Assembly: GCA_010093995.1 (NCBI GenBank)
Contig: ML992501.1
Span: 3,058,489 to 3,122,488 of the forward strand
Direction of reading: 5' to 3'
Source of the DNA: Elsinoe ampelina
Taxonomy: Eukaryota
Length of the DNA: 64,000 nt
The notes beneath the pieces are model-generated. The model saw nothing but the letters and a program-made list of their open reading frames with translations, was not told the origin of the DNA and searched no databases. Shown piece after piece: positions 1 through 64,000 of the stretch (the stretch's first letter is position 1; every line of letters begins with the position of its first letter). The translations under genes and the position numbers were made by a program.

Positions 1-620
1 TTCACCAATTTGGGCCTGGCGAACTCTGTCGTCACTATCGCCACTGATCTGATTCTCGCCTTGCTACCCATGCCCATCGTGTGGAAGTTACACGCCGACA
101 TACGTACGAAGATTGCATTGATGGCAGTTTTGGCACTTGGTCTGATGTGAGTAAAGCTTAAGATGCCTAATGAGGAAATGCTTAATCTTGCGCAGTGCTT
201 GTGCCGCCGGTGCAGTCAAAGTTTACTATCAGCTCACGTTCTTGTCGCAGCCAGATCGCTTCTAGTAAGTCGCATCACATGCAAAAGTTCAAGTGCATTA
301 CTAACACGATCATCAGCAACAACTCCTTTCCTGTCTGGGGAGCCTTGGAGATTTGTATCGCCATCTTGGCCGGTAACCTCCCAACCCTCAAACCGCTGTT
401 CTCCAACTTCTTTGCCGAGATTTCTTCTGCCGTCAAGTACGGAAGTCGCACAGGTGGACCCTCGCGCAACACAAAGATCAACGAGAACGCTTCCCGCGTG
501 AATGCCTCGGCTGTGCGCAATGTCGAAAGCCCTCCCAGCGACGATGGTCAGATCGCGTCAAAGGAATTCGACGCTGGAGTTATTGTGGAGGAGATCACTA
601 TTACGCAGACAAAGGCATGA
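1..620 (+). CDS. 3' part of a PTH11-like / fungal rhodopsin-domain integral membrane protein (5' end outside window)
   Basis: Frame from base 1 reads ...VVTIATDLILALLPMPIVWKLH...KIALMAVLALG. Introns at 147-195 and 265-316 join it to ACAAGAVKVYY and WGALEICIAILAGNLPTLKPLF, motifs typical of the family. Stop TGA at 618-620. Confidence 0.8.
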
Positions 621-2158
621 AAACCGTAGCACAGGATGGAGAATGCGGAAAAGTACGTGGTATACAGAATGGCACGAGAAGGGAGGATGTGCTCAAGAAG
701 CATCTTCAGCTGAGATTAGGAAATGGACTTGCTTGTACTACTCTAGATTTACTGTATCATAGAATTCACTATGTTTTCTCTAGAGCTTTCCTCCTCAACT
801 TCGAAACAATTGGCCTCCACCTTCCAAGCACGGTCCAGTATGGTCAGTCTTCAGTCAGGATACTGGTGATCCTCCAAGATTGGCACAATCCTACGACACC
901 GCACCATCTCCACCATCAAATCCACGCGACCAAACGTGGCATTAGCTTCGATACTGCAGAAGAAACCCAAAACCCTCATGGCAGTAATGCAACCGATGCC
1001 AATACCGAGATATCCTACCAGAGTTGAGACCGAGCACACCACCATACCGGCAGTCAACAAGATCTTCGTTCAGCGCGCATCCGTGCACAAACAATGACAT
1101 GTCCCATATGGCATCCGCACCATTTACCCTGCCGTTCACAATTGAAGCCACCTTCCTAGAAAGTATGGAAAACGGTCGTGGCAACGGTGGCGTTGGCCAC
1201 GCAGCGGCAAGGCGGCTGATCGTTCGTCTCAGTGAGGAAAGTTCTCATCGGTCGCTATGAGACGTGAGTAAGACTTTGCGTCTGCTGTTTCGTGATGATT
1301 TGAGTTGGGAAGAGGAGGGGGGGTTTCCCGTGCCTTGTGGTGTGATCATGGATCATATGGACGGGTAACTGCGGCCGGGCTAATGAGAAGTCATTGACTT
1401 TCGGATGCTCAATAACTTCATTGGCACTCTCATCTGGGGTATGAGGGCCTTGATAGTAGTCTCACACAGAGCAAGCCCCGAGGCATGTTTTGCCCTCGGG
1501 CTGCGACACTTGAAAGTTGAGGGACAGTCTTCCAAGCGATGCAATCTCTCCGTTATACCGCCACCACAACGGTGGTTCCCCTCGATCATGGCTGAGCATG
1601 GGAGTATCCAAGACCATAGCGGGACATATCTGGCAGTGCCCGATAGAATCGCTCCCGCGTAACGTCGTGCTAGCTTACAGCATGGCATGGCAGCGTTGAC
1701 AAGATGGTATTCCGGCAGTAGTTGACCTCCTTGGGACGAGGCCGCTGAAGACCACGGCAAAATACCTTGCTCGACTCAACAGAAGTAGGACGACAGATTG
1801 AGGTCAACGGGACCCATACATTCACAACGTAGACGAGTATTGGATTGTCACTGAGACTTGACGACGATGCACCGGCTATGCCACCTCCAGGACTCAACTT
1901 CTGGGATATCTGCCAACAGCTCATGATTCAGAGGCATTTGAACCTCATCTGCCGGAGTCCTCATGAGAGGCAGTCCATTATACCTGTTGCATATGTCTTA
2001 CCGCTTTGGTAGAGACATCAATACTGGTAAGGGGCCAAGGTTTCTCCAAGGGATGGAGAACATATATTCCCTTGATCGAGCCTTTTCGAAAGCGGACCCA
2101 GCAGGAGCCTCATCTTCAGTTCAAGTCGCCTCCCTCAGATCTGTCTGACTTCCGCACC

Positions 2159-3444
2159 ATGCAGCTCCTACTCCTGCTTGCTTCTGGCGTGCTGGCATCG
2201 GCTCTGCCGCAGTCTGCCGAGAAGCGCGATGTCTGGGTGCCTGACTCGACCGAAGGTACCGACCAGCTATACCTTCAAGGCCTGGCGAAGCTTGGTCTGA
2301 GCGGTCTTGCGGACCTCAAGAAGGGTACTCTTGGGTCTTGTAACCTTGTCAACGCAAAGAAGCGCAAGGAATGGTGAGAGGCAACTCAAACAGATCCTTA
2401 TCGACCTCCGCTGATAACTCGCAGGCACACGCTCACCGACAAGGAGAAGAAGAACTACATCAAGGCGGTCAAGTGCCTGATGAAGAAGCCATCCCGCATG
2501 ACCGACGAAGCTCCCGGAGCAAAGTCACGCTACGATGACTTTGTCGCCGTCGTAGGTCCCCCATTCCCCCTCTCCCTCCCTCAAGCTCACCACCCCCCCA
2601 GCACATCCAAAACACCCTCTCCATCCACGGCACAGGCAACTTCCTCTCCTGGCACCGCTACTTCCTCTGGGCCTACGAAAACGCCCTCCGCACCGAATGC
2701 TCCTACACCGACGCCCACCCGTACCTCAACTGGGGCAAAATCGCCTCGGCACCCCTCGAGGCCCCCATCTTCGACGGCACCGACACCAGCATCTCCGGCG
2801 ACGGCAGGCCCCGCCCGCACCCCGGCGCCCTCATCCCCTCCCCGGACCTCCCCTTCATCACCCTCCCCCCCGGCTCAGGAGGCGACTGCATCACCACCGG
2901 GCCCTTCAAATCCATGACCGTCAACCTGGGCCCACTCGCGCCCTACCTCCCCTACGCACCCCGCAACCCATCCCCGGACGGCCTGGGCCCCAACCCCCGG
3001 TGTCTCCGCAGGGACATCAACACGCCCGTCGCGGCCGCGAACCTGCACGACGCCAACACCACCTCCCTCATCGCTTCGTCGCCCGACATACTCACGTTCC
3101 AAAACGCGCTGCAGGGGGATTTCCCGGCGGGCAAACTCGGCGTCCACACCGCGGGACACTTCCTCGTGGGCGGGGACCCGGGCGGCGACCTCTTCGCTTC
3201 CCCCGGCGATCCGTACTTCTTCCTGCACCACGGCGGCATCGATAGGGTGTGGTGGATTTGGCAGAACCAGGACCTGGGGAGGCGCGAGAGGGCGTTGGCC
3301 GGGACGTTGACGTTGTTTAATACTCCGCCGAGCAGGGATACCGAGTTGGGGGACGTGATTGATTTGGGGAGTTTGGCGAAGAAGACGACGATTGGGGAGG
3401 TGATGAGTACGACGAAGGGGGCGTTGTGTTATATCTATGTATGA
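2159..3444 (+). CDS. Secreted tyrosinase / type-3 di-copper protein
   Basis: Signal peptide MQLLLLLASGVLASA; introns at 2374-2424 and 2552-2601. CuA region YDDFVAVH...IHGTGNFLSWHRYF and CuB region HTAGH...SPGDPYFFLHHGGIDRVWWIWQ. Ends with the CYIYV motif. Confidence 0.92.
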
Positions 3445-3828
3445 GAAAGGGGAGAGCGTAGAAGGGTTGAGGGGGGGAGGAGAGAGGGGAGACAAAAGAG
3501 TAGGCTAGGGCGGGATTTGGGACAGGGCATGGAGGGCAAGAGGTTCATACGGCAGTGATGAAGGGAGTGGGAGCTGGGTGCATGTGCTGGGCGAAGATAC
3601 GCCATCGGTATCGATCAAACTTGTTCTACAGATTTCGATTGACCACATCTGATAAGCAGCGGGTGTTGTTGTTCTACCAGTGCTCGCTTCCGCATGAATA
3701 TTGTCAGAAAGTTTGGTCGGACCCAGCACAAAGATCACCATAACCTCACAGTGATAGAATTGCAGAACGCCTATACTAAAACGAGCTGATAGGATCTACC
3801 AGACAAACCCTACCACACGGCCGACGAT

Positions 3829-6800
3829 TCACCTCATCATCGCCCTAACCTGCTCGTCCCTCTCCTCCATCTGTCTCCTGGTCTCCTCCGCCACCCTATC
3901 CCACTCGCTACTCCCATCCACATACCTCGTGAAACTCCTCAAAGGTCCGTCCCAGGCCGAACCCAACTGCAGAGCCCTGACCTGAACGGCGTTCTTGGGC
4001 TCAATCTCCACCGAGTCCCTCCTGTTCTCATCCTCGGCATCCCTCCTCGGTTCAACGATTAGGTACAACATCTCAGGCACTTGCACCACGAAGCTGTTCC
4101 TGCCGAAGACGAGCGTGACGTTGGTCCATCCCCCGATGCGGCGACGGAGGACTTTTCTCTGGAAAGCATTGGACCCTTCAATGCTGCGAGTGGCGTTTCC
4201 TTCGCGGACGGTGTCGAGCTCGAAGCCAACCCATTGGTCAAGGTAAGCTTTGTCCGGGTATTCTTCCTCGAAGCGGACACACATCTCATCCCAGTCGTGC
4301 GCTTCCTGAGGAGTACGAGGGACCGTGGTCCAACCTGCTGGGGCGGTCTGATCCGAAATGGCAGAAGGTCTGTTGGGGTTGGAGCTGGGCGAAGATGGCG
4401 GATTTGAGGCGGACTGGTTGACTGGGACAAAGTGGTATTCGATTTGGCGCATGTTCTCGGCGATGCGCACGTCGATGATCTTCATGACTGGATCACGCAC
4501 TGGAGATTGCGAAGGCTGCCTCTGTACTGGCGGTTCTGGTCGTGGCGCTAACCTGCGAAGTGGTTGCCAACCCTGCCTCTGCTGGTCGGCCATCTCGCGG
4601 ATTGACTTCTGGACTGTGTCTGTGACCACAATATCTTCGGGTGCCAGACTGATGCGCAATGGTGTCGGCTGTCCTTTTCGCTCCTCGTACGCAGGAATAA
4701 GCCGTCTATGTCGATTTTCCGAGTTGCGGCCCGCGTCTTCCACGTCCTATGCGGCGGCCATTGAGAAAAGAGGTTTTGAAAATTTCTCTCCCTCGGCTCT
4801 CAGTCGAAGAGCCCATGTGTTCTTTTGCCGGGGTTGTCTCGGTCTAGGTGATCCGGTTGGAGAGAAACGTTGCTTTTGACGAAAGTGGAGTGGCGGACTC
4901 GGTGTATCTTCCCGCAACCACTCTGGTTCATTATTTAATGCCCGACCGGATCGGTGCATAGGAACGCTCTCTTCAAACGCGGGCTCGGAAGGTAGCTGTG
5001 CTGCCCGCGGACGAGGTGCGGGAGGAGGCGTCAAAGGAGCCGGAGAGTCTTCGCTGTCACCAGTGATGCAACCAACCGGGGCAACAGCACCTCGCCGCAG
5101 TCTTTCAGGTGGAGAAGGCGGAGAAGGCGGAGAGCGCCGCTGCGTCCCGTCGGATGAACCTGGAGACATCGGAGTCGAAGCGACTGGACTTTCATCGGTA
5201 GCCACAGGATGTAACTTGCTGCCATGATGCTGCTCAGTAGTTGTACCAGCCCTGGCCCTGTTCCCTGCAAAGCTTATAGCTTCGTCCTCATCATCACTGT
5301 CATCCAGCATGGGCAGGTCACGAGGATCCACACGGCCGCTGAGTCTCGCCTCTCGATCATCTCTCTCGCGTGATGCGCTCGAGCTGAGTATGGTGTTTTC
5401 GAACGCCTGGTTGCTCTTGGCTATGTTGTCCTGGTATGTTTTTGGATCGCTCATGCCTTTGAAGGCCATGTTCTGAAAACTGCGCCGCTGATTCATTGCA
5501 TCAAAGCTGTCGGCGATTTCCTGTTGCAATCGAAGTCTTGATAGCTCTTTCTGATGCCTTTCCTGCCTTAGTGCAGCTTCCACATTGTCTGTGGCTCGAC
5601 CTTTGCCCTTGTCTTGCATGTCCTCACGCTGGTGATCAGCCCGTGTGTTAAGTAGCGACGGATCGATACCTTCAATACTCGGTAGAATAACGTCGTTCTC
5701 GAGCTCCATGATGCCAGCTTCCAAATCGCCAACGTCGTCTTGATCCTCCAGGGATAGAGCTATGGCTCTTGCCAAATCAGCATCCTCCTGCTCTTGTAAG
5801 TCCCTCTCGGCAGCCGAGGTGGTATCTCCTGTGTCTCCGAAAAGCGGCCGTGTCAGTGTCTGCATACCCTGTCGATTGGGTGTAGATGCAGACGCACCAG
5901 CTTCGGCAGGGGCTTGTCCTGCACTTGTTCGTGGCTTAACACGTCCAAGTCTCAGCATCACCGGCTCCCGCTCGTCAAGCTCTGCTCTCGGATCCCTTTC
6001 TGTTGTAGACCTCATCATCGAAATAGCACCCTCACTTCGCGTCCGAGCAAGCGCTTGACGTCTGTTCTGTAGGTCCGCTATCGCCGAGCTCAAATCGCCA
6101 GGGGCTGAAGCGACAGATGACCGTCGTGAAACTCGATGCCAGAAAGGAGCTGGTTCATCGTCCACAGCAGGTCCGGGTGGAGGGCTGCCGCCACGGGATT
6201 GTATATCGTCCCGAAGCTTTGCTCGAGATTCTTTCAACCAGTCCCTGGCTCGGAAGGTCTTGGGGCTCGAAATCTCTGGATGGACCATATGGCGTATATC
6301 GGTAGGAGAAGTAGCGTCATCGGATCGAGAGATCTCAAGTTGACGCCAGGCTTCGTGCAGGCCTTCAAAAAAGGCTCCGTCTGGCTGTTTGAGCCTTGGT
6401 TGATGGCGTCTCTGTCCATGTCGGACGAATGCAAATGGGGCATTCTCAAGCCTTCCGGACGCATCGTGCCTTGCCGGCAAGACTGTTCTTCCGACTTCAT
6501 CAGTAGTCGGTCGAACCGCGTCATCGTTAACAATGTAGGCGGATCCATTATCTGACGATGAATCTTTCTCGTCGACATCATCCGCATCGCCAACATCTTC
6601 CGCATCGTCCTCTGTCTTGTTGTCATCGGTGGATTGACACTGGGCGGCGGCCTGTCGAATACGTCAGCGGAGACAACAAAGAGGTATGGTCAGGGTTGGT
6701 GCAGACCTGGTCCATTGACTGAGCTCGTCTTAGAGCTTCAAGCCCTTCATCAGCCGTGCTCGTCGACATTGAGCCTGCGGATCGGCTGAAAGGTATGCCA

Positions 6801-7342
6801 GCAAGTCGATTGCCATGTCTCGATGAACGGATTCTTGCACTGCGTCGAAGTGTTGAGCTCTCTGCGCTTATCTCGGGCGGTGAAACGGACGGAGGTCTCG
6901 ATATAGGCGCGGGAAGCTTGAGTAGAGGTATGTCTGGTGTGGCTACTCGCCTTGGAGGTAGCTCGGAGCTAGCCTTGGGGGTAGTGGCAGGCGATTTTGC
7001 CATTCGCCGGTCATGCGAAGTCGTCGACGCATGCATCTCAGATGATCTGTCGTGCATCAATTGTCGAATAGAAGGCCGCGATTGATCGTCAACAGATGTA
7101 GCAGCGCCATCATTACTGGACCCACCCTGCGGTGGCGCTACATCATTATCGTCACCATGCCCATCGTGCTGCAGCTAGCGGTCGGCGACGCTATCGGAGT
7201 CTGCTTCGGCCATCTGCACGTCTCCATCTGGCGTCTCGATCTCCATCGGGGCTCTGACGACTTGCTCTGTGAGATGTGCAGGAAGTGTTTCGGGGCTTTC
7301 TAAGTCATCAGTCGATTGAGCAGCGGCAGGTTTGGGCGCCAT
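3829..7342 (-). pseudogene. Long low-complexity protein gene with a ubiquitin-interacting motif, interrupted by two in-frame TAG codons (pseudogene or recoded gene)
   Basis: ATG at 7342 (MAPKPAAAQ); one GT-AG intron at 6706-6652 with CTGAC branch. The frame is continuous to TGA at 3829 except for TAG at 7177-7175 and 4749-4747. UIM-like EQEDADLARAIALSLED near 5790-5740. Confidence 0.6.
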
Positions 7343-7676
7343 TGTGAACGAATGCAATTGCAAGCTACCAATGTGTAGTATCTCATGACTTTTCGATTGG
7401 TAGGGAAAGAATGAATGTTCAATAAATACGCGATGGTGTTTGTGCTGTTCGTTGTCGTGGTAGACGGACGACGTTGAGTGGAAGCTGGAGTTGGCAAGGA
7501 AAATTCCGAGGCAATCGCGGGCACGCCCCATCGCTCGATTTTACACCACAACATATGGATTATGGAAACAGGTAGCCAATAGCCGTAATAGAATGTCCGT
7601 CTGGTGAGCTAGCTAGAGTTTGTCTGAAAACAGTGATCGAAGAGAAACACACGGTGGAACACCACTGCAATAGCCT

Positions 7677-9458
7677 TCACGCCCCAAGAATGCCCCTGCC
7701 CTTCCTGACCTCGGCCAACACCTTCAAAGCACCCTTGACGTCTCTCTTGCCGAATGCCCTCTTCCTTGTCGGCTCGTCGACCTCAGGGATTCCAGTACCG
7801 GCTCTCGTCGGATCAAAAGGTGCTTTATCCGCCTTGCAAACCAAGCCCGGCTCGGGTAACACACCATCAACCATATACCTCCTGACTGCATCATAAGTGC
7901 ATTGCGATCTATCCGCGGTGAAGCTATGCTGCGATTTTCGTTAGTACCGGCTCTCCGAGTCACCATAATCCATTGAACTCACCCCGTAAGCATCATTCGT
8001 GACCACCACGCTCCGCTCGAAGCCAGAGCTGGCATTGAAAGCCCCAGCCAATGGCGTGATCGGATCCCTCTTCCCACCTACGAACAAGATCGGAGTCGCT
8101 GTCTTCGCCACAAAAGGACCAGTGTAGTACTCCGCCGCGTCAAAGCGCCATGTCGCACAACGCCAGCTTAAGGCGTCAGCAAAGACATCGGCAAAGTAGC
8201 TGAGATTTTGCTGTTCTTGAGCGACGGGAAGGAGTTCCTCAGGTGAAGAAAGCCGCCAGGGTGTATCCAGACAACCGATGCCCCAGAAGTTGTCCGCGTC
8301 TTGGGGAATTCCTGAGGTTCCAAGTGGGATCCTGCCAGTCTGATTGAAAGGAGTGCTGACCAAGAGCCTGAGAGCGGAAGCGACGGACGTCCAGACGTCA
8401 GGGGAATATAGCGCTGCGCGGATTGCCAGCTTGATGTCTCGGTAAATGAAACGATCAACATTGTAGATGGAGAGGATGTAGTTCTCGACTTTGTCACGGA
8501 TGGCTTCGGCAGTTGGCGGAGACGGCACAAGTGTTGTCAGCGCACAGTCATCTGGTCGGTCCACGCAGGTGTCGTAGAAGCCTTGGTAGACGACATCGGT
8601 ATCACCCAAGAAGGAATTCCGAGGACCTGCACGAAAGTCTTCGGGATTAACAACAGCATCGAGCACAAAGCGTCCGACGAGTTTCGGAAACATTGATGCG
8701 AAGGTTTCACCGAGAAAGGTGCCGTAGGAGATGCCAAAGTAGTTCAGCTTGCGATCAGGTAGATGCTTCAAGATCTCGACCATGTCCCTAGCGACGAAAG
8801 CTGTGCTGAGGAAACGTCCAGTGTCGGCTTGTGTTTCCAGACATCGGTCAGCGAATAGGTTCGCGCGATCCCATCCGGTCTCGAACAGCGTCTCTGTCAA
8901 GTTTACATTCGCTACTGGTAGGTATTCTGCCACCGGTGTAGCGTTGCAGGAGAAGTGAATGGTGTTTCTGGTTCCTCTGGGCTACTTCAGCACACCTTCG
9001 TAGTCACAGCGTTCGCGGGCTTCACGTACCTGGGATCGAATCCAATGTAGTTGTACTGATCGCTGACCCTGTCTTCAGTCAGTATACGAGTATCGTATAT
9101 ACTCAGTGTTCGAGGCTCACTCGAGAAGTGATAGCCCACTCCCAACGACGAATTCTACTCCCGACCCTCCCGGCCCACCAGGATTGACCAGAGCATTGCC
9201 AATGACTGGCGTCGCCGTAGCATTGAGCCTGACCAGTGAGAGCTTCAGCTTGGGAGATGTCTTGCGCGTATAATCCAAGGGGACTGCCAGCGTGGCACAA
9301 TCAAGTTTGTAGGGGACAGTCGTGTTCGGACCCAAGATCTCCCGGACGAGATCACCGCAGGAGCCCCATTGTAAGGAACGCTTGCCGTGCCCCTTCTTGG
9401 ATGGATGGGACTGCGCAAGAGGGAGAACGAGACCGAGAAGATAGAGATATCGAAACAT
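7677..9458 (-). CDS. Secreted alpha/beta hydrolase, tripeptidyl-aminopeptidase (TAP)-like
   Basis: Signal peptide; motifs CATLAVPLDY, NPGGPGGSG, GFDPRG, nucleophile GISYGT, DPITP and YGH (across an intron). Introns at 9120-9069, 9029-8977 and 7982-7930. Confidence 0.9.
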
Positions 9459-10190
9459 GGTAATATGGTGATGTACTGACCTGCTGAGGACTACAAACCT
9501 ACCGTGCTACTTATACTTCTCTCATCATAGCTGCCAATTTCCCATCTGCGCTGCCGCCCCGCAGTGATTCCATGCTAGGTTTGCAAGGGCTCCCAAGGCC
9601 ACCCATGCGGTGCCCACGACGCGCATCACAAGTCGTACAAGCACATGTCGGTCGGTGTGAGATTTGGAACGGAGATGAACCAAGGGCGGAGAAGGAAGAA
9701 TGCAGGCGGTCACGGTCGCGGCAAAACTTCCCGTTTCTACCAAACTCGTTCGCGTAAATTTGCCTGAAAAGCAGGCTACTGTTCGATGACGGATGTCGCA
9801 TTTGCTCAGCCAATCAGGGCTGGATGCGAGGTTGATGCCTGGGGCTCCGTGCATCAATTCTTTACCGTCAACAGCGGATCTTCTTGTGGCTTTGGTGAGG
9901 CCTGAATCTTTGCAACCACATCGTAAGCACTGAGGCGTGTAGCTTTTTCTTTGACCTGCTGCATTGACATTGAAGCTGAAGCTGAAGCTCGAGACACCCA
10001 AGGGCCGAAAGCTGTTTATCCTACAATCATCACACGCAATGCCTTGCTCCGCCTCCACCAAAGTCTGGGCACCAATTCTACCAAACCCCTCAATCCCTAC
10101 CAGCTGTTTTGTACAGACACGGCCGCCGTCTTCATTACCTCCTCCACCAACGTTCATCTTCGAACCACTGCGCCTTTCAACACCCCGTCA

Positions 10191-12638
10191 TCACTTTCTG
10201 ACACTCCTGCGTTTGGGCGCCGGCTCAGACGTGAAGAAGGAGAACAGACTGCTCTGGCCTGCTCCTGGGCTTGAGGCGCGAGCACGCTTCCTGGTTGCTG
10301 GTGTACGAGTCCTCGCCTCGTCCGACACCGCCACCTTAATGACCGACTCCATTGGCTCATCCTCCTGCATCTCTGTTGCTTCGTTCTTCTCCTCGTTGTT
10401 GGCAGTGTGGTTGCCTGTGGTGATCGAACGGCCTTCGTCCAAACGTGGGTGCTCGGCAGTTGAGGTCTTGTCACCCAGGACTGACTTGTTGTCCTCCTCC
10501 GCTTCCTTGACAGCCATCTCGTCCAGTCCGCCATCGTCCTTGGATAGGTCCCGCAAACGATCAATCGCAGCTGTCACCTGACTGACAGTCTTGCTCTTGT
10601 CGACCTCCGCCTTTGCGAAGCTAGATCTCCTACTACCCGCCTTGCTGGAGCTGGCGCTGCCGCTACTGCTGGTCGTACTTCCGCTGATCTTGCGCTTCGG
10701 CTTCAACGATGCAAACAACTTCGCCCCGGCATCTTCTTTTGTCTTGCTCTCACGGTACTGCTTTGCTGCTTCCGCCAAGCTGAAAGTATTTGGTTTCGAA
10801 GTGCTGTGATCCCTCTTCCAAGCCCTCCACACTTTGTACTTGTTGTAGTTCTTGCGGTGTTCTTTGTGAAAGTCCTTGTCTGCCTTGTTGGCCTCAGCGG
10901 CTCTGGTCTTGTTGTGTTCGAGAGCAACGGCAGACGAGATTCGCTTGGTAAGCGTGCTGTCTGACAACATACTACCGTTGTACCCCAGACGGAATTGAAT
11001 GCCGGTGTTGCCAAAGTCGGTTTCGGAAACGACCTGCATGAGGCGAAAGCCAAGCAGGAGATCTGGGCAGAAGTCGATCATACATTCGGCCGCGCGCTTG
11101 GTGATGACGCGAATGTGGAAGAGCTGGAGACGGGTACGGGCGATGTCCATGATGGAGATGCGAGGGAGGTCCAGATCGCTCAAGATACTGTCGCCAGGGT
11201 CATGCGTGACCTCAATGGACATGAGATTCTTGTCGAATGGGTCGGTCATGGCGGCCTCGATTGCTTCCTCGATGGTGTTGTAAGGTAGGATCTGGAACTT
11301 CTCCCAATTCTCCTGATCTGCAAAGGCCAGTCTACCACTGAAATGCTCGCGCTGATCAGCAAGCCCAGACTTTTTGTTCTTCGGACGTTTGTTATCCGGC
11401 CTGACAGCAAGCGGTATTGGACCAACACTTGGACGTTCGATTTCTTCGTTTGCTTTGGCGGCCTTGATCGCTGCATTCTTCCTCGTGCCAGCATCAGTTC
11501 TGCCACCACCCATGTAAGCTCCTACCACTGCTTTGTTGCGGTCATGGACCTTTTCCAGATGCTCCAGTCGCGCTTGATCGTAGATACTGTCGTCCCATTC
11601 TTCAGCCTCTTCAGTGGCGTATGAAGCTTCCCACGGTAGGTCTGGACCTTGAGTCATATCGTAACCATGATGGTATGGGGGACGGGGTGGCTCCTCCATT
11701 TTATCAAGTTTGTCGTCTTTGCTCCACATCTCGAATTTTGCTTCTGACAATGGATGATCAGAGACCTTTCCTTTCTTCCTCTTAGAGCTTTGCCGGACGC
11801 CGTTTGGAGGGAATTCTCCATCAGATACCACGGGAGTGTCCACCTCGTAGCTCTCTGCGGAGGTGAAGACTTCCAACTGTGTCTTACGACCAGTACGCTG
11901 TCTCTTTGTAGGCAGTCGTTCCTGGTCATCGAGAGGCGGAGCATTTTCGTCCTGTCTTTCCACGTAGCGCTTGGACAAGGTTGTGCTTCGCCTCGGACGC
12001 GTTGAATTGCCGTTTGGTTCTTCAGAGTCCTCATTGGCCCCGTGCTCACTGGCAACTTCCGTGTTGGATTGTTCTGCCGGCCTTGGGGGGAATCTCAGAT
12101 TGAGCTTGTTGCCGGCTTTTGGTGGCGGTGCTGCCTGCTTCGTGGCCTCGCCGGACAGTTGCGATTTGCCACTAGACGTTGACTGAATGTGCTGAGGGAT
12201 GTGAAGAGTGAGCCATTCTTTCGGTGCACCTTCGCTGTAGACGCTTTTGCCATTGTCACGAAGGCGCATACGGGCCTGCATCGCGTCGTACGCGTCCATC
12301 GCCTCGGCGGGGTCGATCAACCATTTCGACAAGGACCAATCTTCGAGGTAGGCCACCATTTCGCGATCTTTCTGGAGCCAGTACCTCTCTGATCGGGTCC
12401 AGTCTCCTTGCAGGGGTATGTCGACTGGAAATGTGAAGGAGACTTCCAACTGCTTCCGCTCACATTCGTCCATGATCGCATATTTTCCAGGTTCGGGTAG
12501 GTGGAAAGTCTCTGCCGACGAGGTTCGGGAAACACGGTGCCATGATCCGTTTCGAGAGTGTTGCTTTGCTTTCGATTGTGCAGTATCGAAGCCCGATTTG
12601 TGCCCGGCCTTGGAGGCTTTCTGCTTGGATGGCGGCAT
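10191..12638 (-). CDS. Hypothetical 815-aa Lys/Glu-rich protein, probably nuclear
   Basis: Uninterrupted 815-codon ORF with basic NLS-like clusters (KRKKGK, RKRAR, KRRSVRK). No family recognised. Confidence 0.75.
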   Translation of the reverse strand: MPPSKQKASKAGHKSGFDTAQSKAKQHSRNGSWHRVSRTSSAETFHLPEPGKYAIMDECERKQLEVSFTFPVDIPLQGDWTRSERYWLQKDREMVAYLEDWSLSKWLIDPAEAMDAYDAMQARMRLRDNGKSVYSEGAPKEWLTLHIPQHIQSTSSGKSQLSGEATKQAAPPPKAGNKLNLRFPPRPAEQSNTEVASEHGANEDSEEPNGNSTRPRRSTTLSKRYVERQDENAPPLDDQERLPTKRQRTGRKTQLEVFTSAESYEVDTPVVSDGEFPPNGVRQSSKRKKGKVSDHPLSEAKFEMWSKDDKLDKMEEPPRPPYHHGYDMTQGPDLPWEASYATEEAEEWDDSIYDQARLEHLEKVHDRNKAVVGAYMGGGRTDAGTRKNAAIKAAKANEEIERPSVGPIPLAVRPDNKRPKNKKSGLADQREHFSGRLAFADQENWEKFQILPYNTIEEAIEAAMTDPFDKNLMSIEVTHDPGDSILSDLDLPRISIMDIARTRLQLFHIRVITKRAAECMIDFCPDLLLGFRLMQVVSETDFGNTGIQFRLGYNGSMLSDSTLTKRISSAVALEHNKTRAAEANKADKDFHKEHRKNYNKYKVWRAWKRDHSTSKPNTFSLAEAAKQYRESKTKEDAGAKLFASLKPKRKISGSTTSSSGSASSSKAGSRRSSFAKAEVDKSKTVSQVTAAIDRLRDLSKDDGGLDEMAVKEAEEDNKSVLGDKTSTAEHPRLDEGRSITTGNHTANNEEKNEATEMQEDEPMESVIKVAVSDEARTRTPATRKRARASSPGAGQSSLFSFFTSEPAPKRRSVRK

Positions 12639-13640
12639 CGATTGCTGAACGAGCGATGTCGTCGCTGAAAAGGCTTCGTCGGCCTTGATAACGATTAGAA
12701 GTTACGAGTTTGATATATTCATTCCATGTGCTGAAGTGCGTAAATGCTTGTGCTATGCTGGTGGCAAGTTTGAGACGCGCGTGGTGGCTCGTGGCTCTCC
12801 TGATCTGATCAGCATTTGCAGGTACGTGTCTTCGGCGCGTGCAGCTCACGAGATCGTACCAATGAGACCCCAGCAGTCTTTTATGAATTTTATGACGAGT
12901 TCCCCAAAATCTGTGTGTGTAGGAGGTGGAAGAGCGTGGTGAGGGTCCTGGGAAGATAATCGGACGGCCCAGCAATCCTTGTAGGAAGGTACCGAAAAAG
13001 GAAAACTAGTTCATGCACATTCTCTGCTATGCAACTAGCCGATAGAAGATGAGGTTACTATTCAAGAAAAGCGTGTACGAATTGTGTGAGGAGTTGGGGC
13101 CTTTGAGCCAGGAGGCAGTTTTGAAGGGGGAAAAGCTGGTCTATCCTTTTGCGGGGGACGTGAAATAGCTCGAGCCCCCCACCACACAGTTTCAGCCCTG
13201 CAGATGGTCCATCACATGCCAAAATCAGGGGCGGCACAAATTGATACTGTATCATGGCTGACTGCATGCTCCAAGCATTACCAATCATGCTATTTTGAGC
13301 TTCATGTCTCTCATGCTTGCTGCTCTACTACACGTGACCGTTTGCTGCAAGCAGGACAGCCACACGCTTGCCACCTCGGCCGTCCAAAAATCCTTCCGCC
13401 TGATATAGGATGAGGAGCCCACGCGGCACGAGCGGACATACCCAAGAGTGGCTCGTGGTCGCCCATGCATGCTCAAGCCCCTCAGGGTCGGAGTCATCTG
13501 CATGATGTGCGCCTGCTGCCGCTTGTGGCCGATGATGTACTGGTGATCTTGGGCAGTCTTGCCACCGTTCCCACACACATTCGACTTAGCTTCCTGGCTT
13601 CCCTGGGTACGAGCGGATATCCATTCCGGTAGCAGTGACC

Positions 13641-14424
13641 TCAAAATAGAGCATCTCCGCCTGTTTCTCCATCTACGAAACCCATGGCCTTCATCTTTTT
13701 CAGCTTCGCCTTGTCCTTGGCCCGTTTCTCGTCAAGCTCCTGTCTGTAGACGGCAAATACTTCATCTACGTCGCCCTTTTCGTATGGCTCCGGTACGTAA
13801 TCATCTTTGTCGAGATCCTGGACTCATTAGCAGACCGAGGGGGAAACGTGGCTGGAGATGCTTACGATCTCGCCTAGTAAGAGGACATTTTCTCCTCGTA
13901 TTAAGAATAGGCCCCTTGGTACTTCTGCAAACTTGTGGCCGCCGTATATCCGCTCAATCGTGCTCTCCAGGACAATGTTGCCTAGCTGATCAGCGCCTGA
14001 AAAGCGAAGCTCCATTAATCGACCATACCGAACTGATCCCAACTCCGCAGTACCCCAATGAACTTTTTGCCGTCTCGTAATACCGCGGTAATCTTCTCTA
14101 CAGCACAGTGAGTGTCAGTCCATATTCGACAATGCATCCCGAGGCCCATCAAAGCAGCAATCCCTCGTCACTCTCCCGCCCAACATATCTCTTGATGCGC
14201 AGTGCCGGCACCGAGCACTCTGTTGTGGTCTCCCTCCTTTTCCCGTGATCGGATGGGTTCTCCTTACTGTCTGTGAGATCTAGCAACTGTGCTGCTGTTG
14301 TGAACATCTGCGGGGGCAGCTGGGGGACCGGCGGCGGACCCATCATTTGCTGTGGAGGTCCTTGAGGTAGTGCGCCGGGGCCAAGTGGCCCTTGAGGCCG
14401 GTCGTTCAAAGATAGATTCTCCAT
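13641..14424 (-). CDS. LSM1: Sm-like protein Lsm1 (mRNA decapping activator)
   Basis: QMFTTAAQLLDLTD|KKITAVLRDGKKFIGVLRSWDQF|GNIVLESTIERIY...RGLFLIRGENVLLLGEI|DLDKDD. Introns at 14267-14098, 14028-13982 and 13865-13818. Confidence 0.93.
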
Positions 14425-14936
14425 GACGTCGCAATTCGAGTCTCGAGGAAGGTTCAAGAAGGATTGATTCGGTCGGCGGGCGAATACAGGATCGATGGCC
14501 CGAAATACGCGTAATTGAGCTATGACGAGCTCGATGTTGGCTGGCACTGCTGGCAGTACGGTGGAAGTCAGATGGGAAGCTTTTCGCGGCAACGGAGCAA
14601 TTTGCGGAGCGCGGGCCGGTCATGCTGGAGGCCTCGAAACAGCTGAACGACCGATAGCTACAACACCATTTGTAAGACTCTCTCTGTAGATAGATACGAT
14701 AAACTTCCTCTCAAGATCTTTGTCTGCATTTTCCGTGATCATCCATCTCGACACTAGCCGGCGATCCCACGTTCCGTATCTCTCTACTTGACCGGTCACA
14801 GCCGCACTCCGCTGACCTCACCCTCTCATCGATTTGCATTGGGATCCACGACTGTTATCCTATACTGGAGCTTAATTGACTCTTTATTTTGCCATAAGTT
14901 CACATTAACCTTCTGCCCAACTCAGAATACCTCTCG

Positions 14937-16078
14937 ATGGCGGGAATTGTCAAATTGTGGCGGCAAAAGCGTTCGCCACCGGCCGAGCCGACCACATCCT
15001 TTGCCGGCAAGACCGTGCTAGTCACTGGATCCAACACTGGTCTGGGCTATGAATCTGCTCTCATGTTCCACAAGCTAGGAGCTCATCATATTATCCTCGC
15101 AGTTCGCACCCCTAGCACTGGTGAAGAAGCAGCTCGCAACATCCGCTCGCAGTCCAAAGGCAGCGGTGACATCACCGTCCTCCCACTGGACATGCTCTCA
15201 TACGACAGCATAAAGTCATTTGCCTCGCGTATCTCTTCCGAAGTCCCCGTTCTCGACATCGCTGTCTTGAACGCGGGCGTCACCTCCACTTCTGCTACTT
15301 TCAGCAATTACAACATTGAACGGACCATTCAGGTCAATACCATCTCGACCATTCTTCTGGCCCTGCTCCTCCTACCAAAACTTCGTGAAAGCCACCAGCA
15401 AGGTCGAGATACCCCTGTCCTCGAATTTGTCTCCTCTGGGACCCATGTGGTGATAAATTGGGACGAAGAGCTGCGGAAGTCTACCAGCCCCATCGCCCTT
15501 CTAAATGCCCGTGCCCAGAAATCCAAAGATGGCAAAGGCTCATACAGCTTCAATACCTATTACGCCTCGTCAAAGGTCTTTCTTCAAGCCGCCTATCAAC
15601 ATATCGCAAGGCTGGCGGCGTCCAAGAGCGGAGAGCCTGATGTGATCGTGACCAGTGTGTGCCCTGGCATGACGAAGAGCAATCTGGCACGCGACTTCAA
15701 GCAGTGGTGGATTCTGCCCATCTTATGGCTCTTCTACTACATATTTGCGAGAAGCACGGAAGAAGGTGCGAGGACGTATGTCTCTGGCGCTGCGTTGGGG
15801 GAGAAAGGGAGAGGTGGATTCTGGCAGCATGATAAGCTTCAACCGTGAGTATCCTGCAGATCTCTTTGACATCAATAACTCAGCCTTGCAACGAAAGGGC
15901 ATGGAGTCTTCATGCTCTCCTACTCTGCAGCGTTGCTCTCAGCTGACACGTGTATAGAACGGCACCCCTCCTTAAGGACGCCGAAGGAGACAAGCGAGCA
16001 GAGAACATCTGGCACGAAATCATCGATATTCTGCGCCGAGATGTACCAGAGGTGCTGGAGTTGACAAAAGGCGCTTGA
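14937..16078 (+). CDS. Short-chain dehydrogenase/reductase (retinol dehydrogenase-like)
   Basis: TGSNTGLG Rossmann motif, VLNAG, YxxSK catalytic motif (YASSK), SVCPG. Intron at 15845-15957; TGA at 16076-16078. Confidence 0.9.
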
Positions 16079-17309
16079 TTCGCTTTTGACACAATCAGAC
16101 AGTCCCCTCGAACGCCCCTCGGTCGCTCCCCTTCTTCTCCTCCCCCTCCTGCTTCTCCTAATACTTCTCCTCCTTCTCATCTCCTTTGCCCCAACCCAGT
16201 AACCTAATTCCATGTATCGCGCCTTTACCCTCCCCTACCACAGGCTTCCAGTCCTTCCATCCTTCATCCAGCACGCTCCACCCTCTACAACACCCATCCC
16301 CGCGTCCTCATCGCCTCAGCACCCCCAACCCTTCACCACCACCAGCCCCTTCCATGACATTCAATCCCCCACAACCCATCATCCCTAATGCACCGCCTGC
16401 TTCAGCCTCACACATTTCGTAATCATCACAGATATATCCCTTCTCCATCTCCGCACGCACAGCACCCAACTTCATCTCAAAGAGCACCTGCCAATTCCCC
16501 GATCGTGACCAGCCAGCCGAGCAGTATAACGCCCCATTCAAAACCCACCATCCCCACCTCCAATCACACTTACACTCCCGCGGAGAGCCCCCTTCGATCC
16601 ACTGGAATCAAGACGGGAGTCATGCATTGCCCCTTCCCGGCCATTTCCATTCATCCCTATCGCGACCCAAATGCCCCGATCCCAGCCCCGGTTCATCCCA
16701 CGTCACTCTCACAATCATCCGGTCGACGGGCCCACTCGGCCAATCACGACCGCTCGAGTCAAGCACCGCTCAAGCCTTCTTCGCAGGTACCAAGTGCCGA
16801 GGTGTCAGTTTCCCCCTATCAATGATAGACAGGTACCACAACGGTCATGCATAGGTTCACGCTTGGATGTTCACACGGGTCAATAATATCACGGGACGTT
16901 GAAAGATTCTTGACTGATCACTTGATTCTCGAAAAGACGCCGGGGTCTAGAATACAGGTGCTTTGCTTCGCATGCTTCACTCGCTTGCTTCACTGAAACC
17001 CCCTCCCTTTGCCCTTTCTCCATTACCCAACCGCATCAATCATTGCAACGTGTTGGCTACTACCAAGCTCTTGCACTAATCCCAAAAAGACAGTGTAAGA
17101 GTCAATGGGTTCCTCCCATAAATGATGGCGAGAAGGGTATACCGGGTCCATCATGGCTCAGGTCTTCGTCAATGTTGTATTAAAAGTTACCGCAGGGTAT
17201 TTTTGGTGTCCGTGAAAGCATCGCTGTTGGGGGAATCTTCGCAGGTAAATGAGTGACGGTCGAAGAATGCTTGGCTTTGTACCCAGCATGGGTGGAGCGT
17301 GTGATGCGC

Positions 17310-18293
17310 TTAGAGCATGGCCAGGGCGGCGAAGGCGGCGGCACCGAGCATGGGCGCGGCGGTCACGAAAGCAGCACCACCGGAGGAAGAGCCAGTGGCA
17401 GAGCCAGCAGCGGAGCCAGCAGCGCCAGTCGCGGAGGAAGCGGCAGAGCCGGCACCGCCAGTGGCAGAAGAGGCAGCTGAGCCAGCACCACCGGTTGCGG
17501 AAGAGGCGGCTGAGCCAGCGCCTCCGGTTGCGGAAGAGACACCAGAGCCAACAGCGCCAGTGCCGGAGGAGGCAGCGCTGCCAGCGGCATCAGTGGCGGA
17601 AGCAGCAGCACCAGAGAAGATGGTGGTCTGGCCGGTGACGGTGGAGAAGGTAGAACCGCCGGAGGTGACGAGGCCAACGAGGTCAGAGGTGGTGATGGCG
17701 GAGCTGGAGCCGGAGCCAGTCTCGGAAGCGCTGCCGGAGCCAGAGCCGGACGCACCAGAGCCAGTCGCACCGGCGGCGGCGGAGCCAGCGCTGGAGAGCT
17801 CGGCGGCATTGGTGGGGGTGACGGAAGCAGCTCCGCTCAGAGCAGTGTTGGCGCCAGAAGCAGCTCCACCAAGGGCCTCTGTAATGTTGTTAGTACTGAC
17901 CAAAGCTCATCTTGCTTGGTGCAAACTCACGCTGGCAGTAGGCGGTGCCGTAGGCAATAACAGCGGCGGCGTCCTCAGCAGAAGGGCAGGCCTGGTTGGA
18001 GCAGTCGCGCACACCATTGCCGAAGTCGACATTGTTGCAGTAGCAGCGGACATCACCAGGGCTGCAGCCGAACTGAGACTGGGCGATCTGGAGCATGTTG
18101 CCGACGCAGGTTTGCTGGAAGGTGTCAGTGAGAGGATTCTTCCCGTGTCACTTGGCCCTCGCGCGCCATTTAGGTTGGCGACGACAAGCTAATAGATCAA
18201 TTGACTTACACCGCACTGAGGCAGAGCAGAGAGAGCACCCTGCTGGGCAACGGCGAGCGAAGCGCCAGCAGCGAAGATAATAGCGTACTTCAT
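17310..18293 (-). CDS. CFEM-domain, Ser/Gly/Ala-rich, predicted GPI-anchored cell-surface protein
   Basis: Signal peptide MKYAIIFAAGASLAVAQ; 8-Cys CFEM (PQCG|QTC...GCSPGDVRCYC...VRDCSNQAC...YC); S/G/A/T stalk; hydrophobic C-terminus. Introns at 18209-18115 and 17930-17879. Confidence 0.92.
17395..17585 (-). repeat. Coding 33-nt tandem repeat (GSAASSATGGA-type units) in the CFEM protein stalk
   Basis: About five imperfect copies of GSAASSATG(G/A)A are visible in the translation and the DNA. Confidence 0.8.
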
Positions 18294-20155
18294 TTTGTTG
18301 GTGAGTGAGGTGATGTTGATGAGGTGAGGGTAAAGAGCTGGTATCCTAGGATAGATGTGAAGTATGAGCTACTGTAAAAGTGCTGGAGCTAGTGTCAGGC
18401 GATGCCCTTGCAGGTGGAAAATGCTGAAAGCTTGAGGTGTGTGAGATGAATGACTGGTAACGGTGGAAGAAGGGATGAGGGAAGGTGGTGGGAATTTATG
18501 AGATGGGCGGTAGGCGTGCACGACAGGGCAAAAGCAAGACCTTTCTGCATGGCGCTTTCCCTTCCCGATCAATAAAGCGCCGCGATGCACATGCAGCGCG
18601 ATTGCCCTTCGCTAGAGCTCTCTGGAGGCACAGGAAAATGCTCAAGACACCTGGGAGCAGAGCGAGACACATGGGCGCCCAAGAGGCTCGTGCGGCGACG
18701 ATCTGTGACGCTAATATTTCATACTAACCACACACGGCTAAAGCTGCAAGGAACAAGCACTTGAGCTGTGGCTTTCCCAGCTTTCTTCTCCGCTCCTGTT
18801 CAACCTCTTGCTGCACGTTTCCGTCATCCCGTCCATCTTCTGCCCGCCGCCAGTCAATCTTGCCAGGTACACACCATGTCAAACCTCGCGAGCCGTGTTG
18901 CTTTCGTAGGAAGATCATGAACGCGGTTCGTGTGTTCCGTCAGTGACGGGGCAGAGCAGGATCAGGCGACACTGCCCGAAATCTGTCCGGGCCAGAACGA
19001 CCTATACCACAATTGCAATCTCGAATGCTCGATGTCGGCTAAAGCGATATCAAATTGAGCATGAAGCTTATCACTGGTCGTGTATTTCCCCAGCTAGGAA
19101 AAGTCTGTGGCGGTGCGCAGGAAGGTAATCTCCCTGAGTGCTCGTAGCCACAACCCCAGCCTCAACTTTGTTTCCACTCATTAGGCCGTCCAACCAGTGA
19201 CATGGCAAGGACGACTTGCCTGCCCTCTTTGCAATCTCCATCGAGTCCAGACCGGCTCACGATCCAAACATGACACGTGCAGGTGCAAAACCCGCTTTTC
19301 GCGGTTCATTGGACAACCAGGTTCCCCGTGCAATATCGCTTCCCGTCTTTTCTCTGTGGAGGTTTCTGTATGCGTTGTGTCTTTTGGGTTATCGCAGCGC
19401 TGCGTCATTCCCGCGGAGGCTCTTTTCCGGCACGAACGAACAACGAAAGATCGACAGCGGATTGACCGCCATGGATCAGGTTTTTCGTACCTTTTCCCAA
19501 TGGCTGTCGGTCCTGTTGGTGCGCCGCAGTGATAGCGAACAGTTGCGGATGGATGGCAGCTGATCTGACGTAAGATGGTCGTTATGGCTGTTGCGTGAAC
19601 TGCCAGATCGGATGTCAGATCGCGCGCAGGTCACGTTTACCGGGTCGTCGGTCGATAAATGATGATATGCTTGCATGCTAGAGGGGCAGACTCGCGAGTT
19701 TGCTTTTGGAATGACGCAGATGCTCTGCTAGACTCTCAATAATGGACCCGCACTCACCGACCATATTGTCTCGCAAGGAGGGCATGCAGCGACCCCGGCC
19801 AAGGATGTCAAGCAAACACCACCATTCATGCACTTGCCCCTTTTTCACGTTCCGTAAATCAGCCTGTAGAAATCGAAGATAATCTAGAACATGCCATTTC
19901 TTTTCGTGGTACCAGGTAATTTCTCCGAGCGGCACTTCCGCGACTGGTCGTTTCATCGTGACTTTGTGGCACCGCCACGACCACGCATCATGCTCTCAGC
20001 CCTGCGCTGCCGCTGCAGCTCCATCTCCACATCTCCAACCAGAGGGTCTGTCAACCTCGTTATACTGATGCCTACAGCTCAGTCGTTCTCTCCATGCATC
20101 CGTATCACATGCTCGCACAGCCACATATCACATCGCCTGCTCTTCGCCACCCCTC

Positions 20156-21381
20156 TCAATCAGCTTCCACAACCCCCTCGTCACTCGCGCTCTCATCCTC
20201 ATCACCGCTAACCTCCTGGTTTTCCCTCTCCTTCTGATCCATCAACTTCTGCAACTCGGCGTCATCATTCTCCGTCACCGCCTTGGGCGCCATCTTGACC
20301 GTGCAGTTCCCTCCGGCAGCCTTGATGTTCGCCGCAATGTCCTCAATTGCCTTCTCCAAAACTCGTATGCCCTCGCTCTTATCCAGTGTCTGACACGTTA
20401 ATACGTACAGCGGTGGACTGACCAGCTTGACCTTGACTGAAGTGTCGCTTGTATTCCGCGCCTCGGCTGCCCGCAAAGCCGTCTTGACCGCATCAATACC
20501 TTCATAGCCGAAACAGGTAACCTCCACATCCGCGCGCACCTTGGTCGGCTGAGGTGTGAGACGCTTGCCGATGTAGGAGCTAAGTTCATCCCGAACAACT
20601 TGGCTGGGGAACTCAATCTCGGACCATACGTCCGGGTTTGTAATGGAGAGCTTGAAGGCGTCAATTGAGTGACCGTACTTCTTGTTCAGGGGCCAGCCGA
20701 TGGTGCGGTAGAGGTCTTCGATTGGGACAGAGGTCTTTTCGGCAACGTGGCGCATGATGCTGTGCACCATTTTGGACTTGTTGTAGCGTTCTTCGCATTT
20801 GACGACGTCTTCGGGGGAGACACGGCGTTTGGAGAGATCGATATAGCCTGGATGGGATGTCAGTTGAAGATCCAAAGCACATGTCACTGTGTTTGCTTGT
20901 TGCTTGTATAGTAGTCTCCTAGGTTGAAGATTACCACCTCTTGCATGGCCAGATTCCAGCTCTTCATTGCCTTGTTGTGCGACCCAGGTTTCTGCATGTC
21001 AACATTCTGGGCAGGCCACACAGCCTGATATAGCCTGGAAAAAGAGATATTGACCTACCCTTCTCCTTGTCTACCCTCAGTACAACCACGACCTCATTCC
21101 TCCCCACTCGGATCAACTTCTGAATACTCCTGATACGTCGTCTGGAAAGTTCGCTCAGCAGGATCATGCCGTCGATGTTGTCGTATTCCAATAGCTTGAC
21201 ATAGGCTCCCATCTCGGCGATCTGTCATCTGCTATTAGTCACCGTCTCTCTCAATGATGCGCATTTCATTCGACGTGCGCGGTAGGGTTGGGCTGATGCG
21301 TACCTGCTTCACGTTCACCATGACGAACGAGTCAATCTCTGGGTACTTCTCCTCGTAGAATCGGCAGTTGGTGAGCGACAT
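20156..21381 (-). CDS. SUI2: Translation initiation factor eIF2 alpha subunit
   Basis: [39 protein letters not shown]...[15 protein letters not shown] (Ser51 loop)...[14 protein letters not shown]. Introns at 21303-21222 and 21058-20848. Confidence 0.97.
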
Positions 21382-21680
21382 GATGGGCGATCTAGGACTG
21401 GTGTTCCTGCTGTGTGCTTTTGTGAAGAGTGCTTGCTATTCACAGCAGGGTGGAGGGGTGTTGATGTCGGGCTGGAGTCATCTGGCGTGGGGCACGAAAA
21501 TTCACAATTCCCAACAAGGAAGTTTTACGCGATTCAGGGCGTAGGTACGCCTCACGGCTTCACACGAGCAATGCTGAGTGAATTGTCTATAGACAGCGAT
21601 GCCTGGGATTTTTCAATGTCTATATTGCATGAAGCTTCGGTATTTTACGCCTGGTTATGTATCCTCCTTTTCTATTACCG

Positions 21681-24029
21681 CTACTCGGGTGCTGAGACCC
21701 CTGACAGCGACGGCCGTCCACTTCGGGTACTGTTCGGAGTATCCATGGCTCCCAATACTGCTTCCCCTTCTTCTGGGGTTAGGATCTTATCGAGGATTTC
21801 ATGTGCTGCATCCACAACGACGTCTTCCAATCCTGCCTCTAGGAGTTGACGTTCCGAGAAAGCTATGCGAGACAGACCAATGATGAATTTGTGATCAGCC
21901 GAAGGCACCTGTAGCAGCTTCTCATTTATCACGATCTCGTGATCGTGCAGCATTTGATAGAGTATCCGCACAGCCAGATTGACAGTCGCAATGATTTTAC
22001 TGTGCAGAGTTGGAGAAGAGGGGAACCCTACAGTCGGACCGCTGTCTGAATGCGTGATCGTCGGCATCGGCAGTGGTGGTGTTGTATACAACAGAGTTGT
22101 CTGATCGGCCAGGAAACGAACGAGTCTTCCAAGCACAACGCGATGCTGCGCCATGGCTGTGCTGCCATGTTGAGTTGTGGAGATGGCGCGAAACGTCCTA
22201 AGAACCTCCATCCGCAGATCCTGGACTGCTTCAGGTCTGTTTGCCTGCTGATCTAGCACCTGTGTGGGTACATCTGAGAGCAAATTCGACAGCCGGTCCA
22301 ACAGATCCGACTCCTGCTTCGCTTGGACTTCCGCGTCAACATGTCGAGCGCCAAAAGAGTCGTCAAGTATGGAGCTCATGATCATCTGAAGCATGAGATG
22401 TATTTGTTGCAGTGGCTGGTGCTTGTTGAGCATTAGTACAGTAAAGGCAAACTCCATTCGCTGCCAAAATGCACTGGCCTGCTCAACATTGAACGAAGCA
22501 CTGGTAGCCACGGTGAGCAAAATCGAAAGGATTTCCTTGTCGTCAATCAAAATCGCATTTGGCGCATGCTCCGGAGCAGTGAGTTTCTGCCTCACCAGAG
22601 CACCTGACTTCACTCTGGGTTCTGCAACATCGACGCAGCTCTTGGCCGAAAGAGAGACGAGACGCTCAAAAAGGAGGAATTGGGTCTTGCTTGGCTCGGT
22701 CTCCAGCATAGATGCAAAGAGTTGCAGCAGGACTGGAAGGGGCGCCCAGTACTTTTGCAACAGACATCGATCCCAAAGGTCCAAGCAGATGTTTCTGATT
22801 GCCACCGAGGCCGGCCTCGAATCTTCCATGGGAATGGCCGCAAGCGATTCAAGTAGGAGACCCGCGATGGTGAGATCATCGTTTGGAAATCGATGTTCGG
22901 CAAGGACTTCCACTGTCCTGCGTCCGTCAGGAGCCAAGTGTCTGAGCACTTGCTGTATGGTGTCAATTTGCTCGTCTTTGATCGCCAATTTAGAAAAGGT
23001 TGCAGCTTCAAGTTCAAGATGATCCTCATTAGATTCAGCTCTGGCTGGTGATTCAATCATCATTGGACTGCCGTTTGGCACTGCCGCTGGGCTGCCCACC
23101 GCATTCCTCTTCCGCTTGTTGCCCGCCTTGGGCGTACCAGGTCGATCTTTCTCTAGCCGCTTCGTCGGAGAGATGGCAATGATTTCGTGGTCGTCAAAGC
23201 CGTCAGCAAAGCCATGTTTATTAGTCTTCTTAGGAGTAACAGATCGAGTCATAGGCGCAGCACTTGCTCGAGCTACTCCATTTGTTGCGCCTCGTAGCCG
23301 TTTTGAGCGTTCCCTTTCATCTGCAAGATCATGTTCAAGGAACTTGTTACTAGTCTTGATCTTCTCCTGATCGTTCTTTGCGGTCTGGATTTCGGATCTC
23401 AGCTTGGCTCGCTCATCTGCCTGCTCCTTCCGTAGTACTGCAAGCTTTGCTTCAAAGTCTTTTGTTGTCCGTTCGTTCCTCGACCGAAGATTGGCAATGG
23501 CACCTGCCTTTGTAGTCGCATCGACCTTGGCATCGTCAAGTTCTTTGCTGAGACGTATACGCTCTTGTTCAAGCTCTACTACCCGCGATTGCAGCAAGTC
23601 CAAGTCCGCAGAGTCCTGCTGGGCCTGGATAAGATCTTCGCCACCGGACAGATCGTGGTCGATCTGGAACTTGTGTCGTGATTGCTGACCGGCCGGCGCT
23701 GTGGGCTTTGTACCAACTGCAAACGGCGCATCATGTTGGCCAAATGTCACCGTCGGATCATCAAGGTCGATAACATCCTCGTCGTCGAAGCCATAGTCGG
23801 ACGATGGTGGGTTGGGTACACTATCGACATCGAGCGTATGCGAGTCGATTTGATTTGTGCGCGTATCGTAGCTGTAGTTGCGTGTGGGAACAGCGTGTGC
23901 ATCTGTGTAACCGGCACGCGGTCTTTGCGACAAGGTCACTGCACGTTGTTCAAGCCGCTCCAGGGTGTTGGCGGGGACATCTTCCAGATCATTATCGAAG
24001 AGATCATCCTCGTCATCGATGTCGTCCAT
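21681..24029 (-). CDS. DNA damage checkpoint protein, Rad26/ATRIP (UvsD)-like
   Basis: 782-aa single ORF: acidic N-terminus (SSDYGFDDEDVIDLD), coiled coil ending NKFLEHDL, TPKK and DGFDD motifs, helical C-terminal domain ending AAHEILDKILTPEEGEA. Confidence 0.75.
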   Translation of the reverse strand: MDDIDDEDDLFDNDLEDVPANTLERLEQRAVTLSQRPRAGYTDAHAVPTRNYSYDTRTNQIDSHTLDVDSVPNPPSSDYGFDDEDVIDLDDPTVTFGQHDAPFAVGTKPTAPAGQQSRHKFQIDHDLSGGEDLIQAQQDSADLDLLQSRVVELEQERIRLSKELDDAKVDATTKAGAIANLRSRNERTTKDFEAKLAVLRKEQADERAKLRSEIQTAKNDQEKIKTSNKFLEHDLADERERSKRLRGATNGVARASAAPMTRSVTPKKTNKHGFADGFDDHEIIAISPTKRLEKDRPGTPKAGNKRKRNAVGSPAAVPNGSPMMIESPARAESNEDHLELEAATFSKLAIKDEQIDTIQQVLRHLAPDGRRTVEVLAEHRFPNDDLTIAGLLLESLAAIPMEDSRPASVAIRNICLDLWDRCLLQKYWAPLPVLLQLFASMLETEPSKTQFLLFERLVSLSAKSCVDVAEPRVKSGALVRQKLTAPEHAPNAILIDDKEILSILLTVATSASFNVEQASAFWQRMEFAFTVLMLNKHQPLQQIHLMLQMIMSSILDDSFGARHVDAEVQAKQESDLLDRLSNLLSDVPTQVLDQQANRPEAVQDLRMEVLRTFRAISTTQHGSTAMAQHRVVLGRLVRFLADQTTLLYTTPPLPMPTITHSDSGPTVGFPSSPTLHSKIIATVNLAVRILYQMLHDHEIVINEKLLQVPSADHKFIIGLSRIAFSERQLLEAGLEDVVVDAAHEILDKILTPEEGEAVLGAMDTPNSTRSGRPSLSGVSAPE

Positions 24030-24529
24030 GAAGCCATAGAGCAGTCATACTTGGGCCGTGTTAGGTTGGAATGATCGAACGCGGAGTGCGATGTTTACAG
24101 GTAGGAGGTCATGTCAAGGGTGTTTGAGATGTTGATGCCAAGCCACGTGGGCGGAAGTTCACATGTTTGAGAATTTGGGTTGCAGGTGGAGACTTGGACG
24201 GCATGACGAAAGAGGAAGCCACCTCGACACCTGAGCTCGATCTCCCTCACGAAGCCAACAACCAGCTTTTCCATTTCCTCTGGCTCAATCTCAACACTGC
24301 ACCAGAGTCACTTACTGACTACGGAAACTCCGATCTCACGCAGTACGGCCCCGACAGACAATTTTTCCATGCAAGCAAAAGACCCGGCACATCTCAATTG
24401 CTTATAGCGACCGACCCAACCGGAAACCGACGGACAAAGCTCCATCTTGTCGCCTGACAGACAGTGCGCGTCAGCTCAAGACCACAACTACCGCCTTCTT
24501 CCCGACGTGCTCAATCCACTGTCTACGCA

Positions 24530-26207
24530 ATGACGAAACCTAGAAAGGACGTCAAGTTCGCTCGGCGGTTGAGCCGACCATCACACGAGAACATGGACGG
24601 CTCTGGTGACTACCAAAGTCCTTCGAGGAATGGACATGCGACAAAACCCCCAATCGACAGAACAGTATCCGATGCGGCATGGACGGATGATGAGAAGGTC
24701 AGGACATGCATGGGCGAGACTCCTAGGACACACCGCTAACTATAGACAGCCACCAACTCCCGTTCAACCAAGCGAGTACGAAAAGAAGAAGGAGACCTTC
24801 ATAACTAGGACGATATGGACTCTTGTCATGATTGGAATCTTCTTCGGCAGCATGTTCATGGGCCACATCTACATCATCATCATCGTCACAGCAGTCCAGA
24901 TCATCTCATTCAAGGAAGTCATCGCCATTTCCAACGTCCCTAGCAGAGCCCGAAGATTACGCTTCACCAAGTCTCTAAATTGGTACTTTCTCGGCTCGAC
25001 AATGTACTTTTTGTATGGCGAGAGCGTGATATATTACTTCAAGCATATTATCCTGGTCGACAAGGTTTTGCTGCCATTTGCGACCCATCACCGCTTCATC
25101 TCCTTTATGCTCTACATTATTGGTAAGCAGGAATCCATGGTATACGTGCAAGCAAGACTGACGCATACAGGTTTTGTGTTCTTCGTCATCTCGCTAGAGA
25201 AAGGACACTACAAGTTTCAATTCACGCAATTCGCCTGGACTCATATGGCATTGTACTTGATCGTTGTTCAGGCCCACTTCATCATGAACAACATCTTCGA
25301 AGGCATGATCTGGTTCTTCCTGCCAGTATCACTGGTCATCACAAACGACATCTTCGCTTACATTTGCGGTATCACATTCGGGCGAACACAGCTGATCAAG
25401 ATCAGCCCGAAGAAGACAGTGGAGGGCTTTGTTGGGGCCTGGGTCTTTACTATCCTCTTCGGTATTGGTCTGACCAATGTTCTCATGCGATACAAGTACT
25501 TCATCTGCCCAGTCAATGTAATATATGCCACAGACTTTGACGAGACAGGACTGACATTGGCAGGATTTGGGGGCAAACGTTTTCACCGGACTGGAATGCG
25601 AGGTCAACCCGGTCTTCATCCCACACAAGTACCAACTACCGTTCATCCCACCTCATTGGACGCATCTTCCGACGGCTGTCACCGTCGCGTGAGTGAAATG
25701 CAAGATCACCGCTGCTTGTACTGATACTTTCACAGACCCATGCAGTTCCATATTCTCGTCTTTGCCACTTTCGCTTCCTTGATTGCTCCGTTTGGCGGCT
25801 TCTTCGCATCTGGTCTCAAGCGTACATTCAACGTCAAGGACTTTGGCGACTCGATTCCCGGCCACGGTGGCATGACTGATCGAATGGACTGTCAATTCAT
25901 CATGGGCTTCTTCGCATTCATGTACTACCAAAGGTAAGCAACATGTGCGCGTTAGCTATGGATTCGTCGACTGACATGAACAGCTTCATTGCCGTCTACA
26001 AGACTTCAGTTGGAGGAGTGATCGAGTTGGCCATCACTGGCTTGACCTCGGAGCAGCAGGTGGAGGTTGTCAAAGGGTTGAGCAAGCACCTTGTGAACCA
26101 GGGCGTGATCAGCCAGAAGGTACGACTCACTCCCATCTCATTGACCATTGACGCAATGCTAACGTCAATTCCAGGTGTTGGAATACCTCGGGGAGCAGCT
26201 CAAGTAG
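24530..26207 (+). CDS. CDS1: Phosphatidate cytidylyltransferase (CDP-diacylglycerol synthase)
   Basis: Motifs [21 protein letters not shown] and [29 protein letters not shown]. Six GT-AG introns at about 24698-24749, 25122-25171, 25518-25563, 25689-25736, 25933-25983 and 26120-26174. Confidence 0.95.
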
Positions 26208-26617
26208 TCACGACGTCATGACATGATATTGCAGTTTGGTAATGATCACAGTTGAGATATCCAACAACACTTGGGCATGACAGAGCCGGGTTGTATGTAG
26301 CCAGTATTCGTTGAAAAGCTCCTTTCTCCCACATCTACCATGCCTTGAGTTCTGGTCGTGATTGACCGGTGTCGGATTCCAATGCGGAAGTGGTCCGAAG
26401 ATTCCTCCCCGAAGGCGGGGCAATCATGGTGGGGGTGAGCGGGGACGCCTCCCACGAAATTATCCACTCGATCATTCGCCGTGATAGACTGCCGAAGCGT
26501 CATGCTATTCGATGCGGCGTAGGATAATAATTCTGTAATCATTGCTCCATCTCTCCGCATCAATTAATCCCGGTATATACTTGTGACAACTGTATGAATA
26601 CTGTAGAGATACCCAAC

Positions 26618-28678
26618 ATGTATGTCCCTCCGCACAGCACGTGAGCAATATTGACCTCGTACAGGGTGTACACAGCGAGCTTCGCCTTTTTCGAGGCAAT
26701 ATGGGAGGTATGTGCCCATAAGTCTATGCTGTTGTGGCATGCATTGACATCAACCAGGCCGGCGTCACCCATTGCTTCGTCAACCTGGGATCCGATCACC
26801 CCTCCATCATCGAGGCCATGGTCAAAGGGCAGAATGAAAAGAAGGGGCAGTTCCCTAGGATCATCACCTGTCCCAACGAGGTACGTCTCTGGTCCATCTT
26901 CTATACATCATCACAGCACGAAAGACTACCGACCAACCCCTCCTCCCCGACAACCTCCTCGTACCCCTCCCCTCCTGACATCACCACCAGATGGTCGCCC
27001 TCTCCCTAGCCGACGGTTTCGCCCGCCTCACCTCCCGCCCCCAAGCCGTCATCATCCACGTCGACGTCGGCACCCAAGGCCTCGGCGCAGCAGTGCACAA
27101 CGCCTCCACGGGCCGCGCCCCCGTGCTCATCTTCGCGGGCCTCTCCCCCGTCACCATCGAAGGGGAATACCGCGGCTCGCGCACAGAGTACATCCACTGG
27201 ATCCAAGACGTGCCCGACCAAAAGGCGATCGTGGCGCAGTACTGTCGCTACTCGGGGGAGATCAAACGCGGCAGGAACGTCAAGCAGATGGTCAATCGGG
27301 CGTTGAGTTTCGCAAAGTCGGCGCCCCAGGGGCCGGTTTATCTCGTGGGGGCGAGGGAGAGTATGGAGGAGGATGTGGAGCCTTATCATCTCAAGATGGA
27401 GAACTGGACGGCGGTCGAGGGGGCGGCGTTGACGGCCGGCCAGGCGAAGCGGGTGGCGGATCTGTTGGTGGGGGCGGAGGAGCCGTTGGTGATTACCGGG
27501 TATAGTGGGAGGAATCATAAGGCGCCGGGGGTGTTGAGGGAGTTGGCGGATACGGTGAGGGGGTTGAGGGTTTTGGATACGGGAGGGAGTGATATGTGTT
27601 TCCCAGCGGATCATCCGGGGTGGTTGGGGCTGAGGTATGGGGTGGAGGATGCAGTGAGGACGGCGGATGTGATCTTGGTGTTGGATTGTGATGTGCCTTG
27701 GATACCGACGCAGTGTAAGCCGAGGGAGGATGCGAGGGTCGTGCATATTGACGTGGATCCTTTGAAGCAACAGATGCCGGTGTTCTATATCGACGCTCAG
27801 ATGAGGTTCAGGGCGGATGCGAAGACGAGTGTGAGGCAGATTGTGGATGCGGTCAAGAATGACAAGGAGTTGAGTGAAAAGGTAAGAGGCAAAGAGTTCG
27901 ATGACAGATGGGAGAAGTTGCAGAAGAGCTATCAAGGACGACTGCAGACGATCAAGGACCTCGCGGTGCCTGCAAAGGACGGCAGCTTCAGCACCAGTTA
28001 TCTCGCCTCCCGACTCAAGGCTCTCCTACCACAAGACACCATCTACGCCGTGGAGGCAGTCACAAACGCCGGTTTTGTCTCCGACCAACTCCAGCAGACC
28101 ATTCCCGGCTCATGGATCAACTGTGGCGGAGGCGGTCTGGGCTGGTCAGGAGGCGGTGCACTCGGGATTAAGCTTGCCACGGATTTCGAGGCCGGTGGCA
28201 AAAATAAGGGCAAGTTCGTCTGCCAGATTGTCGGGGACGGGACCTATCTGTTCAGCGTGCCCGGATCAGTGTACTGGATCGCACAAAAATATGAGATCCC
28301 GGTGCTGACGATTGTGCTGAACAACAAAGGTAAGTCATACTGGAAAGGCAGACGAGGTGTTTATGCTGATGTGCTGTAGGCTGGAATGCCCCAAGAAAGT
28401 CTCTGCTACTTGTTCACCCTGATGGTCAAGGATCAAAGGCGACGAATGAGGAGCTCAACATCAGTTTCGCACCAACGCCGGACTATGCCGGTATTGCGGC
28501 TGCTGCGTCAGGTCACAAAGCTTGGGCAGGACAGGCGTGGACGGCAGATGACCTAGACCAGAAACTGAAGGATGCAATCAAGGCTGTACAAGAGACGGGA
28601 GTTTGTGCTGTGTTGGACGCCCATCTTGAGGGTCCAGAGGGCAAGTTTGGTGGAGGCAAGGCTGTCTTGGTAGGATAG
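26618..28678 (+). CDS. Thiamine diphosphate-dependent enzyme (acetolactate synthase / benzoylformate decarboxylase-like family)
   Basis: MVYTASFAFFEAIWE|AGVTHCFVNLGSDHP...CPNE|MVALSLADG, HVDVGT, and the ThDP motif GDG-x26-NN (GDGTYLF...VLNNK). Introns at 26620-26664, 26708-26757, 26881-26990 and 28330-28379. Confidence 0.92.
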
Positions 28679-28813
28679 ATTGGATGATCATGCCAGCGGT
28701 GGCTCAAGCAACTGGATTTGTTTGACGGAGAGGCAGCTGTGTGCCATCTTTGTTCGGTATGTAGATCTTCTCTAGATACACATGTACATGCCAGATCATG
28801 CTGGGGTCTTGGT

Positions 28814-30831
28814 CTAGCGTCCGAATCCGAACCAGCCACGCTTCTTTTCCTGAGATGGTGTGGCTGCTTGTTCCGAAACCCCATTGACGGGGGCCTTCTT
28901 TTCCTCCACGACTTGTTTGGCTCTACCGGGATACTCCAAATAGTTGAAGGCAACATCGAAGAACAGTGGCTTGACGGGAATTGGCTCAATCTTCGGAGGA
29001 TAAGACACTAGGTTGGTAAGATCGATCGTCAGGCCTGGCTGAGGGTACTCATTGATCTTCTCGATTGTTGGCGCTGAGAACACCTTTGACTTGTTGGCGC
29101 TGGCCACTGCTTGTTGCTCGATCTGGTGCATCTCCGCGATTGCTTGATGTCGAATGATCTGGCCTTGTAGTTGCTTCTGCAACGCTCGGACCTGGTCATG
29201 GTGAATGTCGAGAGTCGGCGGTGATTGAGTACTCCTGGACGATTCCGGGAGGGCCGAGACTGCTTGCGTTGCTAATTTGCCAGCCCGAGACAGTAGAGCG
29301 AGTGCTTTGAGAGAGTCTGATAGCAGACTGTGAGAGATCGCGACATTCAGGCACCTAGCAAGTTAGCGTATTCCGACAGTTTGTGTGCCAAGTACTCACT
29401 TGAGAGCTTGAAAGTAGGCACGCTTGCCGTCAAGCTCAGCAATGAAGCCCGAGTCTCGGACCGCTCCACGTAACGACTTGACCGAATCGATGCTTTGGAT
29501 GGTCGAGTCGTACAAGACGAGTCGCTCTCTTAATCGTGCAAGCTTTCGCGATCGAGCTTCCTCCTTCTCTGGCCATGGCTTGCCGTCCCGACGTGGTCGC
29601 TTTGGCTTTCGCTGCTCCTGGTCTGGGAACGTTCGTCCATCATCTTCGCCTATCAGCACCCGGTTTCGTCCTACACGCCAACTAACGAGATCGTAATTGA
29701 TGGCCAAGCTGGATACTCGCAGATCCTGCATCCTTGAATCACCCTCGTCTGCACCTTCTTTCTCGAGCTCTTCCGTTGCTCTTCGATTCGCATCTGCCGC
29801 ATCTTGCCAAGCGATTAGAATATCGTCGTAGGCACCAGCCCGTTTCGAAGCCGGCGCGGAGGTATTGCTTTGTAAGAAGTCTTCTAGAGTCTTTTCCGCC
29901 ACAGCAGCCTGTGCAAGCGCTTGACCGATAGATGCATCGACAATGTTCGCGGTTCGGCCTCTCCAGTTGATCGACGAAGGCGCTTCACCAGTCGCCGCCG
30001 CAGCCTTTTGATCCTTGACAGGCTTATGCTCGGCAAATGCCTCCTCGTCGACCTTCTTGACAAGAGTGGTGAAGTCGCTCTCATCTTGTGGGTAGAACTT
30101 TAGTGCTATTGAGGGGACCGCGATTGTACGGGAGAGCTTCGCTTGATACGCTGCGTATCGTATTGTTGGGTCGATTGTGTTATTCAACAGATCTCTGAAC
30201 ACCTCCTTCTTGGTCTGGTGGTAAAGTGCGGCATACGTGATACGGGCGACAGAGTACTCGCGAAGGCACGGGTACCATCTCTCCTTGTTCGCAATATCCT
30301 CTCTAGACTTCTGACCTTCCGACTGCTTCTCAAACTCCAGTGTACCCGCGAGCAGGCCCTTGTATGCACGTGCTTCTATTATGTCTCTGTCAGAGCTTCC
30401 AGAGCCAGTTCGATCTTGTAGTAAGCCGAGAAGTGCATTCGCCGTCTTCGTGGCCTTCCCCAGTCTGGAGAGGATGTGATCTCGTGTATCTCCGGTCACA
30501 GGCTGTCCAGTGGATTCTTCGGACTTTGTCGATTTGATGTGCATGGCGTGAGCCCAAGCTCGTTCGGCAGTGAAGAGAAGGAGGTGGGCATTTCTGGGGG
30601 ACTGTCAGCGCGGAATCGGCAGTGCGATGACAATGCTTACTGATGATCGCTTTTGATGTTCTCAGCAGTGATATCGGCCTTCTTTTGGAATTTCGCGTTC
30701 TTGCCCGTCACCCGGCCGAGCTTTCGTCTGGTTGCGACCAGTTTCCGTGAAAGCTGTTCCCTGTATGATTTGTAGTCCCCGACCAGGAGTGCGCGGTCTC
30801 GCAGACCAATGGTCGTCTCGGAAATGTCCAT
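28814..30831 (-). CDS. SRP68: Signal recognition particle subunit SRP68
   Basis: MDI...GDYKSYREQLSRKL, LLFTAERAWAHAM, DPTIRYAAYQ, C-terminal PIPVKPLFFDVAFNY and GWFGFGR. Introns at 30640-30594 and 29399-29355. Confidence 0.92.
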
Positions 30832-31190
30832 GACGAGCTTGACTGCGCTCAATGGCAGCAGCGGTGGTGGAGCAAGCGATATGGTATGCGTGGGGCAGTC
30901 GGCGTAGGTGCGGGCAGAAGTGGCAATGACTCGCGGAGCACATGTCTTGGCAGAATGTTTTGCTTCAGAGAATCGGATCTGGATCTTGACATCAGCGCTC
31001 GGCAGATCTCAAAAAGTTCGTCCCTGAGATCCTTTCCCGTTGTCAAACTCACGCTCTACGGCCCCTCTGGAGCTTCATGGTCTACTTGTCACAGCTTGCT
31101 GGATGTATTGGATTTCGTTGAGTCCCTTCAGCAGCTGCTCTCGTTCTTGCCGCATTTCCTCAACTTCACCCATAGATTGCCTCTCGTGGC

Positions 31191-34100
31191 ATGCTTGAGA
31201 GAGCATCTGCATGCCTCGAGTCAAGCATCTGGTGCTCTCGAAATGCTTCAAAACGGACAAGGGGCAGTAAACGATTACTACACTCGGCCTTCTGGAGCCA
31301 TGGAGCGACATACCTCGATCTCTTGCCTTTCGCCTTCGATGCACACCGAAGTACTGTTCCAACCGCGGTAACATCACCCTCTTCGCAAGGGCATCCCGCC
31401 CCCCAGCGTGCGGATGTACCGTTTCTCGATTTTCTCTATCCCGCACAGGCGCTGGCATTCCTGTCACGTACCTTTGGTAGCTCCGCAGACCACCCACGAC
31501 GGCGACATGTTGTGGGCAGCAGACGGTATTCCTCCCTTCCTCGACCCAGCCACGCTCGAGACATTCGCATCGCTCAGCTCCGATCATTCTCACAACAGTC
31601 TCCGCTTGATGTGCTAGCCGAACATTCAGAGGACCCACTCGGGTTGGAGCTTGATGTCTCCAACCCAGATGCTGAGCAGGATGGTCATGCTATGGCTGTG
31701 GTTAAGCAAGGGAAAACGTCTCAGATGCAGCTTTCTCAACAGCATCAGAGGAAAGAGTCGGCCGAAGCAGACCGGGGGACACACAAAAGCACAAGCTTGG
31801 GAGCTTTCGAGGAGATCATCCGGAACCCTTCACCAGACACGCCATTACCTCGCGTGCGAGCATTATGGAATGTTCTGACTGACACGCAGAAGTCGAATGC
31901 AAGCCTGAAGCGATCTCTCCACCTCTGGTTGTCGAGTCGTACCCAACATGGAACCCGTTCAGAAGCTTGGGCGTGGTCGAAAGAAATTCTGAGTCAGATC
32001 AGTCCCGAGGAACGCAGTTCGACCGTATATCGCTCGGCGATCTCTGTAGCTTTGAAAGGATCGGACGTTACATTGGCGGAGACCCTTCTGCACGAAGCCT
32101 GTGCGCGAGGGTTGCGCAGCGACTTTGGCGCAAATTTACTGATGAGGCACCACTTGAGGCAGCGCAAGTTCGACCAGGCTGTGTCGCTGATGACCACTAT
32201 GCGGGACTATTCTACGTTAGTTGGGGAATCGGCCATCTACTACAAGACGTTCGAAGGAATCGAGGGAGCAGCATGGCACACTTCATGGCTACCGGCTCTT
32301 ATGCGGTATCTCAATGATCAAACATCTACTGGAAATCCTCTGGCCACGTTTCGGGAAATTTTCGCCCGGGTCGCAAGCCGCTTCCCAGGATGGATCGCTC
32401 ACAAGACCGGCGGTCAATTCAATGCGAGAGTGGTGGCATTCAAAAAATTTCTGGACGAAATGAAATTTAGACCATGGGCTACGCTTGCTTATGAAGCGAT
32501 GCTTTTTCGCCTGTTAAGCAATACCAAGTCCAGTCATAAAGAGCGGTTTAGCAGATTGACTGCACAACTTTGGGGCGAGTACATGAGAGTCCAGGGCGTC
32601 GGACCATCCAAGGCCCTGATGATGCAAATTCTTCAAGCTTGGGAATCGGACCGCTTACTATGGCGCAACATCAGGTACAAGGAAGGGGAGCCTGCATTGC
32701 ACCCGAAGCTTCTCCGCCTGGATTGGGAAAAGCATTTTGGAAATCTCGACCACATGGCGCGGGTCAAGCTCTCAGTACTTGCAGCTCGAGCTGGAGATGT
32801 TGCTGAAGTCGAATCTCTGGCCCACGGCCTCCTGGAAGGGCCGCGTCAAAATCATGATCCTGACTATTTCTGGACATATGTTTTCGTGCACGCCCGACGC
32901 CGGGATGCGGCAGCTGCTCAGGATGCGTTTGATCGGATCGTCAATGAGTTTCGGCTTCGCCCTAGCGTACAGACTTGGGATATGCTACTTCATGCCTACG
33001 ACCGAGCAGATGATCTAGATGGAGCATTGAGGTGTTTCAAGCACAGGCAAGCTGAACAAGTTAAGATCATGCCACAAAGCATTTCTTCATTGCTCAATCT
33101 GTACGCCAAGCTTGGCGATGCAGATGCCATCAAAGAATTGATCGACTACGCTCGCGAAATGAACGTCCCAATCGATACTTGGATGATGAACTCTCTCATC
33201 GTAGCGCATGCACAAGCAGGGCACGTGGACTGGGCAACAGAGACTTTCGAAGAGACCATAAAGCAAAGGAAAGCTGGCCAGATCTCAGGCTCGCTGCGTA
33301 TTCCTTTCAATAGCGTCCTATCTCTTCATGCACAACAGAAGAACTTCCCCGCGGCCATCTCGATATATCGACAGATGAAGACTAAGGGTATACCTTTTGA
33401 CGACCAATCTTACGCCTCCATGGTCATGGCCCTGTGTCAGCAACGACGTCCAGATTCAGCTTGGCGAATAGTCAACAAAGTCATGGCCAAGGAAGGATTC
33501 CAGCCTACCGCCTTTCATTACACTCAAGTCATGATTGGCTTTGTGAATACGAGAGAATATCGCTACGCCATCGACGTCTATCATAAAATGGAGATGGCTG
33601 GTATCAAGCCAACTATCGGAACCAAGGCGGCATACCTGAAAGCCAAGGCATTGAACGAGCATCTGTCGAAGCAGCATGACGAGCCCCTTCCGCATGAGCA
33701 GATCGAAGGCCAGGAAATTGACGATCCGCGACCATTGGACGACACAATCCGAGAGCTTCTGGATGCATTGGAGGAAGACGTAGAGTTCGGCGACAAGGAT
33801 TTTGGGTTGCGAGACATTCGTGTTGTAGAGGCGAAGACGTCGCTTTTCGAAACACTCATTCAACTACATGGCCGACGAAGGTGCTTTGACGCGGCTTGGC
33901 AGCTCTTTCATACCGCGACAAACTACGTGTCGGTGAAGGGTAACGAGATTCCACCATTCCGTCTCATAACAGCCATGATGTCTGTCTACTGCCGTGCAGG
34001 TGAGCACGAAGAAGTCGAACGCTGCTGGAACCTTCTTGTGCAAGAAGCAAATCGACGACGTTTGGTTCAATTACCGGAGCTTGCTTCCAAAGACCCAATG

Positions 34101-34871
34101 ACAGGTGTCACTGACACTGCCGAAGAATCAGCATCCGAAAGGCTGCTCGACTCTATCACCAATCATCCTCCCGAAGATGCCAGCCCACCAGCCTCAACAT
34201 CAGGACCTCGCATCTCGCCCCACCCGGCGCCATCCAAACGCTTCCTCCTCTCCGTTCCCTTCCGCTACCTCACACGCTCCCTCACCCAAAGCCCTTCCCT
34301 ACCCGCCTCCCGCATTTCCTCCCTCCTGTCCACACTCCTCTCCCTTCTCGACCAGTCCTACACCCTGGACCATAAGACCTGGAACACCCTCATCCAATCC
34401 CTAATGTCGCTTCACCCACCCCGCGTCCTCCTCGCCTACACCCTCACCGAGCGCTTCCTCACCCCCAGCTTCCCCGGATGGCGCTATCCCTCCCGCATCG
34501 TCGCCCTCGACTTCGGAGTGCAGAACAATTCCCGACGCGCGGAAGGGGTGGAATACATGGCCTACCCGCAGCGGTACGTGCGCGCCGGGGAACGACTACC
34601 CACCTACCGAACGATGGTGTACCTCGCTTCTGGGCTCTTGGAGTTGCGACGACGGGAGACAACGGGATGGGAAGCTGGAGTGCGCGAAGAGATGTCGAAT
34701 GGCGAGTTGCGGGGTCAGGTGGGGAGTGTAGATGCGGTGATGAGGAGGGCGCCCAAGACGGTGGCGAACGTGAGGGAATTGCCTATTGTGTACGATGGGT
34801 TGCAGAGAAGGTTGATCAGGGGAGGGGGAGAGGGGGGGAGGGGGGAGAGGTGGTATAGTGAGCAGGGATAG
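31191..34871 (+). CDS. Mitochondrial pentatricopeptide-repeat protein, Cya5/Pet309-like translation regulator
   Basis: 1226-aa ORF with N-terminal MLERASACL...HSAFWSHGA and FLDFLYP. Multiple PPR motifs (PSVQTWDMLLHAY, DTWMMNSLIVAH, FDDQSYASMVMAL, PTAFHYTQVMIGF). Confidence 0.85.
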   Translation: MLERASACLESSIWCSRNASKRTRGSKRLLHSAFWSHGATYLDLLPFAFDAHRSTVPTAVTSPSSQGHPAPQRADVPFLDFLYPAQALAFLSRTFGSSADHPRRRHVVGSRRYSSLPRPSHARDIRIAQLRSFSQQSPLDVLAEHSEDPLGLELDVSNPDAEQDGHAMAVVKQGKTSQMQLSQQHQRKESAEADRGTHKSTSLGAFEEIIRNPSPDTPLPRVRALWNVLTDTQKSNASLKRSLHLWLSSRTQHGTRSEAWAWSKEILSQISPEERSSTVYRSAISVALKGSDVTLAETLLHEACARGLRSDFGANLLMRHHLRQRKFDQAVSLMTTMRDYSTLVGESAIYYKTFEGIEGAAWHTSWLPALMRYLNDQTSTGNPLATFREIFARVASRFPGWIAHKTGGQFNARVVAFKKFLDEMKFRPWATLAYEAMLFRLLSNTKSSHKERFSRLTAQLWGEYMRVQGVGPSKALMMQILQAWESDRLLWRNIRYKEGEPALHPKLLRLDWEKHFGNLDHMARVKLSVLAARAGDVAEVESLAHGLLEGPRQNHDPDYFWTYVFVHARRRDAAAAQDAFDRIVNEFRLRPSVQTWDMLLHAYDRADDLDGALRCFKHRQAEQVKIMPQSISSLLNLYAKLGDADAIKELIDYAREMNVPIDTWMMNSLIVAHAQAGHVDWATETFEETIKQRKAGQISGSLRIPFNSVLSLHAQQKNFPAAISIYRQMKTKGIPFDDQSYASMVMALCQQRRPDSAWRIVNKVMAKEGFQPTAFHYTQVMIGFVNTREYRYAIDVYHKMEMAGIKPTIGTKAAYLKAKALNEHLSKQHDEPLPHEQIEGQEIDDPRPLDDTIRELLDALEEDVEFGDKDFGLRDIRVVEAKTSLFETLIQLHGRRRCFDAAWQLFHTATNYVSVKGNEIPPFRLITAMMSVYCRAGEHEEVERCWNLLVQEANRRRLVQLPELASKDPMTGVTDTAEESASERLLDSITNHPPEDASPPASTSGPRISPHPAPSKRFLLSVPFRYLTRSLTQSPSLPASRISSLLSTLLSLLDQSYTLDHKTWNTLIQSLMSLHPPRVLLAYTLTERFLTPSFPGWRYPSRIVALDFGVQNNSRRAEGVEYMAYPQRYVRAGERLPTYRTMVYLASGLLELRRRETTGWEAGVREEMSNGELRGQVGSVDAVMRRAPKTVANVRELPIVYDGLQRRLIRGGGEGGRGERWYSEQG

Positions 34872-35193
34872 GAGGTGGGACTAGGTTCGGTCGACGGAAA
34901 GTGTCGGGGAAGTAAGATAAGACGGTGATGAATGACAGATGCATGGGAGGAGAGATGAGTGTGAGCATGTTGTACATATTGTAGTATACTCTCCGCATTA
35001 TATTAGAGCGAGTGTGTTTGGATATGAACAAATCGACGTCTACTGTGATTACGAGACTCTGCGTGTTGACAACCTCTTACCATCCCTGCCCCGTTACCTC
35101 GCCTCTTCAACCCTCGCACCATTACACAGGCAGACACAGCACTGCGGCTACCAGGTCCCTGCCACCGATCCACCGCTCTCCTCCTGCAAACCA

Positions 35194-37322
35194 CTACTCA
35201 CTCCTCTCCCCCTCCACCGCACCAGCAACCTTTGGCCCCTCCCTCCCCGCCCTCCTCCTCTCCTCCTCCTCCTGCATCTCCCTCAGCTTCCCCAACCTCG
35301 CACTGGGCAACCACTTTTCCTCAGGCGTGACCCACCAAGTGACGATCCCGAAGACGGTGATGGCCCCGAAGATGACACACGAGTAATTAAACGTCTCGGC
35401 CGTGACGGGGAAGAACAACGGACTGAACAACACCCCCGCGAGGTACGTGTTCCACACGAACGCGATGAAGGTCATGGGGCGGGACCACCGTCCCAGGTTC
35501 CACCGCGCGTGCTTGAAGTCGTGGGGCGTGATGAACGTCCTCCCGAAGCAGATGAGCGCGTAGCCCGTGATGGTGGGGACGCCGGCCGCGGAGACGAGGG
35601 AGGTGAAGGCCACTGGGGACGGGAGGATGGTGCAGAGGAGCAGCGATGCGACGGCTAGCATGAGGAGGATGGCGTTGCGGGGTTCGCCCTTGGGTGTGAC
35701 GCGCGAGATCCAGCCGGAGAAAGGGAGGACGCCGTCTCGTGCGACGGCCCAGATGAGACGCGAGGCGGCGACGCCGGCGACGGAGGTGTTGAAGATGTGG
35801 CCTAGGACTACGACTACTATCATGGGGATGTGGCCTCGTTGACCCATTGTGAGGGAGTAGAGGAGGACGAAGGGCTGTGGGGCGGAGAAGGAGTAGAGGG
35901 TGTCGAGGGAGGGGGAGCAGAAGAGGAAGAGGATGACGGTGGGGATGCCGAGGAGACCGGCTGCGAGGGCGGAGAAGAAGATGCCCTTTGCGGAGTTGAT
36001 GTTGGCGCTTTGGGTTTCTTCTGAGATGTGGCCCGATGCTTCGTAGCCCACGAGGATGCCGGCCGTGACGTAGTAGGAGAGCATCCAGTTCCAGACGGGA
36101 GGGGCGCCGGTTTCGTTGTAGGTCTCGAGGAGGAAGGATTTGTCTTGGAAACCGTAGGAGCGGGAGACGGCGATGGGGAGCCAGATCATGTTGAGGAAGA
36201 AGTCGAGAAGGACGATGCCGGTGGCGACGCGGAAGACGTAGCGGTAGATCTTGGGAGGGATGAAGCACATGCCGATGGAGATGAAGCAGATGCATTCGGC
36301 GACGATCCACTGCACGGCTCGGAAGCGGATGTTGTTGACGTCGGTGGGGAAGTCGTATTCGAAGACGGCGATTTCGGACAGGATGTAGTTGGCGGCACCT
36401 TGAGAGTTGGATGAAATGAAGGTGGTCCAGGCGGTGCAGCTCCACCATGCTACGACGAAGCCGAAGAGACGGCCATACTTTTTGCCACCAGATGCGGCAG
36501 CCCAGCTGTAAGAGTTAGATGTTGGTCATCTCTCGTGTAGGAGGGTACTTACAAGTAGATACTTCCTGCGGCGGGAAGTGCAGAGCAGACCTCAGCAATG
36601 ACGGCAGCGGTGATGAAGACGAATACGCAGGTCACCAGGAAGGAGGACCAGTAGGCGAGAGGTCCTCCAGCTCCGACACCGATGGAGAAGGTGACCCTGA
36701 TGCCACCGACAAAGTAGAGAGCGGCTGCACAGTGTGAGCTTAGTTCCAATACTTGGTTGCTGACACAAACCGAATGCCGAGGCAAAGCTCTCGAACAGCT
36801 TCCAGTGTCGATGTAAGGCCTGCAGTTGTCAATATCACGTCGGCTGGATTGTCATGTAATACTCACTTGTTTATAGCCCAGCGCATTCTGAGCTGTGTCA
36901 ATAAGCTGTTCTTCCTTTACAAGGGGGAAGATAGGCTGGATCTTTTGGTCATAGCATCTCCTTACGCGCTCATGAAAGCGATCAAGTTCAAGCGGTGATT
37001 TCTCAGCCTTTGTCTCTTTCGAGACGCAGACACCCGCGTGCCATGAATGTTATTTCGTCCCTCCACCAGCAGCAGGTCCACCTGGAGATGACACTGGTGG
37101 AGAAATCATAGCCTGACCAATACATACCTGTGCGCGAAAGAGATGTTGCTTCTACCAGTGGATCTGACCATCCTCGATGGCTCATCTTACCAGGTACTGC
37201 TCGTCCGAGTCCATGCTCTGTGTTTCGGTAAAGTCGCTCTGCAGCGGGTTTTGGGGCTTGACGAGATCCTCGTTGACATGGGCCGATTTGGACCCATTGC
37301 GGTGGGTGACACTCGACGACAT
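35194..37322 (-). CDS. APC-superfamily permease, Thi9-like (likely thiamine or thiamine-precursor transporter)
   Basis: Exons 37322-37191, 36887-36867 (NALGYKQ), 36819-36771, 36724-36553 and 36505-35194. Motifs AEVCSALPAAGSIYFW, GYEASGHISEET and SRLIWAVARDGVLPFS. The TPP aptamer in intron 1 supports the thiamine link. Confidence 0.88.
36950..37045 (-). promoter_or_regulatory. TPP (THI-box) riboswitch aptamer in intron 1 of the permease
   Basis: Minus strand reads CAUGGCAC-GCGGGUG-UCUGC-GUCUC-GAAA-GAGAC-AAAGG-CUGAGA-AAUC-ACCGC-UUGAA-CUUGAUC-GCU-UUCAUG-AGC-GCGUAAGG-AG-AUGCUAUG. P1-P5 pair, and the UGAGA, CUUGAU and GCGUAAGG consensus elements are present. Confidence 0.93.
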
Positions 37323-38326
37323 GATGGTTTGCCTGAGAGGTTGAACAAGATTGGAAAAGAAAGGTGCAAATAGATTGCAGCCACGCGAGCTGTTCTGCAG
37401 GGATGTGAAAGAGGTATGGAGGGGTAGCGAAAGAAATTTGCAAGTGACCCAAGTTGTGCAGCGTGGGGGTACTTTGGAGAAACCGCCGATCACGTCAGTA
37501 AGGACAAATTTGAGCCTCACGACTGATGTGTCGGTGATTAACACGAATGTAGACTCTCGCGTCCAAGCCAGCTGGTCTAGTCAAGATGCTAAGTTGTGTC
37601 CCCTTCATGCCCGGGCCTGTGATGTTCTATGCAGAGGTCGTTGTTGATCTCGATGCGAGGCATCTCTGCCGAGATCACGTGGTCTGCACCTACCAGCAGT
37701 TCGCAATCTGCCGTCAGCACAATATCAGGCCGCATTCTTTCTGCGATGTTGTCATTTGTCCTGAGTAAAAGTCAGGATTGTCAGATCTAATCCTCTATCT
37801 CGTGCGTTCCAAGAAGGATGAGCAAAGTCAATAGCCTTGATGCTGCCTTCATGTCAACCGGGAGCGACGGCAAACAGGGCAGGCTGGCGGTGGGAATGAC
37901 GTTGACGCAGCCACAATCAACACAACTTGCAACCTTTTGTTTTTCCACACGTCCGGCGCTCTTGATGCTGTTATCTCAGTCCAAGCCATATCCGATTGCG
38001 ACAAAAGAGGTGTGTAGGCTTGTGCCTCTCCGTCCTCTTTTTTGCATTCACGAGCCCCCGTTTTGAAGCAGGGATCTGAGAAAAGATAACGACTCCTTCG
38101 CCCATTCCAAAACACGGCCTTCCTCTGGTACAACAGAAGCCTTGGACCGCTACTTGTCCTTCAAAGATAAGGTCCCGCCATTTCTGCTTTCATGGGCAGC
38201 TACACTGCCTTCTGGAACACATCGTCATCCAGCGCAAAGTCCTGGGCGACCGACTTCTCGAGAGTCTCTCGAGTTGACCATAACAACAACACCGCCATGC
38301 TACGGTGAACGCCCGCAGGGATCGAC

Positions 38327-40654
38327 ATGGTTCATATTCTTACCCACCGGACCACATCAGATTCGCGTGTACCGACGCGTCGACAGACAAATGCCAGCAA
38401 CACCAAGCATAGAAAGCGTTCTCCCGTCAAAGCAGTCCTCAAGGGTGCTAAATCTACAGCCGCCAGCGCCGCCTCAAAGCTGAATATCATCAATGTCAAG
38501 CCGTGGACCGATGGCGACGTTACTGACTGGTGGTTCGCCGGGACTGCCGTGCCCCTTCTCGCTGCCACCATAGGACCACTGGCCAATGTCCTCTCCATTG
38601 CAGCCCTGGTCACACAGTGGCGAATGTGCTTGGTGGGCGGTACCGAGCCAGCCGCTTGCCTGTATCCCGGCGACCCATCCATACTTCTCGACGATCTCTC
38701 GGGCTCGACGTTTGCTGATCCGAGATGGTGTTATTACCTCAACCTCGTCTCTCTCATCTTCGGTGTTGTCGGTAATGTTTTTTTGCTGTTCAACTTCACA
38801 GGCTTCGTGCGATACATCGTGGCACTTCCAGTGACGATCATAATGTGGTATCTGGCGACCGGCATACTTATTGCGATCACTGTCTCGATGGAGATCCATG
38901 TCCCGCCTATACGTCCACAACAGACCTATAGTCAGGGTTTCTGGTACGCTATTCTAGCCGCAGTAATGTATCTGATCGCTTCGATGCTTCTGATGGTCAA
39001 CATGCTCGGCTACTTCCTCGGCCACTACCCGCAGGAGTTTGAGCTCACTGAGTCGCAGCGTACTCTTATCCTCCAAACTATGCTCTTCTTCATATGGTTG
39101 GCATCAGGTGGTGCTATATTTGCAAAGGTGGAGCAGACATATGGCGATGGCAACACCAATTGGTCGTACGTCAACTCACTATATTTCTCCGATGTCACCA
39201 TCCTCACCGTCGGCTTTGGCGACTTGTCTGCTACCTCGTCAGCTGGCAGGGGGCTCGTCTTTCCATACTCGGTCGGTGGCACCATCATGCTGGGTTTGGT
39301 CATTTCCTCCATCTCACGATTCGCAACTGAACTCGGCTCGGAGAAGGTCGTCGATAAGCGTCGAGAACGCACTCGCATTCGCACCGTCGATAGAGTCGTC
39401 TCATCACCGGAAGAGCTTCATCGCTTACGAGGAAATGTCCAGTCACCTCGGATTGGGTCAATTTCCGGCCCTTCCGATCCTGTCAACAACTCCGCTCGAC
39501 TTCGCATCTCCGAGCCGCAGAATCTGAACAAGACGAGTTCGAACGCTTCGGCCCTGACTTTTCTTCCCAAACCCATTCGACCCAACCAAAAGCCACGACC
39601 GCTTCTGCTTCGAGATGAGAAAGACCGCTTCAAAACTATGCGCCGCATCCAACTCAAGACCCGCAAGTACAAGCAATGGACTGGCCTCATGCTTTCCATC
39701 TTCTCCTTCTGTGTCCTGTGGCTACTGGGCGCCCTGGTCTTCTTCTACGCGGAATCACAGACTCAAGGATTGACTTACTTCGAGGCTCTCTATTTCTGCT
39801 ACGTCTCGCTACTCACTATCGGATACGGAGATCTAGCGCCAAAGAGCAACATTGGCCGCCCTTTTTTCGTGCTCTGGAGCTTGATTGCTGTTCCAACCAT
39901 GACCATTCTCATCAGTGCCATGGGGGATACGGTCATTCAAGGCTTCAAGAAGGGCGTTGAGAAAGGAGCCGAAGTAACGATCCTACCACGAAGAGGAGTG
40001 ATCGGGGACATACTAAAGAAATCTGGCATCATCGGCTGGATAGAGGATAGAAAGGCAAGGAAAGAACTGGACGAAAGAAGAGAAAGAGGTTTCGATGTTG
40101 GTCCTGACGAGGAGCAGACGGTAAAAACCGAGGAGGCTGCGAACGAAACGGTAGACCCTGCGGAGGATACAACGACTGCCGGTGAGGATGACCGTGAGCC
40201 CAGCGAATTCGAGCTAGCTACCCGGCTAGCTCTAGCAATACAGCAAGTTGCAATGGATCTGCAGGAATCACCACCGAAGCGCTACGAGTACGACGAGTGG
40301 CTTGAGTTTACTACACTCATCAAATTCACCAACTACGGAAGTGACCGGGCAAAGGACGACAATTCGGAAGAAGAAGGATTGATAGAGTGGGATTGGATCG
40401 GCGAGGATAGTCCAATGATGGCGAAACAGTCCGAACCAGAGTTTGTGTTGGACAGGCTTTGTGAGAGCATGAGTAGATATATCAAACGGCAGGCATCAGG
40501 TCATAGGAAGGAAGAGAAGGACACCGGAGCAGGACTCATTGAGGCCGGTGGAGCTATCGTGGAAGAGGACGAAGATGTTACGAGTATGAGGAGGGTCGCT
40601 ACGAGCGGCGAGGATACCCAGTCGGACACGGATACAGCTGTGCCGCCATCTTGA
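38327..40654 (+). CDS. TOK1: Outward-rectifying two-pore-domain potassium channel
   Basis: 775-aa ORF with multiple TM helices and two pore loops, TILTVGFGD and LLTIGYGD. N-terminal PLLAATIGPLANVLSI motif. Confidence 0.92.
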   Translation: MVHILTHRTTSDSRVPTRRQTNASNTKHRKRSPVKAVLKGAKSTAASAASKLNIINVKPWTDGDVTDWWFAGTAVPLLAATIGPLANVLSIAALVTQWRMCLVGGTEPAACLYPGDPSILLDDLSGSTFADPRWCYYLNLVSLIFGVVGNVFLLFNFTGFVRYIVALPVTIIMWYLATGILIAITVSMEIHVPPIRPQQTYSQGFWYAILAAVMYLIASMLLMVNMLGYFLGHYPQEFELTESQRTLILQTMLFFIWLASGGAIFAKVEQTYGDGNTNWSYVNSLYFSDVTILTVGFGDLSATSSAGRGLVFPYSVGGTIMLGLVISSISRFATELGSEKVVDKRRERTRIRTVDRVVSSPEELHRLRGNVQSPRIGSISGPSDPVNNSARLRISEPQNLNKTSSNASALTFLPKPIRPNQKPRPLLLRDEKDRFKTMRRIQLKTRKYKQWTGLMLSIFSFCVLWLLGALVFFYAESQTQGLTYFEALYFCYVSLLTIGYGDLAPKSNIGRPFFVLWSLIAVPTMTILISAMGDTVIQGFKKGVEKGAEVTILPRRGVIGDILKKSGIIGWIEDRKARKELDERRERGFDVGPDEEQTVKTEEAANETVDPAEDTTTAGEDDREPSEFELATRLALAIQQVAMDLQESPPKRYEYDEWLEFTTLIKFTNYGSDRAKDDNSEEEGLIEWDWIGEDSPMMAKQSEPEFVLDRLCESMSRYIKRQASGHRKEEKDTGAGLIEAGGAIVEEDEDVTSMRRVATSGEDTQSDTDTAVPPS

Positions 40655-40988
40655 GTTTGTACGAGATAGCATGGCAAGCCTAATAACGAGACATGAATTA
40701 ACTCCAACACCATTAACAACTGACAGCTGCGAGACCTATCGTTCATGTGGACACCCCGCTGTTGACTCCCTTGCCAACAACCTCGGGCTTTTCTGAAGTC
40801 CGGGCCACTTGCCCGGGCATTGGACCTGCCCGACCATGCCTGACGACACCATTTGACAGTTCGTCGAACATGTCTCGCTTTTTTCCTACAGATACGAACG
40901 AAAGAGCCTCGAATCAATTGTTCGCTTACATTTGACCACCTCCAAGTTGTGGCTGGTATATAACGTTGTGCGGAGTCCAAGACCGACC

Positions 40989-43238
40989 ATGTCGGCTCCA
41001 TCTCAGTTCCCTACCTCATCAAATACACATTCAATATCATCAAAACCACCTCGCATCCTTGCATGTGTCCTCTGCCAGCAGCGAAAGATCAAATGCGACC
41101 GCCAACATCCATGCGGCCACTGTGTGAAGGCCAGAGCACAATGCGTGCCAGGCGGTCTCGTCACCAAGCCGCGACGGCGCAGATTCGCAGAGAAGGAATT
41201 GCTCGACCGTCTCCGCCACTATGAAGCACTCTTGAGAGAGCATAACATCTCGTTCCAACCAATGCACCCTGACCACCCACCCGATGTGCTCTCGGCCAAG
41301 GAGGCCGATAGCATAGATGGCGACGTACAGGACGATGAGACCACAGAAGCTGATGTGGAGAAAGCTGGAAAAGTCAAAGGCGCCACACCATCTTATGAGG
41401 CCAAGTATGGACAATGTCGGTAATTGCAGTAGAAGTGATGCTGACACGGATCAAAGGAGCTTCTGGAGAGAGCTGAACACAAAAGTGGAATTCCCACAAT
41501 GGTCTTGGTAGCTTTACTGACTTCTAGCAGGACGGAGACGCCGACCAAGACACAGATACATCTACCGAAGAAGCCGAGAGCGCTGTCAAGATGACATGGC
41601 TCAAGATGTTCGAGAGCAACGAGCACCTCCTCTTCGGCACACCACTCATCACCGCTGACCTGTCCATGTATCACCCCGAGCAACTGCAGATCTTTAGGCT
41701 ATGGCAGATCTACCTCGACAATGTGGATCCCATGATCAAGGTCACGCATACTCCTACCCTCCAGCCACGCATCATCAATGCTGCTCTCGACTTGCGGAAC
41801 ATAGCACCGCCGCTGGAAGCACTCATGTTTGGCATGTACTGTATGGCAGTCTCTAGCATGCCAGATGGACAAGAGCAGCAAGCATTCGGAGCGACCAAGA
41901 GCGAATTGCTCACCAATTATCAATCTGGCTGTCTGCAGGCCCTCATCAAGTGCGAATTTCTAAGAACCAACGACCTTGAAGTGCTGATAGCTCTCTTTCT
42001 GTACCTAGTGAGACCGGCCCATCCCCAGTTTCTTGAGGAATTAGACTAATATACCTCAGTTGTCAGCCAGGCCACGGACAGATCCAAGATCTCTGTCGCC
42101 ATTACTCGGAATAGCTGTTCGAATAGCTCAACGTATGGGCCTCCATATCGAAACCATGAACACCAAGCATTCCGCCTTCCAAGCTGAAATGCGGCGCCGA
42201 GTATGGTGGGCTCTCTTATTCATCGACACCCGTGTCAGCGAACAGGGCGAACAAAAGACAGGTCAAATGACACCGACCTGGGACTGTGCGGTACCTTGCA
42301 ATGTCAATGACTCTGACCTTCATATCGATATGAAGAACCGTCCGACTGCTCAAGCACCCATCTCAGAGGCAGTCTTCACTGTCGTGCGAAGCCGCATCTT
42401 TAATACTGTCAGGACGTTGGATTGCCATCTCGACTTCACAATACCAGCTCTGAAGCTCATAGCCAAAGCTATGAAGCCTGATCGACCGAGGGATGACTAC
42501 CAGGAGATCCAAGGACTCAACCGCGGCATCGAGGAGGTGTATCTCCAACACTGCGACAGCGAGAACCCGGTCCACTTCTTCACCATCTGGACCGCACGCT
42601 ACTTCTTAGTCAGAGTCCGCCTTCTGCACTACTTTGCCCACTCCTCACAATCGACCACCAAATTATCAGACACTCAGCGGGATCAAGGAATGGCGCATGC
42701 TATTGCCATGCTTGAATGCGATACACGAATGGCCACGAATAGCTCCATCCGCAAATTTCTGTGGTTCAACAATCTCTACTACCCGTTTCCCGCATACTTT
42801 CAACTGATACAAGAGCTCAAGACAAGACCCACGGGCGCTCAAGCAGCCAATGCCTGGCAAGTCATGGACGAGAATTACTCCACCAGGTTTCGCGAGGGCG
42901 AAGATGGCGTGAAGCCCTTTCACAGAGTTCTCCCGAAGCATATACTGGCAGCCTGGCGAGCTCGAGAGAGATTGGCCGCCGACTCTGGAGAATTACTTGA
43001 CATGCCAGACATGGTACGAGATCTGAAACGACGTCGAGATGGTGATACTCCAAAGTCGGACGGTGCTCCAAGCAGGACTGATAGCTCGTTCGAGGATTTC
43101 GACCTGAACAGCTATATCATACCAATGGACATGGGCATGTCGATGCCGAATTTTGACAACTTGGACTTTGATGGTATGGACTTTTCGACGCAAGCTGGTG
43201 GAGGGGTGATTGATTGGGCTGCTGATACTTGGAGCTGA
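40989..43238 (+). CDS. Zn(II)2Cys6 fungal transcription factor with fungal-specific TF middle domain
   Basis: ACVLCQQRKIKCDRQHPCGHCVKARAQC; LWQIYLDNVDP; AVRIAQRMGLH...EMRRRVWW. Introns at 41405-41456, 41485-41527/41530 and 42008-42059. Confidence 0.93.
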
Positions 43239-43671
43239 GTGGACCACAAGAGTAGGGACGCTCGGACGGTTTCTTGGAGCATTTCCCCTCCGCATCTCTT
43301 GAACCTTCTACTACAGGTCAGCATGAGCTGTGATCGGGCTTGTTCGAGGACGGATGTACAATTGTAACGATAGACGTGACGATATAGACCATTGATGACT
43401 TGTAATGCTTACGAGCTGCATAAAGCGGACGCCGGCATCACAGCGCGATGAGCTCCCCCTTGATCCAACCCGACTGTCTCATTACGATACCCCTCCTGTC
43501 TACAAACATGTCCGTTGCCCTGAGTCGATCCCGTGATCCATGTTTGTTCCTTCTCCCGCACCTCTGTGACCAGCTTGCTTAGTCATCACCTCCTGGTGGC
43601 GAATCTCACTCTCCGCTGCATCTCCAACCCTCACGCTCTGACCATCAACCACATCCCGACTTCATCAAAGA

Positions 43672-44761
43672 ATGGGCAACACCCCCTCCCTCCCCATATC
43701 CCCCTTCACATCATCCAGAACCCCTTCATCCCCCCCTGCCTCCCAAGACATGTCTCCTTCCCCATCCCCCCCGCCGCGAAAACCACTGCACTTCCCCCCC
43801 GACCAGATCAACCCCCAGGCCTCATCTACTCTCTTCTCCCTCCCACCAGAGATCAGATCCCTCATCTTCCACCTCGCTATAGGACGAGGCATGATCCATC
43901 TCGACATGGTGGACGATGTACCAGGGAAGGGGAGGGACGAGCCCGGTCGGCCCGGGGAGGGGACGAGGGTGGTGAGGTTTCCTTGCTTTGAGGAGGGACG
44001 GGGACGGAATAGAGGGGGAATGGGGCGGGGGAAGAGGGTGGTGTGGAAGTGGAAGCATAGTTGCTGGGTTATGAAAGGTTCGGTTGGCGGTGGTGGGACG
44101 GCGGCCGGGGTGGAGAGGGGGAGTGTAGGGGTCGGTGGGGTGGGATGGGATCAGGAGAGTGGGGCTAGCGTGTTGGGTCTGCTGGGATGTTGTCGGAGAG
44201 GGTGAGTCGCTTTGTACTGGTCACCCTCCTGCGGAATGGAAAAGCTCAGGGCTGGCGCTCAAGCTGTCCGTGAAGAGCTCATGCTCACGCGGGAATGGGT
44301 TCGGTACATCTTGTCTGACTTTTTGTAGATACCAAGAGGCGTTACCCGTCCTCTACGGAACCAATACCTTTGATTTCCAACGCTTTGAAAGTATTCTTGG
44401 TTTGTTCCAGGTCGTACCGCAAGAGCACATCAATATGATTCGGCATGTACGACTGTTCGTCACTCTGCTCAATCCGCCGCCTCGCGTTCAACAGGGCGGC
44501 GATGTGGACCTTTACGATGAGGTATGGAAGCTGCTCGGCACAATGGAGGGCCTGAAGGAATTGAAGGTGTGCATGGCCATTCACATGGCGATCGGCCATA
44601 TCATGAGGAACAGAGAAGCGTATCTTGCACCGCTGAGGAGAGTCAAGGGTGTCAATTGCTTTGAGTGCTATCTACCGCCTGATACGAGCCAGTTGCCGGA
44701 GCAGGTCAAACAATCCGTGCCGGGATGCAGGGTCGCTGGCTGGGATGTTTGGAAGCGTTGA
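43672..44761 (+). CDS. DUF7730-like fungal protein
   Basis: Q-S-LFSLPPEIRSLIF motif. Intron 44202-44328 joins CCRRG|YQEALPVLYGTNTFDF; later IRHVRL and EGLKELKV. Confidence 0.75.
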
Positions 44762-44856
44762 TAATCCTGTAGATGATTGCTTCCGATGGTTTCGATTGAG
44801 CAATTCGACCCTCCCATGCACCCATAGTCTTGAGACGCATCAGAGCCGCTGATGAC

Positions 44857-45579
44857 CTACATCTCCTCAACGCCTGCGCGAATCCTACCAGGGCCAAAGA
44901 AGAAATCATACAAGTCATGTGTAGTACAAATGACCTCCCTTATGAACGCGACAGAGGAATTTGATGCGGCAGTGCAGACCAAGCATTGTATCGCAGTACG
45001 GGCCTCCTTGTGCCCCTCCTCATCACTTTTCAGCATCGGGGTCAACTCTGGAACGACCTCGGAGCCACTGAACCTCTTTCGCAGAGCTGTCAGAATATCG
45101 TCCAGAGTGATCAGACCCTCTCGGGCAATTCTGAATGCAGGCTGGACTTGATGCGAAGAAACGTCCGAGAGAGTCACTTGGTTCGTTGGCGGCTGAAACA
45201 AGAACATCTTGGGAATCAGGTCTCCACCCCCAGCCTTCAAGCCTTGCAGATATTTGCGAAAAGCGTTTGGGCAGCGAAATAGGGGGTTAATAATCATCTG
45301 TTCAAACCCCTTGTAGGCGAAGGCGAAGTCTTTCGGAAGATGCTTTTCGCAAACGAAGTATGGCAAGTCATCTTGGGGCTGTTTGGCGTGAAGCCGGTAC
45401 AGAGGTCTCTTCGGCGTTGGCTCGATGAAGAGCTTGATTCTGATTGACCTTGTACTCTCAATGATCCCTTTCCAGTCCGAGGAGACTTGACGAGCGCGCA
45501 TTGTATCGATGAAAGAGAGCTTGTCGAGAATGCCGGTCAATAAGTAGGGATTATCCAAGACATCTTGCCTTGGTGACAT
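44857..45579 (-). CDS. F-box-like protein
   Basis: N-terminal VLDNPYLLTGILDKLSFIDTMRARQVSSDWKGII...LF, and a later INPLF motif. Confidence 0.72.
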   Translation of the reverse strand: MSPRQDVLDNPYLLTGILDKLSFIDTMRARQVSSDWKGIIESTRSIRIKLFIEPTPKRPLYRLHAKQPQDDLPYFVCEKHLPKDFAFAYKGFEQMIINPLFRCPNAFRKYLQGLKAGGGDLIPKMFLFQPPTNQVTLSDVSSHQVQPAFRIAREGLITLDDILTALRKRFSGSEVVPELTPMLKSDEEGHKEARTAIQCLVCTAASNSSVAFIREVICTTHDLYDFFFGPGRIRAGVEEM

Positions 45580-46513
45580 GACGGATGAAAATTCGTCTTC
45601 ATGCGACCGGACTGTTGTGAGTCGGGATCAGAGAAGGAATTTGATGAAGAAATAATATTTGATCAGCAAGCCAGCACATACTCACGTGTATTCACATGTG
45701 AAAACTTGTGAGGTTGCTAGCCGACGACTCGCTGAATAACACGTCCATTCATCTGCAATTCGCCTGACTTCGATGTCATACACAAATTCTCACCTTGAGA
45801 GCGTCTAGTACTATGCTGCCGCTAGAGCTGTGGACAGCCCTACAGCTGACTTCCAATTTGCCGCCTTCTTGGTGGCAACACCGATGTCGACACTGAGGTG
45901 CGAATGGCGCTCGCACCGAGAAGCATTGACCATCAACTGATCGGAATTCCAAGCCGAGTGACCCAAAAAACGATGGCTTGCCGTTATTGACTTGCTAGAC
46001 TCTCTTCTGTCAAACATCTGAAACACGTGATGAAATGGAAAAAGACATCAAGCAGCAGTCACCTGCGCTCGGATCGACCAGCTGTCCACCCAAATGAAAC
46101 CTCAATCGTAGCATGTCAATGGTAGCATGGACCAGCATAGGTCATGAAGAGCGGGCAATTGGTGTCGCCGTCGTTGCCGCGCTGTTTTGGGGTCAATTCA
46201 GAACTGCACCCCAAGCCCGAAGCAGACACCAACGACTTCATACGTCCGGCAAGACGTGTGGATCGTATCTCGAGACACGAACTCTGATTCGGCTGTTTGA
46301 AGACAGATGGGGACGACTGTATCGTTCCGAGCAAAGGTCATGGTCATCATTATGTAAGCAACCCCTCGACGTCAGCTGCTACCTTACGCACCCATGTCAA
46401 TCTCTCTTCCCGTGATTACTGCCATGTCATAATATCATGAATGTGCAAACAATCTCGCAAATCGATAGAGGGAAATTGTGCAGTTCATCTCGGATCAATG
46501 TTGGTGTGGCCCG

Positions 46514-46569
46514 ACAAACGAGGCAAGCAATACTGGACCACAAACAAGGCAAGCAATACTGGACGACAA
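46514..46569. repeat. Short direct tandem duplication (26-nt period, 2 copies)
   Basis: acaaac(g/a)aggcaagcaatactggac occurs twice back to back. Confidence 0.8.
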
Positions 46570-48985
46570 TCCTTATTATCTGCCGCAAATCGTTCCAATC
46601 AGGTACATGCGATCGAGCCACAGCACCGCGGACATTCTGGAATGCTCTGTAGTTATGGAATGGTACATGTAGGGCGTTTATGCCCGCGTCAGGTAGTGGT
46701 TGCGCACCAGAAACACGTCAGTCCGTACTCTGCTTGCTATTTGTTGAGAAGTGCGACATTCCTCGGACTTGGCGTACTATAGAAACCATAAATGGTGAGG
46801 GCTGCTATCTGTCCCGATGCGTTTCACTCTCATCACGCTCCTGGTCCATTGCAGTCATTCAAAAGCTGAATCAAGCGCAGTCCTCGACTCGCGTCTGTCT
46901 CTCCAGCCTGATCATGACGACACACGATTCCAAATCTTCTTCTTTACCGCGACAGCGTTTCAATTCGGATCTAGCATATAACTATGACCTTTCACCAGAT
47001 CCTATCCATTCCCTTCTGCAGCATATCTATCTACTTTCAACAAGGTCCTCCACTTCAAGCGATGGATGCTCCAGCATCTTGGTGGCCAATTGGGCTAGCC
47101 AGCGTACAACTAAAGCGACCGCACCAATGTCGACAGCTTTGTAATCTACAGAGCGTTGCCCCATTGACAGAGATGGCGACATTAAGAATCATTCAGAACG
47201 ACTCTCGATCGCTTCAGCTCTGGAAATGGTGTGAGTCTTCGTCTGATTGATATCAAACTTGAACTACCATCGACCTGTCCGGCTTATGGCTGGAAGTATT
47301 TCGAGCACAGCAGGATCTGAAGCCACACTAGCTAGAGTCCTCGGGCAGAGGTCTATCAGGTACGGTTGCTCGTATGCTGGCTGATCACGACGAAGGTGAT
47401 GCATCGCTGTCGCGTCAGGCTCCAATGCGTAGGCATGGAGAGGTACCAGAGGCCGACTTGATTCTCATCGACGATACTCCTCGCCACGACCCCAGACTTG
47501 AGGACATCCAAGTCCAGTGACAGTCCGTAAGGAAACATCACAACAATCCCATACCAGACAGACCAAGGAATCGTGGCCGAACTAAAATGATCGGTCACGA
47601 TTCCCAACCACATCCTCCGGTCACGGAACCACAAGACCAATCATCATATCGCCGACGACGAAAACAAGGGCGATGACACGGCCACACCAGAACCGTAACT
47701 CCAACATAGCCACGGTACAACAGTACCCCATCATCGGTCCTGTCAGAGAGGAAGGAGGCTCCGGCGGGGATGATGGGACCGCCACAAGATCACGAACTTC
47801 TCAGCAAGCGGGTACGAAACCATCCGCACCATTCATAGTCTGGGCACCCGGACCGCCTAGCGATACTGGTCGACAGGTCCTCACCAGACTCTTTCACAAC
47901 AAATAGGCCCACCTCAACATGCATCTCGGCAAAGCAATGAAGCTCTTCGCGTTTGACAACATGCGCCAACAGTCCGGTCCCCATTCCCACATGCGCCATG
48001 CTCAAAGCCGCTCGAGACCGAGACCATACCGTGTCAAGTATCTTGGTGACGCAAACTACGTCCGACATGTATCTCAGGACACCTCACCCATCAAGCGGGA
48101 CCAAGGGCCACCCGAGCGCATCAAGGCGACAACCAACTCTTCTCCACAGGAAGCGACCTCCCGATACTACAATCGCTTGTTCCTCCCGGTCAAGCTGGCC
48201 GACAAGCGAGGATGATCGCCACCACTGCCAGCCAACAGACACCGTAAGCCAACAGACATCGCCAGCCACGGTATACTGTACCACAACGCTGAGTCCTCAC
48301 CCTTGAATCTCTCCTTCCGAGGAGAAAGTTCCCGCCCGTCAGCACCGTGACGACAAGGACGATGAAGAAGAGGAATCGCCAGCGAGGGAGAAGCGTCGTA
48401 TGGAGTGATGCTTGACGCCTGGACGCATACACGATGACCCGGGAGATTGTATTCGGCCTGCACACCTGCAAACCTTCGTCACCAGGAATGTTGGCGGTTG
48501 TACCGGCGCAAGGATGGGGATCAGCAAGGAGATAGCATACATCCACTATCTCGAGAGCTCTTTGTCTAGTTGGAGCGGCGGAGACTGGGCCTTCAGTGTT
48601 CACATCACAACCAAATCGCATTGTCACAATGCCAAACGTTGCAATCATCATTACCATGAAATTCGTGACCGACATGTACATGAAGTGAAAACTCGCCTCC
48701 TCCCTGCCCTTGTCCCCTGCCTTCCATCCCCAGCCAGGCATTGAGCCGCCGTCTTCGCTTTTCCCTGTAGTATGTAATGCAGCACTCGTCAGCTTCCTGT
48801 CGTCCATGCTGACGTCGATACGAGGCGAAATCCTGCCTATGAAAATGGTGTACAAGAAGCCGGAATGTCCTAAACTATCGTGGTATCTGTCCTTATATGG
48901 CGTCGTGAAATGTGCATGGGATTATAGCCCTTCATGCTGTGGAAATGGTTGGAGATGGTGAACACATTGTGAGAAAAAGAGAAGC

Positions 48986-51643
48986 TCAGTGGCCTGTCAG
49001 CGGCGTGTTGGGTCTACTGTTGACCATCATGGGCATGGGAGGGAGACGGGGCAGTGGCGTCTCTGGAGGTGGTGGCGGAGGACCGAGTGCGACCAGCGGC
49101 ATGCCCAGGTCTGGGGGAGGGAGAGGACCTTCAGATAATGTTTCAGGGAGAGGTTGTTGGGCAGCGCCCTGTATGATGAACATGCCCTCGTCGTCACTAA
49201 GGTCCTCTGCGATGTCCTCAGGGGGCCTCAGGGGCCGGTGAGGTTGTGCTCGAGCAGTCGAAGGAATGCTGTAGTCCGACCTGGACGGACGGAGAAAGGG
49301 CTTGCGCTCGGTGGCAAGGATACGAGTATCTGGAGGTGGGTTGTTTGAGGCAGAACGCATCGTGTTCAGGAACGGTGCGGGGTTCGGCCTGACTTGCATA
49401 CTAGTTGGGCGACGTAACTTCGGCTGCTGTAGTGGCGAGTCGGATGGAGAATGACCAGCACCATAAGAGGTTGATGGTGGCGACGGCTGCTTCTGGTGTG
49501 CAATCACTCGTTGTAGATCAACTTGGGGAGGAACACCACGGAGCTTGAACGGCAGGCGCGGGGGAAGATTTTTAGGAGTTGACGAGGTACCGGTATCGTC
49601 CCTCGCGAGTACTCTATGTGCGGGCTCGTTACGCTGCACGAAGTGCGGTTGAGTGAAGGCGGATGGTGCGTTTGAAGTGGTGCTGGTAAAGGATGACTGA
49701 CTCGGCATGGCAGAGTGACGGCGGCGTCCAGAGAGTGTAGCACTTGGTGGATTTGGCTCAGAGGACATGGACAGCTGAAAAGCATGATACTCATCATTGT
49801 CCATCTTGCGGGTTGCAACACGTCCAGTCGACAAGAGCTTGGCTGGAGACCCGTATGTATCGACCAAAGGAGCCGGTGGTGGCATTGGCGACTGATTGTC
49901 AGGTACTGGCTGACCTGACTTGAGTCTTCCCAAACTGCTCACCGATCGTAGTTCCGGTCGTTCCTGTTGCGTCACTGGCGACGGTCCTTGATGCGAGGCA
50001 CGCTTCCTCATTCTGGCGACATGGGCGGCTTCTCGGTCGGACAAGAAACCCGTGGGCAACTCCGGTGACTTCATGAGACTATCCTTGCGCGGCGGGCCGT
50101 TTCCTTCGATCTCAGCATTCTCGAGCTGTCGCAGACCGGTCGGAGTCTTTACAGCGGATGTTGGTGTGAAGGGACGTGATCTTTCTACAGACGTCTTCCT
50201 ATCTGTGATGCCAAGGGATGGCGATGCTGCAGCTGTTGGGGAAGCTCTGTCAGGTGATTGGTCTGGTGCTCGGAGAGAATGTAATGATCGACGTTTGTGA
50301 CCCTCTGTCGACAATGCAGCACCGCTCTCTGAACCCTGGCGGGCAAGCATAACCTGACGATGATACATCTGTGTTGCAGTTGGAACCTCGGAGATTCGTG
50401 GATCGTACGTCAGCTCCTCGCCCCTGAAAGTAGAATTCGACCCGTATTCTTTTGCCGTCGGAGGGTCTCGGTTGATCTGAAGAGACTCTCTGGGACTGTC
50501 CATACGATCGACAGCTGGAGCTGGGAAGCCATAGTCTTTCTGGATCTCCATAGCACGAGGTGTTATGGAGCCGGTCAGTAGGCTCTCAGTAGGAGGAGTA
50601 CGTGCTCTAGGTGGTGATGAGGTCGGAGAAGGTCGGCTTTGACGTTGTATCTCTTTGCGAATTGCAAAGAGCCACTCCTCCAATTCTTTGGCAGTATCAA
50701 GGACGATCAACGTGCTCGGGATTTGCTTCTTTGGCTGACTGGGCTTCATGCCCAAACGGGAGAAGAAAGAGGGTGAATCTGGCCGAGCGACTTCCTGGAC
50801 GCTGGTAGACTCGGCGACCTGGACGGTGTAGGGTTTGCCGGGTACCAAGTCGGAGGCAATTGCGCATGTGTCTTTGGTGAGGCGCTGCAGCCTCTCGGGC
50901 AAGCGGTCTGAGCTTCCTCGATCCGCATACTGGAGTATGTAACCATTCTTGGTGAGTGAGAATATCTTACGCTGAAGCTGAGGGGTAGGTTGCGGAGGCA
51001 TGCGGCTGGATCTGCGAGAGGACGGACGGTCATACTGTTCGAAATCATTCAAGGTCAGGGCGCTCCCGACTTTCCAAGCAGGAGTACCCTTGGCTCCGTT
51101 CATGAGGCACGTGTGAGCAGGCCCGATCTTGACGGCTATGGAGAAGATCTTCTTGAAAGGAGGCGGGTGAAGCAGATCGAAAGCTTCAGCATTTGGTCTC
51201 GGTTGTCGGTTCGGGTCTTTTGGTCTGGAGACAATTGGTGCGCGAGGTCGTGAGTTATCTCTAGGAGATCCTGGTATTGCTTTCTCCAAACGTGCACCCT
51301 TCAGATCACCACGCGATTCGCGTCGCGAAGCTCTCAATTCGGGCTGCTCAAGAGGAGACGGAGTCTGCAATCCAGCTTCGGCATATCCGCGCGATCGCTC
51401 GACCTTTGGCCTGCTGAAGAGGTGAAAGAGAGACATTTTGGACGCCTGTTCATTGAGGTGCCGACCAGGGCCCGAGGGCCGGTCGAATCCCGGAGTCGCA
51501 GTTATGGTCGGATCGAGGTCCGGAGTGGCATTGAGGTGTCGCAGAGGAGGCAGAGGTTTGTTGAGCAGTTCCTGAACAGTAATCTCATGCTTGACGTCGA
51601 GAGAGGGAGGGAATTGTCGAGTGGAAGAGTCGTCGATGAACAT
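48986..51643 (-). CDS. PH-domain-containing Pro/Ser-rich protein
   Basis: Long single ORF; first in-frame ATG at 51643. PH-like segment RKIFSLTKNGYILQYADRG...LIVLDTAKELEEWLFAIRKEI; C-terminal polyproline motifs. Confidence 0.8.
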   Translation of the reverse strand: MFIDDSSTRQFPPSLDVKHEITVQELLNKPLPPLRHLNATPDLDPTITATPGFDRPSGPGRHLNEQASKMSLFHLFSRPKVERSRGYAEAGLQTPSPLEQPELRASRRESRGDLKGARLEKAIPGSPRDNSRPRAPIVSRPKDPNRQPRPNAEAFDLLHPPPFKKIFSIAVKIGPAHTCLMNGAKGTPAWKVGSALTLNDFEQYDRPSSRRSSRMPPQPTPQLQRKIFSLTKNGYILQYADRGSSDRLPERLQRLTKDTCAIASDLVPGKPYTVQVAESTSVQEVARPDSPSFFSRLGMKPSQPKKQIPSTLIVLDTAKELEEWLFAIRKEIQRQSRPSPTSSPPRARTPPTESLLTGSITPRAMEIQKDYGFPAPAVDRMDSPRESLQINRDPPTAKEYGSNSTFRGEELTYDPRISEVPTATQMYHRQVMLARQGSESGAALSTEGHKRRSLHSLRAPDQSPDRASPTAAASPSLGITDRKTSVERSRPFTPTSAVKTPTGLRQLENAEIEGNGPPRKDSLMKSPELPTGFLSDREAAHVARMRKRASHQGPSPVTQQERPELRSVSSLGRLKSGQPVPDNQSPMPPPAPLVDTYGSPAKLLSTGRVATRKMDNDEYHAFQLSMSSEPNPPSATLSGRRRHSAMPSQSSFTSTTSNAPSAFTQPHFVQRNEPAHRVLARDDTGTSSTPKNLPPRLPFKLRGVPPQVDLQRVIAHQKQPSPPSTSYGAGHSPSDSPLQQPKLRRPTSMQVRPNPAPFLNTMRSASNNPPPDTRILATERKPFLRPSRSDYSIPSTARAQPHRPLRPPEDIAEDLSDDEGMFIIQGAAQQPLPETLSEGPLPPPDLGMPLVALGPPPPPPETPLPRLPPMPMMVNSRPNTPLTGH

Positions 51644-52904
51644 GAAGAGGTGGAAAGTGGATCGCGGGGCAGATGAAATTGCGGTCGCGCCCAAGGCAGC
51701 CACGCTACCGTCGCAGGAAGAACTTCTCTTTGCTCGATGGCTGCTGTTCCAGAAAATGCTGAGCTTTAGTGAAACAGAACGCTGAGGGTCGTCATGTCAA
51801 GGTTGCTTCCTGACCAGAGTTGAGGATAGGTGGAGGTGGCTTTTGGACGAACAGGTTGTGGTGAAGTGAAGGAGTCAATGTCGCCCAGAACGAGGGCTGA
51901 TCGGTGGAAAGGCAGCAGGAGAAGATCAGGTCATGGAGAGCTGCAGCCCATGCTTTTTGCTCGCCTTCTGCCGAGAAGCAAAAGCAGATCAATTCACAAA
52001 TTTGGGCGGCGTGAGTGTGCTGCAGTATCTTAGGTTTGGCTCAAGCAAAAGACCAAAGGACGATCTCCCTCCGGCAATCTGCGACGTGCCGGCCCAGATT
52101 TTCACATCCTTTCCCTCCCCGTTCAGGCACCTTGAGCCGATTGATGGACAGAGCTGTGCTCGTGTTTCACACTTGTCACTGTTCAGGGCATGCTGTACTG
52201 TACAAGGATAGAGGGGCCAAGGGCATGTACAGTTGCTGCCAGCTGTCATGCAGCTTTACAAGCGAGAGGGGTATTGCTAGCTCGTCTCAGGTGTCATCGA
52301 GGTGCATAAACGTATCGCGGAACATGTACCTGCATGCCACACGTGCGCGCGACGTGTGGAAAAGGCGTCCATGTGGGGCGTGGGCAGAGAAGCGGTCCCC
52401 TTGCCAATCTATTCGAGACAGGGCAGACAGAATGATAATGCAGCCCGACATGAGTCGTTCCGGGCAAGACTCCCCCCAGTAGTGCATCCTTTGACTTGAC
52501 TGAACATGACATGTTGTGTGCAGAAGCAATAAAATGTTGTACTGTAGCAATGTGGCCTAGCTACAAGCCTGACTCGTAGCTGTCCGTTCTGTTGGGATCA
52601 TCGTTTCTGGCGCGTGGCTTGACCAGGGATGGAGTAGTGAGAGCGGTGTGGGCCAAGGTCGTTCGATACTCCGAAGAGGAAGGAGAGGAAGGTCCCGCAA
52701 AGACGGTCGTCTGCTCCTTCCTTGGTTCACAGCATCCAGATCCGGACAGATCCCTGCTTGGCGAGCCCTGACCCGATTCTCGCAGTGTCATGCGTTCCAG
52801 AGTTGACCACAAAGAAAATGGCTGGCGACGCATGACACTTGGTCTCCGATTGATACACGTTGTGCTTGAGGAAGATCAAAGTGCCACCGACGAGCAAATA
52901 CAAC

Positions 52905-53768
52905 ATGCCTCCGGATCTCAACTCGCTGCCGCCCTCGACGTCCCCGTCAACGCCCGGTTCTCCACTCTTGACGAACATCAGACGCACCTCGAATAACAAC
53001 ATCGTTGACCATCCTCCTTCCCCAAGATCGCCGCCTACAAACACCCTCCAAGCGACCGCAGCCATCAACGCAGGTCTGCAAAGAAACACGAGCAATACCA
53101 GACCCAGCATGTCGCAAGAAAGAAGGAGGTCAAGCTTGATAACTAGTCTGAACCTGAACAATACCGAACATCCAGGATCCACAAGTCCGCAGATACCAAG
53201 TCAGCCTCGGAGTCCTTTGATGAATACGGCGGATCCTCATCACCAGAGGACTCCGAGCTTGGGACAAATACACCAGCAGCTGGAAAACGAGCAAGAGGCG
53301 CAAGTGAACAGGTTGCTACACATGATTCGTGTGCAACAGGACCAGCTCACGGCATTACAAGGCGACGGTACCGAAGCAGGACTGACCGCAGAATCAACTT
53401 CGGCCGTGGATACCTCTGCGCCTGCTGCATCGAGCGACACGGCCCAGCGACCAAGCAGAGATTCAAGGTCACCATCCATGCCCAGGTCACCACTACAGCG
53501 ACCAACAACCATGTCTCGCCAGTCCTCTCGAGGGGTGCCTCTTCCTCCTGCACATGCAAGTAACGCAAGTTCGCCTTCGCTGCGACCTCTGACAACCACC
53601 CGAAGCCACGACGAATGGTCGATGGGAGGCGTGCGGGACGAAAGCTCCTTCTACCAAGCTGAGACACAGACACTTCAGCGAGAGAATCAGATGCTGAAGA
53701 TGCGCATCCGTGAACTCGAGCGCCAAATCGGGGACCTCAATAAGCCAGCCACCGAAACAGCCGGTTGA
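52905..53768 (+). CDS. Conserved-looking fungal coiled-coil hypothetical protein
   Basis: MPPDLNSLP start; HQRTPSLGQIHQQLENEQEAQVNRLL and DESSFYQAETQTLQRENQMLKMRIRELE coiled-coil segments. Confidence 0.8.
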   Translation: MPPDLNSLPPSTSPSTPGSPLLTNIRRTSNNNIVDHPPSPRSPPTNTLQATAAINAGLQRNTSNTRPSMSQERRRSSLITSLNLNNTEHPGSTSPQIPSQPRSPLMNTADPHHQRTPSLGQIHQQLENEQEAQVNRLLHMIRVQQDQLTALQGDGTEAGLTAESTSAVDTSAPAASSDTAQRPSRDSRSPSMPRSPLQRPTTMSRQSSRGVPLPPAHASNASSPSLRPLTTTRSHDEWSMGGVRDESSFYQAETQTLQRENQMLKMRIRELERQIGDLNKPATETAG

Positions 53769-56700
53769 TATGCTCAAACAGTATCGTACGATTCAACGAC
53801 CGCATTTCATAAAAGGTCGAGAGCTTTGCCATTGCCAGTCAAACTGCATGATCTTCACTTGCCAGCCCTTGGATGGTATATCCCGGAGTACGGTGCTGGG
53901 CTTCAGCCATACATGGCAGCGCTCTGGATCTGCCAGTCTTAGGCCTCCAGAATACATGCAAAAATCGCCCTAGTCTCAACATGACAGTGTCTCCAGCCGC
54001 TCACTTCGCGGTCTAGGGAACGTCCAAGCTGTATTGAAGTGGAGGCAGGGGGCCGCGCTCCTAAAACCCTATGCTCTTCGCCAATTTAGGCGTCCTGTTG
54101 TTGTAAAGGCGAGGATGAAGACAGGTTGGGCCCGCCAGGGCTGTCAAATCCTGCTTGCCGAATGTATCACGTATCCAGCTGTCCACAGCATCCTCCCGAA
54201 GCCTTTCAGGTCCAGCCAGGTTCACTTGCCCATACAATGAGATTGTATCGTGTTGAACGTTACAGGACCAGCTCCAGATTACGTTCAGGCTTGTTGTCGG
54301 ACTCTCTGCCACAACGAGTGCGGCATCTGTCTTTATGCTTCAATTGCTCTGGCCCAGGCCTATCCATACCGTAGCGGTCACGAAGCCGGAGAATAAGCTG
54401 TTCAGTGTACAAGGCCGGATTGCCTCGTCGCTGGTACCCTTCGATCGGTCTTGCTGTTCTGCTGCACAGATGCTCAAGCGATCCTTGCAATCACCTGTCA
54501 ACACGCAGGCGTCATACCAGCTTTTCCTCCATCATGCGCGAGGATGCGAGTCGATCATGGGTGCCAGCCCCGCCATTGCAAGCATGGGACGGTAGCTGTT
54601 GGCTCGTTCCAAGGCCTTTGTGCTGGTCAACAAAGCGCGCTGAGGCCGGTCTCGATCCGCGTCACGAACAAAGAGTCGTGCGATCCATCTTGTGAAAGTC
54701 ACTGCCAGTCAGTGTGAGGCTGCATCGGATGGGTTTGCAAACCAGCAGGCAGAGGTCCAGACTGTTGTTGACAGGGTCGGTTGGGTCGCATCGCCCCCAT
54801 CCACGGCTTCGGCGAGTTCGTGATGATGAAGACGGGTTCTTAGTCTTGCTCAGCTATCGCACAGCGGCCAACGCTTCGCATGCTCATGTTGTCAAGATCG
54901 GCAGGATGTGCACCCCAGTTCCTGCCGTTTCCTACCAAGTAGCCACTCACGCGGTCTCCCAGCTCTTTCCTGCACTGCGGCCGAAGATTTCCAACCTACT
55001 ACTAGCTCCCGGTTCATCTCTTGATTGGATATCGTCGTATGCGTGCCTCCTGCGAGACATTGTCGATTAGAGATGTCGGAGTGGGGGTGGCGATCGGCTG
55101 TTGGACGGGGAGCAGCGGTGGTCGCTTTCATGGTGATTGGTCATTGTGTTGGATGTAGCGTCTCGATCTGATACGCTTCTATTTCGCTTGGGGAACGGTG
55201 ATGATGCTTCATCGCTGTGGCAGTCGGAACTCACGCCCAGTCTCTCCAAAGACGTTGAGGTCGCAGAAACCGCTGGTGACGCTCGTCTGGCTGAAGAAGG
55301 TGTCAGCCGATTTGTAGCCGAGTTCGATGCTGTCCAAAGCTGTAGTCGGTCGACCCGGGTTAGGATGCACTTCTTGGCCGGCGAACATGGCAGTCGAGAC
55401 GTGGCGCTCTCCATGTATGGATCTTGCCGCCGTCCGCTATCTCTCCGAGGCCCGGCTAAGATAAACCACTTGAGACTGCGCTGTCGACTCGTCACTGTCG
55501 CCATGAATGATTCATTGCATGTCCTGCTGGTTTTCATCGACCGGGGATGCTGAAATACCTAGATGTTATGCAGATCAGCATACTCGGCGTCGTCGCGGTA
55601 CCAGCAGAGTGGACCAACCCGGCCCTGCCAGCTTTGAATGAAAGATCATGTCCGCCGAATGCAACAATGAATTAAGCATTGCATTCTTTGTCAAGATCCG
55701 CACTCTTGCTCAGCATTGACGTCACATCATCTCCTTTAGGGCTCGGATCAAGGCGGTCAGATCATATCAGATCAGGTCGGGGTGATTTGATCACTGCGAG
55801 TCTCTCAAAGGCGTCATTACGATATCACTAGACCCCATCTGCCTGTTCCTGGACGTCATTTGATGGCAATGGGCATGCCCCATTGCTCAGATACTATCGG
55901 GCAGCCGAACACGTGACCCTACATAGACTGAATTTGCGGCTGTGTGCATCTGTTGGATGGAGAGAGACTACCAGGCTTGGAGCCTTGTCTCATCACGGTA
56001 TTCACGCCGTAGGTCATGGACTCGAGGTCGAGATCTCAGGTACTACCAGGGGTATCATCACGCGAGGGGTTCGGAGACACAGGAGGCTTCATCGGGCGCA
56101 GTGGGCACCTTGCTCCTGTTCGGGCATTTCGGGCGTCCCCGCATTAGTTGTGGAATACTACCAGGTCTACGACATGGCGCTGTGTTGCGGGTTCGGTCTC
56201 GTATCAGATACCAACCCATGGGCATCGTACTACGAGGCTCGAGCCATCCTCCAATTCCCGCACCGAACCAGATTGTAACCGACCATACTCCTTGAGAAGT
56301 CCTACCATTTCGGGGTGTCAGGTCCTTTGTACGGGTTGAGGTTGAGCCTTGTAGATAAGGCACGGCCCTTCGATCATCCCTCGCAGAAGCCCTGCTGGAC
56401 GTATCGGGTGCTACCAGACCTTCCTCCCAGACGTGGCACGCCGATTGAGAATGCCGTCGGCCCCTGAGTGTATGGTGGAGGTACTACCAGACCAGCTTCC
56501 CAGAATGACCATGCCAACTCAGACTGCCACCTGATGCCCCTGCATGCACGCGAGGTCCTACCAGACCAGATGCCGCGCATCAAGTCTATGCTAGGCGTGC
56601 TAGTCTTTGCCGTGAACGTAGCATCATGACTGCCAGGCAAGGGTGGCAGCAACACGATTCAGGCTGAGGCGGCGATCAATGGCAAAGGCATCGCTCTCGC

Positions 56701-56974
56701 TGACACCCTAGTCTTGTCCTGCCAGACTTGTAGGGTGATACCAGAGTTGCAAGCAGGAGGACGACTTCGTATAATCGGGTTGGGGAGACCCGTCGGACTG
56801 AGTCTGAGACTACTACTGAGGTGGACCCGAGGTCAAGCACTGGCTTGTCGCTAACTGAAAGGGGCGACTCGTCGTCAAGGCAAGGCTTGGCACGCACTCC
56901 ATTATTTGGCTTCGCTTCTCACCCAACAAAGATCCCTTCTCTTTACACAGTAACTGTTCCAGCACACCGCCACC

Positions 56975-57685
56975 ATGACAGCTACAGCAACTGCCCTGCT
57001 CGATTCCCCGGTGGTGCTGGAGCAGTTACTGCTCAAACTTCCCGCAGGAGAACTCCTGCGCGCGCGCAGAGTATGTGCCTTCTGGAAAGGCCTGATCGAC
57101 CGCAAGACCTCACTCCAAGTGAGGCTGGGGAGAGCACCCCACCACGAAGGCGAGCTATACTGCCGCCGATTCCGCTGCGCGGCCAGGGGACGTACGGAGC
57201 CCCTGGTCACGATTCCCGTCGATATCGACGACTTCAACCCTCTCGTCATCCGCAGGGATGGCGACCGTCTCATCTACATCCCGGACACCGGACCTCGGGA
57301 CAACAGCAGATATGGCGCATACTACCGCGACTATCTGTACATATCATACCCCTCGTGCACATCTATCGGCATCCTCATCGCCGAGAGAGGTCTGGACGGC
57401 CGAGAATGGCGCCGTACCATCGAGAACGACACTGGCATCGACTGCTATGACATCGACAGCGACATCTCCTTTTTCATGTCCGACGTCGTTAGAAACTACC
57501 AGCCCTTTGACATTTTCATCCTCGGAGCCGTTCAGCAAGGCTACCATACATGCGACAACTGCCCTTGTAACGAATGCAGGCGCTACCCACATGGTGAGCC
57601 AGGCTCTCGTTCTGGACGATACGACGATCTCGGCGGACGCCAATTTGTCAACCGGACCACATTCACAACTATGGTGATGAGATGA
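56975..57685 (+). CDS. F-box-like protein
   Basis: N-terminal LLDSPVVLEQLLLKLPAGELLRARRVCAFWKGLI; FNPL motif; Cys-rich C-terminal CDNCPCNEC. Confidence 0.75.
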   Translation: MTATATALLDSPVVLEQLLLKLPAGELLRARRVCAFWKGLIDRKTSLQVRLGRAPHHEGELYCRRFRCAARGRTEPLVTIPVDIDDFNPLVIRRDGDRLIYIPDTGPRDNSRYGAYYRDYLYISYPSCTSIGILIAERGLDGREWRRTIENDTGIDCYDIDSDISFFMSDVVRNYQPFDIFILGAVQQGYHTCDNCPCNECRRYPHGEPGSRSGRYDDLGGRQFVNRTTFTTMVMR

Positions 57686-57854
57686 ATCCAGCCACGAGAC
57701 TGGATCACGAGATACCAAGTAGCAAAGACTACGAACATGGAGGAGCTGATACGGGATCACAAAGACATTGGGCAATAACATCAAGCACGAAGAACAACAC
57801 AGTGGCGAATGGAGAGAGCGTTTGCTATGAACGATCCGGGTGCAACACACAGGA

Positions 57855-58005
57855 TGAGAGCACATCAACCACATCAACGCCGACGAGAGCACGTCAATGG
57901 CGAGTAGCACACATCGAAGACGACGAGAACACATCAACGACGACTAGAACACATCAATGACGACGAGGACACATGAACGACGACGAGAACACATCACAGT
58001 CGACG
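57855..58005. repeat. 20-bp minisatellite (consensus cgacgagaacacatcaacga), about 7 degenerate copies
   Basis: Units are in exact 20-nt register from 57921 to 58004 (cgacgagaacacatcaacga / cgactagaacacatcaatga / cgacgaggacacatgaacga / cgacgagaacacatcacagt), with more degenerate units upstream. Confidence 0.88.
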
Positions 58006-59233
58006 GCAATACGGCGAATAATGAGTGTATGCGCGGATAGAGTGCGAAGTGGCGGCGGCGGCGTAATAATACTGGCGATGACCAATTGAAGTGTTTTCCC
58101 CTCCCCCAACATGACTGTCCTTCCAATATGTTAGTGCCGTGTGAAGTTGATTCGTTGCCCCTGCGCTGCGTTGTTTCTGTAGCTTACTGCAACACGACAG
58201 GGGTGAAGGTGGAGGTTACATCTCCCGCCTTATCGTGTGCGGAGCCGCACAGCCAGGTCAAGACAACCCCATCGATTACTTGCTTCTGTTGCAACATCTT
58301 TCCTCTCCTCGTTGGCGTCTACAAAGGACCGGACAAATCTCACACAGTGTCAATTTAATCGAGACATCAATACTACAAGTCTGCACTAAAGCGGCCGGCA
58401 TCCCGTCAGCAAAGATGCCAATCAATGGCGTGGTGGCAGGCGGCCCAACAGGACGGCCGAGAGCAAAGACTCTGGTTGACGAGATGATATCGGTACGTGG
58501 CAGTCCATTTCGATCTCTGCTGTTCAGAAAGTCGAGAACGAGGTCTTGAGCATGATATTCCCGGTCCGTGAGGATTTCCAGGACATAGCAAAGGAGCCTT
58601 CACATGTACGGCTACTGGCGGGCGACTCTTCTCAGCGCAAAATGAGGCTCTCCGACTCTCGGCGAGGCGCACCTGTAGGATCAATTCCAATTCTGCCCGA
58701 CACTGGCCCAGGGTAAAAGGCACGCGACAGCAAAAAGTCTGGACGGATTTGGTCTTCGGCAGAATTGACAGCGAACGCCATATATTACCAAACAGAGCTG
58801 CAGCCCGCAGTCAGGATGACATTCTCCAACCACGGCCAGCCGTTAATTATTGTTCATCTCTGCTCGGTTGGAGGTTGAAGGCGGGGAAGCACTCCATCTC
58901 GACTTGCCCCGGCTTCTGTCAGACCGCGGCAGTATCGACCCCACTATTTACCTACACCGTTGTAACAGCTGCCCGCTTGTCCGCAAGACCATTCGCTGCT
59001 CATATTGGACATCACTCGTCCTTTGCGACTTTTGACTGCGCCTAGAGACACTGAAGCGCATGAACGATACTACACACAACTCATCATCCCTCACGACCAC
59101 CCTCGCAAACATGCCTTCCACAGCCTGATCGACATCCACATCCACCTCCCCTCCTCGTTACACAAGGGCACGAATCTCGACTTCCGCAGCCTGCGCACTT
59201 TGGAAACATATACCCCTCTCACCATACCCAGCA

Positions 59234-60856
59234 ATGGCGCAAGATCCCCCAAAGCTGGAGCCAGAAGTCCACAAACCTCCTCCTTCAGATGCCCCACTTC
59301 CACAACTTGCAGTTCCAGCGGAACGCAGACCGAACAGAAAGACTAACGGTAAAGGTGTACAGACTGAAGAAACTCGGATATGTGTTGTCATGGTCGGCCT
59401 GCCAGCTCGTGGGAAGAGCCTGATAGCGTCGAAAGGCAAGCCATCCACCCCATTCACTCCTTCAACCCTAACTTGCGGTAGTGGTCAGGTATCTCGGCTG
59501 GCTGTCGATCCCTGCAAAGACCTTCAACGTTGGCCAGTACCGACGAACAAACACCCCTACCCCGACGGCCGACTTTTTCGACACATCCAATGCTGAAGGT
59601 GAGCGGTTACGGAAGGCTGCAGCCGAGGCCGCGGTGAACGACATGATACAGTGGTTCGACGATGGTCAGGGCATCATTGCTATCTTGGATGCAACCAATT
59701 CTACAAAAGCCAGGAGACGATGGATACAGAATAGGTGCGAGGCGGCTGGGATCGAGACCATGTTTGTCGAGTCCAAGTGCGACGACGAGGATCTGATCAT
59801 GAGCAATATCAAGGAGGTCAAGACGACTTCCCCAGACTACAAAGGCCAAGATCCGGAGCTCGCAGCGCAGGATTTCAGGAATAGGATCCGGCATTATGAA
59901 AAAGTCTACGAGACTATGGACGAGGACGAAGCAGACCTCACCTACTGCAAGCTGATCGATGTAGGCCACCAAGTCATTATCAATCGCTTGAAGGACTACC
60001 TCCAGTCCCGAGTGGTATACTACCTCATGAATCTCCATATCAAGCCTCGCGCGATCTGGCTGTCGAGAGTGAGTCCAACCACTCCATTTACGTGCAACAC
60101 TGACCCGATTTCCAGCACGGCGAGTCCAACTTCAACCTCGAGGGTAAGATTGGTGGCGACGCTGACATCTCCGAACGCGGCGAGCTATACGCTCGCAAAC
60201 TACCAGAACTCGTCCGCGAATCAGCCGGCGACATGCAACTCACAGTCTGGACCTCGACGTTGAAGCGCACGATTCAAACCGCCCGCTTCCTTCCTTTCGA
60301 AAAGCTATCCTGGAAAGCACTTGACGAGCTCGACAGTGGTGTCTGTGACGGCCTGACCTACGGCGAGATTGAGGCACAATACCCTGCCGACTTCAAAGCA
60401 AGAGACGAAGACAAGTACAACTACCGCTACCTCGGCGGCGAGTCCTACCGTGATGTAGTCATCCGCCTCGAGCCCATCATCATGGAACTCGAACGCAGCG
60501 AGAACATCCTCATCGTCACCCACCAGGCTGTGCTGCGCTGCATCTACGCCTACTTCATGGGCTCCTCCCAGCAGCAGAGTCCTTGGATGGAAGTGCCGTT
60601 GCATACGCTTATCAAGCTTACGCCGCGCGCATATGGAACTGTGGAGGAAAGGTGGTATGCGAAGATTCCAGCGGTGAGCACCTGGCGCGGTAAGGGGAGT
60701 AGTGCGAAGCATCAAGAGATGCAGACGCCGGAGCCGGAAGGGAGTCATGAGGTGAGAACGCCCGAGTTGGTGGGCAAGGGGAACAAGGATGGGATGTTGG
60801 GTGTGAAGGAGGGATTGGGGTTGGGGTTGACTGTGGAGGGGGAGGCGAAGGTGTAG
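59234..60856 (+). CDS. FBP26: 6-phosphofructo-2-kinase/fructose-2,6-bisphosphatase (Fbp26-type, catalytic His present)
   Basis: VMVGLPARGKS P-loop, FNVGQYRR, LDATNST and WLSR|HGES phosphohistidine motif. GC-AG intron at 59436-59481 and GT-AG intron at 60069-60115. Confidence 0.93.
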
Positions 60857-61310
60857 GTGTCTTTGCAGTGGCGGGAAGAGGTGGTCGCAGGAGTGGGACC
60901 GGAGACAGAGTCAGGAGTACTGTATCGCGGCCCAGCAGTTTTTGGAATGGTGTGATTGAGGGTACGACCCACGCGAGGCCCAGCAGAAGCATGTGACCGG
61001 GCATGTGAATATGATATCACAAGGTGTAAATGAAGCAGTTCTTCACTCATGTCAGCGAAGCGCATCGAAACTCACACAACCCTTGTGAAACAAGAACACT
61101 CTTTCCTTACAATCACTCTAGCCTTCCTTCTATCATATCCGAGACAGCAAACAACATATAAATTCTGCCCAAGATCTTGAGCTACGATCGCAAACAGTTC
61201 TCATTGGACGCCCATCCATACTAGCATTGACCGAACAAGTCCTCAAGAATCGACCAAAAGTACACTCACGCATCGACCGCTTCATCATTGCCCTTGCTCA
61301 GCATTCTCAA

Positions 61311-62438
61311 ATGGCTGGCGACCGTACTATGGCGCCGCCCCCGCGACCAGTCATGCTCAAGCCAGCACCCAGACCAGCGACCGACCGAAAGACCACTGCA
61401 CCCGCTATCCCCTCCCACCTTAGCATAGTGGAGCCCAATCCTTCTGCCTCACCAGCCAATCAATCATATCCGAAATGTGCAGCTCCTGTACCATCTCATC
61501 GCAAGGAACGGAAATCGAGAGAATGGAAGCGACGAACGCCAGAAGAGGCGGAGGAGATCAGGTTGCACATGAAGGAGGTTGAGCGATTGGGTTACCACGA
61601 CAAGAAAGAGTTGTGGTCGGCGCAGTACTTACCTGCTGATGACGGCGAAGAGGAGAGGAGGGTGAGGGTGAAGTGGTTGGGGCAGGAGATGGCAGATGAG
61701 TTGGAGCGGGATGTGGTAAGAGGACATGGCGAACGGGAGGGAAAGGGGCCGGTCGTGGAGATAGGAGGTATTGGACACTCAACTGGAGGCCATTCGGCGG
61801 CATGGGACGAGAGAAGAGAAGATGATCATACACAAAAGAGCCGATCCACACGTCCGAAAAAGGTGTTCGTCCAGAGCAGCCTCTTCGCTGGGGTGATGCT
61901 GAATATACAGCACAAGTACGGAGTGAACGTCGGCCTGGTCTTGGAGAGACTCTATTCCAAGGACACGTCACAGGATCAGCCGCAATATCTCGGGATGAGT
62001 GGTCTACAAGCGGCAGGTCATCAGAGAGATGCGTTGCGTATCGTGCCGGACACTGGTGAGAGATCAGCGAATTATGACGACTCGGGAATGCAAAGCCTGG
62101 AACGCGGGTCGGTCTTGGAGGGCCAGAAAAGCACGAGAGCCCAGGAAGAGATTCAGAGCATGATGAGGTGTTGGGAAGCGCAGTATCCTGGTATATTGAG
62201 CGGGAAGGGGCGTCACTTGCTCAGCGTCGACTTGCGGTTGATGGATGATTTGGAACCTGTATTGCAAGAGCTCGGTGTGCGGAACGGAAATCACCCAGGA
62301 CACCAGCCATCACATGTGATTGGTAAAGAACTTGAGATGGAAGCTAGAAGACGCCGGCATCGCCAGCTAGTGTTCCGTGGTGTGGACGGCAGTCGAGAGG
62401 TCTTCAAACTGGACAGCAAATCATCGATCCAGATGTAG
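61311..62438 (+). CDS. Hypothetical protein
   Basis: ORF of about 375 codons from ATG 61311. No family recognised. Confidence 0.55.
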   Translation: MAGDRTMAPPPRPVMLKPAPRPATDRKTTAPAIPSHLSIVEPNPSASPANQSYPKCAAPVPSHRKERKSREWKRRTPEEAEEIRLHMKEVERLGYHDKKELWSAQYLPADDGEEERRVRVKWLGQEMADELERDVVRGHGEREGKGPVVEIGGIGHSTGGHSAAWDERREDDHTQKSRSTRPKKVFVQSSLFAGVMLNIQHKYGVNVGLVLERLYSKDTSQDQPQYLGMSGLQAAGHQRDALRIVPDTGERSANYDDSGMQSLERGSVLEGQKSTRAQEEIQSMMRCWEAQYPGILSGKGRHLLSVDLRLMDDLEPVLQELGVRNGNHPGHQPSHVIGKELEMEARRRRHRQLVFRGVDGSREVFKLDSKSSIQM

Positions 62439-63109
62439 ATTTGGGTAGCCTTTGCATTTTTGAGCCAGAATCACTTTAATATTCTCGTCAACATAGCTAG
62501 ATGACGGATACATGGCAGTCATAATCACAAGTGTCATCTTTGTGCTCCCCATGTGAAATAACGAGCATTTGACAGGTGGTGATTCGCCTTCCAAGTGGAG
62601 GTCGGAAGTTTGACGGGCCAATGACGTTGACGGACGGAAGCAGCCGCAGCTCTGGAAAAAAAGGCAAGAAGAAGCGGGACGAGCAGCAGAAAGCCAAAAG
62701 CTACTGAACCTCTTCCGCGGTTCGACATGACCACAACTTCACAACCCACCACCTCTTCATCTTCGCGGTAATTTTTGTGTGCTTTGTGCATTCCGGAGAT
62801 ACCCTTGCGCGATCTGATTCAGTTCTCCTTCGACTCACGGCAGATTGGACGACAAACGACTAGTGTTCTGAAGGCGCTGCACCGCTCGACAGCTCACTGC
62901 CAGATCATCTCCGCTGCCGGAAGAGCTTGGTGACAGACATCATCCCCAGCAACACTCCAGCTGTTGCGCCTCTCCAAACCGAGCGAGACACCAAGATCCT
63001 AGCACCGATCCTTGTGAACCTTTCGGCGCACCTCTTACCTGCCAAAGGGACTTCGCCATCACCTCCAGTCCTGGCGGACCTTCGGCAACACCTCGTGTCT
63101 TGACACGAG

Positions 63110-64000
63110 ATGGGGAGGATCAAAAAATCGGCCAAGGAGGGCCACGATGCTACACTTGTGAGTGAAGCTATACAGAAGTCAAGCGCACGACTAATAATCT
63201 CCAGTCTCCATATGTCGCAGAATTCATCTCAAAATGCACAGAGTTACCCCTCCACCAGCTACCCGCACATCTCGCCTCATTCCCGCCACAGTGGGACTTT
63301 CCCAAGAGTGATCTCCACTCCTGGATACCAGTCCTCAATCGCCTGGACCACATTCTGGAGCTGATCGTTGCTGAATACGGTCTTCGCGATGGACCTCAGA
63401 CGAAGCCTTTCGGGACAAGTGTTCTACGCAGGGGAGATGAGGACAAGAGCGCAGAGGTGGAGGACAGCACACTTCATGAGCTGGATTTCGAGCCTGATGG
63501 AGACTGCAAGCTTGCACAAGCTGTACTTGACTTCTCAGCATTCCTGCTCGAGCACAGCAGCAATCGCGGCCTCTACTCAAGCCAGGATCATATCAACCAT
63601 CTCCTCAACACCACCTCCCTCTTCCTACTCAAGACCGTGCTGAAGGTTTGTCTCCCCCTCGCTGTCCGGTTCTACGCGAGCAAGCACCGCTACACCTCTC
63701 CGCCCACGCCGCACCACATTCTGCTTCACAGTCACTACAACATCAATCAGGAACGGTTGTTGAAGATCGCTTCAAGCTTCGCAAAGAGGAATTCACCGTC
63801 ATCTCACTATGATGCCATCGCGGGCAAAGGCAAGCAGAAAGAGTCTGGCGCGGCGCACAACCCCAATGACATAAGTTACTTCCTCAAGAGCAAGAATCTG
63901 CCAGAAGTCATCAGACAGTCTTTAGGCGATGTGACCATCAGCTATTACGACCGGTCTGCGGTGGCACCCCCTTCGCAAAGGATGGAGCAGCCAGCAACCC
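63110..64000 (+). CDS. TOM1: 5' end of a HECT E3 ubiquitin ligase, Tom1/HUWE1 family (DUF908 region); runs off the window
   Basis: MGRIKKS...DATL| intron 63158-63204 |SPYVAEFI...LASFPPQWDFPKSDLHSWIPVLNRLDHIL...LLEHSSNRGLYSSQDHINHLLNTTSL, open to the window end. Exon 2 is missing from the ORF track. Confidence 0.88.

Follow-up and report, generated by a model that had tools for sequence, protein, structure and literature searches.

A probable TPP-responsive splicing switch of the THI9/amino-acid-transporter class in the first intron of a Thi9-family permease gene of Elsinoe ampelina

The first intron of a permease gene encoded on the minus strand of the Elsinoe ampelina window (the whole 64-kb stretch of DNA analysed, to which all positions refer) harbours a genuine TPP-type aptamer, which is conserved and covaries in related loci. 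The intron has two alternative 5' splice sites, the use of one of which brings in a premature stop, i.e., an arrangement to be expected of a gene under TPP feedback repression. Since the individual parts agree with what has been published on the working of fungal TPP switches as well as with the layout of the so-called Type III model, the element is read as an OFF switch: very probably, it represents a functional TPP riboswitch of the THI9/amino-acid-transporter class, acting on 5' splice-site choice in the transcript of a Thi9-family permease. Statements attributed below to PMC3597705, PMC5882874, PMC5997356 and PMC8786325 refer to excerpts of these papers.

The permease gene and its predicted substrate

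The gene consists of five exons on the minus strand. The coding part of exon 1 (37191..37322; ATG at 37322-37320) comprises 44 codons, ends with the residues MDSDEQYL and is covered by transcript contigs, while exons 2 (36887-36867), 3 (36819-36771), 4 (36724-36553) and 5 (36505-35194, including the stop codon TAG at 35196-35194) were assigned from transcript joints and translation. Joined by these coordinates, the exons form an open reading frame of 561 amino acids. Intron 1 (37190-36888) measures 303 nt, as confirmed by a joint within a transcript contig. The remaining introns measure 47, 46 and 47 nt, are all of the GT..AG type and have their joints in all or most of the four sequencing runs inspected. 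Intron 1 is thus indeed about six times as long as the local norm, as had been noticed in the original prediction. The adjoining genes encode a PPR protein, a two-pore K+ channel, SRP68 and a fungal transcription factor, and provide no thiamine context.

The 561-aa product has the APC (amino-acid-permease) fold according to Pfam, which assigns an AA_permease_2 domain (PF13520) with an E-value of 1e-38 and 133.8 bits at a cut-off of 27. Its residues 1-559 match a 563-aa protein of Elsinoe fawcettii (P0001), annotated as 'amino acid permease-like protein', at 94 %, followed by proteins of E. australis (88 %), Myriangium (77 %) and then many Dothideomycetes. Three homologues at 54-56 % identity (P0097, P0101 and P0110) carry the source name 'Thiamine transporter thi9'. 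The AA_permease_2 domain bears out the earlier assignment of the host gene to the APC-family permeases. The putative relation to Thi9 of Schizosaccharomyces pombe draws on such source names and on the literature: S. pombe Thi9 has been demonstrated to transport thiamine (Vogl 2008, as cited by Donovan 2018; PMC5997356), and its Pezizomycotina orthologues are described as bearing riboswitches (Donovan 2018; PMC5997356).

Most likely, the permease would import thiamine or a close precursor, as far as can be judged from family membership and regulation. It is rather improbable that the gene is regulated as proposed here while its product transports the HMP or thiazole precursor, another vitamin, or an amino compound dependent on a TPP enzyme. 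Such a substrate would be compatible with the gene neighbourhood and with the fact that thiamine import is deduced solely from the riboswitch and the family names; moreover, Mukherjee 2018 (PMC5882874) argue that transporters linked to riboswitches are not assignable to one ligand. Thiamine itself is favoured, however, by the transport activity demonstrated for S. pombe Thi9, a member of the same family, and by the Thi9 designation of the homologues at 54-56 % identity.

The aptamer and its conservation in related loci

The TPP aptamer (36941..37047, minus strand) is delimited by its match to RF00059, its fold and its covariation in orthologues. All P1-P5 elements listed in the original prediction are present on the minus strand where they had been placed: P1 is formed by CAUGGCA (37045-37039) with UGCUAUG (36956-36950) and P2 by GCGG/CCGC, P3 is a short hairpin (GUCUC-GAAA-GAGAC) without P3a, CUGAGA is found, and P4 (CUUG/UAAG) is accompanied by P5 (CGCU/AGCG) with the loop UUCAUG. 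This loop had been regarded as atypical, but turned out to be the commonest loop of the class: among 49 distinct orthologous aptamers, 10 possess it, and 10 have a P5 loop of the canonical UAAU type. In the minimum free energy (MFE) fold of a 116-nt piece (-33.2 kcal/mol, z -2.2, with 4 of 200 shuffles equally good), the P1-P5 architecture is recovered, and the centroid structure agrees with respect to P1/P2/P3 and the P4/P5 arms.

A search of 501 nt with RF00059 aligned the entire model (1-105) to 36941-37047 on the minus strand with 48.2 bits and an E-value of 1.8e-8, which corresponds to ~2e-6 if scaled linearly to the 64-kb window (own arithmetic). The expected RF00059 match on the reverse strand is thus significant by its E-value but stays below the gathering score of the family (54.3 bits). 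Since 48.2 bits do not suffice for this threshold, the aptamer is missed by a default Rfam scan, and scanning of the 64-kb window at the gathering score yielded no TPP match. The shortfall is due to the missing P3a hairpin and an insertion in P3, as evident from the cmscan alignment. Of 51 uncut orthologous aptamers, no more than five attain the gathering score (3/40 and 2/11 in two batches), and one of the three known Neurospora crassa switches is likewise reported below the threshold (Donovan 2018; PMC5997356).

A profile of the large exon detected 145 confirmed relatives in metagenome contigs, of which the best 80 were retained; for many of these best 80 relatives, a motif search revealed the aptamer core in the upstream DNA. 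From 23 matches to a regular expression, 19 of which were examined for the core motif, a seed alignment (A2) of the window and 16 loci was compiled, leaving out two exact duplicates (L014, L028) and one locus cut at its 5' end (L065). Five chance matches of the first regular expression (L006, L010, L048, L054 and a rough match in L033) were removed by eye before seeding; the rough match in L033 was refined later. In A2, a plain MAFFT alignment for which the P1-P5 structure was written from the window sequence, 88.4 % of the cells are paired as compared to 33-45 % with the partners slid, and compensatory changes occur at 12 of 26 pairs.

With a covariance model built from A2, matches were obtained in the window and in 55 of the 80 loci. 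The aptamer is always located on the gene strand, with a distance of 284-693 nt (median 469) to the large exon, on the 5' side of the latter. Considering the loci with at least 650 nt of upstream sequence, the aptamer is present in 48 of 56; the eight others all share at most 54 % protein identity and may, on that basis, be paralogues. In a second alignment (A3) of 49 distinct rows, which was fitted to the covariance model and is thus biased towards it, 89.1 % of the cells are paired (32-45 % with the partners slid), and compensatory changes are seen at 18 of 26 pairs. None of 500 shuffles reached this level of paired cells and compensatory changes. The three-way P1-P5 architecture is accordingly backed by compensatory changes in both A2 and A3. 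Among the orthologues, P2 varies between GCGG/CCGC, GCCG/CGGC, ACGG/CCGU and UGGG/CCCA, and P5 between GCUU/GAGC, GCAU/AUGC, GUC/GAC and AGG/CCU. The motifs CUGAGA (J3-2), ACC..GAAC and CUUGAUC ... GCG.AAGG (P4/P5) are invariant or nearly so in both alignments, UGAGA being kept in 48 of the 49 distinct rows; ligand contact by these conserved aptamer motifs is described in the excerpts of PMC5882874.

Splice forms of intron 1 and the alpha element

Intron 1 offers two donors on the minus strand. The distal 5' splice site 1 (GUAAGA, 37185..37190) is weak, lacking U at +6, and its joint (36887>37191) gives the productive mRNA with the complete 561-aa reading frame. The proximal 5' splice site 2 (GUAUGU, 37122..37127; joint 36887>37128) is a consensus donor. 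Both isoforms share the intron end at 36888..36905 with a CAG 3' splice site and a branch-like UUGAC, which from its consensus is the putative branch point. An in-frame TGA (37182..37184) is the third codon past exon 1 (GUA AGA UGA). Accordingly, the site-2 form retains 63 nt (37190-37128) starting with GUA AGA UGA, and in this form as well as in the retained-intron form the reading frame stops after 46 codons.

Nine public runs from three studies cover the locus, four of which (X1, X3, X4 and X6) were examined across 36400-37500. Their contigs are taken as RNA-derived because they skip GT..AG introns; the run records bear no RNA label. Judged from these transcript contigs (four runs from three studies), both 5' sites of intron 1 are used in vivo. 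A skip of 303 nt (36887>37191, GT..AG) was found in run X3 at a contig depth of 243.8, and a skip of 240 nt (36887>37128, GT..AG) in X1 (depth 2.6), X4 (10.1) and X6 (8.7), i.e., in two studies; in case of X4, the latter joint lies within a single contig of 2220 nt covering the mRNA. Contigs with unspliced intron 1 are present in X1, X3 (depth 20.2) and X6 (3.7). As contigs drop minor forms, the missing 303-nt joint in X1, X4 and X6 and the missing 240-nt joint in X3 are not evidence of absence. Exon depths amount to ~270-500 in X3 with its productive joint vs ~8-15 in the other runs, which would look like an ON state as opposed to an OFF state with nonsense-mediated decay; contig depths are poor measures, though, and the link between isoform and TPP level is a presumed one.

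A candidate for the element connecting aptamer and splice sites is located just upstream of site 2. This 13-nt alpha element (AUCUCUUUCGCGC, 37132..37144, minus strand) terminates 4 nt short of the site-2 GU without overlapping the splice site and is complementary to alpha' (GCGCGUAAGGAGAU, 36956..36969, minus strand), which comprises the 3' strands of P5 and P4 and the junction to P1 (J4-1). The aptamer is thus complementary through its P4/P5 part to a sequence that adjoins, but does not overlap, the proximal 5' site. The alpha/alpha' duplex has 13 bp and one bulge (-22.4 kcal/mol), and none of the dinucleotide shuffles of the upstream region (0/100 and 0/60) paired as well. In the unconstrained MFE structure of the whole intron, this helix is present and prolonged outwards, P2 and P3 being kept while P1, P4 and P5 are broken. 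According to this folding model, alpha' is the switching sequence common to the aptamer fold and the alpha pairing. Between site 2 and the aptamer, a local hairpin (CUCCACCAG ... CUGGUGGAG, 37061..37102, minus strand) is predicted in both the MFE and the centroid structure of the whole intron. A second complementarity, of UGAUUUCUC (37108-37100) to GAGAAAUCA of the aptamer, was set aside, as this stretch forms a local hairpin in the intron fold.

In the orthologues, alpha elements were searched for in a region of 250 nt by means of 18-nt windows and a cut-off of at most 3 of 60 shuffles. An alpha-like element was found in 20 of 42 distinct sequences including the window, ending 0-33 nt 5' of a strong 5' site. 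It covaries with the 3' strand of P5, as exemplified by the pairs GCGCAUA/UAUGCGC, CGCGCUC/GAGCGCG and CCUUCUGCGC/GCGCGGAAGG. In the other 22 of 42 distinct sequences, this search (250 nt, 18-nt windows) detected no upstream element beating the shuffles at the 3/60 level; the alpha pairing may not be class-wide, or the search may have been too narrow. The end of exon 1 could be recognized by the peptide MD.DE.YL in 15 sequences, i.e., the window and 14 related loci. In all 15, site 1 is the weaker donor (GTAAGA in 12, GTATGA in two and GTAAGC in one), nine of the site-1 sequences have GTAAGATGAG in common, and 14 of the 15, again including the window, possess an in-frame stop between the weak site 1 and the strong site 2.

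Based on these features, the following switch is proposed. At low TPP, alpha (37144-37132) would pair with alpha' (36969-36956), thus occupying P5 and P4 at their 3' strands, leaving the aptamer unable to close and placing the strong proximal site 2 (37127) at the foot of a long-range helix, where it would be looped out. The weak distal site 1 (37190) would then be joined to the 3' site, yielding the mRNA of the 561-aa permease. At high TPP, the aptamer would fold and retain P4, P5 and P1, thereby setting alpha free; site 2 would win, and the resulting mRNA, retaining 63 nt with the in-frame UGA, would encode a peptide of 46 residues and probably undergo nonsense-mediated decay. The feedback repression by TPP proposed in the original prediction is supported in this way, with TPP binding and thiamine-dependent splicing as presumed properties of the sequence. 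Points that speak against the proposed OFF switch are: (i) the sub-gathering Rfam score (48.2 vs 54.3 bits), (ii) the alpha pairing, which does not cover site 2, (iii) the 22 of 42 distinct sequences devoid of an alpha element at the 3/60 level, and (iv) the possible loss of function in thi9-type switches raised in the excerpts of PMC8786325.

Points (ii) and (iii) leave a small chance that the riboswitch is real and TPP-responsive, but that the alpha pairing plays a minor role or none, with TPP acting on the branch point or the 3' splice site, via intron retention, or via protein factors. The 4-nt gap between alpha and the GU of site 2 and the unspliced intron contigs in three of the four runs would agree with this; also in case of NCU01977, it is unclear according to Li and Breaker (PMC3597705, excerpts) why alpha favours site 1, and protein factors may act. 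The alpha element of the window is, however, highly non-random (0/160 shuffles), its helix also forms in the unconstrained MFE structure, and its position beside the strong 5' site is kept in 20 sequences, where it changes along with the 3' strand of P5.

It is very unlikely that the gene lacks TPP control, with the aptamer being a relic in decay or the splice forms constitutive noise: the sub-gathering score, the description of thi9-type switches as lacking experiments (PMC5997356, PMC8786325; excerpts) and an isoform difference between runs that could stem from strain or library would all agree with it, but a relic would not keep covariation, as is the case here with compensatory changes at 18 of 26 pairs across 49 distinct orthologues, and the invariant core motifs, the conserved position of the aptamer in 48 of 56 loci and the conserved succession of weak site 1, stop and strong site 2 likewise argue against it.

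Relation to known fungal TPP switches and implications

THI9 is one of five riboswitch-bearing gene groups of fungi (Moldovan 2018, via Donovan 2018; PMC5997356). Mukherjee 2018 (PMC5882874, excerpts) recognize an amino-acid-transporter class of TPP switches and call it absent in Ascomycota; in PMC11683625 the class is named TPPsw-AA, and Ascomycota are stated to have all groups except the sugar-transporter class. The switch of the window resembles the THI9-type/TPPsw-AA switches in its TPP aptamer within an intron of a Thi9-related APC gene and in the predicted control of splicing. Contrasting the absence from Ascomycota stated in the excerpts of Mukherjee 2018, the class is common here among Dothideomycete-like loci.

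In the NMT1 and THI4 genes of N. crassa, P4/P5 nucleotides block the proximal 5' site in the absence of TPP (Cheah 2007, summarized in PMC3597705). Like the switch proposed for the window, these are OFF switches, in which TPP frees the proximal site and leads to a non-productive mRNA. Differing from NMT1/THI4 as described there, the intron of the window resides in the coding region, an in-frame stop takes the place of uORFs, and the complementary element adjoins the splice site on its 5' side rather than covering it.

In N. crassa NCU01977, a covarying alpha element loops out the proximal 5' sites (PMC3597705). Common to NCU01977, Candida DUR31 and the window are an internal coding-region intron in a transporter gene (PMC3597705; PMC5997356), a conserved and covarying alpha near, but not on, a 5' site, which pairs with nucleotides of the aptamer and would loop out alternative 5' sites, and alternative products with stops. 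According to the excerpts, NCU01977 employs P1 nucleotides over a distance of ~500 nt in an intron of 650-900 nt with at least four 5' sites, whereas alpha' of the window is the 3' strand of P5/P4 at a distance of ~165 nt, with two 5' sites. Also the protein families differ, NCU01977/DUR31 belonging to SSS and the permease of the window to APC.

There is also agreement in layout with the Type III model (PMC5882874, excerpts), which comprises an internal intron of 200-400 nt, the donors S1 and S2 with an in-frame stop between them, and an aptamer past S2. The window fits each of these features with an intron of 303 nt, donors at 37190 and 37127 and the TGA at 37184-37182. While Type III is purely predicted in the excerpts of PMC5882874, both isoforms of the window are present in transcript contigs.

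The switch of the window adds a new species instance to the THI9/amino-acid-transporter class, which has been in print since 2018; a full-text literature search retrieved no paper joining 'Elsinoe' with 'riboswitch', and a search for later experimental work on THI9-type switches gave nothing relevant. One may tentatively go further, although the odds are somewhat against it, and suppose that the THI9 class has a conserved platform of its own, a hybrid of those of NMT1 and NCU01977. This platform would combine a weak first donor GUAAGA, often as GUAAGAUGAG with its built-in stop, and a consensus second donor with an alpha element whose pairing to P5/P4 (3' strands) leaves the second donor looped out but uncovered. 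On the same tentative reading, surveys would greatly understate the spread of the class in Dothideomycetes and other Pezizomycotina, given that some nine tenths of its aptamers score lower than the Rfam gathering threshold, and for no THI9-type switch would both isoforms have been evidenced in vivo before the present transcript contigs; the alpha pairing or the Dothideomycete members may, however, already stand in Moldovan 2018 or in the supplements of the cited papers.

While the general picture of eukaryotic riboswitch control is unchanged by the switch of the window, the transcripts of both isoforms, the covarying alpha pairing and the systematically sub-threshold Rfam scores are useful additions. 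RF00059 scans at the gathering score miss most of the class (5/51 pass), which may explain its published absence from Ascomycota. Transcript-level support is added for a class called experimentally untested in the excerpts of PMC5997356 and PMC8786325. For the crop-scab fungi, the analysis suggests a functional label, i.e., thiamine-regulated and probably thiamine-importing, for a gene annotated as 'amino acid permease'.

Sequence elements around the two donor sites

The first donor (37190) of the Thi9-type permease gene belongs to a conserved stretch, GTAAGATGAG (37181-37190), which comprises the splice site together with the bases after it and is kept in 9 of 15 sequences (the window and 8 related loci). 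This conservation exceeds the need of a splice site and a stop codon alone. Between the second donor (37127) and the aptamer, a stable local hairpin is formed by CUCCACCAG and CUGGUGGAG (37061-37102). The segment 37108-37100, overlapping part of this hairpin, is also complementary to GAGAAAUCA of the aptamer.

Upstream ends of the transcript contigs and genomic surroundings

In the region 37389-37500, transcript contigs from the public sequencing runs X1, X3 and X6 stop at 37389-37398 (adapter sequence follows in X3 beyond 37391). That of X4 extends beyond 37500 and departs from the window by a G>T exchange at 37456 and, behind 37468, an insertion of 5 nt. Either a difference between strains or an alternative start further upstream may account for this.

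None of the four genes neighbouring the permease (29396-43238) has a link to thiamine. They encode SRP68 (29396-30604, minus strand) and, on the plus strand, a large protein with PPR repeats (31176-34871), an ion channel of the two-pore type (38309-40654) and a protein with a fungal transcription-factor domain (42045-43238). At L074, a distant metagenome locus (39 % identity), a stretch some 600 nt upstream of the aptamer (1612-1782, minus strand) matches U1 spliceosomal RNA below threshold (37.3 bits, E 5.6e-6; gathering score 69.5).

Recognition of THI9-type aptamers by RF00059

The best 80 of 145 confirmed metagenome relatives identified with a profile of the large permease exon (L001-L080) contain 51 uncut THI9-type aptamers detected by our own covariance model, and only 5 of these reach the gathering score (54.3) of the Rfam TPP riboswitch model RF00059. 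Surveys run at the Rfam default threshold would overlook the majority of the THI9-type class.

Follow-up and report, generated by a model that had tools for sequence, protein, structure and literature searches.

How might a riboswitch that lies within a coding region choose between two 5′ splice sites (donors)? The question was raised by a locus of Elsinoe ampelina on contig ML992501.1, which was analysed within a 64,000-nt stretch of DNA (the window; all positions are those of this stretch). Here the first coding intron of a permease gene was predicted to hold a thiamine pyrophosphate (TPP) aptamer, two donors and one acceptor. The gene model was as follows.

35194..37322, minus strand: permease gene, exons 1–5, in frame to a 561-aa protein
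37191..37322, minus strand: exon 1 (132 nt = 44 codons), with its ATG at 37322-37320 and ending in ...DEQYL
36887-36867, 36819-36771, 36724-36553 and 36505-35194 (stop included), minus strand: exons 2–5

The exon 1/2 junction (...DEQYL/NALGYKQ) agreed with annotated Elsinoe proteins, as did the N-termini, and the end of the exon 1 peptide, [DE]E..L, was kept across orthologous loci. The Pfam domain AA_permease_2 (E 1e-38) was detected on exon 5, indicating an APC-family permease. Its best homologue was an Elsinoe protein (94% identity), and relatives at 54–56% identity carry the source-given name ‘Thiamine transporter thi9’, such names being annotation. By sequence, the gene resembled a Thi9-type (APC family) thiamine-transporter-like permease with a putative role in transport. 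The riboswitch intron was 303 nt long and interrupted the coding sequence after codon 44, and thus the switch was placed, as in the original prediction, inside the coding region and not in a 5′-UTR uORF.

At E ≤ 0.01, Rfam gave a single match in the whole window, an aptamer in this intron.

36941..37047, minus strand: TPP aptamer, with P1 (37045-37039/36956-36950), P2, P3, P4 and P5 and no P3a

It aligned over its full length with RF00059 (model positions 1–105) and scored 48.2 bits (E 3.3e-8 when 901 nt were searched and 2.3e-6 for the entire 64-kb window). Because P3a was absent and the alignment contained an 11-nt insertion in P3, this score fell below the RF00059 gathering score of 54.3 bits, and the aptamer is unlisted at that threshold. 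The gathering score was passed by one of 20 orthologous loci, and the orthologous aptamer in L023 reached 59 bits. All parts of the P1–P5 architecture were present, with the CUGAGA junction and the ACC...UGAAC...UGAU and GCG-N-AAGGA segments. When P1, P2, P4 and P5 were compared in 19 orthologues, 95% of cells were paired and 7 of 19 pairs had changed on both sides, a result reached by 0 of 500 shuffles. A profile of the aptamer 3′ half matched upstream of the permease in 51 of 80 metagenome loci. By sequence and structure this is a real TPP aptamer sitting in a coding intron, and it would be expected to bind TPP.

Two donors, one acceptor and a stop codon were located around it.

37185..37190 (GU 37190-37189), minus strand: donor 1 (S1), CUG/GUAAGA, a non-consensus 5′ splice site, predicted to be the productive one
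37182..37184, minus strand: in-frame UGA at codon 47, met when the sequence 3′ of S1 stays in
37122..37127 (GU 37127-37126), minus strand: donor 2 (S2), CAG/GUAUGU, a consensus 5′ splice site, predicted to be the ‘poison’ one, 2 nt past the strand alpha described below
36888..36902, minus strand: branch-point-like UUGAC and the common acceptor AG (36889-36888), which matches annotated orthologue junctions

The original prediction had given the donors as 37190 and 37127 with 36888 as their common acceptor, and all three coordinates were correct. Also correct, on reading the minus strand, were the 63 nt between the donors and their first codons (GUA-AGA-UGA), so that read-through past S1 would yield a 46-aa product. 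The UUGAC is a candidate branch point on the strength of its motif. These elements were compared in 38 distinct orthologous introns (that of the window and 37 related ones), loci that are mutually related, so that the counts are not independent events. The S1 hexamer was a strong consensus in none of the 38, and the donor of the next, constitutive intron was a consensus in 15 of 36. A strong-consensus donor lay between S1 and P1 in 33 introns, against 3.8 expected, and five had none. A first in-frame stop after S1 was kept in 37 of the 38 and preceded S2 in every one of the 33 introns with a strong S2.

These counts bear on a reading in which TPP lowers the use of S1, the intron is retained and the UGA ends translation, S2 being little used and unregulated. 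The stop right after S1 would be effective even without S2, in keeping with the five introns that had no strong S2. In DUR31 of Candida parapsilosis and Ogataea, according to the part of PMC5997356 drawn on here, thiamine blocks the fully spliced product; in C. parapsilosis DUR31, the only tested short coding-intron case, the second donor responded little to thiamine, and the authors suggest control of the first. The retention of a perfect-consensus donor in 33 introns beside an S1 that is never one is, however, hard to explain with an idle S2, and we regard this reading as improbable.

The intron contained two strands that could form a long helix in competition with the aptamer.

37129..37175, minus strand: upstream (anti-aptamer) strand, with a core, alpha (37145-37129), and an extension (37175-37147) complementary to P1-3′ and the aptamer 3′ flank
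36927..36972, minus strand: downstream helix strand, with a core, alpha′ (36972-36955), and a tail (36954-36927)

The complementarity originally predicted between 37145-37129 and 36972-36955 was reproduced, with 16 pairs including one G-U, a bulge (U36964) and a mismatch (A37131/A36970). Alpha′ took in the 3′ portion of the P5 loop, the 3′ strands of P5 and P4 with the CG bulge between them, and then the junction plus two bases at the start of P1-3′. The 14 inner pairs of alpha and alpha′ were worth -21.3 kcal/mol (RNAduplex). Among 127,968 segments of 17 nt (both strands of the 64 kb) paired with the aptamer strand, 16 reached this value: 11 were trivial antisense, three overlapped alpha, and two represented one unrelated site at +55728. 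Since alpha was one of only two non-trivial sites pairing so well in 128 kb, its pairing with the aptamer is not due to chance.

A fortuitous complementarity beside a cryptic GU, with an aptamer that is inactive or acts by another route, could draw on other figures. When the 38-nt aptamer strand was paired with the 143 nt from donor 1 to P1, a ΔG of -30.7 was obtained, versus -22.5 ± 3.1 for 200 dinucleotide shuffles, and taken alone the pairing in the window reached only p = 0.02. The aptamer scored under the Rfam cut-off, and a 2022 paper (PMC8786325) describes Thi9-type riboswitches as being without experimental validation and says that the function of this group cannot be assured. Against chance stood the window-wide comparison above and the behaviour of the two strands in relatives. 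As MAFFT lost the register of alpha across loci, pair counting in alignments was limited to the aptamer stems, and alpha–alpha′ was judged by shuffle and swap tests; a pair table derived from RNAduplex was left unused, being circular. The upstream strand outperformed 200 shuffles (p ≤ 0.05) in 31 of the 38 introns. Pairing was not significant in the other seven (L004, L020, L031, L047, L052, L069 and L079), among them the Leotiomycete-like loci L020, L047, L052 and L069, to which the helix model should probably not be extended.

Covariation of the two strands across orthologues had been proposed as a check in the original prediction, and own strands did beat swapped ones. With 17 representatives, the observed total was reached by 5 of 20,000 permutations for the core and by 0 of 20,000 for the tail. 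The own aptamer strand was the best fit in 9 of 24 representatives, and that of the window ranked 9 for the core (5 ties) and 5 for the tail among the 17. Co-variation of the upstream strand with its own aptamer strand is thus supported by these sequence comparisons. With the pairing conserved and the aptamer stems co-varying as well, chance complementarity, already disfavoured, is very improbable.

The full helix (37175-37129 with 36972-36927) was about twice the length first described. It was included in the ligand-free minimum free energy (MFE) structure of 37230-36860 (-121.4 kcal/mol), with pair probabilities of 0.83–1.0, and a fold with the aptamer enforced gave -110.1 kcal/mol. The alpha core began 45 nt past S1 and the extension 15 nt past it, and the tail ended 39 nt before the acceptor; a helix reaching 37175/36927 would therefore place donor 1 near the acceptor. 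At its other end the helix adjoined S2, covering positions -3 and -2 only and leaving the GU free. In the ligand-free ensemble the probability of being unpaired was 0.60 for G(+1) of S2, 0.78–0.91 for +2 to +4 and 0.16 for +5. With the aptamer enforced it was 0.12–0.49 for +1 to +6, i.e. S2 was less open than in the ligand-free state, and thus the thermodynamic model did not reproduce a ‘release’ of this donor. Of 32 introns compared, 19 had S2 no more than 6 nt from where alpha ends, and in 9 of these the opening bases of S2 were also paired with the P5 loop in the duplex. In the remaining 13 of 32, S2 lay 9–74 nt away, so direct masking cannot be general.

Two further structures were considered and set aside.

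37058..37105, minus strand: hairpin with a 14-bp stem in the spacer that separates S2 from P1, probably optional

The S2–P1 spacer folded better than shuffles (p ≤ 0.05) in 5 of 17 relatives, with p 0.09 in the window, and the hairpin was dropped as a conserved element. A second anti-aptamer element, in which sequence after S2 would pair with the P4/P5 5′ strand and enclose S2, was significant (p ≤ 0.05) in 1 of 27 introns, with p 0.54 in the window; the MFE structure does show 37118-37113 paired with 36985-36980, a candidate for this element that was rejected as a general one.

The geometry of the helix raises the possibility that it acts by bridging only, as in the Neurospora crassa gene NCU01977: it would join S1 to the acceptor and loop out the rest, and S2, never masked, would win by default when the helix is missing. 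The closeness of the helix ends to S1 (~15 nt) and to the acceptor (~39 nt), the tail being the part that co-varies most strongly, the mostly unpaired G(+1) and +2 to +4 of S2 in the predicted ligand-free state and the distant S2 of 13 relatives all speak for it, and compensatory mutants have demonstrated such bridging in NCU01977 (PMC3597705). Bridging alone, however, has no need of an S2 within 6 nt of alpha, as in 19 of 32 introns, or partly paired, as in 9, and the core pairs here, like that of NMT1, with the P5/P4 3′ strand and not with the P1 shoulder. We consider bridging as the sole mechanism unlikely.

The reading that we prefer, and hold with moderate confidence, is that this Thi9-type permease gene has, in its first coding intron, a TPP riboswitch that steers splicing between the two donors. 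With TPP absent, the upstream strand 37175-37129 would pair with the 3′ half of the aptamer and the flank beyond it (36972-36927), in a helix predicted to be mutually exclusive with P5, P4 and P1. The helix would end 2 nt before S2 (37127), leaving S2 in the enclosed loop, and would draw the weak S1 (37190) toward the acceptor (36888), so that the whole intron would be spliced out and the transporter made. With TPP present, the aptamer would keep its 3′ strand, the helix would be blocked and the weak S1 would lose its advantage. Splicing from the consensus S2, or possibly intron retention, would then leave GUA AGA UGA in frame, giving the 46-aa stop product and an mRNA that is a likely target of nonsense-mediated decay. 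This logic would suit a thiamine importer under repression by TPP.

The poison-donor switch of the original prediction was borne out in part. Its elements were supported, namely a coding intron that holds an aptamer, an anti-aptamer strand, conserved and co-varying, beside a strong S2, and a conserved stop; the hiding and opening of S2 was not reproduced in the model, where the helix reached only -3 and -2 and the enforced aptamer did not open this donor. The helix of about twice the length, predicted to place S1 close to the acceptor, looks like a lever of the NCU01977 type rather than pure masking of the NMT1 type.

In N. crassa NMT1 (Cheah et al. 2007, as summarised in parts of PMC3597705 and PMC5997356), two 5′ sites share one 3′ site, a P4–P5 strand pairs beside the second 5′ site without TPP, and TPP represses. 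The present intron resembles it in having two 5′ splice sites with one 3′ site and, by prediction, a strand from the P4–P5 region that pairs beside the second 5′ site. NMT1 has its intron in the 5′-UTR and works by uORF poisoning, whereas here a coding intron and an in-frame stop are involved. Unlike that of NMT1, the pairing in the window adjoins S2 without covering it, ending at -2 (the first bases of S2 were covered in 9 of 32 relatives), and the helix continues into P1-3′ and the 3′ flank.

For NCU01977 (DUR31; Li & Breaker 2013, PMC3597705), the sections cited describe a coding intron in which a long-distance alpha–alpha′ pairing forms only without TPP and joins S1 and the acceptor, downstream donors leading to premature stops. 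The likeness lies in the coding intron, in an alpha no more than 60 nt from S1 that pairs with the aptamer 3′ side, and in an alpha′ no farther than about 60 nt from the acceptor. The differences lie in the gene family (SSS/urea-type versus APC AA_permease_2 here), in alpha′ (P1 3′ shoulder versus P5/P4-3′ core), in the separation of the strands (~530 nt versus 156 nt) and in the intron (three alternative donors in 550–900 nt there, a single strong one in 303 nt here). The NCU01977 alpha consensus RGCGGYRRY was absent from alpha here, and gene family and intron both departed from those that define Type II.

Closest in layout was ‘Type III’ (Mukherjee et al. 2018, PMC5882874), described there as an internal intron of 200–400 nt in which an in-frame stop separates two donors, the acceptor comes just past the aptamer and the second donor is sequestered without TPP. 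The same layout was found here: 303 nt, candidate donors at 37190 and 37127, the UGA at 37184-37182 and an acceptor 52 nt past the end of the aptamer match. NCU01977 already carries a switch in its coding region, and the predicted ‘Type III’ class includes this arrangement, so that such a position is not new. In the extracts of PMC5882874 to which we refer, no base-pairing model is given for ‘Type III’, its mode is stated as not observed experimentally, and riboswitches of amino-acid transporters are reported to be absent from Ascomycota. This absence disagrees with the window and with the 51 loci found. Judged by its sequence, this riboswitch belongs to the published, predicted ‘Type III’ / Thi9 riboswitch class. 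Moldovan et al. 2018, as cited in PMC5997356, PMC8786325 and PMC11683625, reportedly distinguished a Thi9 or ‘TPPsw-AA’ group of fungal riboswitch genes, the same gene family as here. Riboswitches have been reported in Thi9 orthologues of Pezizomycotina (Donovan et al., in the excerpt relied on here), and our literature search on Thi9 riboswitches found no experimental study of the Thi9 group.

The two known fungal mechanisms may be less separate than they seem. We tentatively suggest, leaning somewhat against it ourselves, that Thi9-type riboswitches might use one bipartite ‘clamp’ strand, the 3′ part of which would disrupt P4/P5 beside the decoy donor (NMT1-like), while the 5′ part would zip P1-3′ and the 3′ flank and tie the weak donor to the acceptor (NCU01977-like). 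Masking and bridging would then be halves of one ancestral design, between which lineages could shift, towards masking where S2 pairs with the P5 loop and towards bridging where S2 lies far from alpha.

For the Thi9 group, the intron of the window and its 37 relatives yield an explicit model that is ready for mutational tests. Its four features are strands that compete with the aptamer, a productive donor that is weak, a decoy donor of consensus sequence and an in-frame stop that follows at once. The reporter design applied to NCU01977 would suit this model and could show whether masking and bridging act together. The intron is predicted to be a compact, ligand-controlled element of 303 nt functioning within coding sequence. 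The riboswitch model also accounts for gene-model errors, at least one public orthologue having its protein start placed inside the riboswitch intron.

The riboswitch intron lies in a permease gene on the minus strand, for which the following exon model was in frame and encoded 561 aa.

37322–37191, minus strand: exon 1, from ATG to the first donor (44 codons)
37190–36888, minus strand: intron 1 (303 nt)
36887–36867, minus strand: exon 2 (21 nt; three further exons downstream)
35196–35194, minus strand: stop codon

This model reproduced the junction DEQYL/NALGYKQ/ALHRHW of annotated proteins from two Elsinoe species, and its last exon matched Pfam AA_permease_2 (E 1e-38). There were 711 homologues at E ≤ 1e-30; the closest were from Elsinoe (94% and 88% identity), and several with 54–56% identity carried the source name "Thiamine transporter thi9". 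Judged by similarity, the gene is of the Thi9 type, orthology to S. pombe Thi9 itself being indicated by homologue names only.

A scan of the window at Rfam gathering thresholds listed no family. A permissive scan detected a full-length match to the TPP riboswitch family RF00059 at 36941–37047 on the minus strand (score 48.2 bits, cut-off 54.3, E 3.3e-8), the sole family match at E ≤ 0.01 across the whole window. The CUGAGA junction and the P4/P5 arm matched the consensus; P3a was absent and P3 had an 11-nt insertion. When 19 orthologous introns were aligned, 95% of the cells in P1, P2, P4 and P5 were paired (21–51% in slid controls), and both sides had changed in 7 of 19 stem pairs, which none of 500 shuffles attained. 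Only one of 20 orthologous loci passed the Rfam cut-off, consistent with the remark in PMC11683625 that TPP aptamers of fungi escape notice because of long P3 stems.

Metagenome contigs were scanned with an alignment of 37 permeases, yielding 80 loci (L numbers), of which 51 had a match to an aptamer 3′-half profile upstream of the permease match; the others mostly had no upstream DNA or were 39–54% identical. Ten loci whose contig ended before donor 1 or whose anchors were unplaceable (L005, L006, L008, L015, L029, L042, L046, L051, L059 and L077) and four exact duplicates (L014, L044, L054 and L078) were left out, giving a final set of 38 distinct introns, the window included.

The donors, acceptor, in-frame stop and pairing strands of the original prediction all proved right on checking the sequence: donor 1 (GUAAGA, GU at 37190) and donor 2 (GUAUGU, GU at 37127) share an acceptor whose AG ends at 36888. 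With a strong donor hexamer defined as GURAGU or GUAYGU, the first donor was strong in 0/38 introns, and the next, constitutive intron had a strong donor in 15/36. Between donor 1 and P1 a strong hexamer was found in 33/38 introns, against 3.8 predicted by shuffles. An in-frame stop followed donor 1 in 37/38 introns, and in all 33 with a second donor the first such stop lay upstream of it.

As had been claimed, a 17-nt strand at 37145–37129 (alpha) pairs with 36972–36955, a segment running from the final two bases of the P5 loop through P5-3′, the CG bulge, P4-3′ and the junction into the opening two bases of P1-3′. Among 127,968 17-mers from both strands of the whole window, 16 reached −21.3 kcal/mol against this aptamer strand: 11 were trivial antisense, three were alpha itself and two represented one unrelated site. 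That site (55728–55745, plus strand), 18 kb away and the sole equal in 64 kb besides alpha, presumably pairs by chance. The ligand-free minimum-energy fold of 37230–36860 (−121.4 kcal/mol) extended the helix outward through five more short stems.

37150–37147 with 36956–36953, minus strand: outward stem 1
37157–37154 with 36949–36946, minus strand: outward stem 2
37164–37161 with 36942–36939, minus strand: outward stem 3
37169–37167 with 36936–36934, minus strand: outward stem 4
37175–37170 with 36932–36927, minus strand: outward stem 5

Thus a single upstream strand spans the aptamer 3′ half plus 29 nt past P1 in a clamp helix, whose core had ligand-free pair probabilities of 0.83–1.0. In this folding model, the long pairing would set donor 1 and the acceptor at opposite ends of one helix. 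The best fold with the aptamer enforced was −110.1 kcal/mol, and the gap of 11 kcal/mol might be of an order that ligand binding and tertiary contacts could pay.

The best duplex that a 38-nt aptamer strand could form with the sequence between donor 1 and P1 was better than 200 dinucleotide shuffles (p ≤ 0.05) in 31/38 introns, the window included (p = 0.02), and did not reach this level in L004, L020, L031, L047, L052, L069 and L079. Upstream strands of 17 Dothideomycete-type representatives were re-paired with the aptamer strands of other introns in 20,000 permutations; the observed total energy was reached five times for the 24-nt core and never for the 35-nt tail. The own aptamer strand was the best partner in 9/24 representatives. 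The window ranked 9th for the core (five ties) and 5th for the tail among the 17, a result of its core being the consensus. Compensation was visible directly, P5-3′ strands ending in GAGCGCG going with upstream CGCGCUC (L001, L036, L025) and those ending in AUGCGCG with CGCGCAU (L009, L017). One clade (L006, L010, L013, L017, L024, L026) shared the word CAUCAAG(U) after the second donor; this word could pair with the P4 5′ strand, yet the complementarity was not significant against shuffles.

A second, Leotiomycete-like group (L020, L047, L052, L053, L055–L057, L069), with the peptide DDDEKQL before donor 1, had a very weak first donor (GUAUCC, GUAGUC). Most of its loci had GUAUGU about 15–25 nt before P1, the exceptions being L052, whose strong donors precede P1 by about 55 nt, and L069, which has none. 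In this group the aptamer strand was paired less well or not at all, and another platform may be in use.

In the proposed mechanism, the clamp helix would form without TPP and destroy P5, P4 and P1. Donor 2 would then sit at the inner helix end, the weak donor 1 would be tethered to the acceptor, and full-length message would result. With TPP, the aptamer would retain its own strand and donor 1 would be without help; either the consensus donor 2 would be used or splicing would fail, and GUA AGA UGA would be kept in frame. The analysis shows that the elements exist, are complementary and are conserved; we infer that TPP binds, which donor is chosen and that the message decays.

The original prediction was right in outline and incomplete. 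The helix extends further than it stated, and several points count against simple masking of donor 2. Its ligand-free probability of being unpaired was 0.60 at G(+1), 0.78–0.91 at +2 to +4 and 0.16 at +5, and enforcing the aptamer did not make the site open in the prediction. The second donor lay within 6 nt of the alpha end in 19/32 introns (in nine of these the duplex also included pairs between the P5 loop and the first bases of the donor) and 9–74 nt away in 13/32; in a third of relatives the two are far apart. By analogy, the experimentally tested short coding-intron riboswitch of C. parapsilosis DUR31 also speaks against masking: thiamine control of its second donor was not evident, and its authors propose first-donor control with unspliced RNA carrying a stop (PMC5997356). 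Because of these points, bridging of donor 1 to the acceptor only, or intron retention only, were kept as rivals to the combined mechanism. Two distant relatives with an aptamer (L063 and L067, about 40% identity) had no consensus second donor, and their significant complementary strand began just 12 nt after donor 1; they look nearer to a pure bridging or donor-1 design.

The riboswitch feature is real and conserved, and very probably functional. In NMT1 the second donor is masked through P4–P5 pairing (PMC3597705, PMC5997356), and the switch lies in a 5′ UTR with uORFs, whereas that of the window lies in a coding intron. NCU01977/DUR31 also has a coding-intron switch, in which an alpha near donor 1 and the P1 shoulder, separated by about 530 nt, form a pairing proven with compensatory mutants (PMC3597705), but it is an SSS-family gene, unlike that of the window. 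The "Type III" prediction of Mukherjee et al. 2018 (PMC5882874) describes an internal intron of 200–400 nt with two donors and an in-frame stop; its authors state that it was unobserved experimentally, and they propose no pairing for it. Every feature listed there is present in the window. Its switch adds one more case to a class already catalogued and predicted, and does not represent a new kind; what it contributes is a pairing model for that class that is concrete and can be tested. The same paper calls amino-acid-transporter riboswitches absent from Ascomycota, a statement that the 51 loci and the window contradict. According to Donovan et al., who cite Moldovan et al. 2018, riboswitches do occur in Pezizomycotina Thi9 orthologues. 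The literature searched contained no experimental study of the Thi9 group.

A 5-bp hairpin (CCAUC-GAG-GAUGG, 37180–37168, minus strand), 10 nt after donor 1, rivals the outer clamp end and was present in the aptamer-enforced fold; in relatives this position held either the word GAGCUAG or a hairpin of the form GCUC-N5-GAGC. On this model it might lessen donor 1 use when TPP is bound. The acceptor AG with the polypyrimidine end (36894–36888) was predicted to pair with the exon 2 start (36881–36875, minus strand) in free and aptamer-enforced folds alike. A 14-bp hairpin (37105–37058, minus strand) lies between donor 2 and P1; it looks optional, since this spacer folded better than shuffles (p ≤ 0.05) in just 5/17 relatives tested.

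Exon 1 seems to have been missed in public gene models of this permease family because of the riboswitch intron. The annotated Myriangium orthologue (P0003) begins with MTKRS, which is translated riboswitch intron from an AUG within the P1 3′ strand; the corresponding stretch of the window (36952–36917, minus strand) includes AUG ACC AAA AGA UCC, and the N-terminus of another protein (P0008) is odd too. The permease gene has as its convergent neighbour an uninterrupted open frame of 1231 aa (31176–34871, plus strand).
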